Source: Candidatus Latescibacterota bacterium
GTDB taxonomy: Bacteria; Latescibacterota; UBA2968; SICM01
Assembly (NCBI GenBank): GCA_965217865.1
Contig: CBDCJO010000001.1
Location: 480,001 to 544,000, forward strand
DNA: 64,000 nucleotides
Reading direction: 5' to 3'
Position numbers and translations under genes: made by a program. The notes under the pieces are model-generated. The model worked only from the letters and a program-made list of their open reading frames with translations. It was not told the origin of the DNA and made no database searches. This document shows positions 1 to 64,000 of the stretch, in pieces (the first letter of the stretch is position 1; each line of letters begins with the position of its first letter).

Positions 1-176
1 TGATCGATGTAGCTTCAAAGGAAATCATAGGTAAAATTCGGGGGTTTGAATTTCCTTTTGATATCGCTTTTCGAACCACCTCTACTGAAGTGCCTGCCGC
101 CCGCAGGAACAAACCCGTCTTTGAATCTCTCCAGAGGCTCTAAGTTTTTTTCCAATTTTCGACCCCTGGATATCCT

Positions 177-404
177 ATGCTGGAAAATGCCTTTATCTAT
201 GTCCCGGATTCCGACTATGTCGTCCACATCTGCGAACATCGGCATATGGATATCCCCCTGAATGATCGAACCGAAAGGGGGGAGCCGTGTGGTTTCTGCC
301 AGCACTGTGGCATCAGATTTGTGCATCGATCCCTCGAAGCCCTGGCAGCCATGAGACGGGAGGGGATCCTTCGCGACCGGATCCAAAAAAACTTTCCTTT
401 TTAA
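177..404 (+). CDS. small hypothetical protein, possible zinc-binding (CEHRH...CGFCQHC)
   Basis: 75-aa ORF with clustered Cys/His, co-oriented with the downstream gene; competing overlapping ORFs exist. Confidence 0.35.
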   Translation: MLENAFIYVPDSDYVVHICEHRHMDIPLNDRTERGEPCGFCQHCGIRFVHRSLEALAAMRREGILRDRIQKNFPF

Positions 405-491
405 ACAATCCCTTCGCGGCTGCTGTTCATGCCCCATCTGGATCCGATTCTTACCCACCGAACCGCTTCCTGGTTAATTCCTTAAAACCAG

Positions 492-2381
492 ATGTCAAAA
501 CCCCTGAACCACATTTTCGATTCCTTTCAAGCAACTTGCTACTCCGGAATCCACCCCCACAGATGTCCCCGTTTCACCCTGGGACCGGCTTCCTCTGTGC
601 AAGTTCTTTTATCCGTCGCGTTCCTCATCCTGCTTCTTGCAGGTTACGGATGCGGCCGGAAATCAACCCCGCCTGAGATTCGTCGTCTGATCTCTGGCCC
701 CGGGCCTGTGCGGAACCCCTCCATCTCTCCCGACGGATCGATGATCGCTTTCCAGGTTGGCGAATCGGATCGCTACAATCTCTGGACAGCCCCCATCTCC
801 GGGGGGAAATCCAAACAACTGACCCGATTCGGTGGGACGAAACCGGTCTGGTCCCCCGAAGGATCTCGGGTGGCCTTCGAGTCCACTCGGTCCGGAAACA
901 GCGATATCTGGATCATCTCTGCAGGAGGCGGGGCACCCACTAGGGTGACGGTGGACTCCGGTGCCGATTGGGGACCCCAGTGGTCGCCTGACGGCAAATG
1001 GATCGCGTTCCAGTCCAATCGGGATTCTGCCGCGATCTGGGGGTGGAACCTTTCCGAGGACCGGGTGGTTCGGATGAGCGGAGTCGGAGGCATCAACCCT
1101 AAATGGGCTCCCGATAGCCGGCGGATCGTCTATCAGGCTAAGTCCACGGAAGGAAACTGGGAAATCTATACCGCGGATGTGGGTCGAAGACGGATCGTCG
1201 AATTGACTTTTGGCGGGGGGGCAGACGTCGACCCTGTCTGGTCCCCGGACGGGGACCGGATCGCTTACCGGTCCATTTCGAAAACGGGGGCGGATATCTT
1301 CCTTGTGACGGAAGGGGAAAAACCGTTCCGTTTGACGAAAAACTGTGGGGCGGACAGCCCGCCGGTTTGGTCACCTCGCGGGGATCGAATCGCCTTCGTG
1401 TCTTACCGCTCGTGGAACAGCATCGTCCTCGTTCCAACCGAAGTCAAAACGCCTGTCGCGGTCTTCCCCGCACCCGCAAATTCACCCGAGGTGATACTGC
1501 GTGGGTTGATGAACCCCTCCTCACCCTTGTGGTATCACGACGGGGATCGTATCCTCTTTTGCGCAAGATCGTCCGACCTTTGGACCGCTCAAGCAGATGG
1601 GGGGCCTCCCAGCCGCGTTACCGAGGACATCTTCGAGGATCGCAAGCCGGATGTCTCCCCCGACGGGTCACAAATCATCTTCGAATCGAATCGTCTGGGC
1701 GACCCCGGTCTCTGGTCGATCTGGAAAGGGGATGAGCTCCCCAAACCTTTCCTCGTCCGGGATACCATCGACGCCCATCCACGCTTCTCGCCAAACGGAA
1801 AATGGATCGCGTTCACGTCCCGAAAGGACCGGGATTCGGACATCTGGGCGGTTTCCCCCGATCGGTCCGACTTTCGCAGAATGACATCTGGAGGCGGCCT
1901 GAAAGGCAGGCCCACCTGGTATAAGGACAGTAAGCAGATCATCTTCGAATCCAAGCGATCGGGAATTTGGGCCCTCTGGGCCCTAAGGCCGGATCAAACC
2001 GCCTTGGCCCCCGTCATCCGGAAACCGAGCATGCGGCCCGCATGGTCGCCCGATGGGCTCTGGCTTGCGTATCAGTCCGATCGGGATGGAAATCAGGACA
2101 TTTACTTGACACAGATGCGAACCGGCGATGAACGGCAACTCACCTTTAGCGGGGGGCGTGAGAGCGATCCCGCCTGGTCCCGTAATAGCAAGCGAATCGC
2201 ATTCGTCTCCGACCGGGAAGGAGACGATGACATTTTCGTGACCTCAATCTCGGGCGATAGCCTCAGGTCGGTTACCTCCGGTCCCGAGGACGATATCGAA
2301 CCCACCTGGCACCCTGACGGGAAACGCATCATATTCGTCAGGTTAGAACAGTCCGCCATCTGGTCTGTCTCTGTCCCATGA
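492..2381 (+). CDS. TolB-like PD40 (beta-propeller) repeat lipoprotein
   Basis: More than a dozen P.WSPDG..IAF.S.R.G repeats; hydrophobic stretch ending in LLAGYGC (lipobox-like); true start probably downstream of 492. Confidence 0.9.
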   Translation: MSKPLNHIFDSFQATCYSGIHPHRCPRFTLGPASSVQVLLSVAFLILLLAGYGCGRKSTPPEIRRLISGPGPVRNPSISPDGSMIAFQVGESDRYNLWTAPISGGKSKQLTRFGGTKPVWSPEGSRVAFESTRSGNSDIWIISAGGGAPTRVTVDSGADWGPQWSPDGKWIAFQSNRDSAAIWGWNLSEDRVVRMSGVGGINPKWAPDSRRIVYQAKSTEGNWEIYTADVGRRRIVELTFGGGADVDPVWSPDGDRIAYRSISKTGADIFLVTEGEKPFRLTKNCGADSPPVWSPRGDRIAFVSYRSWNSIVLVPTEVKTPVAVFPAPANSPEVILRGLMNPSSPLWYHDGDRILFCARSSDLWTAQADGGPPSRVTEDIFEDRKPDVSPDGSQIIFESNRLGDPGLWSIWKGDELPKPFLVRDTIDAHPRFSPNGKWIAFTSRKDRDSDIWAVSPDRSDFRRMTSGGGLKGRPTWYKDSKQIIFESKRSGIWALWALRPDQTALAPVIRKPSMRPAWSPDGLWLAYQSDRDGNQDIYLTQMRTGDERQLTFSGGRESDPAWSRNSKRIAFVSDREGDDDIFVTSISGDSLRSVTSGPEDDIEPTWHPDGKRIIFVRLEQSAIWSVSVP

Positions 2382-2444
2382 ACGACCTCTCGAGATGAGA
2401 TTATAAGTCCTCACGGTATCCCGGGATGGCTTCTGGAGGCTTGC

Positions 2445-4517
2445 TTGTATCGTCTTGGCGTCGACATCGGCGGAACCTTTACAGACCTGGTTCTCTTTGA
2501 TCAGCGGACGGGAGAACTGATCCGGGAGAAACTCCTGACCCCGGATACCGACCTGTCCGAAGCCGTCTTGGAAGGTGTCCGATCCCTCCTTAAAAAAAGC
2601 GGGGTTTCGACGGATCAGATTTTGAATGCGATTCACGGGACCACCCTGGTTGCGAACACCATCATCGAGCGAAATGGGGCCCTTACGGGGCTGATCACGA
2701 CGAAAGGATTCCGGGACGCTCTGGAGATTGGCCGCGAGGGCCGGTACGACATATACGATCTCTTTCTTGAGCTTCCCAAACCTTTGGTCCCCCGGCATTT
2801 GCGCGTTGAGGTGACGGAACGACTCGATCCCAACGGCGTTGTCCTGATCCCCCTGGAAGAAGAGGATCTTCGTGGCGCCGTGGATCGATTGATCCAGGAA
2901 GGTGTAAAGGCCGTGGCCGTCTCTCTGATCCACGCCTTCCGGAACCCGGAACACGAAAAGCGAATCAAGGCTCGTCTGGAAAGGATTCAACCCGACCTGT
3001 CGGTGTCGATCTCGTCGGAGGTGGTTCCAGAGATAAGGGAGTACGAGCGAACTTCAACCACCACCGCCAACGCCTATGTACAACCCGTTGTATCTCGCTA
3101 CCTGAACGGACTGGAGGATCGACTGTCGGAGTTGGGCCTCAAAGGTCGACTCTACGTTCTCCTCTCGGATGCAGGACTGGCCACCTGCGAAACGGCCAGT
3201 GCGTTTCCCGTTCGACTCGTCGAATCCGGACCCGCAGGCGGCGTCCTGGCGGGTCTCCATTACGGCCAGCAGTGCGGGGGGGATCATATCTTCACATTTG
3301 ACATGGGGGGGACAACTGCGAAAACCGCGCTGATCGACCGGGGGGAGCCGTTCCTCGTCAACCAGACCGAAGTTGCCCGGATCTACCGGTTCAAGAAAGG
3401 GAGCGGACTCCCGCTTAAGGTCCCGGTGGTGGAGATGATCGAGATCGGGGCAGGTGGGGGGAGCATCGCCCGCGTTGACGGCATGGGCCTCTTGAGGGTA
3501 GGGCCGAACAGCGCCGGGGCTCACCCGGGCCCTGCCTGCTACGGTTTCGGGGGGGGCGATCCGACGGTCACGGACGCGGACCTTGCACTGGGTTATCTGA
3601 ACCCGGATTTTTTCCTCGGCGGACGGATGGGGTTGCGTCTCGATCTTGCCGTGGACGCCATAGAACGCGTCGTGGCGGGATCGCTCAACCTCACGCTCAA
3701 ACGAGCGGCGTGGGGGATCCACCAGATCGTCAACGAGGGGATGGCTAACGCTGCCCGCATTCACGCCGTTGAGCGAGGACGGGACGTACATGCGTACACC
3801 CTCGTGGCCACCGGGGGGGCCGGACCCGTCCACGCGTGCGGAGTGGCTGAACGCTTACGGATGAAGACCGTCGTCTTTCCGGTCGGAGCAGGAGTGGCTT
3901 CCTCGTTCGGATTTCTCCTGGCCCCTGTGGCATTCGATTTTGTCAAAACCTTCTTGGGGCGTTTATACGATTTGGACGTGGGTGTCATCTCTGGCCTCTA
4001 TCGGGAGATGGAGGAGACCGGAAGGGACACGCTTATCCAAGCAGGCGTCAAACTCGGGGAAATCCGATTCCTGAGGACTGCGGACCTGAGATATGTCGGT
4101 CAGGGATCTGAAGTGCGCTGTCCGATTCCCCCAGGTGAGGTTCCGCTCGACTTCCAGAAAGTCTACCAGGCTGCCTTCGAAGATGAATATCGACGGCTCT
4201 ACGGCCGCATCTGTCCCGATATGGATGTCGAGGCGGTCAACTGGCGCCTGCGCGCAACGGGCCCGAAACCGGATGTCCATTCTCCAGGCGTGAGGGTCTC
4301 CGGATCAGGGGGGACCATCAAGGGATATCGGGAGGTCTGTTTCCGTGAGGAGGAAGGCTTCATCTCCTGCCCTGTATACGACCGGTATGAAATACCGCAG
4401 GGTTCCGAACTTCCGGGTCCAGCCGTAGTCGAGGAACGGGAATCCACGGTCCTGTTGCTTCCGGGCTGGAATGCCCGCATGAACGAATATGGTAGCCTGG
4501 TGGCGCAGAAGGGTTGA
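2445..4517 (+). CDS. hyuA: hydantoinase A / 5-oxoprolinase family protein
   Basis: GVDIGGTFTD, HGTTLVANTIIER, ESGPAGG, DMGGTTAK, IGAGGGSIA, PTVTDAD motifs. Confidence 0.93.
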   Translation: MYRLGVDIGGTFTDLVLFDQRTGELIREKLLTPDTDLSEAVLEGVRSLLKKSGVSTDQILNAIHGTTLVANTIIERNGALTGLITTKGFRDALEIGREGRYDIYDLFLELPKPLVPRHLRVEVTERLDPNGVVLIPLEEEDLRGAVDRLIQEGVKAVAVSLIHAFRNPEHEKRIKARLERIQPDLSVSISSEVVPEIREYERTSTTTANAYVQPVVSRYLNGLEDRLSELGLKGRLYVLLSDAGLATCETASAFPVRLVESGPAGGVLAGLHYGQQCGGDHIFTFDMGGTTAKTALIDRGEPFLVNQTEVARIYRFKKGSGLPLKVPVVEMIEIGAGGGSIARVDGMGLLRVGPNSAGAHPGPACYGFGGGDPTVTDADLALGYLNPDFFLGGRMGLRLDLAVDAIERVVAGSLNLTLKRAAWGIHQIVNEGMANAARIHAVERGRDVHAYTLVATGGAGPVHACGVAERLRMKTVVFPVGAGVASSFGFLLAPVAFDFVKTFLGRLYDLDVGVISGLYREMEETGRDTLIQAGVKLGEIRFLRTADLRYVGQGSEVRCPIPPGEVPLDFQKVYQAAFEDEYRRLYGRICPDMDVEAVNWRLRATGPKPDVHSPGVRVSGSGGTIKGYREVCFREEEGFISCPVYDRYEIPQGSELPGPAVVEERESTVLLLPGWNARMNEYGSLVAQKG

Positions 4518-4564
4518 ATCGTCTTTCGTGATTCATCGCTCGTAGCCCCGGCAAAAAGCCGAGG

Positions 4565-6325
4565 GTGATCTTATTCCCAAATTTGCAATTTTCACTTTGC
4601 AATTCCTTTTCCCGACTGGAGGTTTCGCTGTCCGAATTTGATTCAATCGCCCTTGAGGTGCTCTGGAACCGGCTCATCTCGATCGTCAACGAGCAGGCGG
4701 CAGTGCTGATCAACACCTCATTCACGACCGTCGTCAGGGAAGCGGGGGACCTTTCCGCAGCGGTGTTCGATGCAGACGGCAAGATGCTCGCACAGGCGGT
4801 CACCGGAACCCCCGGGCATATCAATCCCATGCCCGCCGCCATCCGGCATTTCTTGAAGTCGTACCCCCTCGACACCCTCGAACCGGGGGACACCCTCATC
4901 ACCAACAACCCCTGGTTCACCGCCGGCCACCTGAATGACCTCACCGTGGCCACCCCCGTTTTTTTCAAAGAGCGACCTGTGGGTTTGTTCGGAAACATCT
5001 GCCACGCCATGGACATCGGGGGACGAACCTTCGGGGCGGAGGCACGTGAGGTGTTCGAAGAGGGGCTTCACATCCCACCCCTCAAATTATACCGAGGCGG
5101 GGAACCCAACAGCGACCTGTTTTCAGTCATCAGGGCGAACGTCCGGGTCCCGGACGCTGTCGTGGGCGATCTCCACGCACAGGTGACCGCAAATGAGGTC
5201 GCCGGGCGTAAGCTCGTCGATTATATGGAAGAGTACGGCCTCCACGATCTCGTAGCGCTTTCCGATGCCATTATCTCTCGTTCTGAGAAGGCGACCCGAC
5301 TTGCGATCGAGGAAATCCCCGACGGCGTTTACCCTTATCGGATGGAGACAGATGGTTTTGATGATCCGATTACGATTCAGATCGCAGTCACGGTCAAGGG
5401 CTCCGAACTGGATGTCGACTACTCCGGCACCTCGCCTCAATGCGGGTTTGGGATCAATGTGGTTTTCAACTATACCCAGGCCTATACGATTTACCCCCTG
5501 AAATGCGCCATCAGTCCTGAAATTCCGAACAACGAGGGAAGCTTCCGTCCAATCCGCGTCCGCGCACCCGAGGGATCGATTCTGAACTGCACCCCTCCTG
5601 CCGCGGTCAGTGCACGACATCTGATCGGGCATTTCCTCTCCATGGCCGTATTCGGAGCCCTTTCGAAGGTGATCCCGGAGCGGGTCATGGCAGAGGGTTC
5701 GGCGGGTCTCTGGAACTCCGAAATAGAGGGAATCGACACCAAGGGAAAACCGTTTGCTTATATCTTTTTCTCAGCGGGGGGCACCGGGGCGCGTCCCAAC
5801 AAAGACGGTCTTTCGGCAACCGCTTTTCCGAGCGGAATCACAGGCGTCCCTGCCGAGATCATCGAAAACGTTTCACCCATCACGATGTGGAAAAGGGAAC
5901 TGCGACAGGACTCCGGTGGACCGGGGAAACGGCGTGGGGGTCTGGGACAGACGATGACGCTGGAGGTTCGTGGCTCTCGTCCAGCGATCCACTCTTGTAT
6001 GTACGATCGGATTCGATTCCCGGCTCGGGGATTCGGCGGAGGGCTGGAGGGTGCCGCCGGAGAGGTGGTGATGTCGGACGGAACGCATCGACACCCCAAG
6101 CGGAAATACGAACTGCAACCCGGTCAGCGGGTGACGCTTCGACTGCCTGGTGGAGGGGGATTCTATCCCCCATCCGAACGGGACCCCGACCTTGTCCTGG
6201 AGGACGTGATTGCAGGTCTGGTATCGATGGATCAGGCGAAGGAGTTCTATCGTGTCATCGTCGATCTTCCGACCCGGTCCGTGGATCGGGCTGAAACCAG
6301 GAAGCTTCGGGGAGATGGCAGGTGA
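4565..6325 (+). CDS. hyuB: hydantoinase B / 5-oxoprolinase family protein
   Basis: LEVLWNRLISIVNEQ, GHLND, HAMDIGG, EEGLHIPP, DSGGPGKRRGGLG, PGGGGF motifs; follows the A subunit; start may be somewhat downstream. Confidence 0.93.
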   Translation: MILFPNLQFSLCNSFSRLEVSLSEFDSIALEVLWNRLISIVNEQAAVLINTSFTTVVREAGDLSAAVFDADGKMLAQAVTGTPGHINPMPAAIRHFLKSYPLDTLEPGDTLITNNPWFTAGHLNDLTVATPVFFKERPVGLFGNICHAMDIGGRTFGAEAREVFEEGLHIPPLKLYRGGEPNSDLFSVIRANVRVPDAVVGDLHAQVTANEVAGRKLVDYMEEYGLHDLVALSDAIISRSEKATRLAIEEIPDGVYPYRMETDGFDDPITIQIAVTVKGSELDVDYSGTSPQCGFGINVVFNYTQAYTIYPLKCAISPEIPNNEGSFRPIRVRAPEGSILNCTPPAAVSARHLIGHFLSMAVFGALSKVIPERVMAEGSAGLWNSEIEGIDTKGKPFAYIFFSAGGTGARPNKDGLSATAFPSGITGVPAEIIENVSPITMWKRELRQDSGGPGKRRGGLGQTMTLEVRGSRPAIHSCMYDRIRFPARGFGGGLEGAAGEVVMSDGTHRHPKRKYELQPGQRVTLRLPGGGGFYPPSERDPDLVLEDVIAGLVSMDQAKEFYRVIVDLPTRSVDRAETRKLRGDGR

Positions 6326-6906
6326 GGATGCCGTCCCGACGTGATTGACCGGAAAGCGATCTTACTCGTTTATTGATTGGACATATCGGTTTCTCGATCC
6401 CTAACTTACTGATTTAATTAAAAATCGCCCAACTCTGACCATCCCGGATCCGACTCAGATATTTTTCTACATCTTGAGTCTTCCCCGTCGGCACCCCTCG
6501 ATATGGTGGTCAATTTTACGCTTTTAGAAAAAATTTCTAAGGTTTAAAAGACGGAATATTCTGTCAGTTATCCCATCCCCCGTCCGGGTTGATCGGAAGT
6601 TCAAGTTGACTTTCCGACAAAAATGATTAACTTATAATTCGAACCGCGATCCCCCAAGGCCCTTTCCCCGGGGGGTCCTTCCCCGATCCTGTCGCGGATC
6701 CCAGCCGCTACTTCGAAATTTTGATCCTGACCATTTAAGTTGATGATTATTCAAGCCCTACAGAACTATTCCTCTTCGGCCAGATGGCGGTATTTCGGAG
6801 GTTTCAAATAAGCTTTTCCTGAAAATAAGTTTCCGCTCCTCCTCCCTCTCCTGACTGGCCGTTGCCCCGCACCACCCTCTCGCATTAAAGATTCGGACTC
6901 CTCGAA

Positions 6907-9900
6907 ATGGGATCATCAGATTTCGTCCACCTGCACAGCCACACGATGTACAGCCTCCTCGACGGTGCCTGTCGGATACGCGACATCGCAAGTCTGGCTC
7001 AGGAATATGAGACCGAAGCAGTTGCCATGACGGATCACGGCAACCTTTTCGGGGCGGTCGAATTCTACAAGGAAATGAAAAAGGCGAACCTCAAGCCCAT
7101 TATAGGATGCGAGGTCTACGTCGCCATTGAGGACCGGTTCAGCAGGAAAGCTGCTCGTGGCGTCCCGTCGGGTTCAAACCACCTCGTCCTGCTCTCCAAA
7201 AACCAGACAGGCTATCGGAACCTGGTGAAACTCGTTTCGAAGGGCTATCTCGAGGGATTCTATCACAATCCTCGCATCGACAAGGGACTTCTCCGAGAAC
7301 ACGCTGATGGCCTAATCTGCCTTTCAGGATGCTTGAGCGGAGAGGTGGCCCACCTCATATCCGAAGAGGGTTACCCGGCGGCCCGTAAGGCCGTCCTGGA
7401 ATACCGAGAGATTTTCGGAGACGACTATTTCCTGGAGATCCAGCGACACGGGATCCCCCGGGAAGATAAGGTAAACAAAGGCCTCCTGAAGCTTCACAAG
7501 GACCTGGGGATTCCCCTCGTGGCCACCAATGATTCTCATTTTCTGAGACGGGATGATCACACAGCTCACGACGTTCTCATTTGCGTCCAGACCGGGAAAA
7601 CCCTATCCGATGCCAACCGCCTCCGTTACAGCCAGGAGGTTTATTTCAAGTCCCCCGGTGAGATGAAAGAACTCTTCAAAGACCTACCCCAGGCCATCGA
7701 GAACACCATCCGGATTGCTGAGGAATGTAACTTCGACATGAGTTTCGGAGAATCCGTACTCCCGGAGTTTCCGCTTCCGGACGCCTATGATCGACCCGAA
7801 GCCTACCTCTCGGATCTTGTCCAGGAAGGCCTGAGGAGCCGTTGCGGTTCGATCACCCCCCAGATGGCCGAACGCATCGACTACGAACTGAAGGTCATTG
7901 CCAAGACCGGTTATGCAGGCTATTTCCTGATCGTCAGCGATTTTGTCCGCTATGCAAGGGAAAATCGCATCCTCGTAGGGGCCCGGGGATCTGCAGTAGC
8001 CAGCCTGGTGGCATACGCTTTGGGTATCACCAGTGTGAATCCGCTGACCTACGGACTTTTCTTTGAACGCTTTCTGAATCTCGAACGTGTCTCGATGCCG
8101 GATTTTGACATCGACATCGCCGACCGGGACAGGGGAAAGATCATCGACTACGTGAAGAAAAAATACGGAGCCCAAAACGTTTGCCAGATTATCACATTCG
8201 GAACCCTTGGGGCAAAAGCAGCGGTCCGGGATGTCGGACGTGTCCTCGGGCTTTCGTTCGGGGAGTGTGACACGATCGCAAAACTGATCCCCACGGATCT
8301 CAAGATCACGCTCGACCGGGCAATCGATCAGGTCCCAGAGCTGAAGGCGATGACCGAATCCGAGGGTATGAAAAAGGATCTCCTCGACCACGCTCGGAAA
8401 CTGGAGGGAATATCTCGTCACGCATCGGTCCACGCAGCCGGTGTGATCATCACACCAAAACCCCTCCTCGAGTATATCCCCCTCTACAAATCGGCAAAAG
8501 ACGGTGAGGTCACAACCCAGTTTACCTTCACACAAGTGGATGAGCTGGGTCTCCTCAAAATGGACTTCCTGGGGCTACGGAACCTGACGGTCCTCGATGA
8601 CACCGTCCAGATGCTGGCCGAGGACGGAACGCATCTCGATCTCGACCGGCTTCCTTTCGACGATCCGGCCACGTACGGCTTGTTCGGACGGGGGGATACC
8701 ACGGGGGTCTTCCAGTTCGAAAGCGAAGGGATGCGTGAGTACCTCAGGAAGCTGAAACCAGACCGGATCCAGGACCTGATCGCGATGAACGCCCTCTATC
8801 GTCCGGGACCGATGCAGTACATCGACCAGTATATCGCCAGAAAACACGGAAAAGAACCCGTGACCTACGCCTATCCGGACCTGGAGCCTGTCCTGGAGGA
8901 AACCTATGGTGTCATCACCTATCAGGAACAGGTCATGCACGTTGCCCGCGATCTGGCCGGATTCAGCATGGGACAGGCGGACATCCTCCGAAAAGCGATG
9001 GGAAAGAAAATCCCCAGCCTCCTGGCCGAACAGAAGGCGCTGTTCTTGCACGGAACCAGGGAAAGGGAGATCCCAGAAAAGATCGCGTTGAAGATCTTCG
9101 AGGACATGGCCGTCTTCGCGGGATACGGTTTCAACAAAGCGCACAGCACCGGTTATGCCGTTATCGCCTACCAGTGTGCCTACCTCAAAGCCAATTTTCC
9201 GACCTTTTTTATGGCCGCAAATCTAAACAGCGAGATCGGAGATATCGATCGGTTGGTCATTCTGGTCGACGCGTGTAGAAGGATGGGCATCGAGATCCTC
9301 CCCCCTGACGTAAACCAAAGCGGGGTGGGCTTCACCCCTGTCGATCGCAAGATAAGGTTCGGGTTGGCTGCAATAAAAAATGTCGGCCCGGTAGCTATGA
9401 AGTCGATTGTATCCGCACGCAAGGAGAAGGGACGCTTCAAAACAATATTCGATCTGTGTGAATCCGTGGATCTGAAGGCCTTGAACAAAAGGGGCCTGGA
9501 GAGCCTGATCTGCGCGGGGGGGATGGACTCTTTGGAGGGGCACAGGGCGCAATTGGTGGCAGGCCTGGATCAGGCGGTGGAGATGGCCCAATCCGCTCAG
9601 TCGGACCGTCTTAAGGGGCAGATATCGCTCTTCGAGGCCGCCATGTCCACACCCGCTGCCAGATCTTTCTCAAACCGGTCCCTGCCCATAACGGACGAAT
9701 GGACGGAGCCACAAAAACTGGCTAAGGAAAAGGAGGTGCTGGGCCTCTATCTCTCTGGGCACCCGCTTTCGCGGCACGCGGATGAGCTAAGGGCCCTCGG
9801 GGTCATGTCTGTGAAGGATGCCAGGGATGTCGCGAACGGCAGGGAGGTGAAAGTAGGCGGACTCCTGTCGGAGGTGAAGAACCACATCGCAAAAAACCGG

Positions 9901-10416
9901 AAACCGATGGCCTTTGCCAGCCTTGAAGACGAGAGCGGCGCGATCGATCTGGTTGTTTTTCCGGACACCTTTGAGAAAAACCGCGATCTTATCGTGCCCG
10001 AGGCATTGGTCCTGGTGCTCGGAAAGGCCGGGACGAACGGTCGAACCTCCGTCATTGTCGACCAGATCATACCCCTTGAAGGGGCGAGAGAGAGACTCGC
10101 CAGCGCCGTAAACGTCCATCTCTCGACCGGCGCCCTCAGTACGAAGACCCTGAACGAGATAAAATCACTCTGCGAGCAGTATTCTGGCTCTTGCTCCCTA
10201 CTGCTTCACGTGGAGCCGCAACCCGATCGACGCTATGTGATCAAGTCCCGGACCCTGAACGTAGCCCCGGCGACCGATCTGATTCTGGGGCTTGGCCGGA
10301 TAATCGGGACCGACACAGCTGCCTGGATATCGTCAGGGAAGCGACGAGCAGAAACCCCAATGCAAGTCGGGGGCCCAAGATCGCGGGCTCAGATCCGACC
10401 GGAGGCGCACGCGTAG
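6907..10416 (+). CDS. dnaE: DNA polymerase III alpha subunit
   Basis: PHP domain FVHLHSHTMYSLLDG, FERFLN.ERVSMPDFDID, KMDFLGL, GYGFNKAHS, C-terminal OB fold; 1169 aa, no intein evident. Confidence 0.98.
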   Translation: MGSSDFVHLHSHTMYSLLDGACRIRDIASLAQEYETEAVAMTDHGNLFGAVEFYKEMKKANLKPIIGCEVYVAIEDRFSRKAARGVPSGSNHLVLLSKNQTGYRNLVKLVSKGYLEGFYHNPRIDKGLLREHADGLICLSGCLSGEVAHLISEEGYPAARKAVLEYREIFGDDYFLEIQRHGIPREDKVNKGLLKLHKDLGIPLVATNDSHFLRRDDHTAHDVLICVQTGKTLSDANRLRYSQEVYFKSPGEMKELFKDLPQAIENTIRIAEECNFDMSFGESVLPEFPLPDAYDRPEAYLSDLVQEGLRSRCGSITPQMAERIDYELKVIAKTGYAGYFLIVSDFVRYARENRILVGARGSAVASLVAYALGITSVNPLTYGLFFERFLNLERVSMPDFDIDIADRDRGKIIDYVKKKYGAQNVCQIITFGTLGAKAAVRDVGRVLGLSFGECDTIAKLIPTDLKITLDRAIDQVPELKAMTESEGMKKDLLDHARKLEGISRHASVHAAGVIITPKPLLEYIPLYKSAKDGEVTTQFTFTQVDELGLLKMDFLGLRNLTVLDDTVQMLAEDGTHLDLDRLPFDDPATYGLFGRGDTTGVFQFESEGMREYLRKLKPDRIQDLIAMNALYRPGPMQYIDQYIARKHGKEPVTYAYPDLEPVLEETYGVITYQEQVMHVARDLAGFSMGQADILRKAMGKKIPSLLAEQKALFLHGTREREIPEKIALKIFEDMAVFAGYGFNKAHSTGYAVIAYQCAYLKANFPTFFMAANLNSEIGDIDRLVILVDACRRMGIEILPPDVNQSGVGFTPVDRKIRFGLAAIKNVGPVAMKSIVSARKEKGRFKTIFDLCESVDLKALNKRGLESLICAGGMDSLEGHRAQLVAGLDQAVEMAQSAQSDRLKGQISLFEAAMSTPAARSFSNRSLPITDEWTEPQKLAKEKEVLGLYLSGHPLSRHADELRALGVMSVKDARDVANGREVKVGGLLSEVKNHIAKNRKPMAFASLEDESGAIDLVVFPDTFEKNRDLIVPEALVLVLGKAGTNGRTSVIVDQIIPLEGARERLASAVNVHLSTGALSTKTLNEIKSLCEQYSGSCSLLLHVEPQPDRRYVIKSRTLNVAPATDLILGLGRIIGTDTAAWISSGKRRAETPMQVGGPRSRAQIRPEAHA

Positions 10417-10477
10417 TAGAATTGTAGCGGTGAGCAGCGAGACCTGTTCCAGGGGGGGCAGGGACTCGTCACCCCTG

Positions 10478-10514
10478 GGCGTCAGGACGCAGGTCCTGAC
10501 GCCTCTATTATTTT
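10478..10514 (+). terminator. intrinsic terminator downstream of dnaE
   Basis: Perfect 11-bp stem GGCGTCAGGAC-gcag-GTCCTGACGCC followed by T-rich TCTATTATTTT. Confidence 0.65.
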
Positions 10515-10682
10515 CAGTATCGTTTGGTCCATCAGGATCCACATACTTTCCTGGACCCTTTCGATGATCGGCCGGGTTTATGGTGAATCTCCGTTCAACC
10601 CTCGCCAAAGAGGAAACCCAGCCGTCAACTCCCGCCCGCGGGACGTGACCGCCTTCGATTTCAGACCAGTTCCCAACGCCGA

Positions 10683-10793
10683 TTAACCGCCGGGATCAAT
10701 ATCAATCCCGCCCTTGGAAAGCGCTTCGGACACCCAATCGGGCAAGTCCTCGTCACCAAGAGACACCAGCGCAACCTGTGGACCCTTTTTCAT
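10683..10793 (-). pseudogene. possible N-terminal remnant of a dehydrogenase gene
   Basis: 36-codon ORF MKKGPQVALVSLGDEDLPDWVSEALSKGGIDIDPGG just downstream of the flavin reductase; reads like the start of a 2-hydroxyacid dehydrogenase (recollection, unverified). Confidence 0.25.
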
Positions 10794-10848
10794 TTACTGG
10801 TGGAAGCTGAACGGGTTAGCACCGGACGAAATCAGTAGCCCCCCCCAG

Positions 10849-11373
10849 TCACGCGCCCTCAAGCGATTGCGTCGATGAAGGCCCCTTTTTCGCCTTGGTT
10901 TGAAACGACAATTGGCCGTATTGACCCCCATAAAAAATCAGGGGATTTCCCCTCTGCGCTTCCCCTTCAATCGGTTCACCGAAGAAAATGTTGTGGTCGC
11001 CACCGGAAAGCACCTTAACAATTCTACACTCGACAAACGCGAGGGCTTCCGTCAGGATGGGCGCACCGGTTTTTCCGTTTTTTAACCCAAGCCCATCGAA
11101 ATTCTTGGGGCTTGAAGAGGAAAATCGGCGCGATATACTTTCTTGATCATCCCTCAAGACATTTAATGCGAAACACATGCCCTTTTTCAGGCAGTCGTCC
11201 ATCCGGCTGCTAGAATTCACCGAGATCAGGATCAGCGGGGGATCGAGCGACAGAGACATCACCGCGTTGGCCGTCATGCCCCAGAGTTGATCTCCGGCCT
11301 TTGTCGTCACGACAGTGACACCGGTCGCAAAGTGCCCCATGATCTTCCTTTGAAGCATCGGATCAAACGTCAT
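10849..11373 (-). CDS. flavin reductase family protein (HpaC/RutF-like)
   Basis: MGHFATGVTVVT, GMTANAVMSLSLDPPLIL, GGDHNIFFGE, PLIFYGG. Confidence 0.93.
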   Translation of the reverse strand: MTFDPMLQRKIMGHFATGVTVVTTKAGDQLWGMTANAVMSLSLDPPLILISVNSSSRMDDCLKKGMCFALNVLRDDQESISRRFSSSSPKNFDGLGLKNGKTGAPILTEALAFVECRIVKVLSGGDHNIFFGEPIEGEAQRGNPLIFYGGQYGQLSFQTKAKKGPSSTQSLEGA

Positions 11374-11391
11374 GGTCGGACCTCATATCGA

Positions 11392-12468
11392 TCAAATCTC
11401 CGGCATGTTAGGGACGATCTCTTTTGCCAGCAACTCCATTGAGCGAACCCATCTTGATTTGTCATCCCAGTCGTGTGCGATCATCAGCAAGGTTCCGAAG
11501 CCCCCCGTGGTGTCCCACACTTCCCGCAATTGACGAAGGCACGCCTTCGAATCACCGATGATGCAGAGGTTCTCCAGGACATAATCCAGGGTGACTTCAT
11601 CGTCTGGCATATCCGGATGAACCTTCATCAAGTGCAGCATATCCAAGGATTTGAGGATGGCGATCAGATAGATGAACGATCTCCCGAAAGTTCCGTTCCG
11701 TGCGCGGTTCCAGGCCTCATCGTTCGACTCGCCCACGCAGATACTGCGCGACACCCGCCAGTTGGCTCGGGAGGGGGCAGGTTGGCCTCCCTCCTCCGCC
11801 CCGGCGCAGTAAGTCCTCCAGTGTTCGCGTACCGTGCCGGCGGGAACCAGGTTTGTACTGATAGGCATATAACCTCGCTGACCGGCCATCCTCCCGGCCA
11901 TGGAATCCCCCTTAATAACGCTCATCCCGATCGGTGGATGTGGGCGTTGGTACGGCTTGAGCATCTTACCGATTCCGAGTTCGGGATTCGGGTTCTCGAT
12001 CTTGATGTGCCAGAACTTCCCTTTGAAGTCGAAAGGGGCATCCGTCTGCCACAACTTGAATATCATGTCGATCCCCTCCACGGTCATCAGACCTTGCGTC
12101 TTGGGGTCGGGAAGATCGAACAAACCCCAGTCCGTCGGCACCCCCCCCTGCCCGAACCCGCAATTCAAACGCCCCCGGGAGAGGTGATCCAGAAACGCGA
12201 GGCGAACGGCGATGTTGGCCGGATGGTGCTGGGGGACGATCGAAACGCCAGTACCGAACCGGACATTTTTCGTGCGCGGCAAGACGTTTGCGATAAAGAC
12301 ATCGTTGGAGGGGATGGGCTCCCAGGCCACGGTGTGATGCTGGCCGACCCAGACCTCGGAGAAACCGAGCTCATCCGCACGAACCACCAGCTCGATGTCC
12401 TCTTCGAAACACTGCGTCCTGTCCTTCTCCGGAGGATGCAGGGGCATCATGAACATCCCAAGGTTCAT
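11392..12468 (-). CDS. LLM-class (luciferase-like) flavin-dependent monooxygenase
   Basis: LGMFMMPLHPP, ADELGFSEVWVGQHH, LDHLSRGRL, KPYQRPHPPI; paired with the flavin reductase. Confidence 0.92.
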   Translation of the reverse strand: MNLGMFMMPLHPPEKDRTQCFEEDIELVVRADELGFSEVWVGQHHTVAWEPIPSNDVFIANVLPRTKNVRFGTGVSIVPQHHPANIAVRLAFLDHLSRGRLNCGFGQGGVPTDWGLFDLPDPKTQGLMTVEGIDMIFKLWQTDAPFDFKGKFWHIKIENPNPELGIGKMLKPYQRPHPPIGMSVIKGDSMAGRMAGQRGYMPISTNLVPAGTVREHWRTYCAGAEEGGQPAPSRANWRVSRSICVGESNDEAWNRARNGTFGRSFIYLIAILKSLDMLHLMKVHPDMPDDEVTLDYVLENLCIIGDSKACLRQLREVWDTTGGFGTLLMIAHDWDDKSRWVRSMELLAKEIVPNMPEI

Positions 12469-12547
12469 TGGATTTCCTCCTCACGCATCAAGCCTGTCTT
12501 CCGCTAAGACAGGTAGGCAAGCAATCTCCCGATCCACCGTGAATGAC

Positions 12548-13519
12548 TCACGGTTCACGCTCACGATCCACTGCCCTCTCCCCACCTTCTTGGACCGCTT
12601 CAGCGGTCAACATAGACCCAAGCCCGTCCTTGAGGTTCGGTCGAAAACCTCGACCGCTTCGGATGGATTCAATGAAGGCTGCAGTTTCGCCCAGGGAGCC
12701 GTTATCCAAAGTCGGTTCACGGTCTTCGGGGGGCCGCCAGGACATGGCAAGATCCCCTCCTTCGTAAATCCGGACACGACACTTCAGTGTGTCGACCTGA
12801 ATCGAGAAATCCGATCCGAGGATCTCATAGGTCTCTTCGATCGCCCCCACCTGCGGAGCGATGATCAGATCCGCGGTCCGGCCATCTGAAAAAAAGAGAC
12901 TAGCGTCGTAAAGGTAACTTCCGTCATCCCCCGATAGGGCCTTGTGCGTAACGACCCGTTCAGGACAGTTAAGCATTGAGATCACGGTATCGATCGCATG
13001 GATGCCGGTTATGGTAACAAAGTCCGGTTCCGGCCGCGCGTGCCGCAGCATTCGAGAGATCACAAGCTGGATCTTGTGATTCCCTTGAGCCAGCCAATCT
13101 CGAGCTCTGGCCAGTGCTGGATTGAATCGCCTGTTGAAAGAGACCATATGAGGGGTTTGGTGTGCTTCCGCGATTTTCAACAGGCGTTTGGTTTCTTCTG
13201 AGCTTCTTCCGGGAGGTTTCTCCATTAAAATCGGGATACCCGTCACAAGAAGATCGCTCACGATCTCCGCGGTCAGCGGAATCGGTGTCACCGCAATGAT
13301 TCCGTCGAGCTTCTCTTTGGATAGCATGTCCTCCTGATCGCGGTAGACTTTGCCGAAACCGAATTTTGTGGCGTAGCCTTTTGCGCGATCTTCATCCAGA
13401 TCGCAAACGGCTGCCAGTTCGATCTCGTTCGGGTTCTTCTCCTTAATACTCTTGAGAGAAGGGCCGTGATTGCTGCTCGAATGCCGTCCGGTCCCCAATA
13501 CCGCGAGACGTAACATCAT
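12548..13519 (-). CDS. Gfo/Idh/MocA family oxidoreductase
   Basis: LAVLGTG Rossmann start, MEKPPG, FNRRFNP, GIHAID. Confidence 0.9.
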   Translation of the reverse strand: MMLRLAVLGTGRHSSSNHGPSLKSIKEKNPNEIELAAVCDLDEDRAKGYATKFGFGKVYRDQEDMLSKEKLDGIIAVTPIPLTAEIVSDLLVTGIPILMEKPPGRSSEETKRLLKIAEAHQTPHMVSFNRRFNPALARARDWLAQGNHKIQLVISRMLRHARPEPDFVTITGIHAIDTVISMLNCPERVVTHKALSGDDGSYLYDASLFFSDGRTADLIIAPQVGAIEETYEILGSDFSIQVDTLKCRVRIYEGGDLAMSWRPPEDREPTLDNGSLGETAAFIESIRSGRGFRPNLKDGLGSMLTAEAVQEGGERAVDREREP

Positions 13520-13588
13520 AACCCTCCTGAAGACGGTCCTTAGTCCAAATTTGGGCCCGGCGTGGTTGACTCCGGACGCGAGACTTAT

Positions 13589-14593
13589 TTATCGGGGGAG
13601 TACGAGGCCTACACGATGTTTGATCTCCCGAACCTTCGGATCTGAGACGGCTCGGGCCTTCTCGGCTCCCCTCGCGAGTAAACGGTCCAGTTCGGCCTTG
13701 TCCTGCATCAACACCTTGTACCGCTCCCGGATGGGGGCCAACGCTGCGATCACAACCTCCGCTACGTCCTTTTTTAGGTCCCCGTAACCTGATGCCTTCT
13801 CAAAATCCCCTTCAACCGCATCCCGGCTTTTTCCAGTGACCGCCCCGTAGATCTCCAAGAGATTGTTTACCCCTGCCTTTGCCGGATCGCCGGAAAATCG
13901 GATTTCACTTCCCGAATCGGTTACGGCACGTTTGAAAGAACGTTCGATCTCTTTCGGTTCATCCACCATTAATACGGCGTGGCCCCTCACGTGGGCCTCG
14001 CTCTTCGACATCTTCACCGTCGGATCATCAAGCCCCATGATACGGGCCCCCGTCTTCGGGATGACCGGCTCCGGTACGGTGAAGGTATTCCCGTAAATCC
14101 GGTTAAAGCGCTGTGCGATATCCCTCGCGAGCTCCACGTGTTGCTTCTGGTCATCCCCGACCGGGACCTCGTTGGAATCGTAGACGAGAATATCGCTGGC
14201 CATAAGGACCGGGTAGTCAAGCAGGCCCGCCAAAACACTCTCCTGCTTTGAGGCTTTATCCTTGTACTGCGTCATCCGTTCCAGCCACCCCTGTGGGGTG
14301 ACGCAATTCAGTATCCAGCAGGCCTCGGCGTGTGCCGCCACGTGACTCTGGATGAAAACCGTGCTTTTTTCGGGATCGAGACCCGCGGCGAACAGCATCG
14401 CCCCCAGGGAACGCACTTCGTTCCTCAAGGCCTCCGGATCCTGGGGGACGGTTAGCGTATGGAGGTCCACAATACAGAAAAAATTAACCTTCTCTTCCTG
14501 CCTTTCAACCCAACCCTTGACCGCACCGAGGTAGTTCCCCAGGTGCATATCCCCGGAGGGCTGGATTCCGCTCAACACCCTTTTCTTTTCCAT
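13589..14593 (-). CDS. trpS: tryptophan--tRNA ligase
   Basis: SGIQPSGDMHLGNYLG (HIGH), VPVGDDQKQH, KMSKS. Confidence 0.98.
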   Translation of the reverse strand: MEKKRVLSGIQPSGDMHLGNYLGAVKGWVERQEEKVNFFCIVDLHTLTVPQDPEALRNEVRSLGAMLFAAGLDPEKSTVFIQSHVAAHAEACWILNCVTPQGWLERMTQYKDKASKQESVLAGLLDYPVLMASDILVYDSNEVPVGDDQKQHVELARDIAQRFNRIYGNTFTVPEPVIPKTGARIMGLDDPTVKMSKSEAHVRGHAVLMVDEPKEIERSFKRAVTDSGSEIRFSGDPAKAGVNNLLEIYGAVTGKSRDAVEGDFEKASGYGDLKKDVAEVVIAALAPIRERYKVLMQDKAELDRLLARGAEKARAVSDPKVREIKHRVGLVLPR

Positions 14594-14680
14594 TCAATTC
14601 CCGTGTGAAGCGTAGGACATCCGCACGTTCCAAGTTCTTTCTCAACCCCAGTTTCTTTGAATCTGGAACAACGCTTAGGC

Positions 14681-14914
14681 TTAAGGATCTTCCTTTTTCA
14701 TTCGTTTCCGGTCGTATTTTTTCCGATCCTCGTGTTTTTTCGTAGGCTTGGGTACCGGCACCCGAATCTTTGGGACCCGGCGTTTTTCTTTCCCGCCCGC
14801 TTTCAACGGATTCTCCTGTCCTTTGCGATTACCAGGCCGTCCAACCCCCATCCACAAGCAGATTTTGTCCGGTGATATAACTCCCCGCATCGCTTGCGAG
14901 CAACAGAACCACAC
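14681..14914 (-). CDS. small basic hypothetical protein
   Basis: Lys/Arg-rich C-terminus RVPVPKPTKKHEDRKKYDRKRMKK; fills the gap between the SDR and trpS on the same strand; start uncertain. Confidence 0.4.
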   Translation of the reverse strand: MWFCCSQAMRGVISPDKICLWMGVGRPGNRKGQENPLKAGGKEKRRVPKIRVPVPKPTKKHEDRKKYDRKRMKKEDP

Positions 14915-15632
14915 CCTTCAGTTCTTCCGGGTCTCCCATCCGGTTCAACGGAACCTTCTCTTCAAGTCGGGAAATTAATTCGGACAGGGTTTTCCTCTGC
15001 TCCGCCCTCGGAAATGCACCCGGGCTGATTGCATTGACCCGGATGTTATACTTCGCCCAGTAGGCCGCCAGATGGCGGGTCAGGTGGATCAGTCCCCCCT
15101 TAAGACTGTGATAAGCGGGTGGACTGTTGAAGGGAACACCTTCGTATGCGCTGGGGTAGCTGGCCACCACGCCGTACATGCTCGCGATATTGATGATCGA
15201 GCCCGGGGCTTCCCGCTCTCTCAGGTGAAACATCACCTCCCGAGCAAGGAGAAAATAGGCCGTGACCCCCACGTGGTATGCCTGGTCAAAATCTCCCGCG
15301 GTGGCACTATCGATGTCTGGCGCAGGTGCGCCATAGGCATTGTTGACCAGAATGTCGATCCGCCCTAGACGCTCTACCACATCTCTCACCAGATTCGGAA
15401 TCGTGTCGGTATCTCCCTGTTTGAATTGGACCCCCAAGTGCCCATTCCCGGGCAGGGAATCGGCGAATTCCGAAGCCCGTCCTTCATCACGACTGGTCAC
15501 GACCATCTTGGCACCTGCTTCGGCCAGGGCCCTGCTCATCGCGGAGCCAAGCCAGCCGGCGGCACCCGTCACGATCGCGACCCTGTCCTTCAAGCTGAAG
15601 AGATCCAGGACATTGCGCTCCGATTGGTTCAT
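14829..15632 (-). CDS. SDR family oxidoreductase
   Basis: TGAAGWLG, LVNNA, NIASMYG, YHSLKGG (YxxxK), NAISPG, VDGG. Confidence 0.93.
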   Translation of the reverse strand: MNQSERNVLDLFSLKDRVAIVTGAAGWLGSAMSRALAEAGAKMVVTSRDEGRASEFADSLPGNGHLGVQFKQGDTDTIPNLVRDVVERLGRIDILVNNAYGAPAPDIDSATAGDFDQAYHVGVTAYFLLAREVMFHLREREAPGSIINIASMYGVVASYPSAYEGVPFNSPPAYHSLKGGLIHLTRHLAAYWAKYNIRVNAISPGAFPRAEQRKTLSELISRLEEKVPLNRMGDPEELKGVVLLLASDAGSYITGQNLLVDGGWTAW

Positions 15633-15695
15633 GAGAGGACTCCTGAGACAGTTGAAGGAATTTTGATTAAAATAATTTACCAGATCATCTACGCA

Positions 15696-15724
15696 ATCAT
15701 AACCATCATAGAATTAACTGTCAA
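15696..15724 (-). promoter_or_regulatory. sigma-70 promoter for the SDR gene
   Basis: Minus strand TTGACA-17 bp-TATGAT about 60 bp upstream of the start. Confidence 0.6.
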
Positions 15725-15784
15725 GCAGAAAGGATACGTAAATCGTGTCGGGACCTAAAAAGTCGGTTAAGCGTTGGGGGATAG

Positions 15785-15823
15785 AAAAAATATGGGCCGT
15801 CCTTCCTGGAAGGCCGGCCCATA
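15785..15823 (-). terminator. intrinsic terminator after the secreted-protein gene
   Basis: Interrupted stem TATGGGCC..CCTTCC/GGAAGG..GGCCCATA followed by T6 on the minus strand. Confidence 0.6.
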
Positions 15824-15849
15824 AGCTCGATTAACACCGTACGGGAATC

Positions 15850-17053
15850 CTACCTCAAAAGCATCATCTTTCGTGTTTGGACAGACCCTTGAGCGGTCAG
15901 ACGGTAGAAATAGATTCCGGATGCAGCTGAACGTCCCCTCTCATCCCGGCCGTCCCAGGTCACCACGTGGTGACCGGATGCCCGGTGCCCATCGACGACG
16001 GTCCGAACCCGCTGGCCGAGAAGATTGTAGATCGCGAGACGGACCGAACCCTCTCTCGATACGAAGAAACCGATCTGCGTGGCAGGGTTGAACGGGTTAG
16101 GAACATTCTGAAAGAGGTCCGTCTTTTGCATCCCGACAGGATCCACTGTAAATCCGTTTTCGAGGATGCGAAGCACCCCGTCTGTACCCAGAAGGGCCAC
16201 CATCCTAGGTGTGATCCTGTTTTCCCAACCTTCTTCCAGCCCCTCGAAATACAGCGTGATCGATATCGGCCCGTCCGGTCACCAAGATTTCCCCAGGGGT
16301 TGAAGAAACTATCGGGTCGGACCCGGCTGCCCGTTTAAACTTTAATTCGTTCGTATAATCCACTTTCACGGCATAACCTGCCAGTTCCGACGCTTCCACG
16401 GCCATTCGCACTGCGATCAGCCCCGGTGGGGCTTCGACCCTTTGAAATGAGACCCTGCCAGAATCGTGTTCCAGAGCGGGTTTTCCAGCCTTTTCCTCGC
16501 CTTTGTTGAACGCATCCACAAAAGCGAAGAAATCCTCTAAATCGACCTGCCCGTTCAAGTTAAGGTCGAGGGCTTCATTGAAATGTTGAGAATCCTCCCG
16601 TAGACCGAATCCCTGAGCAAAAGTGAACATATCTTCCAGATCGACGTCACCATCACCATTCAAATCAGCCGGTGAACGGTGTGCGAGTCCGAGGATCAGG
16701 AAAGTGACTGTGTTTCCCCCGTCAATCTCGATAACCTGGGCTTTGTCCGGTTGCCGGGTATCGTCGTAGAACTCTCCGATATAGTGAGGGGCCTCCGCCT
16801 TCAGGAGGTATTTGCCGTCTCGAAGGCCATCCACCCGGAAACCACCGTTGGCCTCCACCCGGCTGGTGCCCCCGCCACCGCCCAGAAGCTGAGCGGTTAC
16901 CGTCCCACCTCTTACGGGGCTGCCGTCGCCATCCCCAAGCACAAAGCCTTCGATGGCACCGCCCTTCATTAGAACGAAATCGATTCCCACCGTTTTTTCC
17001 CCCTCCGTAACTGAGATGGGACTCGCCTGATCTGCGGATTCCGCATCCGCCTC
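15850..17053 (-). pseudogene. C-terminal fragment of a large secreted protein (carboxypeptidase-regulatory-like repeat, dockerin/EF-hand-like, FlgD Ig-like sorting domain), headless and frameshifted
   Basis: ORF 16205-16990 (DLNGDGDVDLED, DLNLNGQVDLEDF) stays open upstream to about 17053 with no start; frame change near 16260 into ORF 15850-16203 (QNVPNPFNPAT, WDGRDE.G...SGIYFYRL, TRKMMLLR). Confidence 0.8.
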
Positions 17054-17150
17054 TTACTGTTTCCACAAAATCCCTGAACATCCTATAACATTTTGAGCCA
17101 CAAAAAGATATTAATCAAAATAGTGATTGGAAGGGCTTGTGTAATTCGTT

Positions 17151-17189
17151 ATATTCCCCTTATCTATGGGGGGAATAGATAGGGGAATA
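17151..17189. promoter_or_regulatory. putative integrase arm-binding repeats / inverted repeat upstream of int
   Basis: TATTCCCCT(T)ATCTAT...ATAGATAGGGGAATA inverted repeat with tandem GGGGAATA copies, as often seen upstream of P4-type integrases. Confidence 0.5.
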
Positions 17190-17222
17190 AAACGCAACAA
17201 TACAAGAAGGGAGGTATCGAAA

Positions 17223-18404
17223 ATGAAGTATAAGGTGCTGAGCGCAGCCTTTGTCCGAACGGTGAAGAAGCCGGGCAGGTACGGCGACGGGCACGGGCTC
17301 TATCTGCTTGTCACGCCGACCGGGGCGCGCTGCTGGGTGCAGAGGTTGGTGATTCGCGGACGGCGGCGCGAGCTTGGCCTGGGCGGCTTTCCCCTCGTCA
17401 CGCTGGCCGAAGCCCGCGAGAAGGCTTTTGACAACCGCAGGCTGGCCCGCTCGGGCGGCGATCCGCTCACTGAGAAGCGCAAGGATCAAGGCATGCCCAC
17501 GTTCGAGGAAGCCGCCGCGAGGGTGATAGAAATCAACAGGCCTTCCTGGAAGAACGGCGGCAGGAGCGAGGCGCAATGGGAATCGTCACTTCGCGATTAC
17601 GTGTTCCTGCGCCTGGGCAAGTGTACGGTGTCGGAGATAACGACGGCTGACGTGCTGGAGGTCTTGACTCCGATATGGGCAACAAAGAACGTGACCGCCC
17701 GCCGGGTGCGGCAACGGATCGGCGTGGTGATGAAGTGGGCCATGGCCCAAGGCTTGCGGCAAGACAACCCCGCCGGTGATGCCATAAATGCAGCATTGCC
17801 TCGGAACGGATTAGCCAAGAAACACATGAAGGCGCTTCCCCATGGCGAGGTCACGGGCGCAGTGGAAGCCGTGCGCAATTCAGAATGTTCCATGGTCGAG
17901 AAGCTGGCCTTCGAGTTTCTGGTATTAACGGCGTGCCGTTCGGGCGAGGTCTGCCTGGCCCGGTGGGACGAAATCGACCTGGAAGCCCGCGAGTGGAACA
18001 TTCCCGGCGAGCGCATGAAGGCGAAGCGGCCGCACAGGGTGCCGCTGTCCGGGCGGGCGCTGGAAGTCCTGAATGAAGCGCGGGCTCTATCCCGGGAGGA
18101 TGGGACCGGTCCGGTGTTTCCAAGCACCATAAACGGCAAGCCACTATCGGGCATGTCGAAGATGTTGCGGGTTTTGAACATCAAAGCCGTGCCTCACGGG
18201 TTCCGGTCAAGCTTTCGGGATTGGGCTTCCGAGCAGACGAATCATCCACGCGAGGTCATGGAAGCGGTGCTGGCGCACGTCGTGGACAACCAGACCGAAG
18301 CAGCCTACGCGCGTTCGGACCTGTTCGAGCATCGCCGCAAACTCATGGACGGTTGGGCGGCCTACCTGAACGCCGGCACTGAAGGAGGAACGTCCCGTGG
18401 ATGA
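17223..18404 (+). CDS. P4-family tyrosine integrase with N-terminal arm-binding domain
   Basis: PGRYGDGHGLYL, LGGFPLVTLAEARE; catalytic residues TACRSGE, HGFRSSF, LAH, AAYARS; ATG 17223 preceded by GGAGG. Confidence 0.95.
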   Translation: MKYKVLSAAFVRTVKKPGRYGDGHGLYLLVTPTGARCWVQRLVIRGRRRELGLGGFPLVTLAEAREKAFDNRRLARSGGDPLTEKRKDQGMPTFEEAAARVIEINRPSWKNGGRSEAQWESSLRDYVFLRLGKCTVSEITTADVLEVLTPIWATKNVTARRVRQRIGVVMKWAMAQGLRQDNPAGDAINAALPRNGLAKKHMKALPHGEVTGAVEAVRNSECSMVEKLAFEFLVLTACRSGEVCLARWDEIDLEAREWNIPGERMKAKRPHRVPLSGRALEVLNEARALSREDGTGPVFPSTINGKPLSGMSKMLRVLNIKAVPHGFRSSFRDWASEQTNHPREVMEAVLAHVVDNQTEAAYARSDLFEHRRKLMDGWAAYLNAGTEGGTSRG

Positions 18405-19260
18405 TGAATCCCGCAAACAGGCGGCGGAAGAAGCATCGCATGCAGACGTTCTAACCTATATGTGGCTTTCCCGCAATTCGGATGCCTGCCTGGCGCTTTC
18501 AAAGGCGATCGCAGGATCTACAAAACATCAGATTTTATGGGAAAATCTGCAACACCTGCATCAGACCTTGAAGGAGCACAACCTTCCTATTCCGGGAGAG
18601 TTGTCGGATTGGGCAAATGATGTTGAGGCCGGCAAGCGCCAACCGCCGAACTGGATCGCCCGTGGAGCACCGCCGTCAGGCCTTCTAACCATTAGGTGGC
18701 TTTCCCGCCACTATTCGGATCCCGACCTGGCGCTCCGGACGTGGATCGCCGCATCTACAAAAAGTTGGATTGCATGGGAAAGTCTGCAACACCTGTTAAA
18801 GACCTTGAGGGAGCGCAAACTTCCTGTTCCGGAAGCATTGCATGAATGGGCATATGGCGTCGCTGACGGCAGTCGCCGACCGCCGAAGCGGAAGAGAGGA
18901 GGCGACGGTTTGCACGGTTTTCAAAACATCTTCCGTGACCTTTTCATTGTGCTGAGCGTTAAGGAGCTGCAAGTTTATGGGACACCCGCAACGTCCAACA
19001 AGATTTTGGAGGTTAAGGATGATCAGGGGCTGACAAAATACGAATTCTACAAGAAGTCCGCCTGCCGCATTGTAGGTTCATGGAGGGGCATGTCCTACGC
19101 GACGGTGTACAAGGTCTGGAACGCTTCCAAATGGGACGAACTTAAAGAAGCGTGGGGATTGTATTCCGGCGACCCTGCCGGGTTCCAGGCCTGGGCTATC
19201 GAGCAGAGCGCATACAGGAAACTTATCGCCCAGGAGAGTGATCTTCTGAATCTCCTATAG
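18397..19260 (+). CDS. hypothetical protein with an internally duplicated ~65-aa module
   Basis: Overlaps the int stop, AGGAGG SD; two similar W-rich repeats WLSR...WExLQHL..TL.E..LP.P..L..WA..V..G.R.PP. Confidence 0.75.
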   Translation: MDDESRKQAAEEASHADVLTYMWLSRNSDACLALSKAIAGSTKHQILWENLQHLHQTLKEHNLPIPGELSDWANDVEAGKRQPPNWIARGAPPSGLLTIRWLSRHYSDPDLALRTWIAASTKSWIAWESLQHLLKTLRERKLPVPEALHEWAYGVADGSRRPPKRKRGGDGLHGFQNIFRDLFIVLSVKELQVYGTPATSNKILEVKDDQGLTKYEFYKKSACRIVGSWRGMSYATVYKVWNASKWDELKEAWGLYSGDPAGFQAWAIEQSAYRKLIAQESDLLNLL

Positions 19261-19312
19261 GAGGTGGTGAACAACCCCCCGGCACAGTTGACATATCTGG
19301 ATGGTTTCGTTT

Positions 19313-19338
19313 GAGGGTAAAGTAATTACTTTACCCTC
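19313..19338. promoter_or_regulatory. perfect 26-bp palindrome upstream of alpA
   Basis: GAGGGTAAAGTAATTACTTTACCCTC equals its own reverse complement. Confidence 0.6.
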
Positions 19339-19490
19339 TTTTCTTTGCTCTTATCCTCCCTTCTTTGCCCTTATAGTATCTGGTGTTTGAAACGAATAAT
19401 ATTGGAGTCAATTGCGTTCTTGCAAGCGCTTCCACTTCTTAGGAAGGAAAGGGAGTCAACGCCAACCTGTAGCGAGGGAGGAAAACCGAG

Positions 19491-19706
19491 ATGGTCAATA
19501 GACTTCTACGCAGACCCGAGGTCGAAAAACTCACCGGTTTGAGCAGAGGCACGCTCTACACCAAAATGAACGAAGGGACGTTTCCGCGCCCGCGCCGCAT
19601 CGGCCGGCGTGCAGTAGCATGGACAGGGGCAGAGATAGAGCACTGGATTTCGATACAACCCAAAGCCGACCCGCGCGAAGTGTTCAACCCCGGGAGGACG
19701 GCCTAA
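19491..19706 (+). CDS. alpA: AlpA family phage regulator/excisionase
   Basis: LLRRPEVEKLTGLSRGTLY...GTFPRP..IG.RAVAW...EIEHWI. Confidence 0.92.
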   Translation: MVNRLLRRPEVEKLTGLSRGTLYTKMNEGTFPRPRRIGRRAVAWTGAEIEHWISIQPKADPREVFNPGRTA

Positions 19707-19708
19707 CC

Positions 19709-19939
19709 ATGAGCCTTCAGATCCTTGATCGGCTGAGAGGCGTCCGCAAGATCGGCGAGCGCCGATGGGAAGCTCAATGCCCGGCGCACAACGACAGGAC
19801 CCCATCCCTTTCCATCCGCGAGACTGACAACGGGAAAATTTTGATTCATTGTTTTGCGGGGTGCGGTTACGGGGCGATTCTCGCGGCCGTCTGCATGAAA
19901 CCTGGCGACCTGTTCCCGGACCGGAGGCCGTCTGCATGA
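19709..19939 (+). CDS. stand-alone primase zinc-binding (CHC2-type) domain
   Basis: CPAHNDRTPSLSI...IHCFAGC; ATG 19709 follows the alpA stop; ATGA overlap with the next gene. Confidence 0.85.
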   Translation: MSLQILDRLRGVRKIGERRWEAQCPAHNDRTPSLSIRETDNGKILIHCFAGCGYGAILAAVCMKPGDLFPDRRPSA

Positions 19940-22263
19940 AAGAAAGCAACCCGGTGCCGGTCAACCCGCCCACGGAATACGAAGATGTCTACATTTACCG
20001 CAATCCCGACGGGGTCGAGTATGCGAAGATTTTTCGTCTTCACAACCGCAAGGCCGATCCGTGGAGGCTCAACCCCAACGGGTTGTGGGAACATCGGATG
20101 CCCGTTCATCGTTTTCCTTATCGCGTTGAGAAGCTTCACGCCGATGGCCGACCGGTACTGATCGTCGAAGGTGAGAAGTGTGTGGACGCGGCGGTTGCCA
20201 AACTCAAAAATTTGGACGTGATCGGCTGGATGGGCGGAGCGCGATCGCCACACAAAACCGATTGGGATTGCCTCGAAGGCCGCGACGTAACCTTGTGGCC
20301 GGACGCCGACGAGAACGAAGCGGGACTCAAGGCTATGACCAAGATGGCGGAGATCGCCTCGAAGGCCAAGGCGGCATCCGTGCGGATGATGAAGCCCGAG
20401 CCCGAGCGAAACAAGGATGGCATGAAGGGGTGGGACGTTGACAACGCCATCGAGGAAGGCATTGACGTTGCGGACTACATCGAGCAGGCGGACTACATCG
20501 AGGCTGAAGCGGTTGCCGAAGACCGGGCCGCCCGACCGCGCCCGCGCGGTCCATCGCAAGCCGACCGGCTGGTCGAGCTCACGGTAAGGAATGCCGTCCT
20601 TTTTGCGGACGGCGACGAAGCGTTTGTCGACTTGACCGTAGACGGTCATCGCGAGACGTGGGCCGTAAAATCGAAGGGCTTCCGGCGCTGGCTGCGGCGG
20701 GAGTTCTATGTCGCCGAGGATAAGAAGTCGCCAAGAGCCGAGGCGATGCAACAGGCTGTCGCCACGCTCGAAGCGATGAGCGTTATCGGTTCGCCCCAGA
20801 AACGGGTATTCCTTCGCGTGGGGGAGGCTGGCCAGAAGCTCTACATTGACCTGGCCGACGACGCTTGGCGTGCCATTGAGGTGGACGCCATCGGGTGGCG
20901 GATTGTCTCCGATCCACCCGTTCGGTTCCGGCGCGGCGAATCCATGCAGGCGCTGCCCGTGCCGGAGTCTGGGGACCGGGCCGAATCGTTGGCGGCCCTC
21001 CAGAAGTTCTGCAACGTAAGTCGTGAGAGCGATTTCCAGCTTATCGTCGCGTGGCTCCTTGCCGCGTTGAGGCCGGAAGGGCCGTACCCCGGGCTCGCGC
21101 TCGGTGGAGAACAGGGCACAGCCAAAAGCACACTTTGCCGGCTGCTACGCTCCCTTGTGGATCCGTCCTCGATGCCGCTGCGGTCGCCACCGCGCGATGA
21201 CCGCGACATCTTCATCGCAACGCGACGGGCGCACGTGCTGGCCTTCGACAACGTGTCCGGCCTGCCTCCCTGGCTGTCCGATGTGCTGTGCCGGATGGCA
21301 ACCGGCGGCGGTTACGCAACAAGAAGCCTTTTCACCGACGACGAGGAGACGATCCTTAACGCGACGCGCCCGGTCATCATCAATGGCATCGGTGACATCG
21401 TCACGCGAGGCGATCTCGCCGACCGGGCGATCCACCTCACCCTTGATCCGATCCCGGAAACCCAGCGACGCCTTGAAAGCGACCTGCTCATGGAATTTGA
21501 AGCGTGCCGGCCGCGCATCCTGGGCGCGTTGTTGGACGCCATATCCGAGGGACTGCGCCGACTGCCCACCGTGCGCCTGGAACGCCTGCCCCGCATGGCA
21601 GATTTCGCGAAGTGGGCAACGGCTTGTGAGCCCGCGCTCTGGCCCGAAGGAGCTTTCATGAAGGCCTATGGCGCGAATCGCGCGGCGGCGAACGAAGCCG
21701 TCATTGAGTCGAGCGCCATCGGCGCCACCGTGGTCAAGCTGATCGACGGCACCGGGTCGTTCGAGGGAACGACGACCGATCTGCTGGAAAGGCTGAACGG
21801 CCTCGGGTCCGATTTCCAGCGCAAGGCGAGAGGATGGCCCGCGACCGCGAGTGCGCTGGGTTTCCGTCTCGCACGGTTGGCGCCCAGTCTGCGAGAGACG
21901 GGGATCGAATGCGAAAAGCTTGACCGGCACAAGGGTTCCAGATGGTGGAGAATAACCAAGAGACCCAGCGGCGGAGAAAAGGCGCAAAACCCCGCCAGTC
22001 CCGCCATCCCCGCCACGCGTAAGTCATTGAAATTATTGGACGGTGGCAGCGATGACAGCGATGGCGGCGATTTACCCCCAATCTCCGCTGGGGGGGGGAA
22101 GAAGCGTTGGATGAGGCGGGGGAGGAACGTGCGGCGATCATGGAGTATGAGGGCGGAATGGCTCGTGAGGAAGCCGAATCTCGGGTTCGCGAGGATGTTC
22201 GACCACGACCTAAAGGAGATCGGAAATGAGGCGTTCGAGGGAAGCCGAAACTCAAGCTCGTGA
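19936..22263 (+). CDS. TOPRIM primase-like plus P-loop ATPase/helicase replication protein
   Basis: LIVEGEKCVDA and LWPDAD (TOPRIM); Walker A GEQGTAKST; LAFDNVS; native C-terminus probably in the -1 frame after a G9 tract. Confidence 0.85.
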   Translation: MKESNPVPVNPPTEYEDVYIYRNPDGVEYAKIFRLHNRKADPWRLNPNGLWEHRMPVHRFPYRVEKLHADGRPVLIVEGEKCVDAAVAKLKNLDVIGWMGGARSPHKTDWDCLEGRDVTLWPDADENEAGLKAMTKMAEIASKAKAASVRMMKPEPERNKDGMKGWDVDNAIEEGIDVADYIEQADYIEAEAVAEDRAARPRPRGPSQADRLVELTVRNAVLFADGDEAFVDLTVDGHRETWAVKSKGFRRWLRREFYVAEDKKSPRAEAMQQAVATLEAMSVIGSPQKRVFLRVGEAGQKLYIDLADDAWRAIEVDAIGWRIVSDPPVRFRRGESMQALPVPESGDRAESLAALQKFCNVSRESDFQLIVAWLLAALRPEGPYPGLALGGEQGTAKSTLCRLLRSLVDPSSMPLRSPPRDDRDIFIATRRAHVLAFDNVSGLPPWLSDVLCRMATGGGYATRSLFTDDEETILNATRPVIINGIGDIVTRGDLADRAIHLTLDPIPETQRRLESDLLMEFEACRPRILGALLDAISEGLRRLPTVRLERLPRMADFAKWATACEPALWPEGAFMKAYGANRAAANEAVIESSAIGATVVKLIDGTGSFEGTTTDLLERLNGLGSDFQRKARGWPATASALGFRLARLAPSLRETGIECEKLDRHKGSRWWRITKRPSGGEKAQNPASPAIPATRKSLKLLDGGSDDSDGGDLPPISAGGGKKRWMRRGRNVRRSWSMRAEWLVRKPNLGFARMFDHDLKEIGNEAFEGSRNSSS

Positions 22264-22569
22264 GGCGAAGATACGATCCGGCATAGATTTTTCGGGGTTG
22301 CGTAGTTGGGGGCTGTCCACCTTTTCGATTAATGGATCGCCGGCATGTTAATTCCCAAGCGCGGGAGGGGAAGCATCCCTACAGCGTTTTCTAAAATCAG
22401 ATAGCGTCGCTATAGGTTCGGTTGGAGTTGAACGGGGGGTCAAGATAGATCAGATCGACGCTTTCGGAGTTCATGCCGTGCATGATGTCCAGGTTGTCGC
22501 CCGTCCACATAGTGCGGTTCTTGAAGTTGGGTTCGGTCATGCGAAGTATCTCTCAAGTGGAGGTGTAGA

Positions 22570-22851
22570 ATGTCACAGGAACCATCGAGCGGGTATATGC
22601 TGCTGGGTTTTCTGGTTGGCGACCTCATGAAAGGGGAGGCCAAGGGAGACTTGACGGATGAGGAACGCAAGGATTTGAAGTGTTTTAGGGCCTTGCAGAA
22701 GTTTCTCTACTTCAACTTCGGCCCCCAATTACCTGACAGTGACGCGGATATGGGCCTCATTTACCTAGTCTGTAATCAAAAAGGCGGGTCAACTCCCTAT
22801 ACGTACGCTCGCACAGCCCCGGGTGATATTCGGAGAGTATGTCAAAGTTAA
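22570..22851 (+). CDS. hypothetical protein
   Basis: GGAGG SD before ATG; 3' end overlaps the convergent HExxH gene. Confidence 0.3.
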   Translation: MSQEPSSGYMLLGFLVGDLMKGEAKGDLTDEERKDLKCFRALQKFLYFNFGPQLPDSDADMGLIYLVCNQKGGSTPYTYARTAPGDIRRVCQS

Positions 22852-22912
22852 TGTCTCGAATGCGGGTGCCGTTCCTGCGGATACGCTTGATGGTGCCGGG
22901 AAGGATATTCAT

Positions 22913-23517
22913 GAAAGTATTTGGACTTGGATACCCCTTCCTTTGGAAGGGGAGGAAAAGTTTAGCTTGCCGAAGGCAAGCTAAAAGGCTGTCTTATCGT
23001 GTGCAGACCACTGAGACTCATATCGACTCAGGAGGCATACGATGGGACTCCGACGGACCAGTCACGCAGTCTATGATAGCCAGTATCATCTGGTATGGGC
23101 ACCGAAGTATCGGAAATGGATTTTGCGAGGTGACCTTCGAGAGTATGTGGGCAAGCTGTTTCATCGGATAGCAGAGGATTTTGGTTTTGACATCCAAGAG
23201 ATGGAAGTGGCCGAAGATCATGTGCATATTTTCTTGTCGTTTCCTCCCCGGTATTCGATTTCTAAGGTAGTGGGCATTTTGAAGAGTATTTCGGGCAGCG
23301 GGGTCTTCCGAGAACATCCAGAGGTGAAACGGGAGTTATGGGGTGGAGAATTCTGGGAAGATGGTTATTTTGCCCGCACCGTAGGCGACAAGGTGACTTC
23401 TGAAGTGATTGAGCAATATATTCGGTATCATCGTCAAGAGCAGAAAGGGCCCCTACAGTTGGATCTGTTTGGGGATGGGAGTGGTTAATGCCCCGCCCTT
23501 TGGGCGGGGTGGTTTAC
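22913..23517 (+). mobile_element. IS200/IS605 family insertion sequence, tnpA only (605 bp)
   Basis: Subterminal hairpins CCCCTTCC-ttt-GGAAGGGG and CCCCGCCC-ttt-GGGCGGGG; inserted 3' of TCAT, ends in TTAC; no target duplication; excision restores the host ORF. Confidence 0.9.
23042..23488 (+). CDS. tnpA: IS200/IS605 Y1 HUH transposase
   Basis: YHLVWAPKYR, DHVHIF (HUH), LWGGEFW..GYF..TVG, catalytic Y in EQYIRYH. Confidence 0.95.
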   Translation: MGLRRTSHAVYDSQYHLVWAPKYRKWILRGDLREYVGKLFHRIAEDFGFDIQEMEVAEDHVHIFLSFPPRYSISKVVGILKSISGSGVFREHPEVKRELWGGEFWEDGYFARTVGDKVTSEVIEQYIRYHRQEQKGPLQLDLFGDGSG

Positions 23518-23912
23518 TAGAGGTTCAACAAGCACACGTGCGCACGTGTAAGCCCTCGTGGGAACATAATTCCTGGGCACCTTTTTGTCCTGGAACCAGC
23601 AAGCTATGCCCTCTTCCATGACGATGGTAGGGATTTCTCCCGGATCCAGAAGGTGGACACACTCGTGAGCCAGTTGCCAAGTTGCCCATTCGTAGTCTCG
23701 TTTTTCTATCACGTCAGAGCCCAGACGGATTTCTATTTTTTTGATCTTTAACCCCTCTGGGAAATAAATGCAGGGAATGCTGTCCTCAGCCACACGGATA
23801 ACATCCAGTATTTCGTAGTCAGGATCCCGTTTGCCAAGTAGATCCTCCAGTTCTCGGATAAACTCGTTTCGAGTCTCAAGCAGGTAAGCAAGGAATTGAT
23901 CGTCTGTTTTGT

Positions 23913-24107
23913 TCATGCGAAGCACCCCTCAAGGAACGTTCCGAACACGTTGTTGTTCTTCCGGTTGTTGTATTTATAGCAGGCTTCGGCCACATAAAGA
24001 GGCATGTAATGCTTCCTGTAGTGATGATGGGAACCGTACCAGGCTCTCTTGAGTAGAGACCAGAAGCCTTCGATGGTGTTGGTATGAGTGGAGCCGTCGG
24101 TGTAGCT
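23913..24107 (-). pseudogene. IS1595 family DDE transposase, C-terminal remnant
   Basis: HTNTIEGFWSLLKRAWYGSHHHY...LYVAEACYKYNNR; N-terminal part absent. Confidence 0.85.
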
Positions 24108-24317
24108 TACGCAGTCTCTGGTTCGAGTATTAACAACAATGCACCGGCACTTGAAAACGAGCACAGGGCAAACACGACAAATAATATTCCATATTTACGA
24201 TTCAACGATAATCCCCCCTGATGGTACCCGACTTGACCATACAAGCAGTCAAATGAGCGAATCTCTCGTTCATAGTGTTCATCATTTCATTCATCGTGGC
24301 TTCAAACCTGTCCATTC

Positions 24318-24428
24318 CGAGTGTGCGACACATGGGAGTTGGACACATGGGAGTTGGACACTGGGACACATGGGAAATGGACACATGGGGGTGGGACACC
24401 CGCTCGCGGGCCGAATTCTGCCCCGTCT
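24318..24428. repeat. copy 1 of a direct repeat: CGAGTGT + irregular GGACACATGGG(AGTT) tandem units + constant tail
   Basis: Tail TGGACACATGGGGGTGGGACACCCGCTCGCGGGCCGAATTCTGCCCCGTCT is identical in copy 2. Confidence 0.9.
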
Positions 24429-24653
24429 CCGGGATCCAAAGCTCGAAATCCGCCGCCTGAGCCACGATCTCGAAGCCAGGCCCCCAAGGGGACCCACGGG
24501 AAAGCTCGATGTTTCCAGCCTGCCCCGGTTCCTCCCACCCACGTCCATTTCCTGCCATTACCACGACCCCCATTTTCAGACTTGCCCCGTCTGTGCCGGC
24601 TTAAAGGTTGGAGGGGCGATGCCTCGCGGGTGATTCGTCCACATCCCATCGAC

Positions 24654-24679
24654 GGGCGACCACATCGGGTCGCCCCTAC
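24654..24679 (-). repeat. GTAG-type REP element
   Basis: Minus strand GTAG-GGGCGACC-cgatgt-GGTCGCCC; possible degenerate inverted partner at about 24610-24640. Confidence 0.7.
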
Positions 24680-24730
24680 GCATAATCATGATGTTTTCAA
24701 TTTCCACTTTCCATTTTGCATTTCTTTCCC

Positions 24731-26236
24731 CTACTCAGCCTGCCGCTTTCCTTCCACGTCCGCAAGGGAATGTTGAATGGCCTTTACCTGCGGATGGTCC
24801 GGGCCCAGGGCCTTTTCATGTATCGCCAGGGCCCGCCTGAAGAGAGGCTCAGCCTCCCCATATCGCCCCTGCGCCAGGTAGTGCCCCGCCAGGTTTCCCA
24901 GAGAGATCGCCACGGTGGGATGGTCCGGGCCCAGGGACTTCTCGAGGATTTCAAGGGCTCGGTTGAAGAGTCGTTCCACCTCCGCGTGCTGGCCCCGGTC
25001 TCTATAAAGTCCCGCCAGGTTGTTCAGCGCGGCCGCCACCCCCGAATGTTCAGGCCCGAGGACTTTCTCCCTGATCGCCAGGGCCCTTTTGTATTGTGCC
25101 TCAGCTTCATCGTACTTTCCCTGGGTCCTGTAGAGTTCCGCCAGGTTGTTCAGGGCCGTCGCCACGTGTGGATGTTCCGGGCCAAGACCCTTCCTCACGA
25201 TCTCCAGGGCCCGCTTGTAGAGCGGCTCAGCCTCCGCATAACGACCCTGCATCCGATAGAGTTCGGCCAGGTTGTTCAGGGACCTCGCCAGGGTGGGATG
25301 GTCCGGTCCCATACCCTTCTCCACGATGCCCAGGGACCGCCTGAGGAGAGGCTCGACCTCCCCATATCGTCCCAGGGCCCGGTAATGTCCCGCAAGGTTT
25401 CCGAGGGTGATCGCCACTGTGGGATGGTTCGGTCCCATACCCTTCTCGAGGATTTCAAGGGCTCGTTTGTAGAGTCGTTCCACCTCCGCGTGCTGGCCCC
25501 GGTCTCTATAAAGTCCCGCCAGGTTGTTCAGGGCCGTCGCCACGTGCGGATGGCCCGATCCAAGACCCGCCTTCACGATCTCCAGGGCCCGTTTGTAGAG
25601 AGGCTCGGCTTCATCATAACGGCCCCGGGTCCTGTAAAGTTCGGCCAGGTTGTTCAGGGACCTCGCCAGGGTGGGATGGTCCGGTCCCCGAGACTTCTCC
25701 AGGATGCCAATGGCTCGTTTGTAGAGCCGTTCGACGTTCCCGTGCTTGCCCAGGTGACTGTATATCTCCCCCAGGTTGTTCAGGGCGGCGGCGACAAACG
25801 CATGGTCGGGCCCGAGGACCTTCTCCAGGATATTCAACGCCCGCTTGACCAGGGGTTCGGCTTCGGAATACCGACCCTGGACCATGTAAAGGTCCGCCAG
25901 GACGTTCAGGGCGCCCCCTACGTTGGCATGGTCTGGGCCTAAAGTCTCCTCGGATCGCTTAACGGCCTCCTCCGCAACCTGGATCCTTCTTTTAAAGTGC
26001 TCCTCCCGACCCCCAAGTTCAGGGGATTCCGCTTCTATGGACTGAATGAACCCTTCCCCCCCGGACCGATCCCATTCGATAGACCATAAAAACAGGAGAG
26101 CTATCCCGCAGAAAGCGATTTCAATCTTTTGGAGAAAACGGTTCACTTTCGAACTCCAGAATGGGGAAAGAGCACCCCTCCCCGGGAAGGGGGCGAAGGG
26201 GGTTTGACACCTTACCCAATTTTGTATGTCCGTCAA
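24731..26236 (-). CDS. kinesin-light-chain-type tetratricopeptide repeat protein (42-aa repeats)
   Basis: About nine LGPDHP..A..LNNLA.LY...G.Y.EAEPLY.RAL.I repeats; hydrophobic N-terminal segment; start uncertain. Confidence 0.93.
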   Translation of the reverse strand: MTDIQNWVRCQTPFAPFPGRGALSPFWSSKVNRFLQKIEIAFCGIALLFLWSIEWDRSGGEGFIQSIEAESPELGGREEHFKRRIQVAEEAVKRSEETLGPDHANVGGALNVLADLYMVQGRYSEAEPLVKRALNILEKVLGPDHAFVAAALNNLGEIYSHLGKHGNVERLYKRAIGILEKSRGPDHPTLARSLNNLAELYRTRGRYDEAEPLYKRALEIVKAGLGSGHPHVATALNNLAGLYRDRGQHAEVERLYKRALEILEKGMGPNHPTVAITLGNLAGHYRALGRYGEVEPLLRRSLGIVEKGMGPDHPTLARSLNNLAELYRMQGRYAEAEPLYKRALEIVRKGLGPEHPHVATALNNLAELYRTQGKYDEAEAQYKRALAIREKVLGPEHSGVAAALNNLAGLYRDRGQHAEVERLFNRALEILEKSLGPDHPTVAISLGNLAGHYLAQGRYGEAEPLFRRALAIHEKALGPDHPQVKAIQHSLADVEGKRQAE

Positions 26237-26411
26237 AAACTATCCGAATTAGAGGGGCGAACAACTCCACTATCCCATATACCCCCCCACGGTCGCTTTT
26301 CTGTAAGGTCCGCATTGGTTTTGCCCGGATTCCTGAATAAAGTCGCACACGGGGAGAATCCGATGCCCTGTGGGCGATTCCAGGGCAAGAGGGGGGGGCA
26401 TGTTTGCGAGG

Positions 26412-26490
26412 CGAGTGTTGGAGTTGGACACATGGGAGTTGGACACATGGGGGTGGGACACCCGCTCGCGGGCCGAATTCTGCCCCGTCT
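26412..26490. repeat. copy 2 of the GGACAC direct repeat (fewer tandem units)
   Basis: Same CGAGTGT start, GGACACATGGGAGTT units and identical ~50-bp tail as 24318-24428. Confidence 0.9.
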
Positions 26491-26629
26491 GTCGCGTATT
26501 CGCGTTCGGATGCGCTCGGAAGACCGAATGGATTCTGCATCGCGTTGCCCAGCCAAGGTGCTCACCGCCGACGGAACCGCAGTGTTCCACGGTGCGCAGC
26601 CGGGAGAATACTCCACTGGGAATCTCCAT

Positions 26630-27877
26630 CGCGCCTTGAACCGGTTCCCCGCCGTCCTTTGCCGTCACCTTACCCAAGATCGTACCGACTATACTCAGGG
26701 AGAAATCCACGCCTTCCGGCTGAAGATCCTCCGCTACGATAACGGATTCCGCATCCCTTCGATCTTTTGTATTCGGATAGAGCTGAAAACCGTATCCCGC
26801 TTTCCTCGCGTTGACAATGTACTCCCCCTGGACAAGCCCCGACATCGTGTATGATCCGTCTGATTCCGTCTCCGCCGTTTGGGACAATCCTTCCCGCGCA
26901 TTGACCCTGCTGGCTGTTACGATCGCACCGGCCAATCCCGTACCGGTCTCCGAAACCCTCACAACTCCAAAGAACGAAAGCCCCCTCGAAAGGATGAAAT
27001 CGATCCCGGTGACGTGCGAATTCGCCCGAACGGTGACAATACTACGCTCTGATTCTGACCCTTCAGCGACAAAAGTACCGGGCAGAAATCCACGCGCTGT
27101 CCCGTGGATCCAATAGCGTCCTTCTGATAACCCCTCTATCAGGTATGAACCATCTGGGCGGATGGTCCCGGATCGCCGGATCCCCCTAAATTCAGGATTG
27201 GCGACGACCTGGCCGAGGGGGACCGGCTGGACCGTCCCTTCCACCGTCGCGGTCCCCGCAATCGTCGATACGGATTTTAGCTTTATCAGAAGCTTGATCG
27301 GTACCGTGGTTGGGGTTAATTCGATCCGTCTGGCATCCTCTCTGTCCTCAACATCGTCGTAGTATTCGGTCTGGAAACCGTGTGCCTCGATCCGCACGAT
27401 AAATTTGCCTGGAAAGGCCGCAATCCTGAAACCTCCATCCCCGTGGGTGAAAGCCTGAAGGCTGGATCGGGGATAAGGCGCGATAGTCCGGTCTGGGCCA
27501 TCCGGCCCCGATTTTTTATCCGGAAGGCGCTTGAAATCGGCCTGGTCCTTCGGGTCCGGTTCCCCGTTCGACGAATCCCGCCGCAACTGTGTCGGATTTC
27601 CGTCCGAACCCCTAGGATCTGTCCCTTCTGCGCTCACGCGCAGGGGAATGTCTCTATCCACCGGCTCCAGGCGGACCAGAGCCCCGGCCACTGGTGTTTC
27701 GCCCACGTCTGTGAGAACCCTTCCCGCGACGAGGACGTTCGGGACTGGAATCGGAATTCTTCGGTCAGACTGTTGCTGTCTCTCTTGAGAATCAGATCCT
27801 TTCGCCAGGAACATACCGGCGAAAACGAACGATATCAAAGCCAGACCGATCCCGCAAAACTTGACGCCTCGTTTCAC
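26630..27877 (-). pseudogene. N-terminal fragment of a large secreted protein with carboxypeptidase-regulatory-like repeats
   Basis: GAGGAGG SD + GTG 27877, signal peptide, repeated G.V....G.PV.GA.V / DG.Y.I.GL..G.Y modules; homology stops at ...GEPVQGA, then the frame runs into unrelated DNA. Confidence 0.8.
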
Positions 27878-28253
27878 GATAACCTCCTCGTTGAAATTCC
27901 GCCCACAAATCAATATCGCATTCGGCTCTTTGGATACCCCGCAGCCCCCGGTTTCCAATCATCAGACCCGACGGCTTTGTAAAAACCTCAAAGATTATGC
28001 CAGTCTGGTTTTAGGCGCTCGGACGGTTCCCTCCAATCCCAAAACCCCCACAAAATCCACGCACCGTTGAAGCATGATCGATCCTTCCCTCAGCTTTTTG
28101 ATAAAAGCATCAGATTCTTGAGCCAAGGGGAGGGAGCGGGATGAATCGAGGGCCCATCGCGACCTCATCGGATCGATAAAAAAGCGGAGAATGGAAGTTC
28201 TAAGGGGGGTTGAATCAAAAGGGAAGGAAAGGTGGGGACGAAATTGTTCATTG

Positions 28254-29660
28254 TCATTCAGAGAAGGCCGGTTCTTCAAGGTATTTCTTTACCCGGTCGA
28301 TGATCGTATCTGAGGAATAGGGTTTGACAATGTAGTCGTTTGCCCCCGCTTCGATCGCATCGACGACCGTCGTGCTGTCCGTGAGCGAGGTCAACATGAT
28401 GATGGGGATGCTGGCCGTTGCATCCCGCTGGCGAAGGCCTTTAAGGGCCTCGATCCCTCCTAACACCGGCATCAGGATATCGAGCATAACGAGGTCAGGG
28501 GTCTTTTTCTTGGCCAGATCCAGGGCCTCGGCCCCATTGACTGCCTCCATAACCTCATACCCCATCCTCTGGAGGATAAAAGCCAGGGCACGCCGGGTGG
28601 CGACAGAATCTTCAGCGATCAGGATGCATTTATTCGAGTCCTTCTTCTGTCCTCTGGTCAGGCGGGTCCCACACTCGATGCAGAATTTTCCCGTCCCCTT
28701 GGAACCGCATTTAGGGCATTCCTGCAACAATGTTTCGGAGTCCAACGATTCCCCATCGTCTTTCTTAGGGGGGGCTTTCAGGCGGATCTTCAAGTCGAAA
28801 GTCGCACCGGCTTCCTGCATCTCCCCAGGAACCTTCTCCAGGATATCTTCGATGGACTGTTCATCAAGTCCGAAGTGCTCCTGAGCACGTTCCCGTAACA
28901 GCGAGACCCCCTTCTCTCTATCCTCTTCATAAAAAACGTCGGTGACCAGGCTGGACGTGTTGACGACACGAATCAACTCGGCTACCGGAGAGGCGGATAT
29001 GTCATTTTCGAAGGCCACAAAGTGGTGCTCCCGAATGGTCTCTTCAAAAATAGATGGGAGACACCAGTGTCTGACCAGAAGCCCCCCCACCGCCGCGTGG
29101 TCGAGACCGATGACCTCCCTTTCCACCCTTGCGAGATGTGCGTCGCGGACCTTGGCCACTCCGATTGCGCCCCCGTACTCGATCGGAAAACATTGGGCAA
29201 GAAAAAGACATCCGATGTCCTGAAGCAACCCGGCGGTAAATACCTCTCCTGGAATATCCCGCTGGAGCTTGGACGCGATCAATCCCGATGCAACTGCATT
29301 GCAAACCGAACGCTCCCAAAAAAGCTTCAGATCGAAACCCCTGGCCAACGACACCGAATAGGTGTCCATCACGGCAAGACCGAGGGCTATGCTCCCCACC
29401 TTTTTATATCCAAGGATATTGATCGCCTGGGTGACATCCGAAACCTGGCTGGACAGCCCATAAAAGGAGGAGTTGACCACACGAAGCAACTTGGTGGAGA
29501 GGGCCACATCCATGGAGATCAGCTTGGCCACCTTTCCGACCGGGACCTGGAGATCCTGTGTCATTTGGGAGATTTGAACCGCGGCAGTGGAGAGGGTCGG
29601 AAAATCCTCTGCATCATCAATAATTTTCAGGACGTCCTGTTCTGTCAAAACACTCGGCAT
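28254..29660 (-). CDS. HDOD domain + zinc ribbon + receiver domain signalling protein
   Basis: D.ALSTKLLRVVNSSFYG, AGLLQDIG (HDOD); CPKC...FCIECG; C-terminal REC IAEDS...MLDILMP...KP. Confidence 0.9.
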   Translation of the reverse strand: MPSVLTEQDVLKIIDDAEDFPTLSTAAVQISQMTQDLQVPVGKVAKLISMDVALSTKLLRVVNSSFYGLSSQVSDVTQAINILGYKKVGSIALGLAVMDTYSVSLARGFDLKLFWERSVCNAVASGLIASKLQRDIPGEVFTAGLLQDIGCLFLAQCFPIEYGGAIGVAKVRDAHLARVEREVIGLDHAAVGGLLVRHWCLPSIFEETIREHHFVAFENDISASPVAELIRVVNTSSLVTDVFYEEDREKGVSLLRERAQEHFGLDEQSIEDILEKVPGEMQEAGATFDLKIRLKAPPKKDDGESLDSETLLQECPKCGSKGTGKFCIECGTRLTRGQKKDSNKCILIAEDSVATRRALAFILQRMGYEVMEAVNGAEALDLAKKKTPDLVMLDILMPVLGGIEALKGLRQRDATASIPIIMLTSLTDSTTVVDAIEAGANDYIVKPYSSDTIIDRVKKYLEEPAFSE

Positions 29661-29710
29661 GACCTTTGCCCTTAAAAAACTTCAGCCTTGAGGATCCGGA
29701 ATTTTCCGGG

Positions 29711-30145
29711 TCAATCATCCTTTACCATTTTCTCCCCGTCAAAAATCAGCTTCCCTTTCTCGAAAATCTTTCCATCCTTCAATTCATACTTCATGTGTTG
29801 GCCTAAAGAGAGGTGCTTGAAGACTTCCTCCGGGTCTCCGTATTTTTCTATCAGCTTCTCAATCGGGCCTTCAAATTCGAGTTTTTTGCGTTTTGGCTTC
29901 CCTTTCGCCCTTTGAGCCTGCTCTTCGGGGCTCAGGATCGGCAATCTCTCCGCAGCCGGTCCCAGACGACTGGCGAACTCCTGTTGCCTGCGGAAATGAT
30001 CGTGTTTCTTCTCAACCTCGCTTCTATCGATATCCTCATGGTCTGAAGCGGTTTCTTTCGCCCGCTGGCGCCATTTATCCCGCTCTCTTTCAAGAGGTGC
30101 GTCTTCCCCCATCTTCCTGAGAAGATCCCTGACAGAATCGTTCAT
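29711..30145 (-). CDS. hypothetical charged protein
   Basis: 144-aa ORF with GAGGAGG SD, co-oriented with the HDOD gene. Confidence 0.65.
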   Translation of the reverse strand: MNDSVRDLLRKMGEDAPLERERDKWRQRAKETASDHEDIDRSEVEKKHDHFRRQQEFASRLGPAAERLPILSPEEQAQRAKGKPKRKKLEFEGPIEKLIEKYGDPEEVFKHLSLGQHMKYELKDGKIFEKGKLIFDGEKMVKDD

Positions 30146-30254
30146 CCCTGTGCCTCCTCAGATAAATCAAAAGACGATCTGAACCAGATTTTTAGGAGAA
30201 AAATAAGGTGAAGTCTGAGATTTGTCAACCGCGTTTTACCCCTGTAAATTGGGT

Positions 30255-30283
30255 TTGACATAGAAGATCCTGATGGGTAGTTT
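30255..30283 (+). promoter_or_regulatory. sigma-70 promoter upstream of mazG
   Basis: TTGACA-17 bp-TAGTTT. Confidence 0.5.
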
Positions 30284-30369
30284 ATCCTTTTGCGGCCACC
30301 GGGAAATAACCCCCAAATACCCATATAGGGAAATTGTTCTTCTACGAAGGGTTAAATAAGGAGGTTTCC

Positions 30370-30960
30370 ATGAACCATTTCGACAGACTCACCGGCATCA
30401 TGGCCAGGCTTCGTGGCGAAGGGGGATGCCCGTGGGACAGGAAACAAACCCACAAGACTTTGAAACCCTATCTCCTCGAAGAGACTTACGAGGTCCTTGA
30501 TGCCATCGACCAGGAGGATGACCAAGAACTGAAAAAGGAACTTGGGGATCTTCTTCTTCAGGTGGTTTTTCACGCGCAAATCGCGCATGAGGATGACCGT
30601 TTCAACGTCGATGAGGTATCCGAAGCCATCGTTTCGAAGTTGATACACCGGCATCTCCACGTATTTGGAAACGAGAAAGTCGAAGGAACTGAGGAGGTTC
30701 TCGTCAACTGGGAACAGCTGAAGAAATCCGAAGGAGATGCTGAGCCCTCCGAAGTTTCCGTCCTGGACGTGAAATCCCTCAAGGGACGAAGCGAAGTGAA
30801 ACGGCCAGGGAAGGCCAGGAAGCGGCGGATGACCAGGGACAAGCGGGTTTTGCACCGGTTGCGCTTCCACCGGCGGAGGTCCAGAGGGAGGCTGTCCGGG
30901 ATGCATCGAGGGAAATCGGCCAGGGGCTCCAGCGTGACGCTGAAATACAGACCAGCATAA
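30370..30960 (+). pseudogene. mazG: truncated MazG nucleoside triphosphate pyrophosphohydrolase (N-terminal domain only)
   Basis: [43 protein letters not shown]...SVLD; similarity stops at about 30768 and the rest is an unrelated Arg-rich run-on. Confidence 0.8.
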
Positions 30961-31199
30961 ACGTCGAACAGTCCGTGAAAAGCGCCGATCGGGCTACGGA
31001 TAAGAAACTCCGACTGGATAGTCGCGATAACCAGAATCAGGTCCGAAGTCTCCAGGCGCAACGAAACACGCTCCAGCGGGAGGTTCGAATGGCGGAGGAG
31101 AAGATTCGGAAGCTTCAAAGCCAGACTCGGACCACGACGACTTCGGGATCGACAAACGTCTTCCCGCTCGGGAGCCGATTGAATTTTCTGGTACAATAA
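30765..31199 (+). pseudogene. headless C-terminal fragment of a coiled-coil (FlxA-like) protein
   Basis: Frame of ORF 30975-31199 is open back to the mazG breakpoint ([18 protein letters not shown]...) with no proper start; ends GSRLNFLVQ. Confidence 0.55.
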
Positions 31200-31249
31200 T
31201 CGATGGATCTACGGGGTTCTGAAGCCGATTCCCCAATAAAAAACGGCTT

Positions 31250-31380
31250 TGGACGACGTCCTTCGGAGTGGCGCGTCGTCAAGGGACCGCCCAGGTGGCG
31301 CTGAGTGGGACCGCTTGGTCAGGCCCCTCTCTCGGGCGGGAAACTCAGGGGTAACCGACGAGAGGGGGGTCCTTTTTTAT
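31250..31380. other. multi-hairpin structured intergenic element ending in a terminator-like stem
   Basis: GACGACG/CGTCGTC stem enclosing a C-TTCG-G loop; CCCCTCTCTCG/CGAGAGGGGGG stem followed by T6. Confidence 0.4.
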
Positions 31381-31394
31381 TCAAGATAAAACGG

Positions 31395-31423
31395 TTGACA
31401 GCCTTCTCAAAAATTTGTATTCT
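31395..31423 (+). promoter_or_regulatory. sigma-70 promoter for the 31560-36606 gene run
   Basis: TTGACA-17 bp-TATTCT. Confidence 0.6.
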
Positions 31424-31559
31424 AACCATGTCCAATACATGCAAGAAGTTACGTTCCAATCTTGATTTAACCCTGACCTAATGCCTCGGAGCAGGTGCAG
31501 ATATCCTCCTGCCGTTTTCTGAAAACCAACGATAACCCACCTGGATTCATCTCCCATCG

Positions 31560-32564
31560 ATGCCTCTCCCCACCGGCAAACTCCATCCCGACCTCCTCTC
31601 CCGTTTGTTGAGCGGTTGTGAGCATTCCAATGAGCGGGTTATCGTTGGGCCGGCGGTGGGAGAAGATGCCGCCGTGATCGACTTTGGGGACACCTGCCTG
31701 GTTGCAAAAACCGATCCCATCACGTTTGTCACCGATCAGGTCGGTATTTACGCCATCGTCATCAACGCCAACGACATCGCCGTTATGGGAGCCACACCCA
31801 AGTGGTTTCTGGCTACGCTGCTTCTTCCTGAGGCCAAAACCGACCAAAATCTGATCGAATCGATTTTTCATTCCATCAACAGTGCGGCATCGGAATTTAA
31901 AATTTCCGTCTGTGGCGGACACACGGAGATCACCCACGGCCTGGACCGGCCCATCGTCGTCGGTCATATGCTTGGGGAGGTCAAAAAAGAGGACCTGGTA
32001 TTGTCCTCGGGCCTTCAAGTGGGCGATTCTATTCTCCTCACCAAGGGGATGGGAATTGAAGCCACAGCCATAATTGCTCGAGAAAAAGGGGTGGAGCTGG
32101 AAGGGGTCTTCGGACACGATTTTTTATCTCGCTGCAAGGATTACCTGAAGGATCCCGGATTGAGCGTGCTGGTGGAAGCCCGTATCGCCTGTGGGGCTGC
32201 AAATATACACGCCATGCACGACCCGACCGAAGGCGGGGTTGCCTCCGGACTACACGAACTGGCCAGGGCTTCAAAAGTGGGAATCGAGGTGATGGAGGAT
32301 CGGCTTTTCATGGCAAAGGAGTCGCGGGTTCTTTGCGACGCCCTTTCACTCGATCCGCTCGGGGTCATATCCTCCGGTGCCCTTCTCATCGGGGTTTCGG
32401 ATACGGAGGCTGACGCCGTAATTGGAGCCATCCGGAATTCCAGCATTCGATGCGACCGGATCGCAACCGTCCGTGAGAGAGGCTTTGGGATCAAAATAGG
32501 AGATGGCGGACATCTGGCCGACCTTCCTGCCTTTCCCCAGGATGAGATCGCCAAAGTCTTCTAA
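31560..32564 (+). CDS. AIR synthase-related (PurM-like/HypE-like) protein
   Basis: GPAVGEDAAV, KTDPIT, NANDIAVMGA, GGHTE, MHDPTEGG. Confidence 0.9.
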   Translation: MPLPTGKLHPDLLSRLLSGCEHSNERVIVGPAVGEDAAVIDFGDTCLVAKTDPITFVTDQVGIYAIVINANDIAVMGATPKWFLATLLLPEAKTDQNLIESIFHSINSAASEFKISVCGGHTEITHGLDRPIVVGHMLGEVKKEDLVLSSGLQVGDSILLTKGMGIEATAIIAREKGVELEGVFGHDFLSRCKDYLKDPGLSVLVEARIACGAANIHAMHDPTEGGVASGLHELARASKVGIEVMEDRLFMAKESRVLCDALSLDPLGVISSGALLIGVSDTEADAVIGAIRNSSIRCDRIATVRERGFGIKIGDGGHLADLPAFPQDEIAKVF

Positions 32565-32601
32565 ACCAAATCCTTTCGGGGTTTGACCCACCGAGGATGC
32601 G

Positions 32602-33210
32602 ATGATCAATGGCGTCATTTTTGACATGGATGGAACCATCACGAAACCCTGCATCGATTGGCCCACCCTCCGGGAGCGGATCGAGGTTCCCCGGGGACAA
32701 ACGATCATCGACCACATCGCCAGTCTGGATCCCCCAGACGATCAACGGGCGGAGGGAATCCTCCTTGAAGTGGAGATGGATGCTGCAAACCGATCTGAAT
32801 TGAATCCGGGTGCAGCCCAATTGCTTGAATACCTGAGAGAGCGTGAGATAAAAACCGCCCTGGTCACCAACAACCACCTGAAGGCGATGCAATTCGTCCT
32901 GAAAAAACATGGACTCCGGTTTGGAACGACGATCAGCCGTGATGATGGGCCGATCAAGCCGTCGGCGGACCTGATCCGAAAAGCCATGAGGGCCCTCCTT
33001 CTGTCCCCCTCGGAGGTCTTATCGATCGGCGACGGTCGGTATGACCTTGAAGCAAGCAAAAAAGCGGGTGTCCCTTTTTTATACGTCACCCACGACCGAC
33101 CGTCGTTCGACCATTCCCCGGCAGTTTCATCCCTGGTTGAGGCTTTATCCTGGGTAAAGTTTAGTACGGAGAAACGCGGGTCCGGGGTGATCGGATCGCC
33201 CGCCGATTGA
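32602..33210 (+). CDS. HAD family hydrolase
   Basis: IFDMDGT, VTNN, KP, IGDGRYD. Confidence 0.9.
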   Translation: MINGVIFDMDGTITKPCIDWPTLRERIEVPRGQTIIDHIASLDPPDDQRAEGILLEVEMDAANRSELNPGAAQLLEYLREREIKTALVTNNHLKAMQFVLKKHGLRFGTTISRDDGPIKPSADLIRKAMRALLLSPSEVLSIGDGRYDLEASKKAGVPFLYVTHDRPSFDHSPAVSSLVEALSWVKFSTEKRGSGVIGSPAD

Positions 33211-33240
33211 GAAAATGACACTTCGGCCCTGGATTCGGTT

Positions 33241-34431
33241 TTGGGGGTTTTATCCAGCCGCGAGAAAATCTTGGCGAATCTGGACAGCTTCGAATATCTT
33301 TCTCCGACACGCCTGATCGTGGGTCCGAATTCCATATCTAAGATCCCGGACCTGATTCAGGAACGCGGCCTTCGAAAGGGCCTGGTCGTTACCGATCCCG
33401 GGCTGGCGGCTGCTGGAATCGTCGATCGGGTTGTATACCTATTGAAGGACGCCAAGCTCCCCTGTGAGATCTTTGGCCGAGTCGAGGCCAATCCGCCCTT
33501 TTCAAACGTCGAGGCGGCCTACCGGGTTTTTGTCGAAGGACACTGCGACTTTCTGATCGGTCTGGGCGGAGGTAGTCCCATGGACGTGGCCAAAGGCGTG
33601 GGGGTCGCGGCGTCTCACGGAGGACATATAAAGGAGTTGGTGGGTCTCGGAAAGTGTCGGAACAGAATCCCTTTCCTGCTGTGTATACCCACAACCTACG
33701 GGACGGGGAGCGAGGTTACCCCCTTCGCTGTGATCACTGACAAAGACCTGAAGTTAAAGGCGACCATCGGGAGCCCATTTATCATCCCACACGCTGGAGT
33801 CCTCGACCCCGATCTCTCCGTGTCCCTTCCCCCCTCGATCGCGGGGGCAACTGGTATGGACGCCCTCACCCACGCAATCGAATCCTACGTGGCCTTGACA
33901 TCTCACGTCATCACAGAGGGCCTTGCACTCCACGCGATCCGTCTGATCGGGGAGAATCTTCGGAAAGCGGTCGCAAGCCACAACGACCGCGAAGCGACTG
34001 AACGAATGCTCGTCGCCAGCACGATGGCCGGAATGGCCTTTTCGCAGACGCGCCTCGGCAACGTCCACGCCATGTCGCACCCGGTTGGAGCACATTTCGG
34101 GGTCCCTCACGGGATTGCCAATGCAATCCTCCTGACCCGGGTGATGGCGTTCAACTTGATGTCCTGTCCGGCGAAATTCGCCATGATCGCAAATGCCCTT
34201 GGCGAATCACACGAGGGCCTGACGACGGTTGAGGCGGCTGAGTCGAGCCTCCTGGCTGTCGAGAAATTGGAACGGGATGTGGACATCCCGGATGGTCTGG
34301 GGAAGGTCGGGGTGAAATCTGACGCGATTCCCACCCTCTCCCAAGACGCCATGAAGAGCGGAAACGTCCTCATCAACCCAAGAAAGACCTTTCTTGAGGA
34401 TATCGTCGATCTATATGAGAAAACCATGTAA
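33241..34431 (+). CDS. iron-containing alcohol dehydrogenase
   Basis: GGGSPMDVAK, PTTYGTGSE, DALTHAIES, HAMSH, HGIANA. Confidence 0.93.
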   Translation: MGVLSSREKILANLDSFEYLSPTRLIVGPNSISKIPDLIQERGLRKGLVVTDPGLAAAGIVDRVVYLLKDAKLPCEIFGRVEANPPFSNVEAAYRVFVEGHCDFLIGLGGGSPMDVAKGVGVAASHGGHIKELVGLGKCRNRIPFLLCIPTTYGTGSEVTPFAVITDKDLKLKATIGSPFIIPHAGVLDPDLSVSLPPSIAGATGMDALTHAIESYVALTSHVITEGLALHAIRLIGENLRKAVASHNDREATERMLVASTMAGMAFSQTRLGNVHAMSHPVGAHFGVPHGIANAILLTRVMAFNLMSCPAKFAMIANALGESHEGLTTVEAAESSLLAVEKLERDVDIPDGLGKVGVKSDAIPTLSQDAMKSGNVLINPRKTFLEDIVDLYEKTM

Positions 34432-34479
34432 AGGGACGACGCCTGCGTCCTCTCCAAAGATTCAGCAGGAAAGGGGAGC

Positions 34480-35250
34480 ATGAAGATGACCCAAGAGCGT
34501 TTTAACCTGCGCGACAGAGTCGCAATCGTTACCGGTGCCAGTAGAGGAATCGGACATGGCATCGCGTTGGGCCTCGCAGAAGCCGGGGCGGACCTGGTCC
34601 TTATGGGGAGAGTGAAGGATACGCTCGACAAGGCAGCCCGGGAAATTTCTGGCCTGGAGCGAAAGGGATTTGCCATCGTCGGTGACGCCTCAAGGGAGGA
34701 AGACGTACGACGTGTCGTAGATCAAACCCTTGAGCGATTTGGACACATCGACATCCTCGTGAACAACGCGGGTGTCACCTATCGTGCCTCAGCCGAAGAT
34801 TTCCCTGTCGCCGAATGGGATCGGATTATGGAGGTGAACCTCCGCGGTGTTTTCCTGATGAGCGCCCGGGTCGGAAAAGAGATGATCAAACGGGGCAGGG
34901 GCAAGATCGTCAATATCGCTTCCCTCGCGACTCACATCGGCATTCCCCTCGCGAGCGCCTACGCGGCCAGCAAAGGGGGGGTCGGGCAGTATACGAAAAC
35001 CCTTGCGGTAGAATGGGCGAAGCACAACATTCAGGTCAACGCCATCGCACCCGGTTATATCGAGACGGATATGACCCGGCCCCTCAAGGAGAACCCTGAA
35101 CGAGCGGAGTGGATCATGCTCCGGACCCCCGCGCGGAGATGGGGAAAGCCGGAGGACTTGGCAGGGGCAGCAGTCTTCCTGGCCTCCCCCGCCTCTGATT
35201 TCATCACAGGACAAATCCTGGATGTGGACGGGGGTTGGATGGCGGGTTGA
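34480..35250 (+). CDS. SDR oxidoreductase (KduD/gluconate 5-dehydrogenase-like)
   Basis: TGASRGIG, NNAG, YAASKGG, NAIAPGY, VDGGW. Confidence 0.9.
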   Translation: MKMTQERFNLRDRVAIVTGASRGIGHGIALGLAEAGADLVLMGRVKDTLDKAAREISGLERKGFAIVGDASREEDVRRVVDQTLERFGHIDILVNNAGVTYRASAEDFPVAEWDRIMEVNLRGVFLMSARVGKEMIKRGRGKIVNIASLATHIGIPLASAYAASKGGVGQYTKTLAVEWAKHNIQVNAIAPGYIETDMTRPLKENPERAEWIMLRTPARRWGKPEDLAGAAVFLASPASDFITGQILDVDGGWMAG

Positions 35251-35304
35251 CGGGGGAAGGTTTCAGGGTTCAGAACCCTGTCTTTTCACTGACGGAGGTT
35301 TCCA

Positions 35305-36606
35305 ATGGAATACCCGAAATTGTTTCGTATGAGGCAGAAATTCGATGCGCCTAGTTTAAACGATGTGCCCAATGCTGTCCGGGATGAGATTCGAAGGATC
35401 GATCCCGGCAAACGAATCAAACCGGGCCAGAGCATAGCCATTACCGTTGGGAGCCGGGGCGTTGCGAATGTCGATGTGATCGCGAAGACGATCGTGGAGG
35501 AGATGGAAGCCATCGGTGCCCGTCCCTTCATCGTTCCCGCGATGGGGAGCCACGGCGGCGGAACAGCCGAGGGCCAAACCGAGGTGCTTGCCCGCTACGG
35601 TATAACCGAGGGGTTGATGGGCTGTCCCGTGCGATCGTCTATGGAGGTCATTGAAGTAGGCCGGACCGATTTTGGAATGCCGGTATATTTTGACCAGATC
35701 GCTTCCCAGGCCGACCACGTCATCGTTTTCAACCGGGTAAAGCCCCACACCGGCTTCCGGGGAGAGATCGAAAGCGGGCTTTTCAAAATGATGTTGATCG
35801 GACTCGGCAAACATAAAGGCGCTTCCCTGTATCACCGAGCCATCGTCCATCACTCCTTCGATAAGATCGTTAAGGCAGTGGGTCAGATGGTGCTCACCAG
35901 ATGTCGGGTGGCGTTCGGGCTCGCAACGCTTGAAAACGGATACGACCAGACCGCGATGGTCAAAGCCCTCCAGCCCGAGGAATTTGAAACCGTCGAAAAG
36001 GAACTTCAGAAGCAGGCCAAGGCGTGGTGTCCCAAACTTCCGTTTAAAGAAGCGGACCTCCTGATCGTGGATGAGATGGGCAAGGATATCAGTGGGGCCG
36101 GACTCGATACGAATGTGATCGGTAGAAAGGGCGACGACCGGAAAGCCCAGCCTGACGAGTGGCCCAAGATTCTACATATCTTCACGAGGGACCTCACCGA
36201 AACGACCCACGGGAATGCCGTGGGGATCGGTTTTTCCAGTTTCACGACCCGCCGGCTGGTCGAGAAGATTGACCGGACCGCCACCTATATCAACTCCATC
36301 ACGGGGCAGCATCCCTCTTCGTCTCAGGTCCCGATGTATTACGACACGGACGGCGAGGTCCTCGACATTGCGTTCGTCTCCATGGGACTCACCGAATCCC
36401 CGGATGCCAAGGTTATGTGGATCCGGAATACACTCGACCTTACGGAAGTCGAGGCCTCCGAGGCCTACTGGGGTGAGGCGGAGGGAAGGGCCGACCTGGA
36501 GATCTTGTGCGAGCCCCGACCGATGCGTCTGGGTGAGGACGGGAATCTTCCTCAGTTCGACCAAATGGCAAAATCCGTCCAGAGTGCGACGGTCGCTGCA
36601 AAATAA
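35305..36606 (+). CDS. lactate racemase (LarA)-like domain protein
   Basis: GSRG, PAMGSHGG, NRVKPHT, KMMLIGLGK, GKDISGAGLDTNV. Confidence 0.8.
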   Translation: MEYPKLFRMRQKFDAPSLNDVPNAVRDEIRRIDPGKRIKPGQSIAITVGSRGVANVDVIAKTIVEEMEAIGARPFIVPAMGSHGGGTAEGQTEVLARYGITEGLMGCPVRSSMEVIEVGRTDFGMPVYFDQIASQADHVIVFNRVKPHTGFRGEIESGLFKMMLIGLGKHKGASLYHRAIVHHSFDKIVKAVGQMVLTRCRVAFGLATLENGYDQTAMVKALQPEEFETVEKELQKQAKAWCPKLPFKEADLLIVDEMGKDISGAGLDTNVIGRKGDDRKAQPDEWPKILHIFTRDLTETTHGNAVGIGFSSFTTRRLVEKIDRTATYINSITGQHPSSSQVPMYYDTDGEVLDIAFVSMGLTESPDAKVMWIRNTLDLTEVEASEAYWGEAEGRADLEILCEPRPMRLGEDGNLPQFDQMAKSVQSATVAAK

Positions 36607-36672
36607 GTACAGGGACGGCCGATCGGATTCCTTGAGAATCCGAATTTTTCAACCCTCCCTATCTGGAGTTTT

Positions 36673-37338
36673 ATGGTGGCCAGGATTCTCTTGGTAGACG
36701 ACGATGAAAACGCCCTTCGCGTGGTGAGTGAGAAACTCCGGTCCGAGGGCATGGATGTCCTGATCGCGACAGGCGGTCAGGAGGGGATCGACAAGGCCAA
36801 ACAAGAACGGCCAGATCTTGTCATCACCGACCTCATGATGCCGGAGATAAACGGTTATGCGGTCGCGAGGGCCATCCGGGAGGATGTATCCCTGGTGTGT
36901 ACACCCATCATCATGTTGACGGCGCAAAGCCAGGTCGACGAAGTAATAAAAGGTCTCGCTATGGGCGCGGACGACTATATTGTCAAACCCTTCGGGCTCC
37001 AGGAGCTCCTCGCTCGCGTCAACGCGCTTCTGAGGATGCGCGATTTTCAGATCAAATCGATGGAAGCGGAGCGCATGAAGGCCCTACTGGAGATGGCTGG
37101 GGCTGCGGCTCACGAGATAAACCAGCCCCTTACGGTTATTATGGGCTATGCGGACATGATCCAAAAGAGGATGGAGAAACAAGATCAATTTTATGAATTT
37201 GTGACATCGATTTATAAAAATTCCCTTCGAATCTCCGAAATCATCAAAAAACTCCAATCGATCCGTCGTTATGAAAGCAAGCCATACATCGGAAACGTGA
37301 ATATCATGGATTTCGACGGATCCTCGAAAACGGATTGA
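36673..37338 (+). CDS. receiver domain + HisKA-type helix (no ATPase domain)
   Basis: LVDDD...TDLMMP...KPF, then AAHEINQPLTVIMGY; ends without HATPase boxes. Confidence 0.88.
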   Translation: MVARILLVDDDENALRVVSEKLRSEGMDVLIATGGQEGIDKAKQERPDLVITDLMMPEINGYAVARAIREDVSLVCTPIIMLTAQSQVDEVIKGLAMGADDYIVKPFGLQELLARVNALLRMRDFQIKSMEAERMKALLEMAGAAAHEINQPLTVIMGYADMIQKRMEKQDQFYEFVTSIYKNSLRISEIIKKLQSIRRYESKPYIGNVNIMDFDGSSKTD

Positions 37339-37507
37339 GGAAAGGGGATTTTGCCCCTTTCTGTGAAAATTCCCTTGTATTTTCACCTTAAATTTGTGAT
37401 ATTTATAAGGTCCAGGGCAGTGTGAAACCCCGTGCAAAGGCTTTCTACGATACCTGCGGCGTGTCGCAGGACGTGGAGATGCCGTGCATATCAGGGAGGT
37501 GGTAGCA

Positions 37508-37947
37508 TGCCGGGAAGAGTTGACGGAGTTCTCGGCGCACCGAGGAATGCGAACCTGACGGCAAGGCAAGGCGTCGAGGGCCGCGGAGGGGAAGAGGAGG
37601 AGAATCGAAACCAGACCGCCCGAGCCGAGGCTGAACGTGGTGATCGGGTGACCCTCTCTCGAGAGGGCCTGAACGCACAGGGTGGCCAGCCCGTCAGGGA
37701 GGAACAGGGACGTGGTCAGCCGGTTGATGTCAGGGCTACGGATCAAGCTGAGCCCAATCCGGCGCCGGAAGGTCAGCCCGGGGAAAACGCAGCCTTGAGG
37801 GAGGAACCCCAGGTGAGAGTTGACCAATCTCGAGCCGATCGTGCGGGCGGAGAAGAGATCGAGGAGGAACAGCCCAATGAGATCCTGGCCGCGAGGGAGC
37901 GGAACAGGGCCGGGACCGTGGGAAGCCGCTTCAACGCCGTCGGATGA
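37508..37947 (+). CDS. low-complexity hypothetical protein
   Basis: GGAGGT SD + ATG 37508; DRVTLSREG motif and terminal GSRFNAVG. Confidence 0.6.
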
Positions 37948-38056
37948 CTTCCGTTCAAACTGAATTAACTTAAAGCCCACCGATGCATCGAGAGATGAAC
38001 AGTGGGCTTCCTTTTGCCGTTTTCCCTGGAATTCCTTTAAATTTGGACCAGAATCC

Positions 38057-38203
38057 GTGGGTTTTTCCAAAAATTGGCTGGTCTCCCGGATCGCCCGTTC
38101 CCACGTAGCCCAGGCCGTCCGTTATAGCCGCGGACGGTTTCTCGACGTTGGATGTGGCGACCAGCCGGCACTCGATTTTGTTACACCTGGAGGCCTTCGA
38201 TAA
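38057..38203 (+). pseudogene. class I SAM-dependent methyltransferase remnant
   Basis: Short frame WLVSRIARSHVAQAVRYSRGRFLDVGCGDQP with motif I LDVGCG at 38141-38158; stops at 38203. Confidence 0.5.
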
Positions 38204-38457
38204 AGGTATCTTGAGGCCCTTGTCAGGATATCTTTCGGCCTGGTCCAGGTTCTTGTGCTTTGCCTCGATCGTGTTCATCGAGTGAAGGCGACACTTGGAA
38301 CTATCTCGCGTTGGGTAAGAAACCTCCCAAACTAAAAAATGGTTGATCCGGAATTCCAATCGTAGTACCATGCCAGAGGGTGCTTGACCGAAATGTGCGG
38401 GCAGGCTGGCGGGTTCTCCGGGGTTGAAAAGATCGCGTTGTTTGGAGGATAGAGACA

Positions 38458-39483
38458 ATGGTCAGAGTCGGAATCGCCGGCATCGGATTCATGGGAATGA
38501 CCCACTACAAGGCGTTCCAGAAGGTGAAGGGCGGGAAGGTGACGGCGATCTTCACGAGAGATCCAAAAAAACTTTCGGGCGACTGGACCAAGATACAGGG
38601 AAACTTCGGCGATAGTGGAGGAATCCAGGATCTTTCAAAGGTGAAACGGTATGATCGGCTTGATGACATGATTTCCGACCAGGACCTGGATCTGATTGAT
38701 ATTTGCCTTCCCACTTATCTCCACACCCAGGTTGCCCTTAAGGTTCTGAGAAAAGGGGTGAACGCCTTCGTTGAAAAACCAATAGCCCTCAATGTCCGGG
38801 ATGCCAATCGGATGATCTCGGCCGCCCGAAAGGCGGGTCGACACCTTATGGTGGGACAGGTTCTCCGATTCTCTCCCGAGTTCGCCTTCCTCAAATACGC
38901 TTTGGAGAGCGGAAAATACGGAAAGCTCATGGGAGCACACTTCAAACGGGTTTGTTCAAAGCCGAACTGGTCTCGAGACAACTGGTTCGCAGACCTGGAT
39001 AAAACCGGCGGCGCTGGGCTCGACCTCCATATTCACGACACCGACTTCGTCCTCTACCTTCTCGGGATGCCGGATCGCGTCTTCTCCAACGGTACATTGG
39101 TGGCAGGTCATGTACAGTATCTGACGACGCATTACATCTATGACAGGGGAAATTTCAGCGTTACATCCGAGAGCGGATGCGTTACGCAATCTGCCTTGCC
39201 GTTCAAGCACGGCTATGAGGTCTACTTCGAAAAAGCCTCGTTCTGCTACGACTCGATGTATGAATCCCCCATCCTTCACCTTACCTCGAACGGGAGAAGG
39301 ACAACCCCCAGGCTCCGCACCCAAGACCTTTTCGTGGGGGAGCTCCAGCACACCGTGGACTGTATCCGGAAGGGCGTGAAATCCCCGATTATCTCAGGGG
39401 AATCCGCAAGGGATTCACTCCGGCTTTGTCAGATCGAGCTCGACGGGGTTCGGAAGAGAAGGATTCTCACCGTTAAAAAGTAG
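38458..39483 (+). CDS. Gfo/Idh/MocA family oxidoreductase
   Basis: GIAGIGFMG, EKP, GGAGLDLHIHD. Confidence 0.92.
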   Translation: MVRVGIAGIGFMGMTHYKAFQKVKGGKVTAIFTRDPKKLSGDWTKIQGNFGDSGGIQDLSKVKRYDRLDDMISDQDLDLIDICLPTYLHTQVALKVLRKGVNAFVEKPIALNVRDANRMISAARKAGRHLMVGQVLRFSPEFAFLKYALESGKYGKLMGAHFKRVCSKPNWSRDNWFADLDKTGGAGLDLHIHDTDFVLYLLGMPDRVFSNGTLVAGHVQYLTTHYIYDRGNFSVTSESGCVTQSALPFKHGYEVYFEKASFCYDSMYESPILHLTSNGRRTTPRLRTQDLFVGELQHTVDCIRKGVKSPIISGESARDSLRLCQIELDGVRKRRILTVKK

Positions 39484-39497
39484 GATTCAAAAGATCC

Positions 39498-40448
39498 ATG
39501 GACCTTGTCGTTTTTCCGGACATTCACGATCGATGGCTGCTGAAACTGGCGTACGCGTCCGCCAAGGTGGAGGTCCTGCGGGCGGGATCGGTGGAGGAGG
39601 CTGAGGACCTTATAGCCAACGCCGACGCCCTATACGGGCAGATGACGCCAAGACTCCTGAGCGCCGCCAAAAACCTCAAATGGGTTCAGGCCCCGTGCAT
39701 CGGCCTGGAAAATTACATTTTCCCCGAACTTGTGGATCACCCCTGCGTCCTCACGAACGTTCGCGGGATCTTCAGCGAGATCATCGCAGATCACGTCTTC
39801 GCGATGATCCTCTCGTTTGCCCGGGATTTCCATCGACATTTCCGCAACCAGCTGGAGGCCCACTGGCCTGATTCCAAGGACGATGGGTCTGTGATCCATC
39901 TTCCGGATCAAACCCTGGGAATCGTCGGCCTGGGAGGGATCGGGGAGGAGGTCGCCCGTCGTGCTGCCGTTTTCGGGATGAGGGTTATCGCCCTGGACCC
40001 CAACCCAAAAGGGAATACCGAAAACGTAGGGGAGGTATATCAACCGGATGGGTTTTTCGAATTCCTGGGAGAGTCCGACCTAGTTGTCATCTGCTCCCCT
40101 CAAACCCCGTCGACCATCGGGATGTTCGACGGTTCCGCATTTACCGCTATGAAACGCTCAGCGATATTGATCAACATCGGCAGAGGAAAGATCGTCCGGT
40201 TAGATGCCTTGACCTCTGCGCTGAGGGAAGGCCTAATCGCAGGCGCAGGACTTGATGTGTTCGAGGAGGAACCCCTGCCGGAAGATCACCCGCTCTGGAA
40301 GATGGCAAATGTCATCATCACACCCCACGTGGCAGGAATCGGCCCATACATCATGGAGCGCAGGATCGAAATTGTGGTGGAAAACATCAAACGTTTCGGC
40401 TCAAAAAAACCTTTAATTAACTTGGTGGACAAGAAAACCTGGTGTTGA
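39498..40448 (+). CDS. D-2-hydroxyacid dehydrogenase
   Basis: GIVGLGGIG, INIGRG, GAGLDVFEEEPLP, ITPHVAG. Confidence 0.93.
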   Translation: MDLVVFPDIHDRWLLKLAYASAKVEVLRAGSVEEAEDLIANADALYGQMTPRLLSAAKNLKWVQAPCIGLENYIFPELVDHPCVLTNVRGIFSEIIADHVFAMILSFARDFHRHFRNQLEAHWPDSKDDGSVIHLPDQTLGIVGLGGIGEEVARRAAVFGMRVIALDPNPKGNTENVGEVYQPDGFFEFLGESDLVVICSPQTPSTIGMFDGSAFTAMKRSAILINIGRGKIVRLDALTSALREGLIAGAGLDVFEEEPLPEDHPLWKMANVIITPHVAGIGPYIMERRIEIVVENIKRFGSKKPLINLVDKKTWC

Positions 40449-40493
40449 ACCTCTCCCCGAGAGTGCCGAAACGGTGAAGTCTGAGAGCCACTC

Positions 40494-40853
40494 ATGGCTA
40501 CGATTCTGATCGTTGATGATAACCAGGACATCCTGGATCTCCTGAGTCATTTTTTCGACTCCAAAGGCCACCGGGTTCTCACTGCCACGGATGCTGAAGA
40601 CGGTTTGAAAAAGGTGCGTGCCGAAAAGCCCGTCCTGATCCTGATGGATATCATGATGCCCCGTATCCACGGCGTCGAAGCACTGCGTCGGGTGAAGGCG
40701 ATCGACCCGGAGATTAAGGTCATCATGATCACCGCTGTGGACGATAAGGAGATCTCTAAAGAGGCCCTGGCCAGCGGCGAGACAGATTACGTCACAAAGC
40801 CGATCGACTTGCAGTATCTAGACACGGTCGTCACTTTTGCCCTGTTCGAATAA
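40494..40853 (+). CDS. single-domain response regulator
   Basis: IVDD, LMDIMMP, ITA, KP. Confidence 0.92.
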   Translation: MATILIVDDNQDILDLLSHFFDSKGHRVLTATDAEDGLKKVRAEKPVLILMDIMMPRIHGVEALRRVKAIDPEIKVIMITAVDDKEISKEALASGETDYVTKPIDLQYLDTVVTFALFE

Positions 40854-40891
40854 CGACTGGATTTCCGGTTTCTTCAAGAATCGACATTCGG

Positions 40892-41386
40892 ATGCCGACT
40901 GCAGATTTAATCTTCGATGAGTTAAAACGATGGAACATCACTCAGGTTGTTGGTCTCCCCGACAACGGGTCCCGTCTCCTCTACGAGCGAATCCGGGGTG
41001 ATCACTCCATGGGGTTTATCTCCGTCTGCAGGGAGGGCGAAGCATTTGCGGTTGCATCCGGTCTCTACATCGGCGGTTGCAGGCCGAGCGTGATGGTGCA
41101 GAACACCGGCTTCCTGGAATCTGGAGACGGTTTCCGAGGTACGGCCTACAACATGGCCATCCCCCTTGTAACGTTCATCGGCTACCGCGGTTACAACAGC
41201 ATCTTTTCGGACTCACCCCGCGTCGACACCGCGGCTTCTTTCTTGGAGCCAACCTTAAAGGCCTGGGGCATGCCCTACTACAAGCTCGGGTCGGATACGG
41301 ACCTCCCCGTGATCTCCGAGGCATTCCTTCAAGCCCAGGAGGGATCCAGGCCTGTGGCCGTGTTGATCATTGGGGATTGCACATAA
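40892..41386 (+). CDS. comD: sulfopyruvate/phosphonopyruvate decarboxylase alpha-subunit-like (TPP enzyme N-domain)
   Basis: VGLPD, CREGEAFAVASG, VQNTG, GYRG. Confidence 0.75.
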   Translation: MPTADLIFDELKRWNITQVVGLPDNGSRLLYERIRGDHSMGFISVCREGEAFAVASGLYIGGCRPSVMVQNTGFLESGDGFRGTAYNMAIPLVTFIGYRGYNSIFSDSPRVDTAASFLEPTLKAWGMPYYKLGSDTDLPVISEAFLQAQEGSRPVAVLIIGDCT

Positions 41387-41982
41387 TGATGAATAAATAC
41401 GATTGCCTCAAGGCAATCGCCGCCAACCGAAGTGACGAGATCGTCGTGACCACCATGGGGGTTGCGCTTCCCTGGTCCGCTCTTTCCGATCACCCGCGGG
41501 ACTTCGCCTCCGTGGACAGTGGGATGGGACACGCTGCGGATTTCGGCCTGGGACTTGCACTGGCAAGACCGGATCTTAAGGTCCTCATACTCAACGGCGA
41601 TGGAAGCATGCTGATGAGTCTTGGGACCCTGGCGACCATCGTTGGCTCAGGTGCGCGTAACCTCATCCTCTTCGTCGTGGAAAACCGCACTTATGAGGTA
41701 ACTGGAAATCAACCCGTCCCCGGGGCAGGGGACATCTGTTTCGCACGAATGGCCGAAGCCTCGGGCTTCCCAAGGGTTTATGAATTTCGTGAACAGACTG
41801 ACCTTGAAAAGGGACTTCCGGAGGTATTGTCCGGCGAGGGACCTCTCTTCGTCACCCTCCGGGTGGAACCAGGCATGGAACCTCCCCCCATGCGTGAGAA
41901 GGAAAATCCCGCCCCCTACTTGAGGGATAGCGTGGCCGGATCGGCTCGCAGGCTTCGTACCGTCCTTGAACAGGGACCTTGA
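41386..41982 (+). CDS. comE: sulfopyruvate/phosphonopyruvate decarboxylase beta-subunit-like (TPP-binding domain)
   Basis: MGHA...LGLALARP, GDGSMLMSLG...N, TGNQP; TAATG overlap with the alpha gene. Confidence 0.75.
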   Translation: MMNKYDCLKAIAANRSDEIVVTTMGVALPWSALSDHPRDFASVDSGMGHAADFGLGLALARPDLKVLILNGDGSMLMSLGTLATIVGSGARNLILFVVENRTYEVTGNQPVPGAGDICFARMAEASGFPRVYEFREQTDLEKGLPEVLSGEGPLFVTLRVEPGMEPPPMREKENPAPYLRDSVAGSARRLRTVLEQGP

Positions 41983-42128
41983 AGATCGGCATATTCTTCC
42001 ACAATTTGTCCAAAAAGTTACGACGAAAAAGGGGCGATCCTTCGGATCGCCCCTTCGTTCAGGGGTTAAGATTGCGGCACAGACTTTGCTATTGTATGGA
42101 CCGATATTCCATAAAGGAGGAAACCTAT

Positions 42129-42755
42129 ATGCCTCAGACGGACGACTTACCCCCCCGACAAAAAGTTGCCATCCTGATGATCGCCCTAGGTCAGGATACG
42201 ACGGCCGAGATCTTGAAGTACCTGAACGATATCGAGATTGAAGGAATTACGCAGGCCATCGCAGAACTTAAGACGGTAACCTCACACCAAGAAGAACATG
42301 TCCTGCAGGAGTTCGAGCAGCTCCTGGCCACGGGAAGCTACATCGCCACGGGCGGGATCGAGTTTGCGAGAGGGGCCCTGGAGAGGGCGGTTGGCCCTCA
42401 CAGATCTCAAACCATCCTCGATCGCGTCAACAGCACAACCACCAACGGATTTTACCTCCTGCGCAACGTGCCGCCGAATCAGCTTGTCCCATTCATCTCC
42501 AAAGAGCACCCACAGACGATCGCCCTGATCCTTTCCCAGCTCGATCCCGGACAGGCCGCTGGGATTATCGGGATGCTCCCCGATGACATTCGCTCCGATG
42601 TGACCTACCGAATCGCCACGTTGGAACAGATCTCACCGCATGTCCTCAGGGACATCGAGCAAAGTCTGGCCCATGAACTCCAGGCGGTTTTGACCGGCCA
42701 AATCGAAGAGGCCGGCCAGATCTCCGTCTCCAAAACCCAAGAGGTTTTCATATAG
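42129..42755 (+). CDS. fliG: FliG homologue with in-frame loss of most of the C-terminal domain
   Basis: KVAILMIALG, GGIEFA, EHPQTIALILS; jumps from ...VLTGQI directly to the terminal EEAGQISV motif; 208 aa. Confidence 0.85.
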   Translation: MPQTDDLPPRQKVAILMIALGQDTTAEILKYLNDIEIEGITQAIAELKTVTSHQEEHVLQEFEQLLATGSYIATGGIEFARGALERAVGPHRSQTILDRVNSTTTNGFYLLRNVPPNQLVPFISKEHPQTIALILSQLDPGQAAGIIGMLPDDIRSDVTYRIATLEQISPHVLRDIEQSLAHELQAVLTGQIEEAGQISVSKTQEVFI

Positions 42756-42807
42756 GTTTCGATCGATCTTCGATCTATTTTCCCCTGCTTACCAAGGTCC
42801 TCCTTCC

Positions 42808-43560
42808 CTATGGTCCACGGTTCACCCCTTCGGTGATCCCCTCCGCCTCCAACTCGTAGTCATCGTAGTAAGCCACGCTGTTCCCCTTGATCGTTTTGAA
42901 CAGGATCTTTGCGCGCGCGGCAGTGCTGTCCCGTGTCATCATCCAGATACCCGAAGATCCGGGTTCATAATCCCATTCTATCTTCAACGTTCGGATGGGA
43001 AACGGGGGATTCGTCATCTCCCCCACCACCTTCACAGGACCGTAATTCCACGCAGAAATCCAAAGGTGGCCTTTGATCCGACGTACTTTGTCCCTCGCGG
43101 GATCGATCTTAAGCTTATAAGTGATATGCCCCCTGACCACATCGGTTCCGATCAGTCCTACCGTGTAATCGTACTTCCCCAGGGGAAATCCCATAAGGTT
43201 TTTTAGCGGGAAAGCGTTGGATGGATGCCCGATGTTGGTCCATTCCACCTTCCGATCGACAAGGGATGGGGGTCGATAGATGACGACTGCCTTTTCTCTT
43301 CTCTTATCCCCCTTCGATTCCTGGACCACCAGCTGGACGACGCTCAAGCTCCGGACGAACGCTCGGGCCCGTTCCTGGTATCGGTTGACCTCTGCCACAA
43401 TCCGGTCGACTTCTTGGGCACCGGCCCCCGCGTACGCGAACAGGATGAGAAAGCCGATGAGCCAGGCATTGCATTTCGACCGGCGAACGCATGTCATGTT
43501 TTCTTTTATCGTCATCACAGCAATCGGTAATTGAGGCTGGAGGTAAAACTCCTGGTCCAC
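42808..43560 (-). CDS. exported hypothetical protein (possibly LolA/LolB-like fold)
   Basis: Signal peptide ...AYAGAGA-Q; YKLKIDP...KGHLWI....YGPVK pattern; true start probably near 43515. Confidence 0.7.
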   Translation of the reverse strand: MDQEFYLQPQLPIAVMTIKENMTCVRRSKCNAWLIGFLILFAYAGAGAQEVDRIVAEVNRYQERARAFVRSLSVVQLVVQESKGDKRREKAVVIYRPPSLVDRKVEWTNIGHPSNAFPLKNLMGFPLGKYDYTVGLIGTDVVRGHITYKLKIDPARDKVRRIKGHLWISAWNYGPVKVVGEMTNPPFPIRTLKIEWDYEPGSSGIWMMTRDSTAARAKILFKTIKGNSVAYYDDYELEAEGITEGVNRGP

Positions 43561-44696
43561 GGAAGCCCTTCGCTCTTGTCCACCTGAACACCGACCACGA
43601 AGTTCGTTTTGTTCTCGAGGAAGAAGCTGAATAAGGCGCCAAAAGAAGTGCCCACCTTGCTCTGGCCTGTCTGATTTCTTTCCGCACGAAGAATGTCCTG
43701 AATTGAAATGTCGATGCGGTTGCTCACCTCATAGACAAAATCGCTGATGAGGCCCGCAGTATACACCCGCCCGAAACGCCGGGTGAACGGACTGTTCAAC
43801 TCCAGGCGCTGATTGAATTGAATCCGCCAGCCCAGGGGCAACGAATAGCGGTAGTCCGCCGAGGCAGATGGATCCCCCCGTGGAATCCCCCTGTGTGAAG
43901 CCGTCGTCTGAAAACTAACCCCGAAACTGAATTCCTTTCCGTAGAACCGGTTATTGACCCGCTCCTGAAAGAGGACTTCGTTGATTCGAAGGATGCCACC
44001 CGCCCCAATCCCTTTGGGGGCCACACCCGACCCCACGATCACCCGCTCCATCTCCTCAAACCACCACTTCTTGTAGGTGGACCCGTATCGCTCCTTGAAC
44101 TCACGCTCCTTTTCAATGACGTGGCCCAGTTCGATCAAGTCTTCTTTCGGCAGGTGGTCCGAGATCGCATCCTCCCGGATCAGAAATGCCTCTACCCGAA
44201 CCGCCCGGGCAAGCGACGTGGCGTCGATGAATCTGCCGTTCCCGGCACCAACAGTAACCCGTGTAGAGGGTTGGTCGAAGGCCTTGTCGTAATCGAAGTT
44301 GACATCCGAGAACGCAAAGATCGACGTCCCCCACAGGATATATTTCTTGCCCCTCAAGTCCACGTCCGAGGCATACTGCGACGTATCCCTTGAAGAACTG
44401 ACATCCCGGTTGAGCGCCCCGGACCCGATGGCATCCAGCGAATAGCCGAAGGAAAGGCCTTCCCTGAATCGTTTGTAGGTGAATGCGAGGCTCCCGCTTC
44501 TTCCCTTCAGGTCCCCCCCCTCGGCCGCGTAGTTGAAGCTGAAGTCAGCGCGGAGGTTCTGGACAGTGGTCACCGGAACCGTATAGTCCTTGATGTCGGC
44601 ATTCTGAGCCGATGATTCGTGGGATAGAATCAGGACTGAGAAAATCCACGCAAATTGGCGAAGGCCCATCACGGCTCCGATGCGATCTGGTTTCAC
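43515..44696 (-). CDS. putative outer-membrane beta-barrel protein
   Basis: Signal peptide, alternating amphipathic strands, C-terminal SLNYRLL. Confidence 0.7.
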   Translation of the reverse strand: MKPDRIGAVMGLRQFAWIFSVLILSHESSAQNADIKDYTVPVTTVQNLRADFSFNYAAEGGDLKGRSGSLAFTYKRFREGLSFGYSLDAIGSGALNRDVSSSRDTSQYASDVDLRGKKYILWGTSIFAFSDVNFDYDKAFDQPSTRVTVGAGNGRFIDATSLARAVRVEAFLIREDAISDHLPKEDLIELGHVIEKEREFKERYGSTYKKWWFEEMERVIVGSGVAPKGIGAGGILRINEVLFQERVNNRFYGKEFSFGVSFQTTASHRGIPRGDPSASADYRYSLPLGWRIQFNQRLELNSPFTRRFGRVYTAGLISDFVYEVSNRIDISIQDILRAERNQTGQSKVGTSFGALFSFFLENKTNFVVGVQVDKSEGLPWTRSFTSSLNYRLL

Positions 44697-44753
44697 AGAA
44701 GTTTTTCGGTATCCTTTGGAGGGCGGAACAGGGGGGAACCCACGGGGGGGTTA

Positions 44754-45863
44754 TTATCTGATCTTGAGAGTCGCCAGTCCAATGAGCGCAAGGAGGCCGG
44801 ATACAATCCAGAAGCGGATGACCATCTTTGTCTCACCAATCCCGCGATGCAGGAAGGTATAATGGACGGGGGCTCTGTAGAAGATGCGTCGTCCGATCCA
44901 ATTGATTCCGAGCTTTTCCTGAATGAGCACGGAGAAAGCTTGCAGCACGAAGATGCCACCCACAATCAGAAAGAGCACCTCGGATTTGAGTAGGACGCCA
45001 AGGGTGCCCAACGTACCCCCTAAAGCTTGCGAACCGGTGTCCCCCATGATGATTTCTGCGGGATAAGCGTTATACCAGAGGAAACCGACCCCGGCCCCGA
45101 AGATGGCGGCACAGACGATGGCTATTTCCCCGCTCCCGTAGAGGTAAAAGAAGTGGAGGTAGCTTGAGTATTTTGTGTTTCCGATCACGTAAGCGAACAC
45201 GCCGTAGACCACGGCGGCGAACGATACCGGGACAATCGCCAAGCCGTCCAGACCATCGGCGAAATTGACCGAGTTGGCAATCGCCACGATGGTCAGGGTG
45301 ATAAACGGAAGATAGACCCAGTAAAGGTCAACCACAGGTGTCTTTACCATCGGAACAAAAAGTTTTGTAGCCAATTCCGGTGGGATCGGAGAGAAAGAAG
45401 CATAGAGGCAAACCGTTCCCAGGGCAAGGCCGAAACCGGATTGAGCCAGAAGCTTTGACCGTTGCGAAAGTCCTCGGTCGCTGTCCTGCCGCCTGCTCTT
45501 GAGATAATCGTCGGCTGCCCCGATCCCTCCAAACCACACGAGGGCCGAACACAACAGGGGAATGAATGGATTGGCCAAATCGCACCAGAGAAGGATACCG
45601 GAGAGGATTGACAAAATAATGACGGCCCCTCCCATCGTCGGTGTCCCACTTTTTCCCTCGTTGGATAGCTGGCCATAATCCCGGATGACATCCCGCATCC
45701 CGGATCGATATAGAAATTCCACGATACGGCGGCCCAAAATCATCGTCAGCAAAAATGCGGTCAAGGCGGCGGCGATCGCCCGGAATGTCAAATAGTCAGC
45801 CAGCCTCAGAAACGAAAGCTCCGACAAGGATTCACGCAATACATCAAAAAGGTAGAACAGCAA
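44754..45863 (-). CDS. mraY: phospho-N-acetylmuramoyl-pentapeptide transferase homologue (divergent)
   Basis: YLTFRA, K.GTPTMGG, ADDYLK, NSVNFADGLDGLA, MGDTGS; APVHYTF in place of AP.HHH. Confidence 0.88.
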   Translation of the reverse strand: MLFYLFDVLRESLSELSFLRLADYLTFRAIAAALTAFLLTMILGRRIVEFLYRSGMRDVIRDYGQLSNEGKSGTPTMGGAVIILSILSGILLWCDLANPFIPLLCSALVWFGGIGAADDYLKSRRQDSDRGLSQRSKLLAQSGFGLALGTVCLYASFSPIPPELATKLFVPMVKTPVVDLYWVYLPFITLTIVAIANSVNFADGLDGLAIVPVSFAAVVYGVFAYVIGNTKYSSYLHFFYLYGSGEIAIVCAAIFGAGVGFLWYNAYPAEIIMGDTGSQALGGTLGTLGVLLKSEVLFLIVGGIFVLQAFSVLIQEKLGINWIGRRIFYRAPVHYTFLHRGIGETKMVIRFWIVSGLLALIGLATLKIR

Positions 45864-45869
45864 ATTCGA

Positions 45870-46805
45870 TCACCTCTGTTTGAGCCGAATCAGATCTTGG
45901 GTCAAGGTTCTTAGGTTGCCTCGAAGCGGAAAATGAGGGCTGAAGCTCGGACACGGAATGAAAAGCAAGTCCAGCGATTTTTCAACCAATTCCGCATCTC
46001 GGATCACGTCCCTTATGATCAGTTCGTGCACGGTCTGGAGAGCCGCTTCCCGTACACGCCAGTTGCGATGGCCAAACAGGTCCAGGATGGGTCTCACCGA
46101 AACCGTCCCCCCGACGTTCCCGAGGGCCAATGCAGCCTCCATGACCACCTCAAAGGACCTGTCCTTAAGGCAGGGGAGGAGGAACCCCTCGATCTCAGGA
46201 TCCGCTACCACCTGACCGGCCAGCTTGCGGATTGTAGTGGCTGCTGAAGACCTCACCTCATAGTAGGGATCTTTCAGAGCTGTGATGAGACCCGATTTGA
46301 TCTCCGGACGGAATAAGCCGAGATTACCGATCGTCTGAACGATGTTTCTCCTGATAAAACCCACCTGACGGAAATCCCCTCCGAAAATCCGGCGGATCAG
46401 ACGGTCGGGGGTCCGGTCGCGCAACATATCCAGGAGAACGGGCGTCATCTCACGATAACCGATCAACCCGACCAGTTTAACCCCCACATTCCGCACTCGC
46501 CAATCTTCGTCTTCGAGATATTCTCTGATCCTGGATCGGACCAGATCGATCTCCATTCCATCCGCCAGAGGCAGGTTTTTTCTCTCCGTCACAAAGGAAA
46601 GGAGTTGGAACGGAGAGTAACGACAAAGGTCTGTTTCACTTTCATGGTTTGAAGAGGCCAATATCTCCTCTTGGTTGGTCGATTGCCCTCCCGGACCTTT
46701 TATCACACGGGCTTGTCCCAATCCAGAAACTCCGGGATCGCGATGGAACTCCGCGACAAGGAATTTGGGAGCACGAAGGGAATAAGCCCTCCGGGTTCCC
46801 AACAT
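45870..46805 (-). CDS. HEAT-repeat protein
   Basis: EDEDWRVRN, DPYYEVRSSAA, DRSFEVVMEAALALG, NWRVREAAL; N-terminus uncertain. Confidence 0.8.
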   Translation of the reverse strand: MLGTRRAYSLRAPKFLVAEFHRDPGVSGLGQARVIKGPGGQSTNQEEILASSNHESETDLCRYSPFQLLSFVTERKNLPLADGMEIDLVRSRIREYLEDEDWRVRNVGVKLVGLIGYREMTPVLLDMLRDRTPDRLIRRIFGGDFRQVGFIRRNIVQTIGNLGLFRPEIKSGLITALKDPYYEVRSSAATTIRKLAGQVVADPEIEGFLLPCLKDRSFEVVMEAALALGNVGGTVSVRPILDLFGHRNWRVREAALQTVHELIIRDVIRDAELVEKSLDLLFIPCPSFSPHFPLRGNLRTLTQDLIRLKQR

Positions 46806-47525
46806 TTAAAAAATCAGAATGGCCCGGATACCGGGATGGACCGTTTTGAATATCGTTTGAGCATGGTCTGGGAGAACACCAAAAGACACGCGGATTCCTG
46901 GATATACAGCCTCCCAATTCAAACCCGCAGTGACATGGTCCCTCATCCCTCGAAGGGTTGCGAGCACCCGCGCTGTCACGGGCTTATCATTTTCACTGGA
47001 CCGGACTGAATCGACAGGGATAACGCGAACGACCAGCTCGTGATCGAAGAAAAGGTTGTAAAAGAACGGCGTGGGGTTTTTCGTTTTAGGAGAGAAAAAT
47101 AGGAGCGTATCCGCGGAAGATCGGGCTTGGGGGATGATGGGTTGCGGCGGAAGCCCGAGATCCTCCTTCTTCCTAGCTGTATGGGGACTCGAGGTGTTAC
47201 GGGGAGAATCCGACCATGCCTTGATATCCCCCTCTACGGTGATGTCCAACAGATCATAGGCCTGTAAATCCACCCCGCGAATCTTGAATCGGAGTTTCCG
47301 GGATCTCAGATCGATGATGGCGTATGCCGAATTAAGCTCGGCCAAGGCCAATTCAAGGCGCAACGACCGGTTGTCGTGTTCCAGGATCGCCTTTTCATGC
47401 GAGAGGGCGATGAACGATCTGCGCAGGTGATCCATTCCCAAATCCGATGGGGGCAAACCGCCCGCCGCCGAAGTGGCGCTGATCAAGGTCACCACGACGA
47501 CCGGAATCCATCTCCGGGTCATCAC
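46806..47525 (-). CDS. exported YkuD-like protein lacking the catalytic His/Cys motif
   Basis: YAIIDLRSRKL...G..L..Y first strands and DHAQTIFKTVHPG..AILIF terminus resemble L,D-transpeptidases; no Cys in the protein. Confidence 0.6.
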   Translation of the reverse strand: MMTRRWIPVVVVTLISATSAAGGLPPSDLGMDHLRRSFIALSHEKAILEHDNRSLRLELALAELNSAYAIIDLRSRKLRFKIRGVDLQAYDLLDITVEGDIKAWSDSPRNTSSPHTARKKEDLGLPPQPIIPQARSSADTLLFFSPKTKNPTPFFYNLFFDHELVVRVIPVDSVRSSENDKPVTARVLATLRGMRDHVTAGLNWEAVYPGIRVSFGVLPDHAQTIFKTVHPGIRAILIF

Positions 47526-47544
47526 GCCTCACCTCTCCGAGGTC

Positions 47545-48582
47545 TCAGAAGATATAAACTTTGGTCCCCCTTTTGGAGGCGTTGAAAACGACTTTCAGAT
47601 CCTCGTCGCCAAGTCTAATGCAACCGTGGGTCACGTCCCTTCCCAAAAGGCGGGTAAATAGGGTGCCGTGGATTAGATAAGGGCCACCGATGTCCATCGC
47701 ATAATCGCCAAGCACACCCGCCTCGCGCCTCTTTCTCCAATCTCTCGGGATCGGTTCATTCTCTTCAATAAAGGCCCAATCCGGCTTGGTCCAGATCGGT
47801 TCCTCAATCTTGCGCCGAATCTTCCGGATACCGAGAGGCGTCCGGAAGATCCAAACCCTTCCGTCCGGACCGATCAGCGTGTCCCCCTTGCCGGTGGAAC
47901 AGGTGGCATTCAGAAGGGTTTCTCGATGCCCCCGGAGGAACAACCGGTTTGCGTTCGTATCAACGACGATGTATGGATCCTGAGGCACCAAGGCCTCGAT
48001 CTTGATCTGGAGGTTTCTTTTCTCTCGGAGTAAGCGGGAGACATCCCGCTTCAAATCCCGTTGCGCTACTGTGGACGGATCTGCAATTTCCCCGTGGGGT
48101 CCCACGATGTCCGGTGCCATGGCTTGAATCTTCAGCCTAAGTCTGAGATTTCTGCCGATCAAGGCAGCAATCTTCTGTTTGATCGTCCAGTTTTCAGCCA
48201 GCCGCTCTTCCGCAGTTTCGTCGGAGAGGAATTCGGCGATCCCATCCTCAACCCCGAAGCTTGAGGGTCGAACTTTATACAGGGAGGTATCGTCAGGTCT
48301 GGATATTGGATAGGCATCACGACCGGGTTGAACCACCATGGCCAGATCCCGGTTTGGCCGGTCTTTATAAAGATCATCTGATTCCCCTTCCCCGTTCCCC
48401 TTCTCAGGAATCGAGAGGAGCGCGAGGAAAATCCCCGGTATCGTGATCCATTTTGAAAATCCCGTCATGTGGTGACGCCCCATTTTGAGAAAACCTCCGT
48501 GCGGCAGACCTTCAGCTTCGCGGATTGCATCCGACGATCGTGACAGGGGTTCCCACCCGCACGTGACCGAAAAGGGTCTCAA
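47545..48582 (-). CDS. L,D-transpeptidase (YkuD family) with N-terminal coiled coil
   Basis: YIVVDT..NRL, STG, TPLG, YLIHGT...VTHGCIRL, GTKVYIF; true start probably near 48484. Confidence 0.92.
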   Translation of the reverse strand: MRPFSVTCGWEPLSRSSDAIREAEGLPHGGFLKMGRHHMTGFSKWITIPGIFLALLSIPEKGNGEGESDDLYKDRPNRDLAMVVQPGRDAYPISRPDDTSLYKVRPSSFGVEDGIAEFLSDETAEERLAENWTIKQKIAALIGRNLRLRLKIQAMAPDIVGPHGEIADPSTVAQRDLKRDVSRLLREKRNLQIKIEALVPQDPYIVVDTNANRLFLRGHRETLLNATCSTGKGDTLIGPDGRVWIFRTPLGIRKIRRKIEEPIWTKPDWAFIEENEPIPRDWRKRREAGVLGDYAMDIGGPYLIHGTLFTRLLGRDVTHGCIRLGDEDLKVVFNASKRGTKVYIF

Positions 48583-49597
48583 TGTCGATGTCGGTCAGGG
48601 CAACGCACCCTTCTGTCCAGTCCTTGCCGCGCCCCCCGCTGCCGTGAATCGTGATCGACCCCCCGATATCCGCACCCCGGGGGATCCTTCCCCTCTGCTT
48701 GAGCATTTTGAACCGACGCTTGTCCTCTTCGTTTGGGTAGTCCAACAACAATCCCCGATTATATTTTGCTTCCGCAATCTTTCGAACGATCTTGTACTTT
48801 CCCTCGGGGGTGGCGTGATCCCCCCGGTGGAGCTTCTTCCCCAGCCATCGCATGCCGATATCCACCTGGAAACGTTTCCGGAGCACCCCCCCATAGTACA
48901 GTTCGGCACGACGATTGACTTTGTCCACCACGACGGCGTGGGCGGAATGGAGACTTGACCACTTCAAGGTTTCATCGACCCATCTTCCCCACCGTTCTTG
49001 ATGTCTTGCGTAATCCCTGATTCGTAACTCGACTCCGGACCGCACTCGATCGAGCCCCGCAATCGTCCGGTCTAATAGGTCTTGAACGGCCTCATACTTT
49101 TCACCATTTAGAAGGTGCCCCGCTTCCTCAAGGGCAACCCGGGCCGCCCCAACCTCCCGGTTCCCGCCGCGATCCAGGGGAACCCTTCCCAAAATGGAAA
49201 GCGTACGATCGATGACGGCCTTTGTCTTCTCAAGCGTCCCAAACGCGACTTCCCGAGCGCGGGTTTTATTCTGGACGGCCGATACTCGAGCCTGAACGGC
49301 TCTGGATCCAGCCATCGACGCCAACCTTTTTGCCCGATCGTAGGTTCTGAACCAGATAAACCGGCGCATCTGGCGCGCGCTTTCGCGTTGGGCGCGCAAG
49401 AGGGTTCGCTCGGAAACCTCAAACGCCTCCGGAGAATAGTTCTCCGCATCGGCTTGTCGGGCGGCCTCCACCTTCACCTTTGCCGCATCCAATTCCCGAA
49501 CAGGCAATTCCGCACAGGCCCCCGCAACCAGCAGAAGGATGCAACTGGACGGGAAAATGATCTGTCTTCTACGAGATGACGCGATCAACCGATCCAC
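48512..49597 (-). CDS. lipoprotein: DUF4398-like helical domain + L,D-transpeptidase
   Basis: Lipobox VAGAC; GDHATPEG.Y, LDYPN..D, ITIHGSGG...WTEGCVAL, GTPVTIVG. Confidence 0.9.
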   Translation of the reverse strand: MDRLIASSRRRQIIFPSSCILLLVAGACAELPVRELDAAKVKVEAARQADAENYSPEAFEVSERTLLRAQRESARQMRRFIWFRTYDRAKRLASMAGSRAVQARVSAVQNKTRAREVAFGTLEKTKAVIDRTLSILGRVPLDRGGNREVGAARVALEEAGHLLNGEKYEAVQDLLDRTIAGLDRVRSGVELRIRDYARHQERWGRWVDETLKWSSLHSAHAVVVDKVNRRAELYYGGVLRKRFQVDIGMRWLGKKLHRGDHATPEGKYKIVRKIAEAKYNRGLLLDYPNEEDKRRFKMLKQRGRIPRGADIGGSITIHGSGGRGKDWTEGCVALTDIDIETLFGHVRVGTPVTIVGCNPRS

Positions 49598-49720
49598 ATC
49601 GATGCCGTTTCAAAAGTGAAAGCGCGTGAAGCGTTTCCTAACCGAGGAAGAGGGGCTTCGAATTCCGTACCGGCCAACCGTTCGGGCATCGTACTTTCCT
49701 CGGGATCTCCGGATACGAGT

Positions 49721-50356
49721 TTAGCGTTTCCGGGGGCTCCACCACGGGTTTTTCATCTGGTACTTTTCGATAGCTTCATCCACCTGACTCTTTACGTTGT
49801 CGGCAGTTGATTTGATGGCACTGGCCTTGTCTCTGGCCCCAAAATAATCTTCTCCCGAAATGGCCGAACTCACGCCAGCCACCTGCGCCTCCACGCCTGC
49901 CAGATCGGACTCGAGTTGCTCGACATCAGCTCTCGTCCCCTTCCCGCGCGGAGCAACACCAAGAGATTCTTTCGCAGCTTCAATAGAGGCTGTGGCATCG
50001 TTCAGTGCCGCCTCGGCCTCGGCCTTGGCCTTGGCCTTGGCCTTGTTTTCCTGTGCAAGTTTGGCCACGCCATCGGCCTTCGACTTCGTATCGGTTGCAT
50101 CCTGCTTTACCCGGTCATAACTCCGGAACAAGGGAAACTTGCCCTCCTGGGCTCCCAGCTCCGCATCGATGCTCTTTATCGATCCTTCCAGGGCACTGAA
50201 CTCGGCAGTCGCATACTTGGGCGCTTCGGCCTTACGGGCGTTTTCCACTGCAGCCTTTGCAGCATCGACCTCAGACGTAGGGGGTGCTGCGCAACTTGAA
50301 ACCAACCCGGCGACCGCAAAACTTAGAACAAGAAGGGACATTTGTTTCATGGCCAA
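49721..50356 (-). CDS. Ala/Lys-rich coiled-coil lipoprotein (DUF4398-like)
   Basis: Lipobox LVSSC, PP..EVDAAKAAVENARKAEA.KYA; KAKAKAKA run encoded by a GGCCTT hexamer repeat. Confidence 0.85.
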   Translation of the reverse strand: MAMKQMSLLVLSFAVAGLVSSCAAPPTSEVDAAKAAVENARKAEAPKYATAEFSALEGSIKSIDAELGAQEGKFPLFRSYDRVKQDATDTKSKADGVAKLAQENKAKAKAKAEAEAALNDATASIEAAKESLGVAPRGKGTRADVEQLESDLAGVEAQVAGVSSAISGEDYFGARDKASAIKSTADNVKSQVDEAIEKYQMKNPWWSPRKR

Positions 50357-50582
50357 GTTTCATCCTCCTGATATAGAACGCCATCGTTCATGGTGTAATT
50401 CAACCTTTGAGCGGACGAACAAGAAGAACACCCTCACCACACCAAATCGATTTACCTTCCTTCACCTCCTTTTGACAGAATTGATCCCTTCTTAAGAAAT
50501 AGGCCCTTACCGGACGAAAGAAACGCCCATCATCGGCCTCGTGAATATTTCCATGGCCCGATCCACAGTATAGATCCGGACA

Positions 50583-51386
50583 TCATCTCCGTTTCACGGC
50601 CTTGAGCCTTTGCCTGGCCAGGTCCGCTTCGTCGGATTCCGGGAACTGTTTGATCAGGTTTCGGAGTTGTCTAATTCCCTTGGTTCGATGGTTTAACGCG
50701 AGACGTGCGTATCCAAGCTTTAACATCGCCGCGGGAACCTTATCCCCGTCGGGATAGTCCGTGATCACCCTCTGAAATGCTTTGATGGCCTTCGAAAAGT
50801 TCTTCTGGGCGTAGTGGCACTCTCCCAACCAATAACCAGCGTTATCAGAAAGATCGCTCTTTGGAAAATTTTCCAAAAGCTGCGAGAACTCGGAGATCGC
50901 CAGGGAATAATTCCCTGATTTCATGTCCTCAGAGGCCAGGTCATAAAGACCCCTGACATCCGATACAAACTCAGGTGAGGGGGTGCCGGCGAAGGTGTCC
51001 ACCCGGGAGGCCCGGGACTGAGATCCCCTCGAAGGCGTTGCCTGCCTGCTCCCGCCGTAGAGCCGCACGGATTCCAAACCCTTGGCCAGGTCCGCAAGGC
51101 GGCGGGCGGCCTCATCGAGTTTGGCCTGAACCTGCCCTAACCTCTGTTTGACATCCCCCTCGTCCGTTGAAAGCTCTGCCCACCTGCGCTTGCCTTCTTC
51201 CGCCTGGGCCTTCATCAAGCTATCCAGAGATCCGACTTGCAGGGATAGGGATCTGAGTTCTCCGCGAACGATCCCCATATCGGTCTGAACCGTCTTGACC
51301 ATCTCCTCAGTGGCACAGGCAACCGTTCCTGCCGCCACGGCCAGAAAAATCAGACGGGTGATCGGCCTGAGCGAAGTCAGGTGCAT
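50583..51386 (-). CDS. cpoB: Tol-Pal system protein CpoB/YbgF
   Basis: Lipobox, coiled coil, TPR (NAGYWLGECHY, YPDGDKVPAAMLKLG); directly after pal. Confidence 0.92.
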   Translation of the reverse strand: MHLTSLRPITRLIFLAVAAGTVACATEEMVKTVQTDMGIVRGELRSLSLQVGSLDSLMKAQAEEGKRRWAELSTDEGDVKQRLGQVQAKLDEAARRLADLAKGLESVRLYGGSRQATPSRGSQSRASRVDTFAGTPSPEFVSDVRGLYDLASEDMKSGNYSLAISEFSQLLENFPKSDLSDNAGYWLGECHYAQKNFSKAIKAFQRVITDYPDGDKVPAAMLKLGYARLALNHRTKGIRQLRNLIKQFPESDEADLARQRLKAVKRR

Positions 51387-51396
51387 AGGCTCCCCC

Positions 51397-52035
51397 TTAA
51401 GGGGCCATGGGTTCGGTGACTCTCGTCTCGGTACGCCTGTTCTTGGACCAGGCCATCTCGTCGTGACCGGGGTCCACAGGGCGCTCTTTTCCGTAGCTGA
51501 TCGTCCCCAGCCTTCCGGCGTCGATCCCAGCCTTCACAAGGAATTTCTGGTGGCTATCCGCCCGCCTCTGGCCAAGCGCCAGGTTATACTCGATCGTTCC
51601 ACGCTCGTCACAGTGTCCCTCGATCGTGACCTGGAACTCCGGGTTATCGTTCAATTTCTTCACGTGTTCGGCAAGCGTGGCTTTTTGGTCGTCTCGGATA
51701 TTGTGTCTATCGTAGTCGAAGTGGACTTCGGAAAAGGTCCTTCGTGCAATCTCTTTCGCCCTGGCATCTGCCTCGGCCTTGGCCTTTGCTTCGGCCTTGG
51801 CCTTTGCTTCGGCCTCGGCCCTTGCCCGGGCTTCTTCCTCGGCTTTGATTCGAGCAAGCGAATCGGCTGTCGCCTTTCGGGCCATTGCTTCAGCCTCCGC
51901 TTTGGCCCTCGCGTCGGCTTCCTCCTGCGCGCGAATGGCGGACTGATCCACACATCCGATGGCCAGGAGCGCCACGACTGCGGTCGAACAGGCCAGGTTC
52001 CGTTTGATGATTATCCTCATACCATCGAATTTCAT
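51397..52035 (-). CDS. pal: peptidoglycan-associated lipoprotein with an Ala/Glu/Lys-rich linker
   Basis: LAIGC lipobox; [38 protein letters not shown]; AGGAGG SD before ATG 52035. Confidence 0.95.
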
Positions 52036-52124
52036 GATTGCCTCCTTAACTGGAGTTGTGGATTGCTCACGCGAAAATGCCGACTCTCTTGAAGGATAAC
52101 CGGCCCCCGAATGAGCGCCCGGGT

Positions 52125-53537
52125 TCATTCCTGCTCCATCATTAACGCCGGAGACCAAGCCGGAGAAATCCCCGGGGTCAACCGTCGAACATTGGTGCCA
52201 TCCCAATTCATGACATAGATCTCCTCCCTCCCGTTCCGATCCGACCAGAAGACGATCTGTAACCCGTCCGGCGACCAGGACGGATCTTCATTGCTTCCCC
52301 CGGCGGTTAGCCTGAAAGGGGTTCCTCCTTCCACTTCCGTCACATAGACATCGAAACCTTCAAAACCCCGTCGGACGAAAGCGAGCTTCTTCCCGTCCGG
52401 CGACCACCGAGGAGACCCTTCATAGGCGTCCGGTTCCCAGGTCAACCTGCCAAGGTTCGATCCATCCCTGTCCATCATATAAATCTGCGGAATTCCCGAA
52501 CGATCAGAGGTGAAAGCAATCCTATCCCCCCCGGGGGACCACGCCGGTTCTGTGTCTGTTTCGGGATGATCCGTCAACCGGCGAAGCCTCCATCCCGATG
52601 TCGTGATCGTATAAAGATCGATGTTGTCCCCATCCTTGACCGAGAAAAGGATCTGACGCCCATCGGGCGACCACGCAGGAGAGATATTCAATACTGAAGA
52701 GGTACGAATCGGGGTCGTGAAACCCGTTAAGACATCGGCGATGAACAGCTCCCACCGGTCATGCTGGAGCGAAGAATACGCGATCTGTTTTCCATCGGGC
52801 GACCACTCGGGAGATAGGTTTACCGTACCGTCGTCGGTTACCTGACGAGCCCCGTGGCCATCGTAACCCATCACGAAGATCTCTTTGTCGCCGTTTCGCT
52901 TCGAAACGAATGCGATCTGCGACAAAGCCACGCCCCGTTGACCCAGCAGGCTGTATATGATATCGTCGTTTAATCGGTGCGCAACAGACCGCGCACGGTC
53001 CAGATCCACGACATAGGACTTTGCGATCAATAGTCTCCCGTCGGGGAGCCGGTAAAGCGTCGCGAAAAGCTCTGTATGGTCGAGCGTTCGGTGAACCTCA
53101 CCCCGGACCAGACCCCGGGCGCCCGCGGCGGACCAGATATCGAGCAAAGATCCGTGTCCCGTGCTGTCTACGATAGCGGAATCCGCAAGAACGTCGAACC
53201 TGCCGGAGTATCTGAGATCGTCCCTCAGTACGTTGAAGATGACATCCGCGACCTGAACCACCGTTGCATCCGTCGTGTCCCGAACAAATGTGGTGAGGCC
53301 AAGGGGGGTCTTCCGGATCCCCCCTTTTACACCGAGGTAAACCTCCGGATAAAACCGAACGGTATCCGACCGGACATCGGTCGGGGTGGGCTGGGCAGAC
53401 GCCTCTCCCACCGCTAGGATGATGGGAGAGAGAACGAGACAATATACGATCTGTTTAAAACGACGAGATCCGGAGACCAAGGCGTCTTCAATTTTCAAAG
53501 TCGAAATGTACCCCAAGTTGGTCACTCTGATACCCAT
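52125..53537 (-). CDS. tolB: Tol-Pal beta-propeller protein TolB
   Basis: TolB N-domain (DL..SGRF, AH...DDI) plus PD40 repeats; between tolA and pal; true start probably near 53480. Confidence 0.92.
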
Positions 53538-54162
53538 CGGGAAGAGGCGCCAGCGGCCCTGCCCAGGCTACAGCGTTGAAAGCCGCACGGTCGAACACCA
53601 GCACCCCAGATCCTGCTTCCACAAGAGATTCCGTGATCATCCCGTCCTTCCTGATCCTGAAAAAGACAGTCGCCTTCAGGATCCCTTGCTTTCCCACGAT
53701 CATGGGCTCTTCCCACCGCGACAAGATTCGAGACTTGACGTCTTTAATGTAATCGGGAAACGGGAAAGGCTCCCCCTCCAGCCTCATCCCCCCTCCACTT
53801 CCCCCAGGTCCCTGCCCGCCTCTACTCGGGCTCGCACCTTCTTTCCCGGGTCGCTGGCTCCAACGGCGGGCGGGCTTCTTCGTTCCCTTCGGGGCCGACG
53901 GTTCGTTGGACGGCGCCCGTTTTACCTTCAGGCCGGTTCTTACCCTTGGCCTCACCACTTCCGTTTGGGGGATGTTCAACGACTTCTCGCCTTCCCCGTG
54001 CGCCGCTCCGAGCCCACCCAGTCCCTGTGGGAAACCGACAAGCTCCACACCATACACCCTGACCGGTGGGCCGCTCTGCCTATTCCCCCTCTCAGACCCC
54101 CATACGACCCCGGCAACAGCGATAACGTGGATGATCATGGAGATCAAGACTGCGCTCTTCAT
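53488..54162 (-). CDS. tolA: TolA/TonB-like energy transducer
   Basis: TM S...H motif (ISMIIH), low-complexity linker, C-terminal TonB-like domain (SG...FDRAA..AV, PLP). Confidence 0.8.
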   Translation of the reverse strand: MKSAVLISMIIHVIAVAGVVWGSERGNRQSGPPVRVYGVELVGFPQGLGGLGAAHGEGEKSLNIPQTEVVRPRVRTGLKVKRAPSNEPSAPKGTKKPARRWSQRPGKEGASPSRGGQGPGGSGGGMRLEGEPFPFPDYIKDVKSRILSRWEEPMIVGKQGILKATVFFRIRKDGMITESLVEAGSGVLVFDRAAFNAVAWAGPLAPLPDGYQSDQLGVHFDFEN

Positions 54163-54587
54163 GGCCGCCCAACCCCCTCGACGATCTCTTCGACCAGCCC
54201 CAACCGGGTGACACCCGATGCCTTGATCCTCCCGACGATCTCCACCACCTTCCCGTAGGGAACCTCTTCATCCGCGCGGAGGAAAACAGGACGATCCCCG
54301 ATCCGGGCCCGTGCCGCCTCGAAGCGTTTTTGAAAATTGGCGAACGATACGCGCTCCCTATCGATCTGCACCTTCAGGTCGCGGGTGATCGTGACAACCA
54401 CGCCTTCCTGAACCTCCGCCTGACCGATCGTCGACTTCGGAAGGTTCACCCCAAGCCATTCCATCATCGCCGGGACAGTCACCATGAAAATGATCAGGAG
54501 AACCAGCATGACGTCCACGAACGGCGTCACATTGATATCCGAGAGGACCGACCTCCGGGACCCCGACCTCAGACGCTGAACGTTCAC
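54159..54587 (-). CDS. tolR: TolR/ExbD
   Basis: INVTPFVDVMLVLLIIFMVT, LRAD..VPYG. Confidence 0.92.
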   Translation of the reverse strand: MNVQRLRSGSRRSVLSDINVTPFVDVMLVLLIIFMVTVPAMMEWLGVNLPKSTIGQAEVQEGVVVTITRDLKVQIDRERVSFANFQKRFEAARARIGDRPVFLRADEEVPYGKVVEIVGRIKASGVTRLGLVEEIVEGVGRP

Positions 54588-55285
54588 GTTCTTCCCCGGA
54601 CCGGTACGGTGGCCACGAACTCCACGGCGAACTGCTCCACCTCGCGCTGGATGGCTTCAACCCGTCCGAGAAAATAGTTATACGCGATCACCGCCGGAAC
54701 CGCGGCCGCGAGGCCGGCAGCCGTCGCGATCAGCGCTTCCGCGATTCCAGGAGCCACGACCGCAAGATTCGCCGAACCCCGTAGGCCGATGTTCAAGAAA
54801 GAGGTCATGATCCCCCACACCGTTCCGAATAACCCGATGAAAGGGCTGATGTTTCCAACTGTGGCCAGGAAGGGCAGATGCCTTTCCAGGGATACCATTC
54901 GCCCGGTAGCGGCGACATCCAGGGTCCTCCGAAGGTCCTCCCGATCTCCGGACCATCCTCCGCCCCCCTCTCCGTAGACCAACTCGTAGCCCGTTCGAAA
55001 GATTCCGCATAACGGGGACCGATTCAAAATCCGGCTCATCTTGTATATATCGGAAACTTGGGCCCTGGATCGAAAAAGCCGCAACAACCTCGACGACTCG
55101 TGCTGAATTCGCCTTAGATCGACCAGTTTTCGACCGATGATCCCCCAGGAGACCACCGAGAAGAAAAATAAAACAAGCAAAACCCCTTTGACAACCGGTC
55201 CCGCTTCCCCGACCAGCCCAATTGCGCCCTGGGACAACCCGGTTCCAAGCATAGGCAAAAAGGTGAAGTCGCGTTTAGGCGACAA
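54584..55285 (-). CDS. tolQ: TolQ/ExbB proton channel
   Basis: LATVG..SPFIGLFGTVWGIM, VAPGIAEALIATAAGL. Confidence 0.93.
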   Translation of the reverse strand: MSPKRDFTFLPMLGTGLSQGAIGLVGEAGPVVKGVLLVLFFFSVVSWGIIGRKLVDLRRIQHESSRLLRLFRSRAQVSDIYKMSRILNRSPLCGIFRTGYELVYGEGGGGWSGDREDLRRTLDVAATGRMVSLERHLPFLATVGNISPFIGLFGTVWGIMTSFLNIGLRGSANLAVVAPGIAEALIATAAGLAAAVPAVIAYNYFLGRVEAIQREVEQFAVEFVATVPVRGRT

Positions 55286-55343
55286 AAGCTGGGGTCAAAG
55301 GCCGTAATCGGCACGGCTGCTGATGGCGAACGACATAAAGGGT

Positions 55344-57795
55344 TCAGAACTGAAATTTGGATTCCGATTTCGGGTTTTGGCGGGCCGCCCCTGGCTTCCC
55401 CGCAAACCTGTCCCGGAAATGCCCTTGGTCGGTCCGTTGACCGTCCCCCCCAGGAGATGACCGCCATCCGTCCCCAGCGATCGGGGACCCGGGGAAACGC
55501 TCCGTACCCGCCCTAAACGCCACAGGTTCCCCCCCGCGCTCGTCCGACAAGATTTCGCCCCGGGTGCTCAGATAGTTAAAGGCGATTCCTTCCGGGACCT
55601 CAAATTCCCGAGAGGGTTTGTCGAAAAGGGCCCCCTTCATAAAATCCAACCAGATAGGGGCGGCCACATATCCCCCGGTAAACTTCTCTACCCATGGGTC
55701 TGCGATCATCGTAGCCCACCCACGTGCCGGCCACGAGTTCCGGGGTATAGCCGACGAACCAGACATCTGTAAGGCCGTTTGTCCCGGTCTTCCCCGCGGT
55801 TGGCCGACCGAGTTCCTTGACCCTTCTGGCCGTACCCCTTTCCACTACCGCTTGGAGCATGTTGGTCATGATGTAAGCGGTCTGGGGGGAGATGGCGTAT
55901 TCTTCATCCGGTGTTTCGGCTTGCCCGTTCGACGAACCGGTCTCCCTTCCCCTTTCGTGCCATTTGCCAGGACGGTTGACAAATCGGTTGTCTTCGAGCA
56001 CCCGCCCCTTTCGATCCCGGATCATCGTGATGAAAACGGGCTCCACTTTCCGGCCGGCGGCGGCAAAAACCGTGTAGGCCTTCGTCAACTCCAGTAAGGA
56101 GATCCCCGAAGAACCCAGGGCAATCGAGGGGTTCGGTCCTAAGGGGGTCGTGATTCCAAGCCTTCTTGCCCGCTCGACAACAGCCTGAGGCCCAAGACGA
56201 TCCGTCAACCGAACCGATACGGAGTTCAGAGATTTTGCCAAGGCGCTCCTGAGGGTCTGCGGCCCCATGAACTTTCCCTTGAAGTTCCTCGGGGTCCAAT
56301 CCTTTATCGTTATCGGAGCATCTACAACCACCGTCATTTGGGTATAGTCGAGGGAATCCATGGCAACCGAATAGATGATCGGCTTAAAGGCCGAACCCGG
56401 TTGTCTTCGGGCTTGGATGGCCCGGTCGAATTGGCTCCTGCTGTAGTCATACCCTCCGACCAGCGAGCGCACGTATCCGTTCGAAGGGTCGATGGCCACC
56501 AGGGCTCCCTGAATCAGCGGATCCTGATCCAGGGAGACGCGATAGATGCCTCCTTCGCGCCCCACGACTCGGACGTCAACAATATCACCGGGCCCCAGGC
56601 CCCTCCGAAGGCTGCGCTCTGTGGCCACCCCTTCGTTCCCGAGCGTCCGACTTGCCCATTTGGATTCATCCTCATCCAGGATGGCCCTTAAAGACCCGAT
56701 ACGGAGCCGAACCCGGTTTCCAACCTTTGATACCACCGCCTGATATTTCTCCCCCTCATCGAGCTTGATACTCTGGCCTCGGGAGGAACCGCCGGCTTTG
56801 GCGCTCCGAATCTCCTCGGCTTGCTTCTGCAGGAACGATTTCACCTGCCGCGGACTCAGAAATCCGATTCTCCCTCGGAATCCCATGTCCTGATCGAGAC
56901 CTCGCAAGCCCCCCTGGATGGCTTGATTTGCCGCCATCTGAATCTGCAGGTCCAAACCTGTGTAGATCTTTAGGCCATCCCGGTAGATCGACTCGGATCC
57001 ATAATTCGATCTGACGTTTTTTCTGACTTGTTCGACAAAATAAGAAGCGACCTTGTGATTTCGATCCTCCCAGGGATCGATCTGAATATCCTGTTTAGCA
57101 GCCCGTTTGGCTTGACGAAGGGTTATAAACCCCTCCTTGAACATCCTCTGGAGGGTGTAGACCTGCCTTTGTTTGGCTCCCCGGAAATTGGTAATCGGGG
57201 AATAATGGGACGGGGCCTTCGGCAAACCCGCCAGCATAGCAGCCTCGGCCAGTCCCAACTCGTTGACGTGCCGTCCGAAATAGTTTTGAGCGGCGGCCTC
57301 AACGCCGTATGCCCCGTGTCCAAAGTAGATCTGGTTGAGATAGAGGTGGAGGATCTGTCCTTTGTTCAATTCCCGTTCGATCCGATAGGCCAGGATCGCC
57401 TCTCGGATCTTTCGGCTGTAGGATATCTCACGGTCCAGAAAAAATTCCCGGGCGATCTGCTGGGTTATGGTGCTCCCCCCTTGGGGACGCTTGCGTGGCT
57501 CGAGATTCTTCAGGAAGGCCTTTGCAATACGCAGAAAATCCACGCCGCTGTGTTCAAAGAATCGCCCATCCTCCGCCGCAACGAAAGCCTTTTTAACCAC
57601 CCTCGGAATGGAGTCCAGGGGAACGACCACTCGCCTTTGAATATAAAATTCTCCGATTACCGTTCCGTCCGCAGCATAAACCTGGCTCAATACACTGGGA
57701 TCATAGTCTTGGATGGCCGTTAGATCCGCGGGGAGCTGCCGATTATAATAGCGGTAAGTCCCCCGCTGCCTGATTTTCGGAAAAAAATACGGCAA
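55344..57795 (-). pseudogene. mrcA: penicillin-binding protein 1A (class A PBP), frameshifted near the C-terminus and lacking an obvious N-terminal anchor
   Basis: TG motifs AEDGRFFEH, GGSTITQQ, RKIRE; TP motifs GSAFK, SLN, GKTGT; conserved TGG..AAPIW continues in another frame (ORF 55344-55766) from about 55690. Confidence 0.85.
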
Positions 57796-57835
57796 CCAAA
57801 CACGGGAAATGCGCTCCTCCTGCCTTCAAATTAAT

Positions 57836-57864
57836 AACTTACGACATTAAACGATCCTTGTCAA
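57836..57864 (-). promoter_or_regulatory. sigma-70 promoter upstream of PBP1A
   Basis: Minus strand TTGACA-17 bp-TAAGTT. Confidence 0.5.
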
Positions 57865-58017
57865 GTACGAAGTGAAGGAGGTGAAAACCACGACAGAGGT
57901 TCATTCCGGATTTGGTCCGCGGGAGCCCGGGGTCCCCTTTTTCGGGGGTTTCAGATCTTGTGGGGGCGGGCTTGGATCACGAAACCTCCCGGGTTAATAC
58001 AGTTTAAGATCAAAGAT

Positions 58018-58062
58018 AAAGGAGGCGACTCTCAGTCAAATTCCCTGAGAACCTCCTCCTTT
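58018..58062 (-). terminator. stem-loop downstream of the sigma factor gene
   Basis: AAAGGAGG...CTCAG/CTGAG...CCTCCTTT interrupted inverted repeat. Confidence 0.45.
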
Positions 58063-58104
58063 AGCCCAAATCGACAACACGCTTAAAACACACGGAGATC
58101 GGAT

Positions 58105-58977
58105 CTATATCTCTTCCGAATATGGGATCAACTTCTTACCGCGGGTGGGATGCCTTAACTTTCGCAAGGCCTTTTCTTTGATCTGCCGCACGCGTTCTCG
58201 GGTAAGACCGAACTTGACCCCGATCTCCTCCAGGGTCATCTCGTTCGCCCCTCCCAAACCGAAATAGAGACGGACCACCTCGGCCTCCCGATCTTCGAGC
58301 GTTCCCAGGGCGACATCTATCTCCTCCTCAAGGGAATTCCGCATCAAAAGCGCGTCGGGCGGTTCCTGGCGGCTATCCGCCATAATCTCCATAAGACTGT
58401 TTTCATCGTTGTCGTCGAAGGTCGCGTCGAGGGACAAGATCCGCTGCCCGCTGGCAAGCGTTTCCGCAACCTGGTCGACAGAGATGCCCAACTCCTCTGC
58501 AATCTCCTCTTCTGCCGGTCGCCGGGAAGTCTCCTGCTGTTTGTCGGTGGAAAACCTTGAGATTCGACGGAGCAGATCAACCCTGTTCAGGGGCAGGCGT
58601 ACGACCCGAGAATGTTCTGCGAGTGTCTGGAGAACGGCCTGTCGGATCCACCAGACCGCATAAGATATGAATTTGAACCCTTTCGTCTCGTCAAACCGCT
58701 CCGCCGCTGTGATTAACCCGACGTTTCCCGCGCTGATGAGGTCCGCCAAGGGGACCCCCTGATTCTGATACTCACGTGCCACGCTGATGACAAAACGGAG
58801 GTTTGCCTCGACGAGTTTCGTTCGAGCCTGGAGATCCCCCAATTTGATTCTCTGAGCGAGTTCGACTTCCTCTTTGGATGAAAGGGGCTGCGATGCCGCA
58901 ACATCCTCCAGATATCGTTGCAGAGAATCCTTCACATCATCATAGGCACTGTGTAAACTCTGGTTCAAATCGATCAC
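58105..58977 (-). CDS. RNA polymerase sigma-70 factor, RpoD/SigA family lacking region 1.1
   Basis: ANLRFVISVA, GFKFISYAVWWIRQ, TLEEIG..FGLTRERVRQI; 290 aa. Confidence 0.95.
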   Translation of the reverse strand: MIDLNQSLHSAYDDVKDSLQRYLEDVAASQPLSSKEEVELAQRIKLGDLQARTKLVEANLRFVISVAREYQNQGVPLADLISAGNVGLITAAERFDETKGFKFISYAVWWIRQAVLQTLAEHSRVVRLPLNRVDLLRRISRFSTDKQQETSRRPAEEEIAEELGISVDQVAETLASGQRILSLDATFDDNDENSLMEIMADSRQEPPDALLMRNSLEEEIDVALGTLEDREAEVVRLYFGLGGANEMTLEEIGVKFGLTRERVRQIKEKALRKLRHPTRGKKLIPYSEEI

Positions 58978-59309
58978 CTCTATAAAGTTATGGAGAATAT
59001 GGTAGAGAATCCTGGATAACGTCGGACAGGAACCCTGAAACCTATATATAAGCCTGTTTAGAATTTGTCAAGTTTATTTTAAATTCAGACTGGAGGGAGG
59101 ATTTTGAGCGATTATATTCAATCTTTTAGTATGTATATCGACCGTGGGTGGACTAATATCGACAATTCTTTACAAATTGTCAAATTAGCGGCACGTCAGA
59201 TTCTGTTGGTCGGTTACCCGCAAATTGACATTCATTCCTCTTTTTATTAATTTCACCGTGTCGACCCACCCCGGAACCGACGCCTGTCCCCAAAACCCTG
59301 ACCTCCGAT

Positions 59310-59585
59310 ATGGCCCCGACCCTATTTTTTGTCCTCATCATTGCTTTGTTCGTTTTCGCGGCTGCTTTGCTATACGGCAGGTCGACCCCCGTGAACACAC
59401 CCGAGGCATTCATCGAAGATCGGCTATCTAAATTTATATCAACCGAATTGATCGATGACGTAACGACATATGCGAATCGAACGAACCGGTCCATTCAAGA
59501 TGTTGTCGACCAGGCCTTGAGGGAATTCCTGAATCAGAGAAATCGACTTGAAGGCAACGATCCGATCAGGAACCCTCGGGTGTAG
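59310..59585 (+). CDS. small membrane-anchored protein with a ribbon-helix-helix-like tail
   Basis: N-terminal TM; ELIDDVTTYA.RTNRSIQDVVDQALREFL. Confidence 0.6.
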   Translation: MAPTLFFVLIIALFVFAAALLYGRSTPVNTPEAFIEDRLSKFISTELIDDVTTYANRTNRSIQDVVDQALREFLNQRNRLEGNDPIRNPRV

Positions 59586-59754
59586 CCGGCTCAAGATCCT
59601 CCTGGATGGACTCTCCATAGAAATGATCCCATTCACAATCGCACCAGTTCTCGCTTCCGCAGACGATACACGGGGTTTCCGGCGATTTTAATTGTGCGGG
59701 CTTAAGCCTGGCAGGCGACCTCCGACCTTCTTTCCTGCCTCTCTCCTTCGTCAT
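59566..59754 (-). CDS. small Cys-motif protein (62 aa)
   Basis: AGGAG SD + ATG 59754, upstream TTGACA-17-TATATT promoter; CIVC...WCDCEWDH. Confidence 0.5.
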   Translation of the reverse strand: MTKERGRKEGRRSPARLKPAQLKSPETPCIVCGSENWCDCEWDHFYGESIQEDLEPATPEGS

Positions 59755-59914
59755 TTTTCTCTCCTTTTTTTTTAAAAAAAGCCTCTCTCTCTTTCCCGAA
59801 GACCGTTCAATATAGGATCTAATACTCAGATTGTCAAGGACCTGCCTGTCGCTGCCATCTGGTGGTGGAAGATCTTTCGGAGGGCGTGGTGGGATGGAAA
59901 TTCCTGACCGTATT

Positions 59915-62026
59915 TCACGTTCGATCAGCCATCCCTTCCATACGCTTCCTGTCATCTCTAGACGCCGAACGACGTCCGATGAACACCTCTGCAATCATCA
60001 GTGCAAGGGCAGCCCCCAGAAATATCCCCCGGAGTTCTTGGCCGGAACGCTTTTTCTTCACCAGAACCGGGAGGTTCTCATCCGGTTCGACAATATGCAG
60101 CCGCCCCTTTCCGAAAATACGTCTCAAGCGGTCGTGAGAAATAGGCGAGAGATCCGATCCGGTCTCCGCGTCTATGGCAGAAACGAAATTGTCCGAAACA
60201 CGATCCTCGGACCGTACTTCCCATACGCCGGGGAGTTCCAGGGGGCCGATTCTGAAAACCGGACCTTTTTCAGAACCCTCTGCGCGAACGACTTGAGATA
60301 AACCGTCGGGGGAGATGATGTCGGCAGTCGCCCCGTCGTTCAAGACGGGTCGCTCCGCGGTCTGACCCACGTGATATGCCTCGAACATCGGAGGATGGGC
60401 AACTGCATATTGTGCGATTCTGTGGAGCAGGGGGACGAACAGGCCGCGTAAGGGCAGGTCGCTCCATTCCAGATCCACCGCACTGGTAAACAGGATCACC
60501 CTCCCCTTGCCCAGTCGGGCCTCCAGCATGGCTGCACCCCCATCGCCATAGGAGGCAATCGTTTGAACCCGGTCAATCTTTGCACGGGCAACATCGAAGG
60601 AGGCGAAGAACCTCGGGGCTTGGAACGCCTTCGGGAGCAGTTCACGAAACAGAGGATGCCCTCTCTTCATCTCCCCCAGGCCGCGGTAGGCCCGACCGGT
60701 TCCCTTTGTTCGCCGGCGGGCGACAAGCTTGATGGGGAGCAGATGTGGAAGAACCCGTTCGTTGTAATAATTCAAATCGATCTTGCCGCCAAGAAAGATC
60801 AATGCACCCCCGCCTCGTCGAACGCGATCTCGAACAAGGGCAATTTGGCCGGGCGACGGCCGTGTCACATCGGAGAAGACGATCAGTTCGCTCTGAACGA
60901 TATCGGTGGCCAGAAGCCTATCTTGGGTCGTGGATTTTGCCTTCACAAGCCGGGAATCTTCCCCAAGGGAGAACGCACGCTGGAGGTAATAGGTGTCCTT
61001 CCCGGAACCTCCGATCAGGATGGCTTCGATTTTATCTGGAACGTCAACCACGACATACCGGGTATTGTCGACAGGAAGGGGATCGTCCCCAGCCTCTGCA
61101 AACCCGACCGTCTTTCCGCTCCGATCGGGCGAAACCTGAAAGACAATCCCCTTTCGCTCCCCCGCCTTTAGGTCGATGACCGTCTGGCCGACCCGCTTCC
61201 CGTCGAACCAGAACCGGACCGGGATGTCCCGTTTCGGGACCTCCCCCGTATTTGAAATCTCGATATCGATGGCTATCGGGGAGCCGATCATGACGATCTG
61301 ATTCGATGCCGACAACCTCGTTACCGCAAGGTTTTCGACCGCCCCGGGACGCTCCGGGACTACGTAAACCGCCACATCCTTGAACGATGCGAGAGAGTCC
61401 CCCAAACCCGACCATCCAACCCGAGCGAGGTTGGTAAATAAAAAGACCTCCTTTTGATGCTCCTTCGAAGCGCTTAAAAATTCTACGATTCGCTTCAGGA
61501 GGTTTCCGATTCTTGGGATGCGGTTTGTCACCTCAAGGGATGTGAGCTGCTCCCGGAGATCACCGGGGCTCGTCGGGTTAAACGACCGCGGATGGTCGGA
61601 AAAAGGAATAAGTTCTACGTTGTCCCGCTCATCGAACAGACTCAAAGCCCCTTCAACCCGTGTTTTCGCCCGGTCGAAAAGCCTTCCCGTCGGCGTACGA
61701 TAGCCCATCCCGTAGGACTGGTCGAGCGCCAGGGCAGCGGAGGTGCGAAGACGGGCCCCGAACGGAGACCCGGTGGGCTCTCGCAAAACCGGTCTGGCGA
61801 ATCCTAAAACGAGGGCCAACACGACAAGCGTTCGAAGAATCAGCAGAAGCACCTGCCTGATCCTGACCCTTCGCATCCTGTCCTGCTGGAGCTGCCGGAG
61901 AAGGGCGACATTGCTGAACTGAACCGTCGTTGCCCGCCGACGATTAAACAGGTGGATAAGAAGGGGAAGGATTGCCGCCCCGAGGCCATAGAGTAACGCA
62001 GGGTTGAAAAAGCTCATAGGATACAC
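59915..62026 (-). CDS. BatA N-terminal + vWA domain membrane protein
   Basis: F.NP..L.GL....PLLIHL, LLLILR.L...LV..FARP, degenerate MIDAS DQSYGM, C-terminal TM. Confidence 0.88.
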   Translation of the reverse strand: MYPMSFFNPALLYGLGAAILPLLIHLFNRRRATTVQFSNVALLRQLQQDRMRRVRIRQVLLLILRTLVVLALVLGFARPVLREPTGSPFGARLRTSAALALDQSYGMGYRTPTGRLFDRAKTRVEGALSLFDERDNVELIPFSDHPRSFNPTSPGDLREQLTSLEVTNRIPRIGNLLKRIVEFLSASKEHQKEVFLFTNLARVGWSGLGDSLASFKDVAVYVVPERPGAVENLAVTRLSASNQIVMIGSPIAIDIEISNTGEVPKRDIPVRFWFDGKRVGQTVIDLKAGERKGIVFQVSPDRSGKTVGFAEAGDDPLPVDNTRYVVVDVPDKIEAILIGGSGKDTYYLQRAFSLGEDSRLVKAKSTTQDRLLATDIVQSELIVFSDVTRPSPGQIALVRDRVRRGGGALIFLGGKIDLNYYNERVLPHLLPIKLVARRRTKGTGRAYRGLGEMKRGHPLFRELLPKAFQAPRFFASFDVARAKIDRVQTIASYGDGGAAMLEARLGKGRVILFTSAVDLEWSDLPLRGLFVPLLHRIAQYAVAHPPMFEAYHVGQTAERPVLNDGATADIISPDGLSQVVRAEGSEKGPVFRIGPLELPGVWEVRSEDRVSDNFVSAIDAETGSDLSPISHDRLRRIFGKGRLHIVEPDENLPVLVKKKRSGQELRGIFLGAALALMIAEVFIGRRSASRDDRKRMEGMADRT

Positions 62027-62116
62027 CGATCAACCACAAAAAAACCCCGCCTCCCGGAAAGGAAGCAGAGCTGAAAGGTTCTAGATTTCGAGAAGAGACG
62101 GCGAATCAACCTGCAT

Positions 62117-62596
62117 CTATGAAGCCGCCGCACTTGTTTGAAGCTTCTCCTCCCCGGATATGATTGTGAGAACCTTCTCGGGACTCTTGGCTTGAATCAG
62201 GAGGTTTCGAAAATTTTCCCCTTTGAGGAGTCGGGAGATGCGGGCAAGGGCTTTGATATGAGGCCCGGACACGTTGGCCGGGGAAATCAGAAGGAAAAAG
62301 ATGTAAGCGGGTTGGCCGTCCAGGGATTCGAAGTCCACTCCTTCTTCCTTGGTTCCCAGGACGCCGCTCAGCGTCTTTGCGGCTTCGGATTTTCCGTGGG
62401 GGATAGCAATTCCGTGGCCGATCCCGGTGCTCATGATCCCCTCTCGTTGTAGGACCGCCTCCAATATTTGATCACGATTCGTGATCTGACTCCCCTCATC
62501 CAGCGCACTGACGAGTTCTTCTATGATCTCCTGTTTTTCTGTACCTTTCAACCCGATAATGATCGATTTTTCCGAAATGATATCCAACAGGGTCAT
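62117..62596 (-). CDS. PTS EIIA domain protein (PtsN/fructose-type)
   Basis: RE..MSTGIG.GIAIPHGK, F.SLDGQP, HIKALARISRLL. Confidence 0.92.
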   Translation of the reverse strand: MTLLDIISEKSIIIGLKGTEKQEIIEELVSALDEGSQITNRDQILEAVLQREGIMSTGIGHGIAIPHGKSEAAKTLSGVLGTKEEGVDFESLDGQPAYIFFLLISPANVSGPHIKALARISRLLKGENFRNLLIQAKSPEKVLTIISGEEKLQTSAAAS

Positions 62597-62949
62597 TAAA
62601 CCCTCCGCACACCGACGGCAGCACAAAAACGGTTCGAAGTCAAAATTGATTTTTCGAAATTATAGGGCATCCCCTCTGATAAGTCAAGCCCAAATACCCG
62701 AGGGGAATGACGATCTCTTTTACTTTTGATATCGAAAGAATTGTTTGACAAGGTACCGGGGATCTCATATTATGTTATGGTTCTCCATATCTCTATATCA
62801 CCAACCCGACTCACCTCTTGATTTTCCATAAAAATCGCACAACACCAAAACGAGTGCGGCGATGTTCCTGCCCTACTCGGTGTTGACCTAAAACACAAAT
62901 ATAAAATAAAACTTTGCAAGCGGACCATCTCAGGGAAGCTCTCGCCTCC

Positions 62950-63006
62950 CCTGAGCCCTCCCACCAATGGTGGACAAAAAGATCAAGAAAACCGGGAGGG
63001 CTCAGG
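62950..63006. repeat. 13-bp perfect inverted repeat immediately 3' of flagellin
   Basis: CCTGAGCCCTCCC...GGGAGGGCTCAGG with a 31-nt loop. Confidence 0.55.
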
Positions 63007-63007
63007 A

Positions 63008-64000
63008 CTACTGGAGAAGCGAAAGCGCGCTCTGCGGGATGGCGTTGGCTTGGGCAAGAAGCGCGGTGCTCGCTTGCACCAGGATCTGTGCCCTTGTGAA
63101 GGCCGATACCTCTTCGGCGACGTCCGCATCCCGGATCGAAGACTCCGAGGCCTGTACGTTTTCGACCGTGTTGTTGAGCGAGCGGATGGTGAAGCCGAGC
63201 CGGTTTTGGAACGCACCCAGATCACCCCGCTGCTGCGACACGACGTCGATCGCCTGGTCGAGAACCGCGATGGCGTTGCGCGCGCTCCCCAACGAATTCA
63301 CTGATACTGAAGAGAGATTCAGGTTGACGCCTGTCGCACGCATGTCGGAGATGCTCAGCTCAATCCGATCCGTGTTCGTGTTGTTCGGACCGATCTGGAA
63401 CGAACCTCCGGTTCCCGAATCGATGAGCAACACCCGGGTGTCGAGATCCCCGTCCGTGTAGGCGTCGTTCAAGTTCAGGACGATGCCCAGACGGTCGAAG
63501 CTTGCGATGGCCGTCGTCCCCGTGGCCACCGTGTTCCCGTCAAGGGCGGTGCCGATGCTGATCGTTTGCGTGATGGTACCGTTGCCCAGTGTGAGCTTGC
63601 TGTCCGTCGTACCGGCATCCACGAAGGTGTATGTCCCCGACTGTGCCCCGGAGATCTGGGCGCTGAGAAGCCCCGTCGTGGCTGACACCAGGGCTGTGGA
63701 TACGGCTGTATTCGTGCTGACGGTGTTCCCGAATCCCGTGAGCAATGTGACCTTGTTGTAGGTCGTTGCGTTGGCGATCCGGTCTATCTCCGACACGAGT
63801 TGTGTGACCTCGGAATTGAGGGCCTTGCGGTTCGTATCGTTGATCGTGGAAGATGACGCTTGAACCGACAACTCCCGCATCCGAATCATAATCGCGCTTA
63901 CTTCGTTCAGCGCGCCTTCGGCGGTTTGGATCAGATTGACTCCCTGTTCAGCGTTCCGGACCGCTTGTTTCAGGCCGGAAATCTCGGCGCGCATGCTTTC
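63008..64000 (-). CDS. fliC: flagellin (5' end outside the window)
   Basis: QAVRNA..G..LIQTAEGALNE, R..LGAFQNRL, SSIRDADVAEE, LAQAN..PQ..LSLLQ. Confidence 0.96.
   Translation of the reverse strand, partial: ESMRAEISGLKQAVRNAEQGVNLIQTAEGALNEVSAIMIRMRELSVQASSSTINDTNRKALNSEVTQLVSEIDRIANATTYNKVTLLTGFGNTVSTNTAVSTALVSATTGLLSAQISGAQSGTYTFVDAGTTDSKLTLGNGTITQTISIGTALDGNTVATGTTAIASFDRLGIVLNLNDAYTDGDLDTRVLLIDSGTGGSFQIGPNNTNTDRIELSISDMRATGVNLNLSSVSVNSLGSARNAIAVLDQAIDVVSQQRGDLGAFQNRLGFTIRSLNNTVENVQASESSIRDADVAEEVSAFTRAQILVQASTALLAQANAIPQSALSLLQ

Follow-up and report, generated by a model that had tools for sequence, protein, structure and literature searches.

The string of eight minus-strand genes behind pbp1a-tolQRAB-pal-cpoB in a Latescibacterota genome very probably comprises two units with separate histories, namely, a four-gene cassette (lipoprotein, DpaA-like enzyme, LD-transpeptidase, and a Cys-less protein of LDT fold; Unit A) and the sole MraY of the genome with its HEAT partner (Unit B), and the string as such is a lineage-specific gathering of envelope genes. 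This division rests on gene content, homology, conservation, copy number, and linkage, from which the activities, interactions, and localizations proposed below are predicted. The window, i.e., the whole stretch of 64,000 nucleotides analyzed, corresponds to positions 480,001 to 544,000 of contig CBDCJO010000001.1 in the 96% complete genome of Candidatus Latescibacterota bacterium (GCA_965217865.1). The family of this source genome, comprising three genomes of two genera, is referred to as the host family; other families are coded f2–f4, f13, and f14, and one genus g15.

Table 1. Genes of the string and its upstream context, with positions in the window.
Gene	Coordinates	Strand	Unit	Features
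Lipoprotein	49721..50356	-	A	Predicted helical rod; Cys22; DUF4398-like N-domain; AP-x-G-K loop with Lys139; candidate peptidoglycan-attached tether
DpaA-like enzyme	48512..49597	-	A	Lipoprotein-homologous N-domain and YkuD domain of DpaA/LD-carboxypeptidase type
LD-transpeptidase	47545..48483	-	A	YkuD enzyme preceded by long helix
Dead LDT paralogue	46806..47525	-	A	Signal peptide, long helix, LDT fold; no Cys
HEAT-repeat protein	45870..46805	-	B	Stand-alone; homologous to C-terminal domain of relatives' MurG-HEAT fusions
MraY	44754..45863	-	B	Only copy in genome; catalytic aspartates kept; HHH motif is HYT
Exported protein, possible beta-barrel	43515..44696	-		Uncharacterized; paralogue elsewhere in genome
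Exported protein	42808..43560	-		Resembles LolA/MucB-RseB/TP0789-like families; likely start near 43515
pbp1a, tolQ, tolR, tolA, tolB, pal, cpoB	50583..57795	-		Upstream context, ordinary genes

Organization and linkage of the eight genes

All eight open reading frames listed by the first-pass annotation were real. The YkuD domain of its second LDT gene was located in a 345-aa frame (47545–48582; likely start, ATG 48483), and HEAT repeats and an MraY were found in the frames so named. The intergenic gaps along the string are 232, 123, 28, 19, 0, 6, 57, and -1 nt. Scans for promoters (8 against 6.7 expected) and terminators (20 against 20.0 expected) were at chance level. From four RNA runs (small word shares), short contigs were obtained that covered Tol-Pal, the lipoprotein, and portions of the LDT and HEAT genes; mraY and the last two genes had no contig. 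As such contigs are uninformative on strand, level, and co-transcription, no conclusion was drawn from them.

The cassette was complete in 31 of the 41 loci analyzed, from many phyla and all in MAGs, and adjoined mraY and Tol-Pal in only two, both of the host family. None of the 39 cassette loci outside the host family, several of them on short contigs, carried the HEAT gene, mraY, the last two genes, or Tol-Pal. The HEAT gene lay within 10 kb of the best lipoprotein-profile match in 3/72 genomes, and in 27 of the 30 genomes with both units on one contig, a distance of 197 kb to 5.4 Mb separated them. Thus, the neighborhood survey showed that the eight genes do not occur together outside the host family, within which three genomes of two genera share the same gene order. 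Beyond this family, the units are partly linked in four genomes of genus g15, in which a DpaA-like gene is found 4–6 kb from murG-HEAT-mraY. Among the best 80 metagenome relatives of the host MraY, canonical dcw loci formed the majority, HEAT was present in six, and the LDT cassette was present in one, which is a repeat of a host-family genome. The putative barrel gene is tied to neither unit outside the host family, and the last gene (42808..43560) is found together with the others in the host family only. The same is true of the linkage of pbp1a and the Tol-Pal genes to the cassette; the placement "directly behind Tol-Pal" holds for the source genome but not for its two closest genomes, in which an SLT gene and a DegP-like gene intervene.

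The four-gene cassette as a candidate tether

The lipoprotein profile matched 123 of the 124 other genomes of the host class, and among 150 homologues, the lipobox Cys column was kept in 149 and a lipobox-like pattern was present in 142. The protein (∼190 residues) is predicted to be DUF4398-like, with one long helix connecting its helical bundles, and not an Lpp-type coiled coil; the earlier description as helical was retained. DUF4398 matches on the homologues fall just below the cut-off, and the lipoprotein model had no Foldseek match at E ≤ 0.001. The best structural match was the DUF4398 protein PA2901 (PDB 4FM3; residues 2–104 of the lipoprotein, Z 11.3, rmsd 2.5, 93 aligned), where a Z under 13 for helical bundles may mean a shared arrangement only. 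PA2901 gives no function, and the second bundle with its conserved loop is a feature of the lipoprotein and not of PA2901. The loop lysine, Lys139, was Lys in 148 of 150 divergent homologues and Arg in one, a conservation that is inflated because the homologues were ranked by a profile containing that lysine; the other Lys-rich columns had Arg 9 to 25 times or were less conserved. AP-x-x-K was found in none of the 36 copies of the homologous N-domain in the neighboring DpaA-like enzyme.

Only two YkuD matches were detected in the genome, those of the DpaA-like enzyme and the transpeptidase. The former had been described as an LDT with a homologous helical N-domain; homology to the lipoprotein was confirmed (HHalign, 99.6%), but the enzyme groups with DpaA and LD-carboxypeptidase hydrolases. 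Its active-site residues are Lys255, His318, Cys331, and Ala333, the last being at Cys+2. Both Ala333 and Lys255, which is equivalent to the mDAP-binding Lys83 of DpaA (aligned to 8IKR), were present in 34/34 sequences. In the transpeptidase, His305 and Cys321 were present in 52/52 sequences, and the residue at Cys+2, Arg323, in 51/52. This is in agreement with the published separation of transpeptidases (Arg) from DpaA (Ala) at Cys+2 (bioRxiv 10.1101/2021.02.21.432140; PMC10653827, available text of both). Of the cleft residues whose roles in DpaA are given in the available text of PMC10653827, the equivalent of Tyr109 is present, and those of Gln86 and Met133 differ. The closest solved relatives, along with DpaA, are Csd6, Pgp2, and Bd1075, with which the enzyme has in common K-x3-GD-x2-TPEG, YPN, and the Ala at Cys+2. 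It differs from these three in its additional N-terminal lipoprotein domain and in having Glu (Thr in the window protein) instead of Trp at the second position ahead of the catalytic His. The motif read IEIHG in 30, IEVHG in one, and ITIHG in one of the 32 sequences parsed out of 34, as against IWIHG/IWVHG of Pgp2 and Csd6. This residue fits neither DpaA nor the carboxypeptidases.

The LDT fold of the Cys-less protein, as proposed earlier, was borne out by HHalign (97.7%, E 2e-12). The top rows of the Foldseek search were all LD-transpeptidases (best E 4.7e-4) with low TM-scores, and any Cys within the last 60 residues was found in only 2/47 rows. The protein is thus judged, from its sequence, to be a catalytically dead paralogue of the preceding transpeptidase. 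It is encoded within 5 kb of the lipoprotein in 104/106 genomes, and the three-gene core of lipoprotein, LDT, and dead paralogue was present in 9 of 11 loci of the host class. The DpaA-like gene is gone from the cassette in most of this class and is absent in all 11 loci of families f2–f4; therefore, release is not an obligatory part. No member of the Lpp family (PF04728) was detected in five genomes, including the source genome, with a positive E. coli control. MurE carries a DNPR motif, which we take to indicate an mDAP-type wall. Literature searches of main texts, covering few subscription journals, returned no publication joining DUF4398 and transpeptidase, none linking tethering, Lpp distribution, Acidobacteria, and transpeptidases, and none combining Latescibacterota with cell envelope, peptidoglycan, and outer membrane.

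At an even chance, Unit A would tether the outer membrane covalently to peptidoglycan independently of Lpp, and would include enzymes for attachment and release. The lipidated rod (∼80 Å as estimated from helix length) would hang from the outer membrane, and the Arg-type LD-transpeptidase, using a tetrapeptide stem as donor, would join the epsilon-amine of Lys139, located in the distal AP-x-G-K loop, to mDAP. In this scheme, the dead paralogue may pair with the transpeptidase via their matching N-terminal helices and help to select the substrate, and the DpaA-like enzyme, whose copy of the lipoprotein domain is devoid of the lysine, would sever the bond. The outer-membrane tether put forward by the first-pass annotation is accordingly kept for the first four genes only, and its likely substrate is the lipoprotein instead of the putative barrel. 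In bacteria lacking Lpp, LDT-dependent tethering is known for Coxiella LimB, attached via the internal residue Lys21, and for beta-barrels of Coxiella and Brucella (PMC12729407, available text); the putative barrel gene of the window differs from the latter in that it does not travel with the LDT genes. Compared with Lpp, LdtA/B/C, and DpaA (LdtF/YafK) of E. coli, the cassette likewise has an N-terminally lipidated helical protein of similar estimated span, Arg-type and Ala-type (DpaA-like) YkuD enzymes, and a predicted mDAP-type wall. However, the lipoprotein has no sequence relation to Lpp, is predicted to consist of bundles where Lpp forms a short trimeric coiled coil, and offers an internal loop lysine as the candidate acceptor in place of a C-terminal one. 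Furthermore, the cassette genes are clustered, include a dead LDT paralogue, and encode a hydrolase bearing its own fused copy of this lipoprotein's domain.

The invariant lysine could also bind peptidoglycan or a partner non-covalently. A peptidoglycan-remodeling complex without protein attachment, forming 3-3 cross-links and trimming or cleaving stems, with the lipoprotein and dead paralogue as an Lpo-like non-covalent activator and scaffold, is rather unlikely. It is favored by the matches of the transpeptidase profile to LdtD/LdtE-type models as well as to generic YkuD structures, by the near-equal scores of the hydrolase with the carboxypeptidase Bd1075 and DpaA (40.2 and 40.1 bits), and by the presence of only two YkuD enzymes in the genome, which therefore may have to cover general remodeling. 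Yet it gives no account of a lysine that refuses arginine and is missing only in the enzyme-fused domain copy, and the D-Ala-pocket Trp that characterizes LD-carboxypeptidases is absent from the hydrolase (PMC10653827, available text). Covalent attachment at a lysine of the C-terminus, the mode of Lpp and OutB, or of another protein substrate, with the AP-x-G-K lysine otherwise employed, is improbable. The window protein ends in RKR; the last residue is Lys in 35 of 150 homologues, and Lys occurs within the last five residues in 100 of 150 and within the last three in 27 of the 34 lipoproteins whose loci carry the hydrolase or a lipoprotein-like substitute for it. In contrast, only 1 of 11 three-gene cassettes has Lys within the last three residues (the tails end in a PWY-type motif), and both the transpeptidase and the loop lysine are retained in them.

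The sole MraY and its HEAT partner

MraY scored 279.8–279.9 bits against TIGR00445 (cut-off 192.05), and the next match in the genome reached 92.6. A second, canonical mraY was not found elsewhere in the source genome, with its one match over the cut-off, or in its two relatives; each of the three host-family genomes has four GT4 genes, one of them MraY-like. The dcw cluster of the source genome, like all 14 examined in the host class, is missing mraY. A second precursor pathway, suggested earlier as an alternative lipid-linked precursor, is therefore refuted. Formation of ordinary lipid I is the most probable role of the sole MraY with its HEAT partner. Like canonical dcw MraY/MurG, this MraY is a single-copy TIGR00445 protein with three catalytic aspartates (DD/D); it differs in its location outside dcw, its coupling to a HEAT gene (MurG-fused in relatives), and the change of HHH to HYT in loop E in 3/3 host-family genomes. 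The first His of the HHH motif, which is essential, was kept in all 55 rows.

HEAT was placed directly before mraY in 20/20 loci. In 72/74 genomes outside the host family, it was part of a frame of at least 559 aa, one of which was identified as MurG plus HEAT by Pfam, and fused and dcw MurGs formed separate tree branches. Families f2, f13, and f14 have their single mraY in the murG-HEAT-mraY cassette (for f2, shown for murG only). In the source genome, HEAT is unfused and the only murG sits in dcw. The host family retains its dcw murG, and the MurG portion of the fusion was likely lost; the freed HEAT protein may still act as a cytoplasmic scaffold for MraY/MurG. Searches of main texts, covering few subscription journals, found no publication joining at least three of MraY, the HHH motif, His324, and His325, and none joining MurG, HEAT repeat, MraY, and fusion, and the word HEAT does not occur in the available main text of a survey of natural Mur chimeras (PMC10214165). 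An apparent absence of MraY in families f3 and f4 was rejected because a divergent MraY with DD, DGVDG, MGD, and HDH motifs is present; a missing D-Ala-D-Ala ligase was likewise rejected, ddl being located elsewhere.

The view that all eight genes form one dedicated module, coupling an alternative lipid-linked precursor to LDT tethering and Tol-Pal, is hence very improbable and largely refuted: the tight spacing, the order kept in two genera, the confinement of HYT to the three host-family genomes, and the DpaA-like gene near mraY in g15 speak for it, but mraY is the only one in the genome, the units are distant in most genomes sharing them on a contig, the cassette loci outside the host family carry none of the other genes, and the HHH motif of other MraYs in the phylum is variable at its second and third positions too (HDH, HHQ, and HHN).

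Significance for diderm envelopes

The eight-gene string is less interesting than its two units. Lpp is found in only ∼3% of genomes, and DpaA-like enzymes whose substrates are unknown are common in Lpp-less diderms, including Acidobacteria and Bacteroidetes (bioRxiv 10.1101/2021.02.21.432140, available text). The cassette offers a candidate substrate, residue, attaching enzyme, and releasing enzyme, and a conserved dead LD-transpeptidase partner would be new for the LDT family. In Unit B, retention of the HEAT domain even without its MurG suggests that this domain acts with MraY in lipid I/II synthesis. Tentatively, and somewhat short of an even chance, the cassette may be an operon-encoded, independently evolved counterpart of Braun's lipoprotein in many little-studied diderm phyla, with a DUF4398-type rod, an internal loop lysine, an LDT heterodimer of enzyme and pseudoenzyme, and release by a decoy-bearing DpaA-like enzyme, while the adjacent MurG-freed HEAT protein would scaffold the sole MraY, and the changed loop E of this enzyme could reduce the effect of nucleoside antibiotics.

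Composition of the eight-gene string

Downstream of pbp1a-tolQRAB-pal-cpoB, the window sequence was found to carry eight co-oriented minus-strand ORFs, as described in the first-pass annotation, with gaps of 232, 123, 28, 19, 0, 6, 57 and −1 nt along the string. The genome (6.4 Mb, two contigs) is rated 96% complete and 9% contaminated. The eight genes had been proposed to form a single dedicated module. A scan with the transpeptidase as query gave 41 loci, and the HEAT gene, mraY, the last two genes and Tol-Pal flanked the first four genes in only two of these, both from the window genome's own family (f1), several of the other contigs being short. The anticipated co-occurrence of lipoprotein, LDT, HEAT and MraY genes was borne out for the first four genes, complete and in identical order in 31/41 loci, and not for HEAT and mraY. 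These four genes (lipoprotein, DpaA-like hydrolase, transpeptidase and dead paralogue) are a separate, widespread cassette, the record titles of its loci naming Aminicenantes, Acidobacteria, Zixibacteria, Ignavibacteria, Calditrichaeota, Eisenbacteria, Deltaproteobacteria, Fibrobacteraceae, Handelsmanbacteria and Elusimicrobia. Seven incomplete loci were truncated upstream by a contig end, one at a contig end had no detected fourth gene, one had the hydrolase replaced by a second lipoprotein-like gene, and one held two transpeptidase-like genes only. One Elusimicrobia locus holds transpeptidase-like genes in tandem; the HxC site of the second is degenerate, and this gene may represent a stage on the way to the dead paralogue.

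Across the class, 123 of 124 other genomes gave a match to the lipoprotein profile (a few matches being fragments or the hydrolase N-domain), the dead paralogue was found in 103 of 104, and the two lay ≤5 kb apart in 104 of 106. Since the hydrolase was absent from all 11 lipoprotein/dead-paralogue loci in families f2–f4, the cassette core is lipoprotein-transpeptidase-dead paralogue. The HEAT gene was located ≤10 kb from the best lipoprotein-profile match in 3/72 genomes, 197 kb to 5.4 Mb away in 27 and on a different contig in 42, and the surveys show two units. Four genomes of genus g15 speak against a clean separation: 4–6 kb downstream of their murG-HEAT-mraY genes lies a hydrolase-type gene, with recG in between in the single annotated locus.

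Among the loci seen, neither of the last two genes belongs to a unit conserved beyond f1. The penultimate gene gave no match in Pfam and NCBIfam searches; it has a paralogue within the window genome and homologues at unrelated positions in 66/153 phylum genomes (in genome G004, at 2,655 kb, with the lipoprotein at 18 kb and mraY at 3,400 kb). Its atlas neighbours were hypothetical proteins, with DUF481 on 26% of members in one set. The last gene product is similar to LolA/MucB-RseB/TP0789-like proteins. Beyond it, a FliG-like ORF matches the N and middle domains but gave no C-terminal domain match, and an ORF of locus L007 resembles it. In the f1 locus L013, the stretch between cpoB and the lipoprotein gene encodes a lytic transglycosylase (SLT) and a DegP-like protease, and the last gene is followed by one for an S11 D,D-carboxypeptidase.

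Features of the string and of related loci
Feature	Location	Strand
Lipoprotein	window 49721-50356	−
DpaA-like hydrolase	window 48512-49597	−
Transpeptidase	window 47545-48483	−
Dead paralogue	window 46806-47525	−
HEAT gene	window 45870-46805	−
mraY	window 44754-45863	−
Penultimate gene	window 43515-44696	−
Last gene	window 42808-43560	−
FliG-like ORF	window 41979-42755	+
Similar ORF	L007:12041-13114	
Transglycosylase and protease	L013:2033-4824	
Carboxypeptidase	L013:12875-13777	
Own dcw, murF/ftsW gap	L005:14100-14661	
f2 MraY	L014:9442-10548	
Divergent f3/f4 MraY (L073-L077, L140-L142), example	L076:8337-9398	+
murJ adjoining fusion	L124:11293-12945	
murJ adjoining fusion	L125:6289-7935	
murJ adjoining fusion	L126:6248-8113	
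Tandem transpeptidase-like genes	L072:10434-11168	
rodA-like SEDS gene	G000:C2:4948906-4950063	

MraY and the HEAT-MurG link

The window mraY is the housekeeping copy. A search of the genome for a second, canonical mraY, as the first-pass annotation suggested, left the window gene as the sole TIGR00445 match over cut-off (279.9 bits; others 92.6, 48.5 and 48.2). The window genome and both same-family genomes each have four GT4 genes, one of them MraY-like. The own dcw cluster (mraZ-mraW-ftsI-murE-murF-ftsW-murG-murC-murB-ftsQ-ftsA-ftsZ) contains neither mraY nor murD, mraY was absent from 14/14 dcw clusters of the class examined, and a murD-like gene and ddl are located elsewhere in the window genome. 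The 560-bp murF/ftsW gap, the usual mraY-murD place, appeared by eye to hold a short receiver-domain fragment. A rodA-like gene matched as two pieces, which may represent an insertion and not a break, as five f2 genomes show a comparable two-piece match.

Alignment showed conservation of the catalytic aspartates; D117, D118 and D265 are critical in MraY according to PMC6606608. The HHH motif reads HYT in the three f1 genomes. Its first His was conserved throughout the alignment of 55 rows, in which three genomes are represented twice; the second position was Asp in 11, the divergent f3/f4 MraY among them, and the third was Gln or Asn in four. Because other rows also vary at the second and third His, such variation is compatible with a housekeeping role. 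By alignment to E. coli MraY, the altered position would correspond to H325 of Aquifex MraY. In the Aquifex enzyme, H325 makes contact with inhibitors from four of the five nucleoside classes (PMC6606608). In f2 MraY, a KTYGG-type sequence replaces the GTPTMGG signature and HHH is kept in most rows. Families f3 and f4 appear to depend on a stand-alone, strongly divergent MraY (117–125 bits on TIGR00445, under cut-off; HDH motif), only ~30% identical to that of f1/f2, which suggests a replacement of mraY within the class. A divergent murG located outside dcw was likewise present in most of the f3 genomes examined.

The distribution of the HEAT gene shows that it goes with MraY and MurG. It immediately precedes mraY in 20/20 f1 and f2 loci. 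In f2 it forms the C-terminal domain of a ~670-aa MurG fusion, and no other murG is present, each of 41 genomes giving a single TIGR01133 match; the four f2 dcw clusters examined lack murG. The domain was detected in 77/153 phylum genomes (f2 69/69, f13 1/1, f14 4/4, f1 all, f3 0/31, f4 0/22), in a frame of at least 559 aa in 72 of the 74 bearing it outside f1. In f13/f14, genomes of other classes, murJ directly precedes murG-HEAT-mraY in 3/4 loci. The stand-alone form is real, as shown by thirteen database clusters (58–93% identity, 240–302 aa), most with intact-looking starts. A tree of 26 MurG sequences placed seven dcw copies, including that of the window genome, on one branch (support 99/97) and 15 fused copies on another, more weakly supported one (90/75). 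As the tree is unrooted, we infer the order of fusion and loss, the simplest reading being that, in f1, the dcw murG would have been retained while the fusion cassette lost its MurG portion.

The cassette as a candidate tether

The lipoprotein (1510 representatives at E≤1e-10) was predicted to be all-helical (pLDDT 94), with a central helix of 54 residues that would measure ~80 Å at 1.5 Å per residue. Its N-half resembles the DUF4398 protein PA2901 with a Z of 11.3, a value that is not decisive where helical bundles are compared. The long helix leads into an AP-x-G-K loop, which, judged from the order of the helices, would lie at the end distant from the lipidated Cys. In 150 representatives, a set biased by the ranking profile, its lysine column was K in 148 and R in one; Arg occurs 9 to 25 times in each of four other Lys-rich columns. 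The homologous hydrolase N-domain (HHalign 99.6%) had the motif in 0/36 sequences. C-terminal lysines are common, not general: the window protein ends in PWW then RKR, and in three-gene cassettes without the DpaA-like gene (L082-L092) a PWY-x2-(M/I/L)-type motif replaces the lysine-rich tail.

Motifs show the enzyme types. The 361-aa hydrolase, nearest to Bd1075, DpaA, Pgp2 and Csd6, shows Ala at Cys+2, keeps an equivalent of Lys83 and lacks the carboxypeptidase Trp; the second enzyme carries Arg at Cys+2, and its nearest structures are transpeptidases. Papers on DpaA separate the two groups by these positions (bioRxiv 10.1101/2021.02.21.432140, PMC10653827). The fourth protein, a paralogue of the transpeptidase (HHalign 97.7%), has the LDT fold without the catalytic residues. 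A search of five genomes for Lpp found none.

The transpeptidase would attach the lipoprotein covalently via Lys139, the loop lysine, assisted by the dead paralogue, and the DpaA-like enzyme would release it, a scheme to which we give roughly an even chance. The proposed action is like that of Lpp/LdtA-C/DpaA, but the cassette differs in substrate family and C-terminal lysine. LDT attachments listed in the accessible part of a review, including the internal Lys21 of LimB, contain none matching the cassette (PMC12729407). No description of either unit was found in the literature searched, which has limited coverage. Non-covalent remodelling by the cassette proteins is a doubtful alternative, and attachment via another site or substrate is improbable. 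Integrated action of all eight genes is highly improbable. The module first proposed is hence unreal as one unit, but one half of it offers a candidate Lpp-independent tether that can be put to the test.
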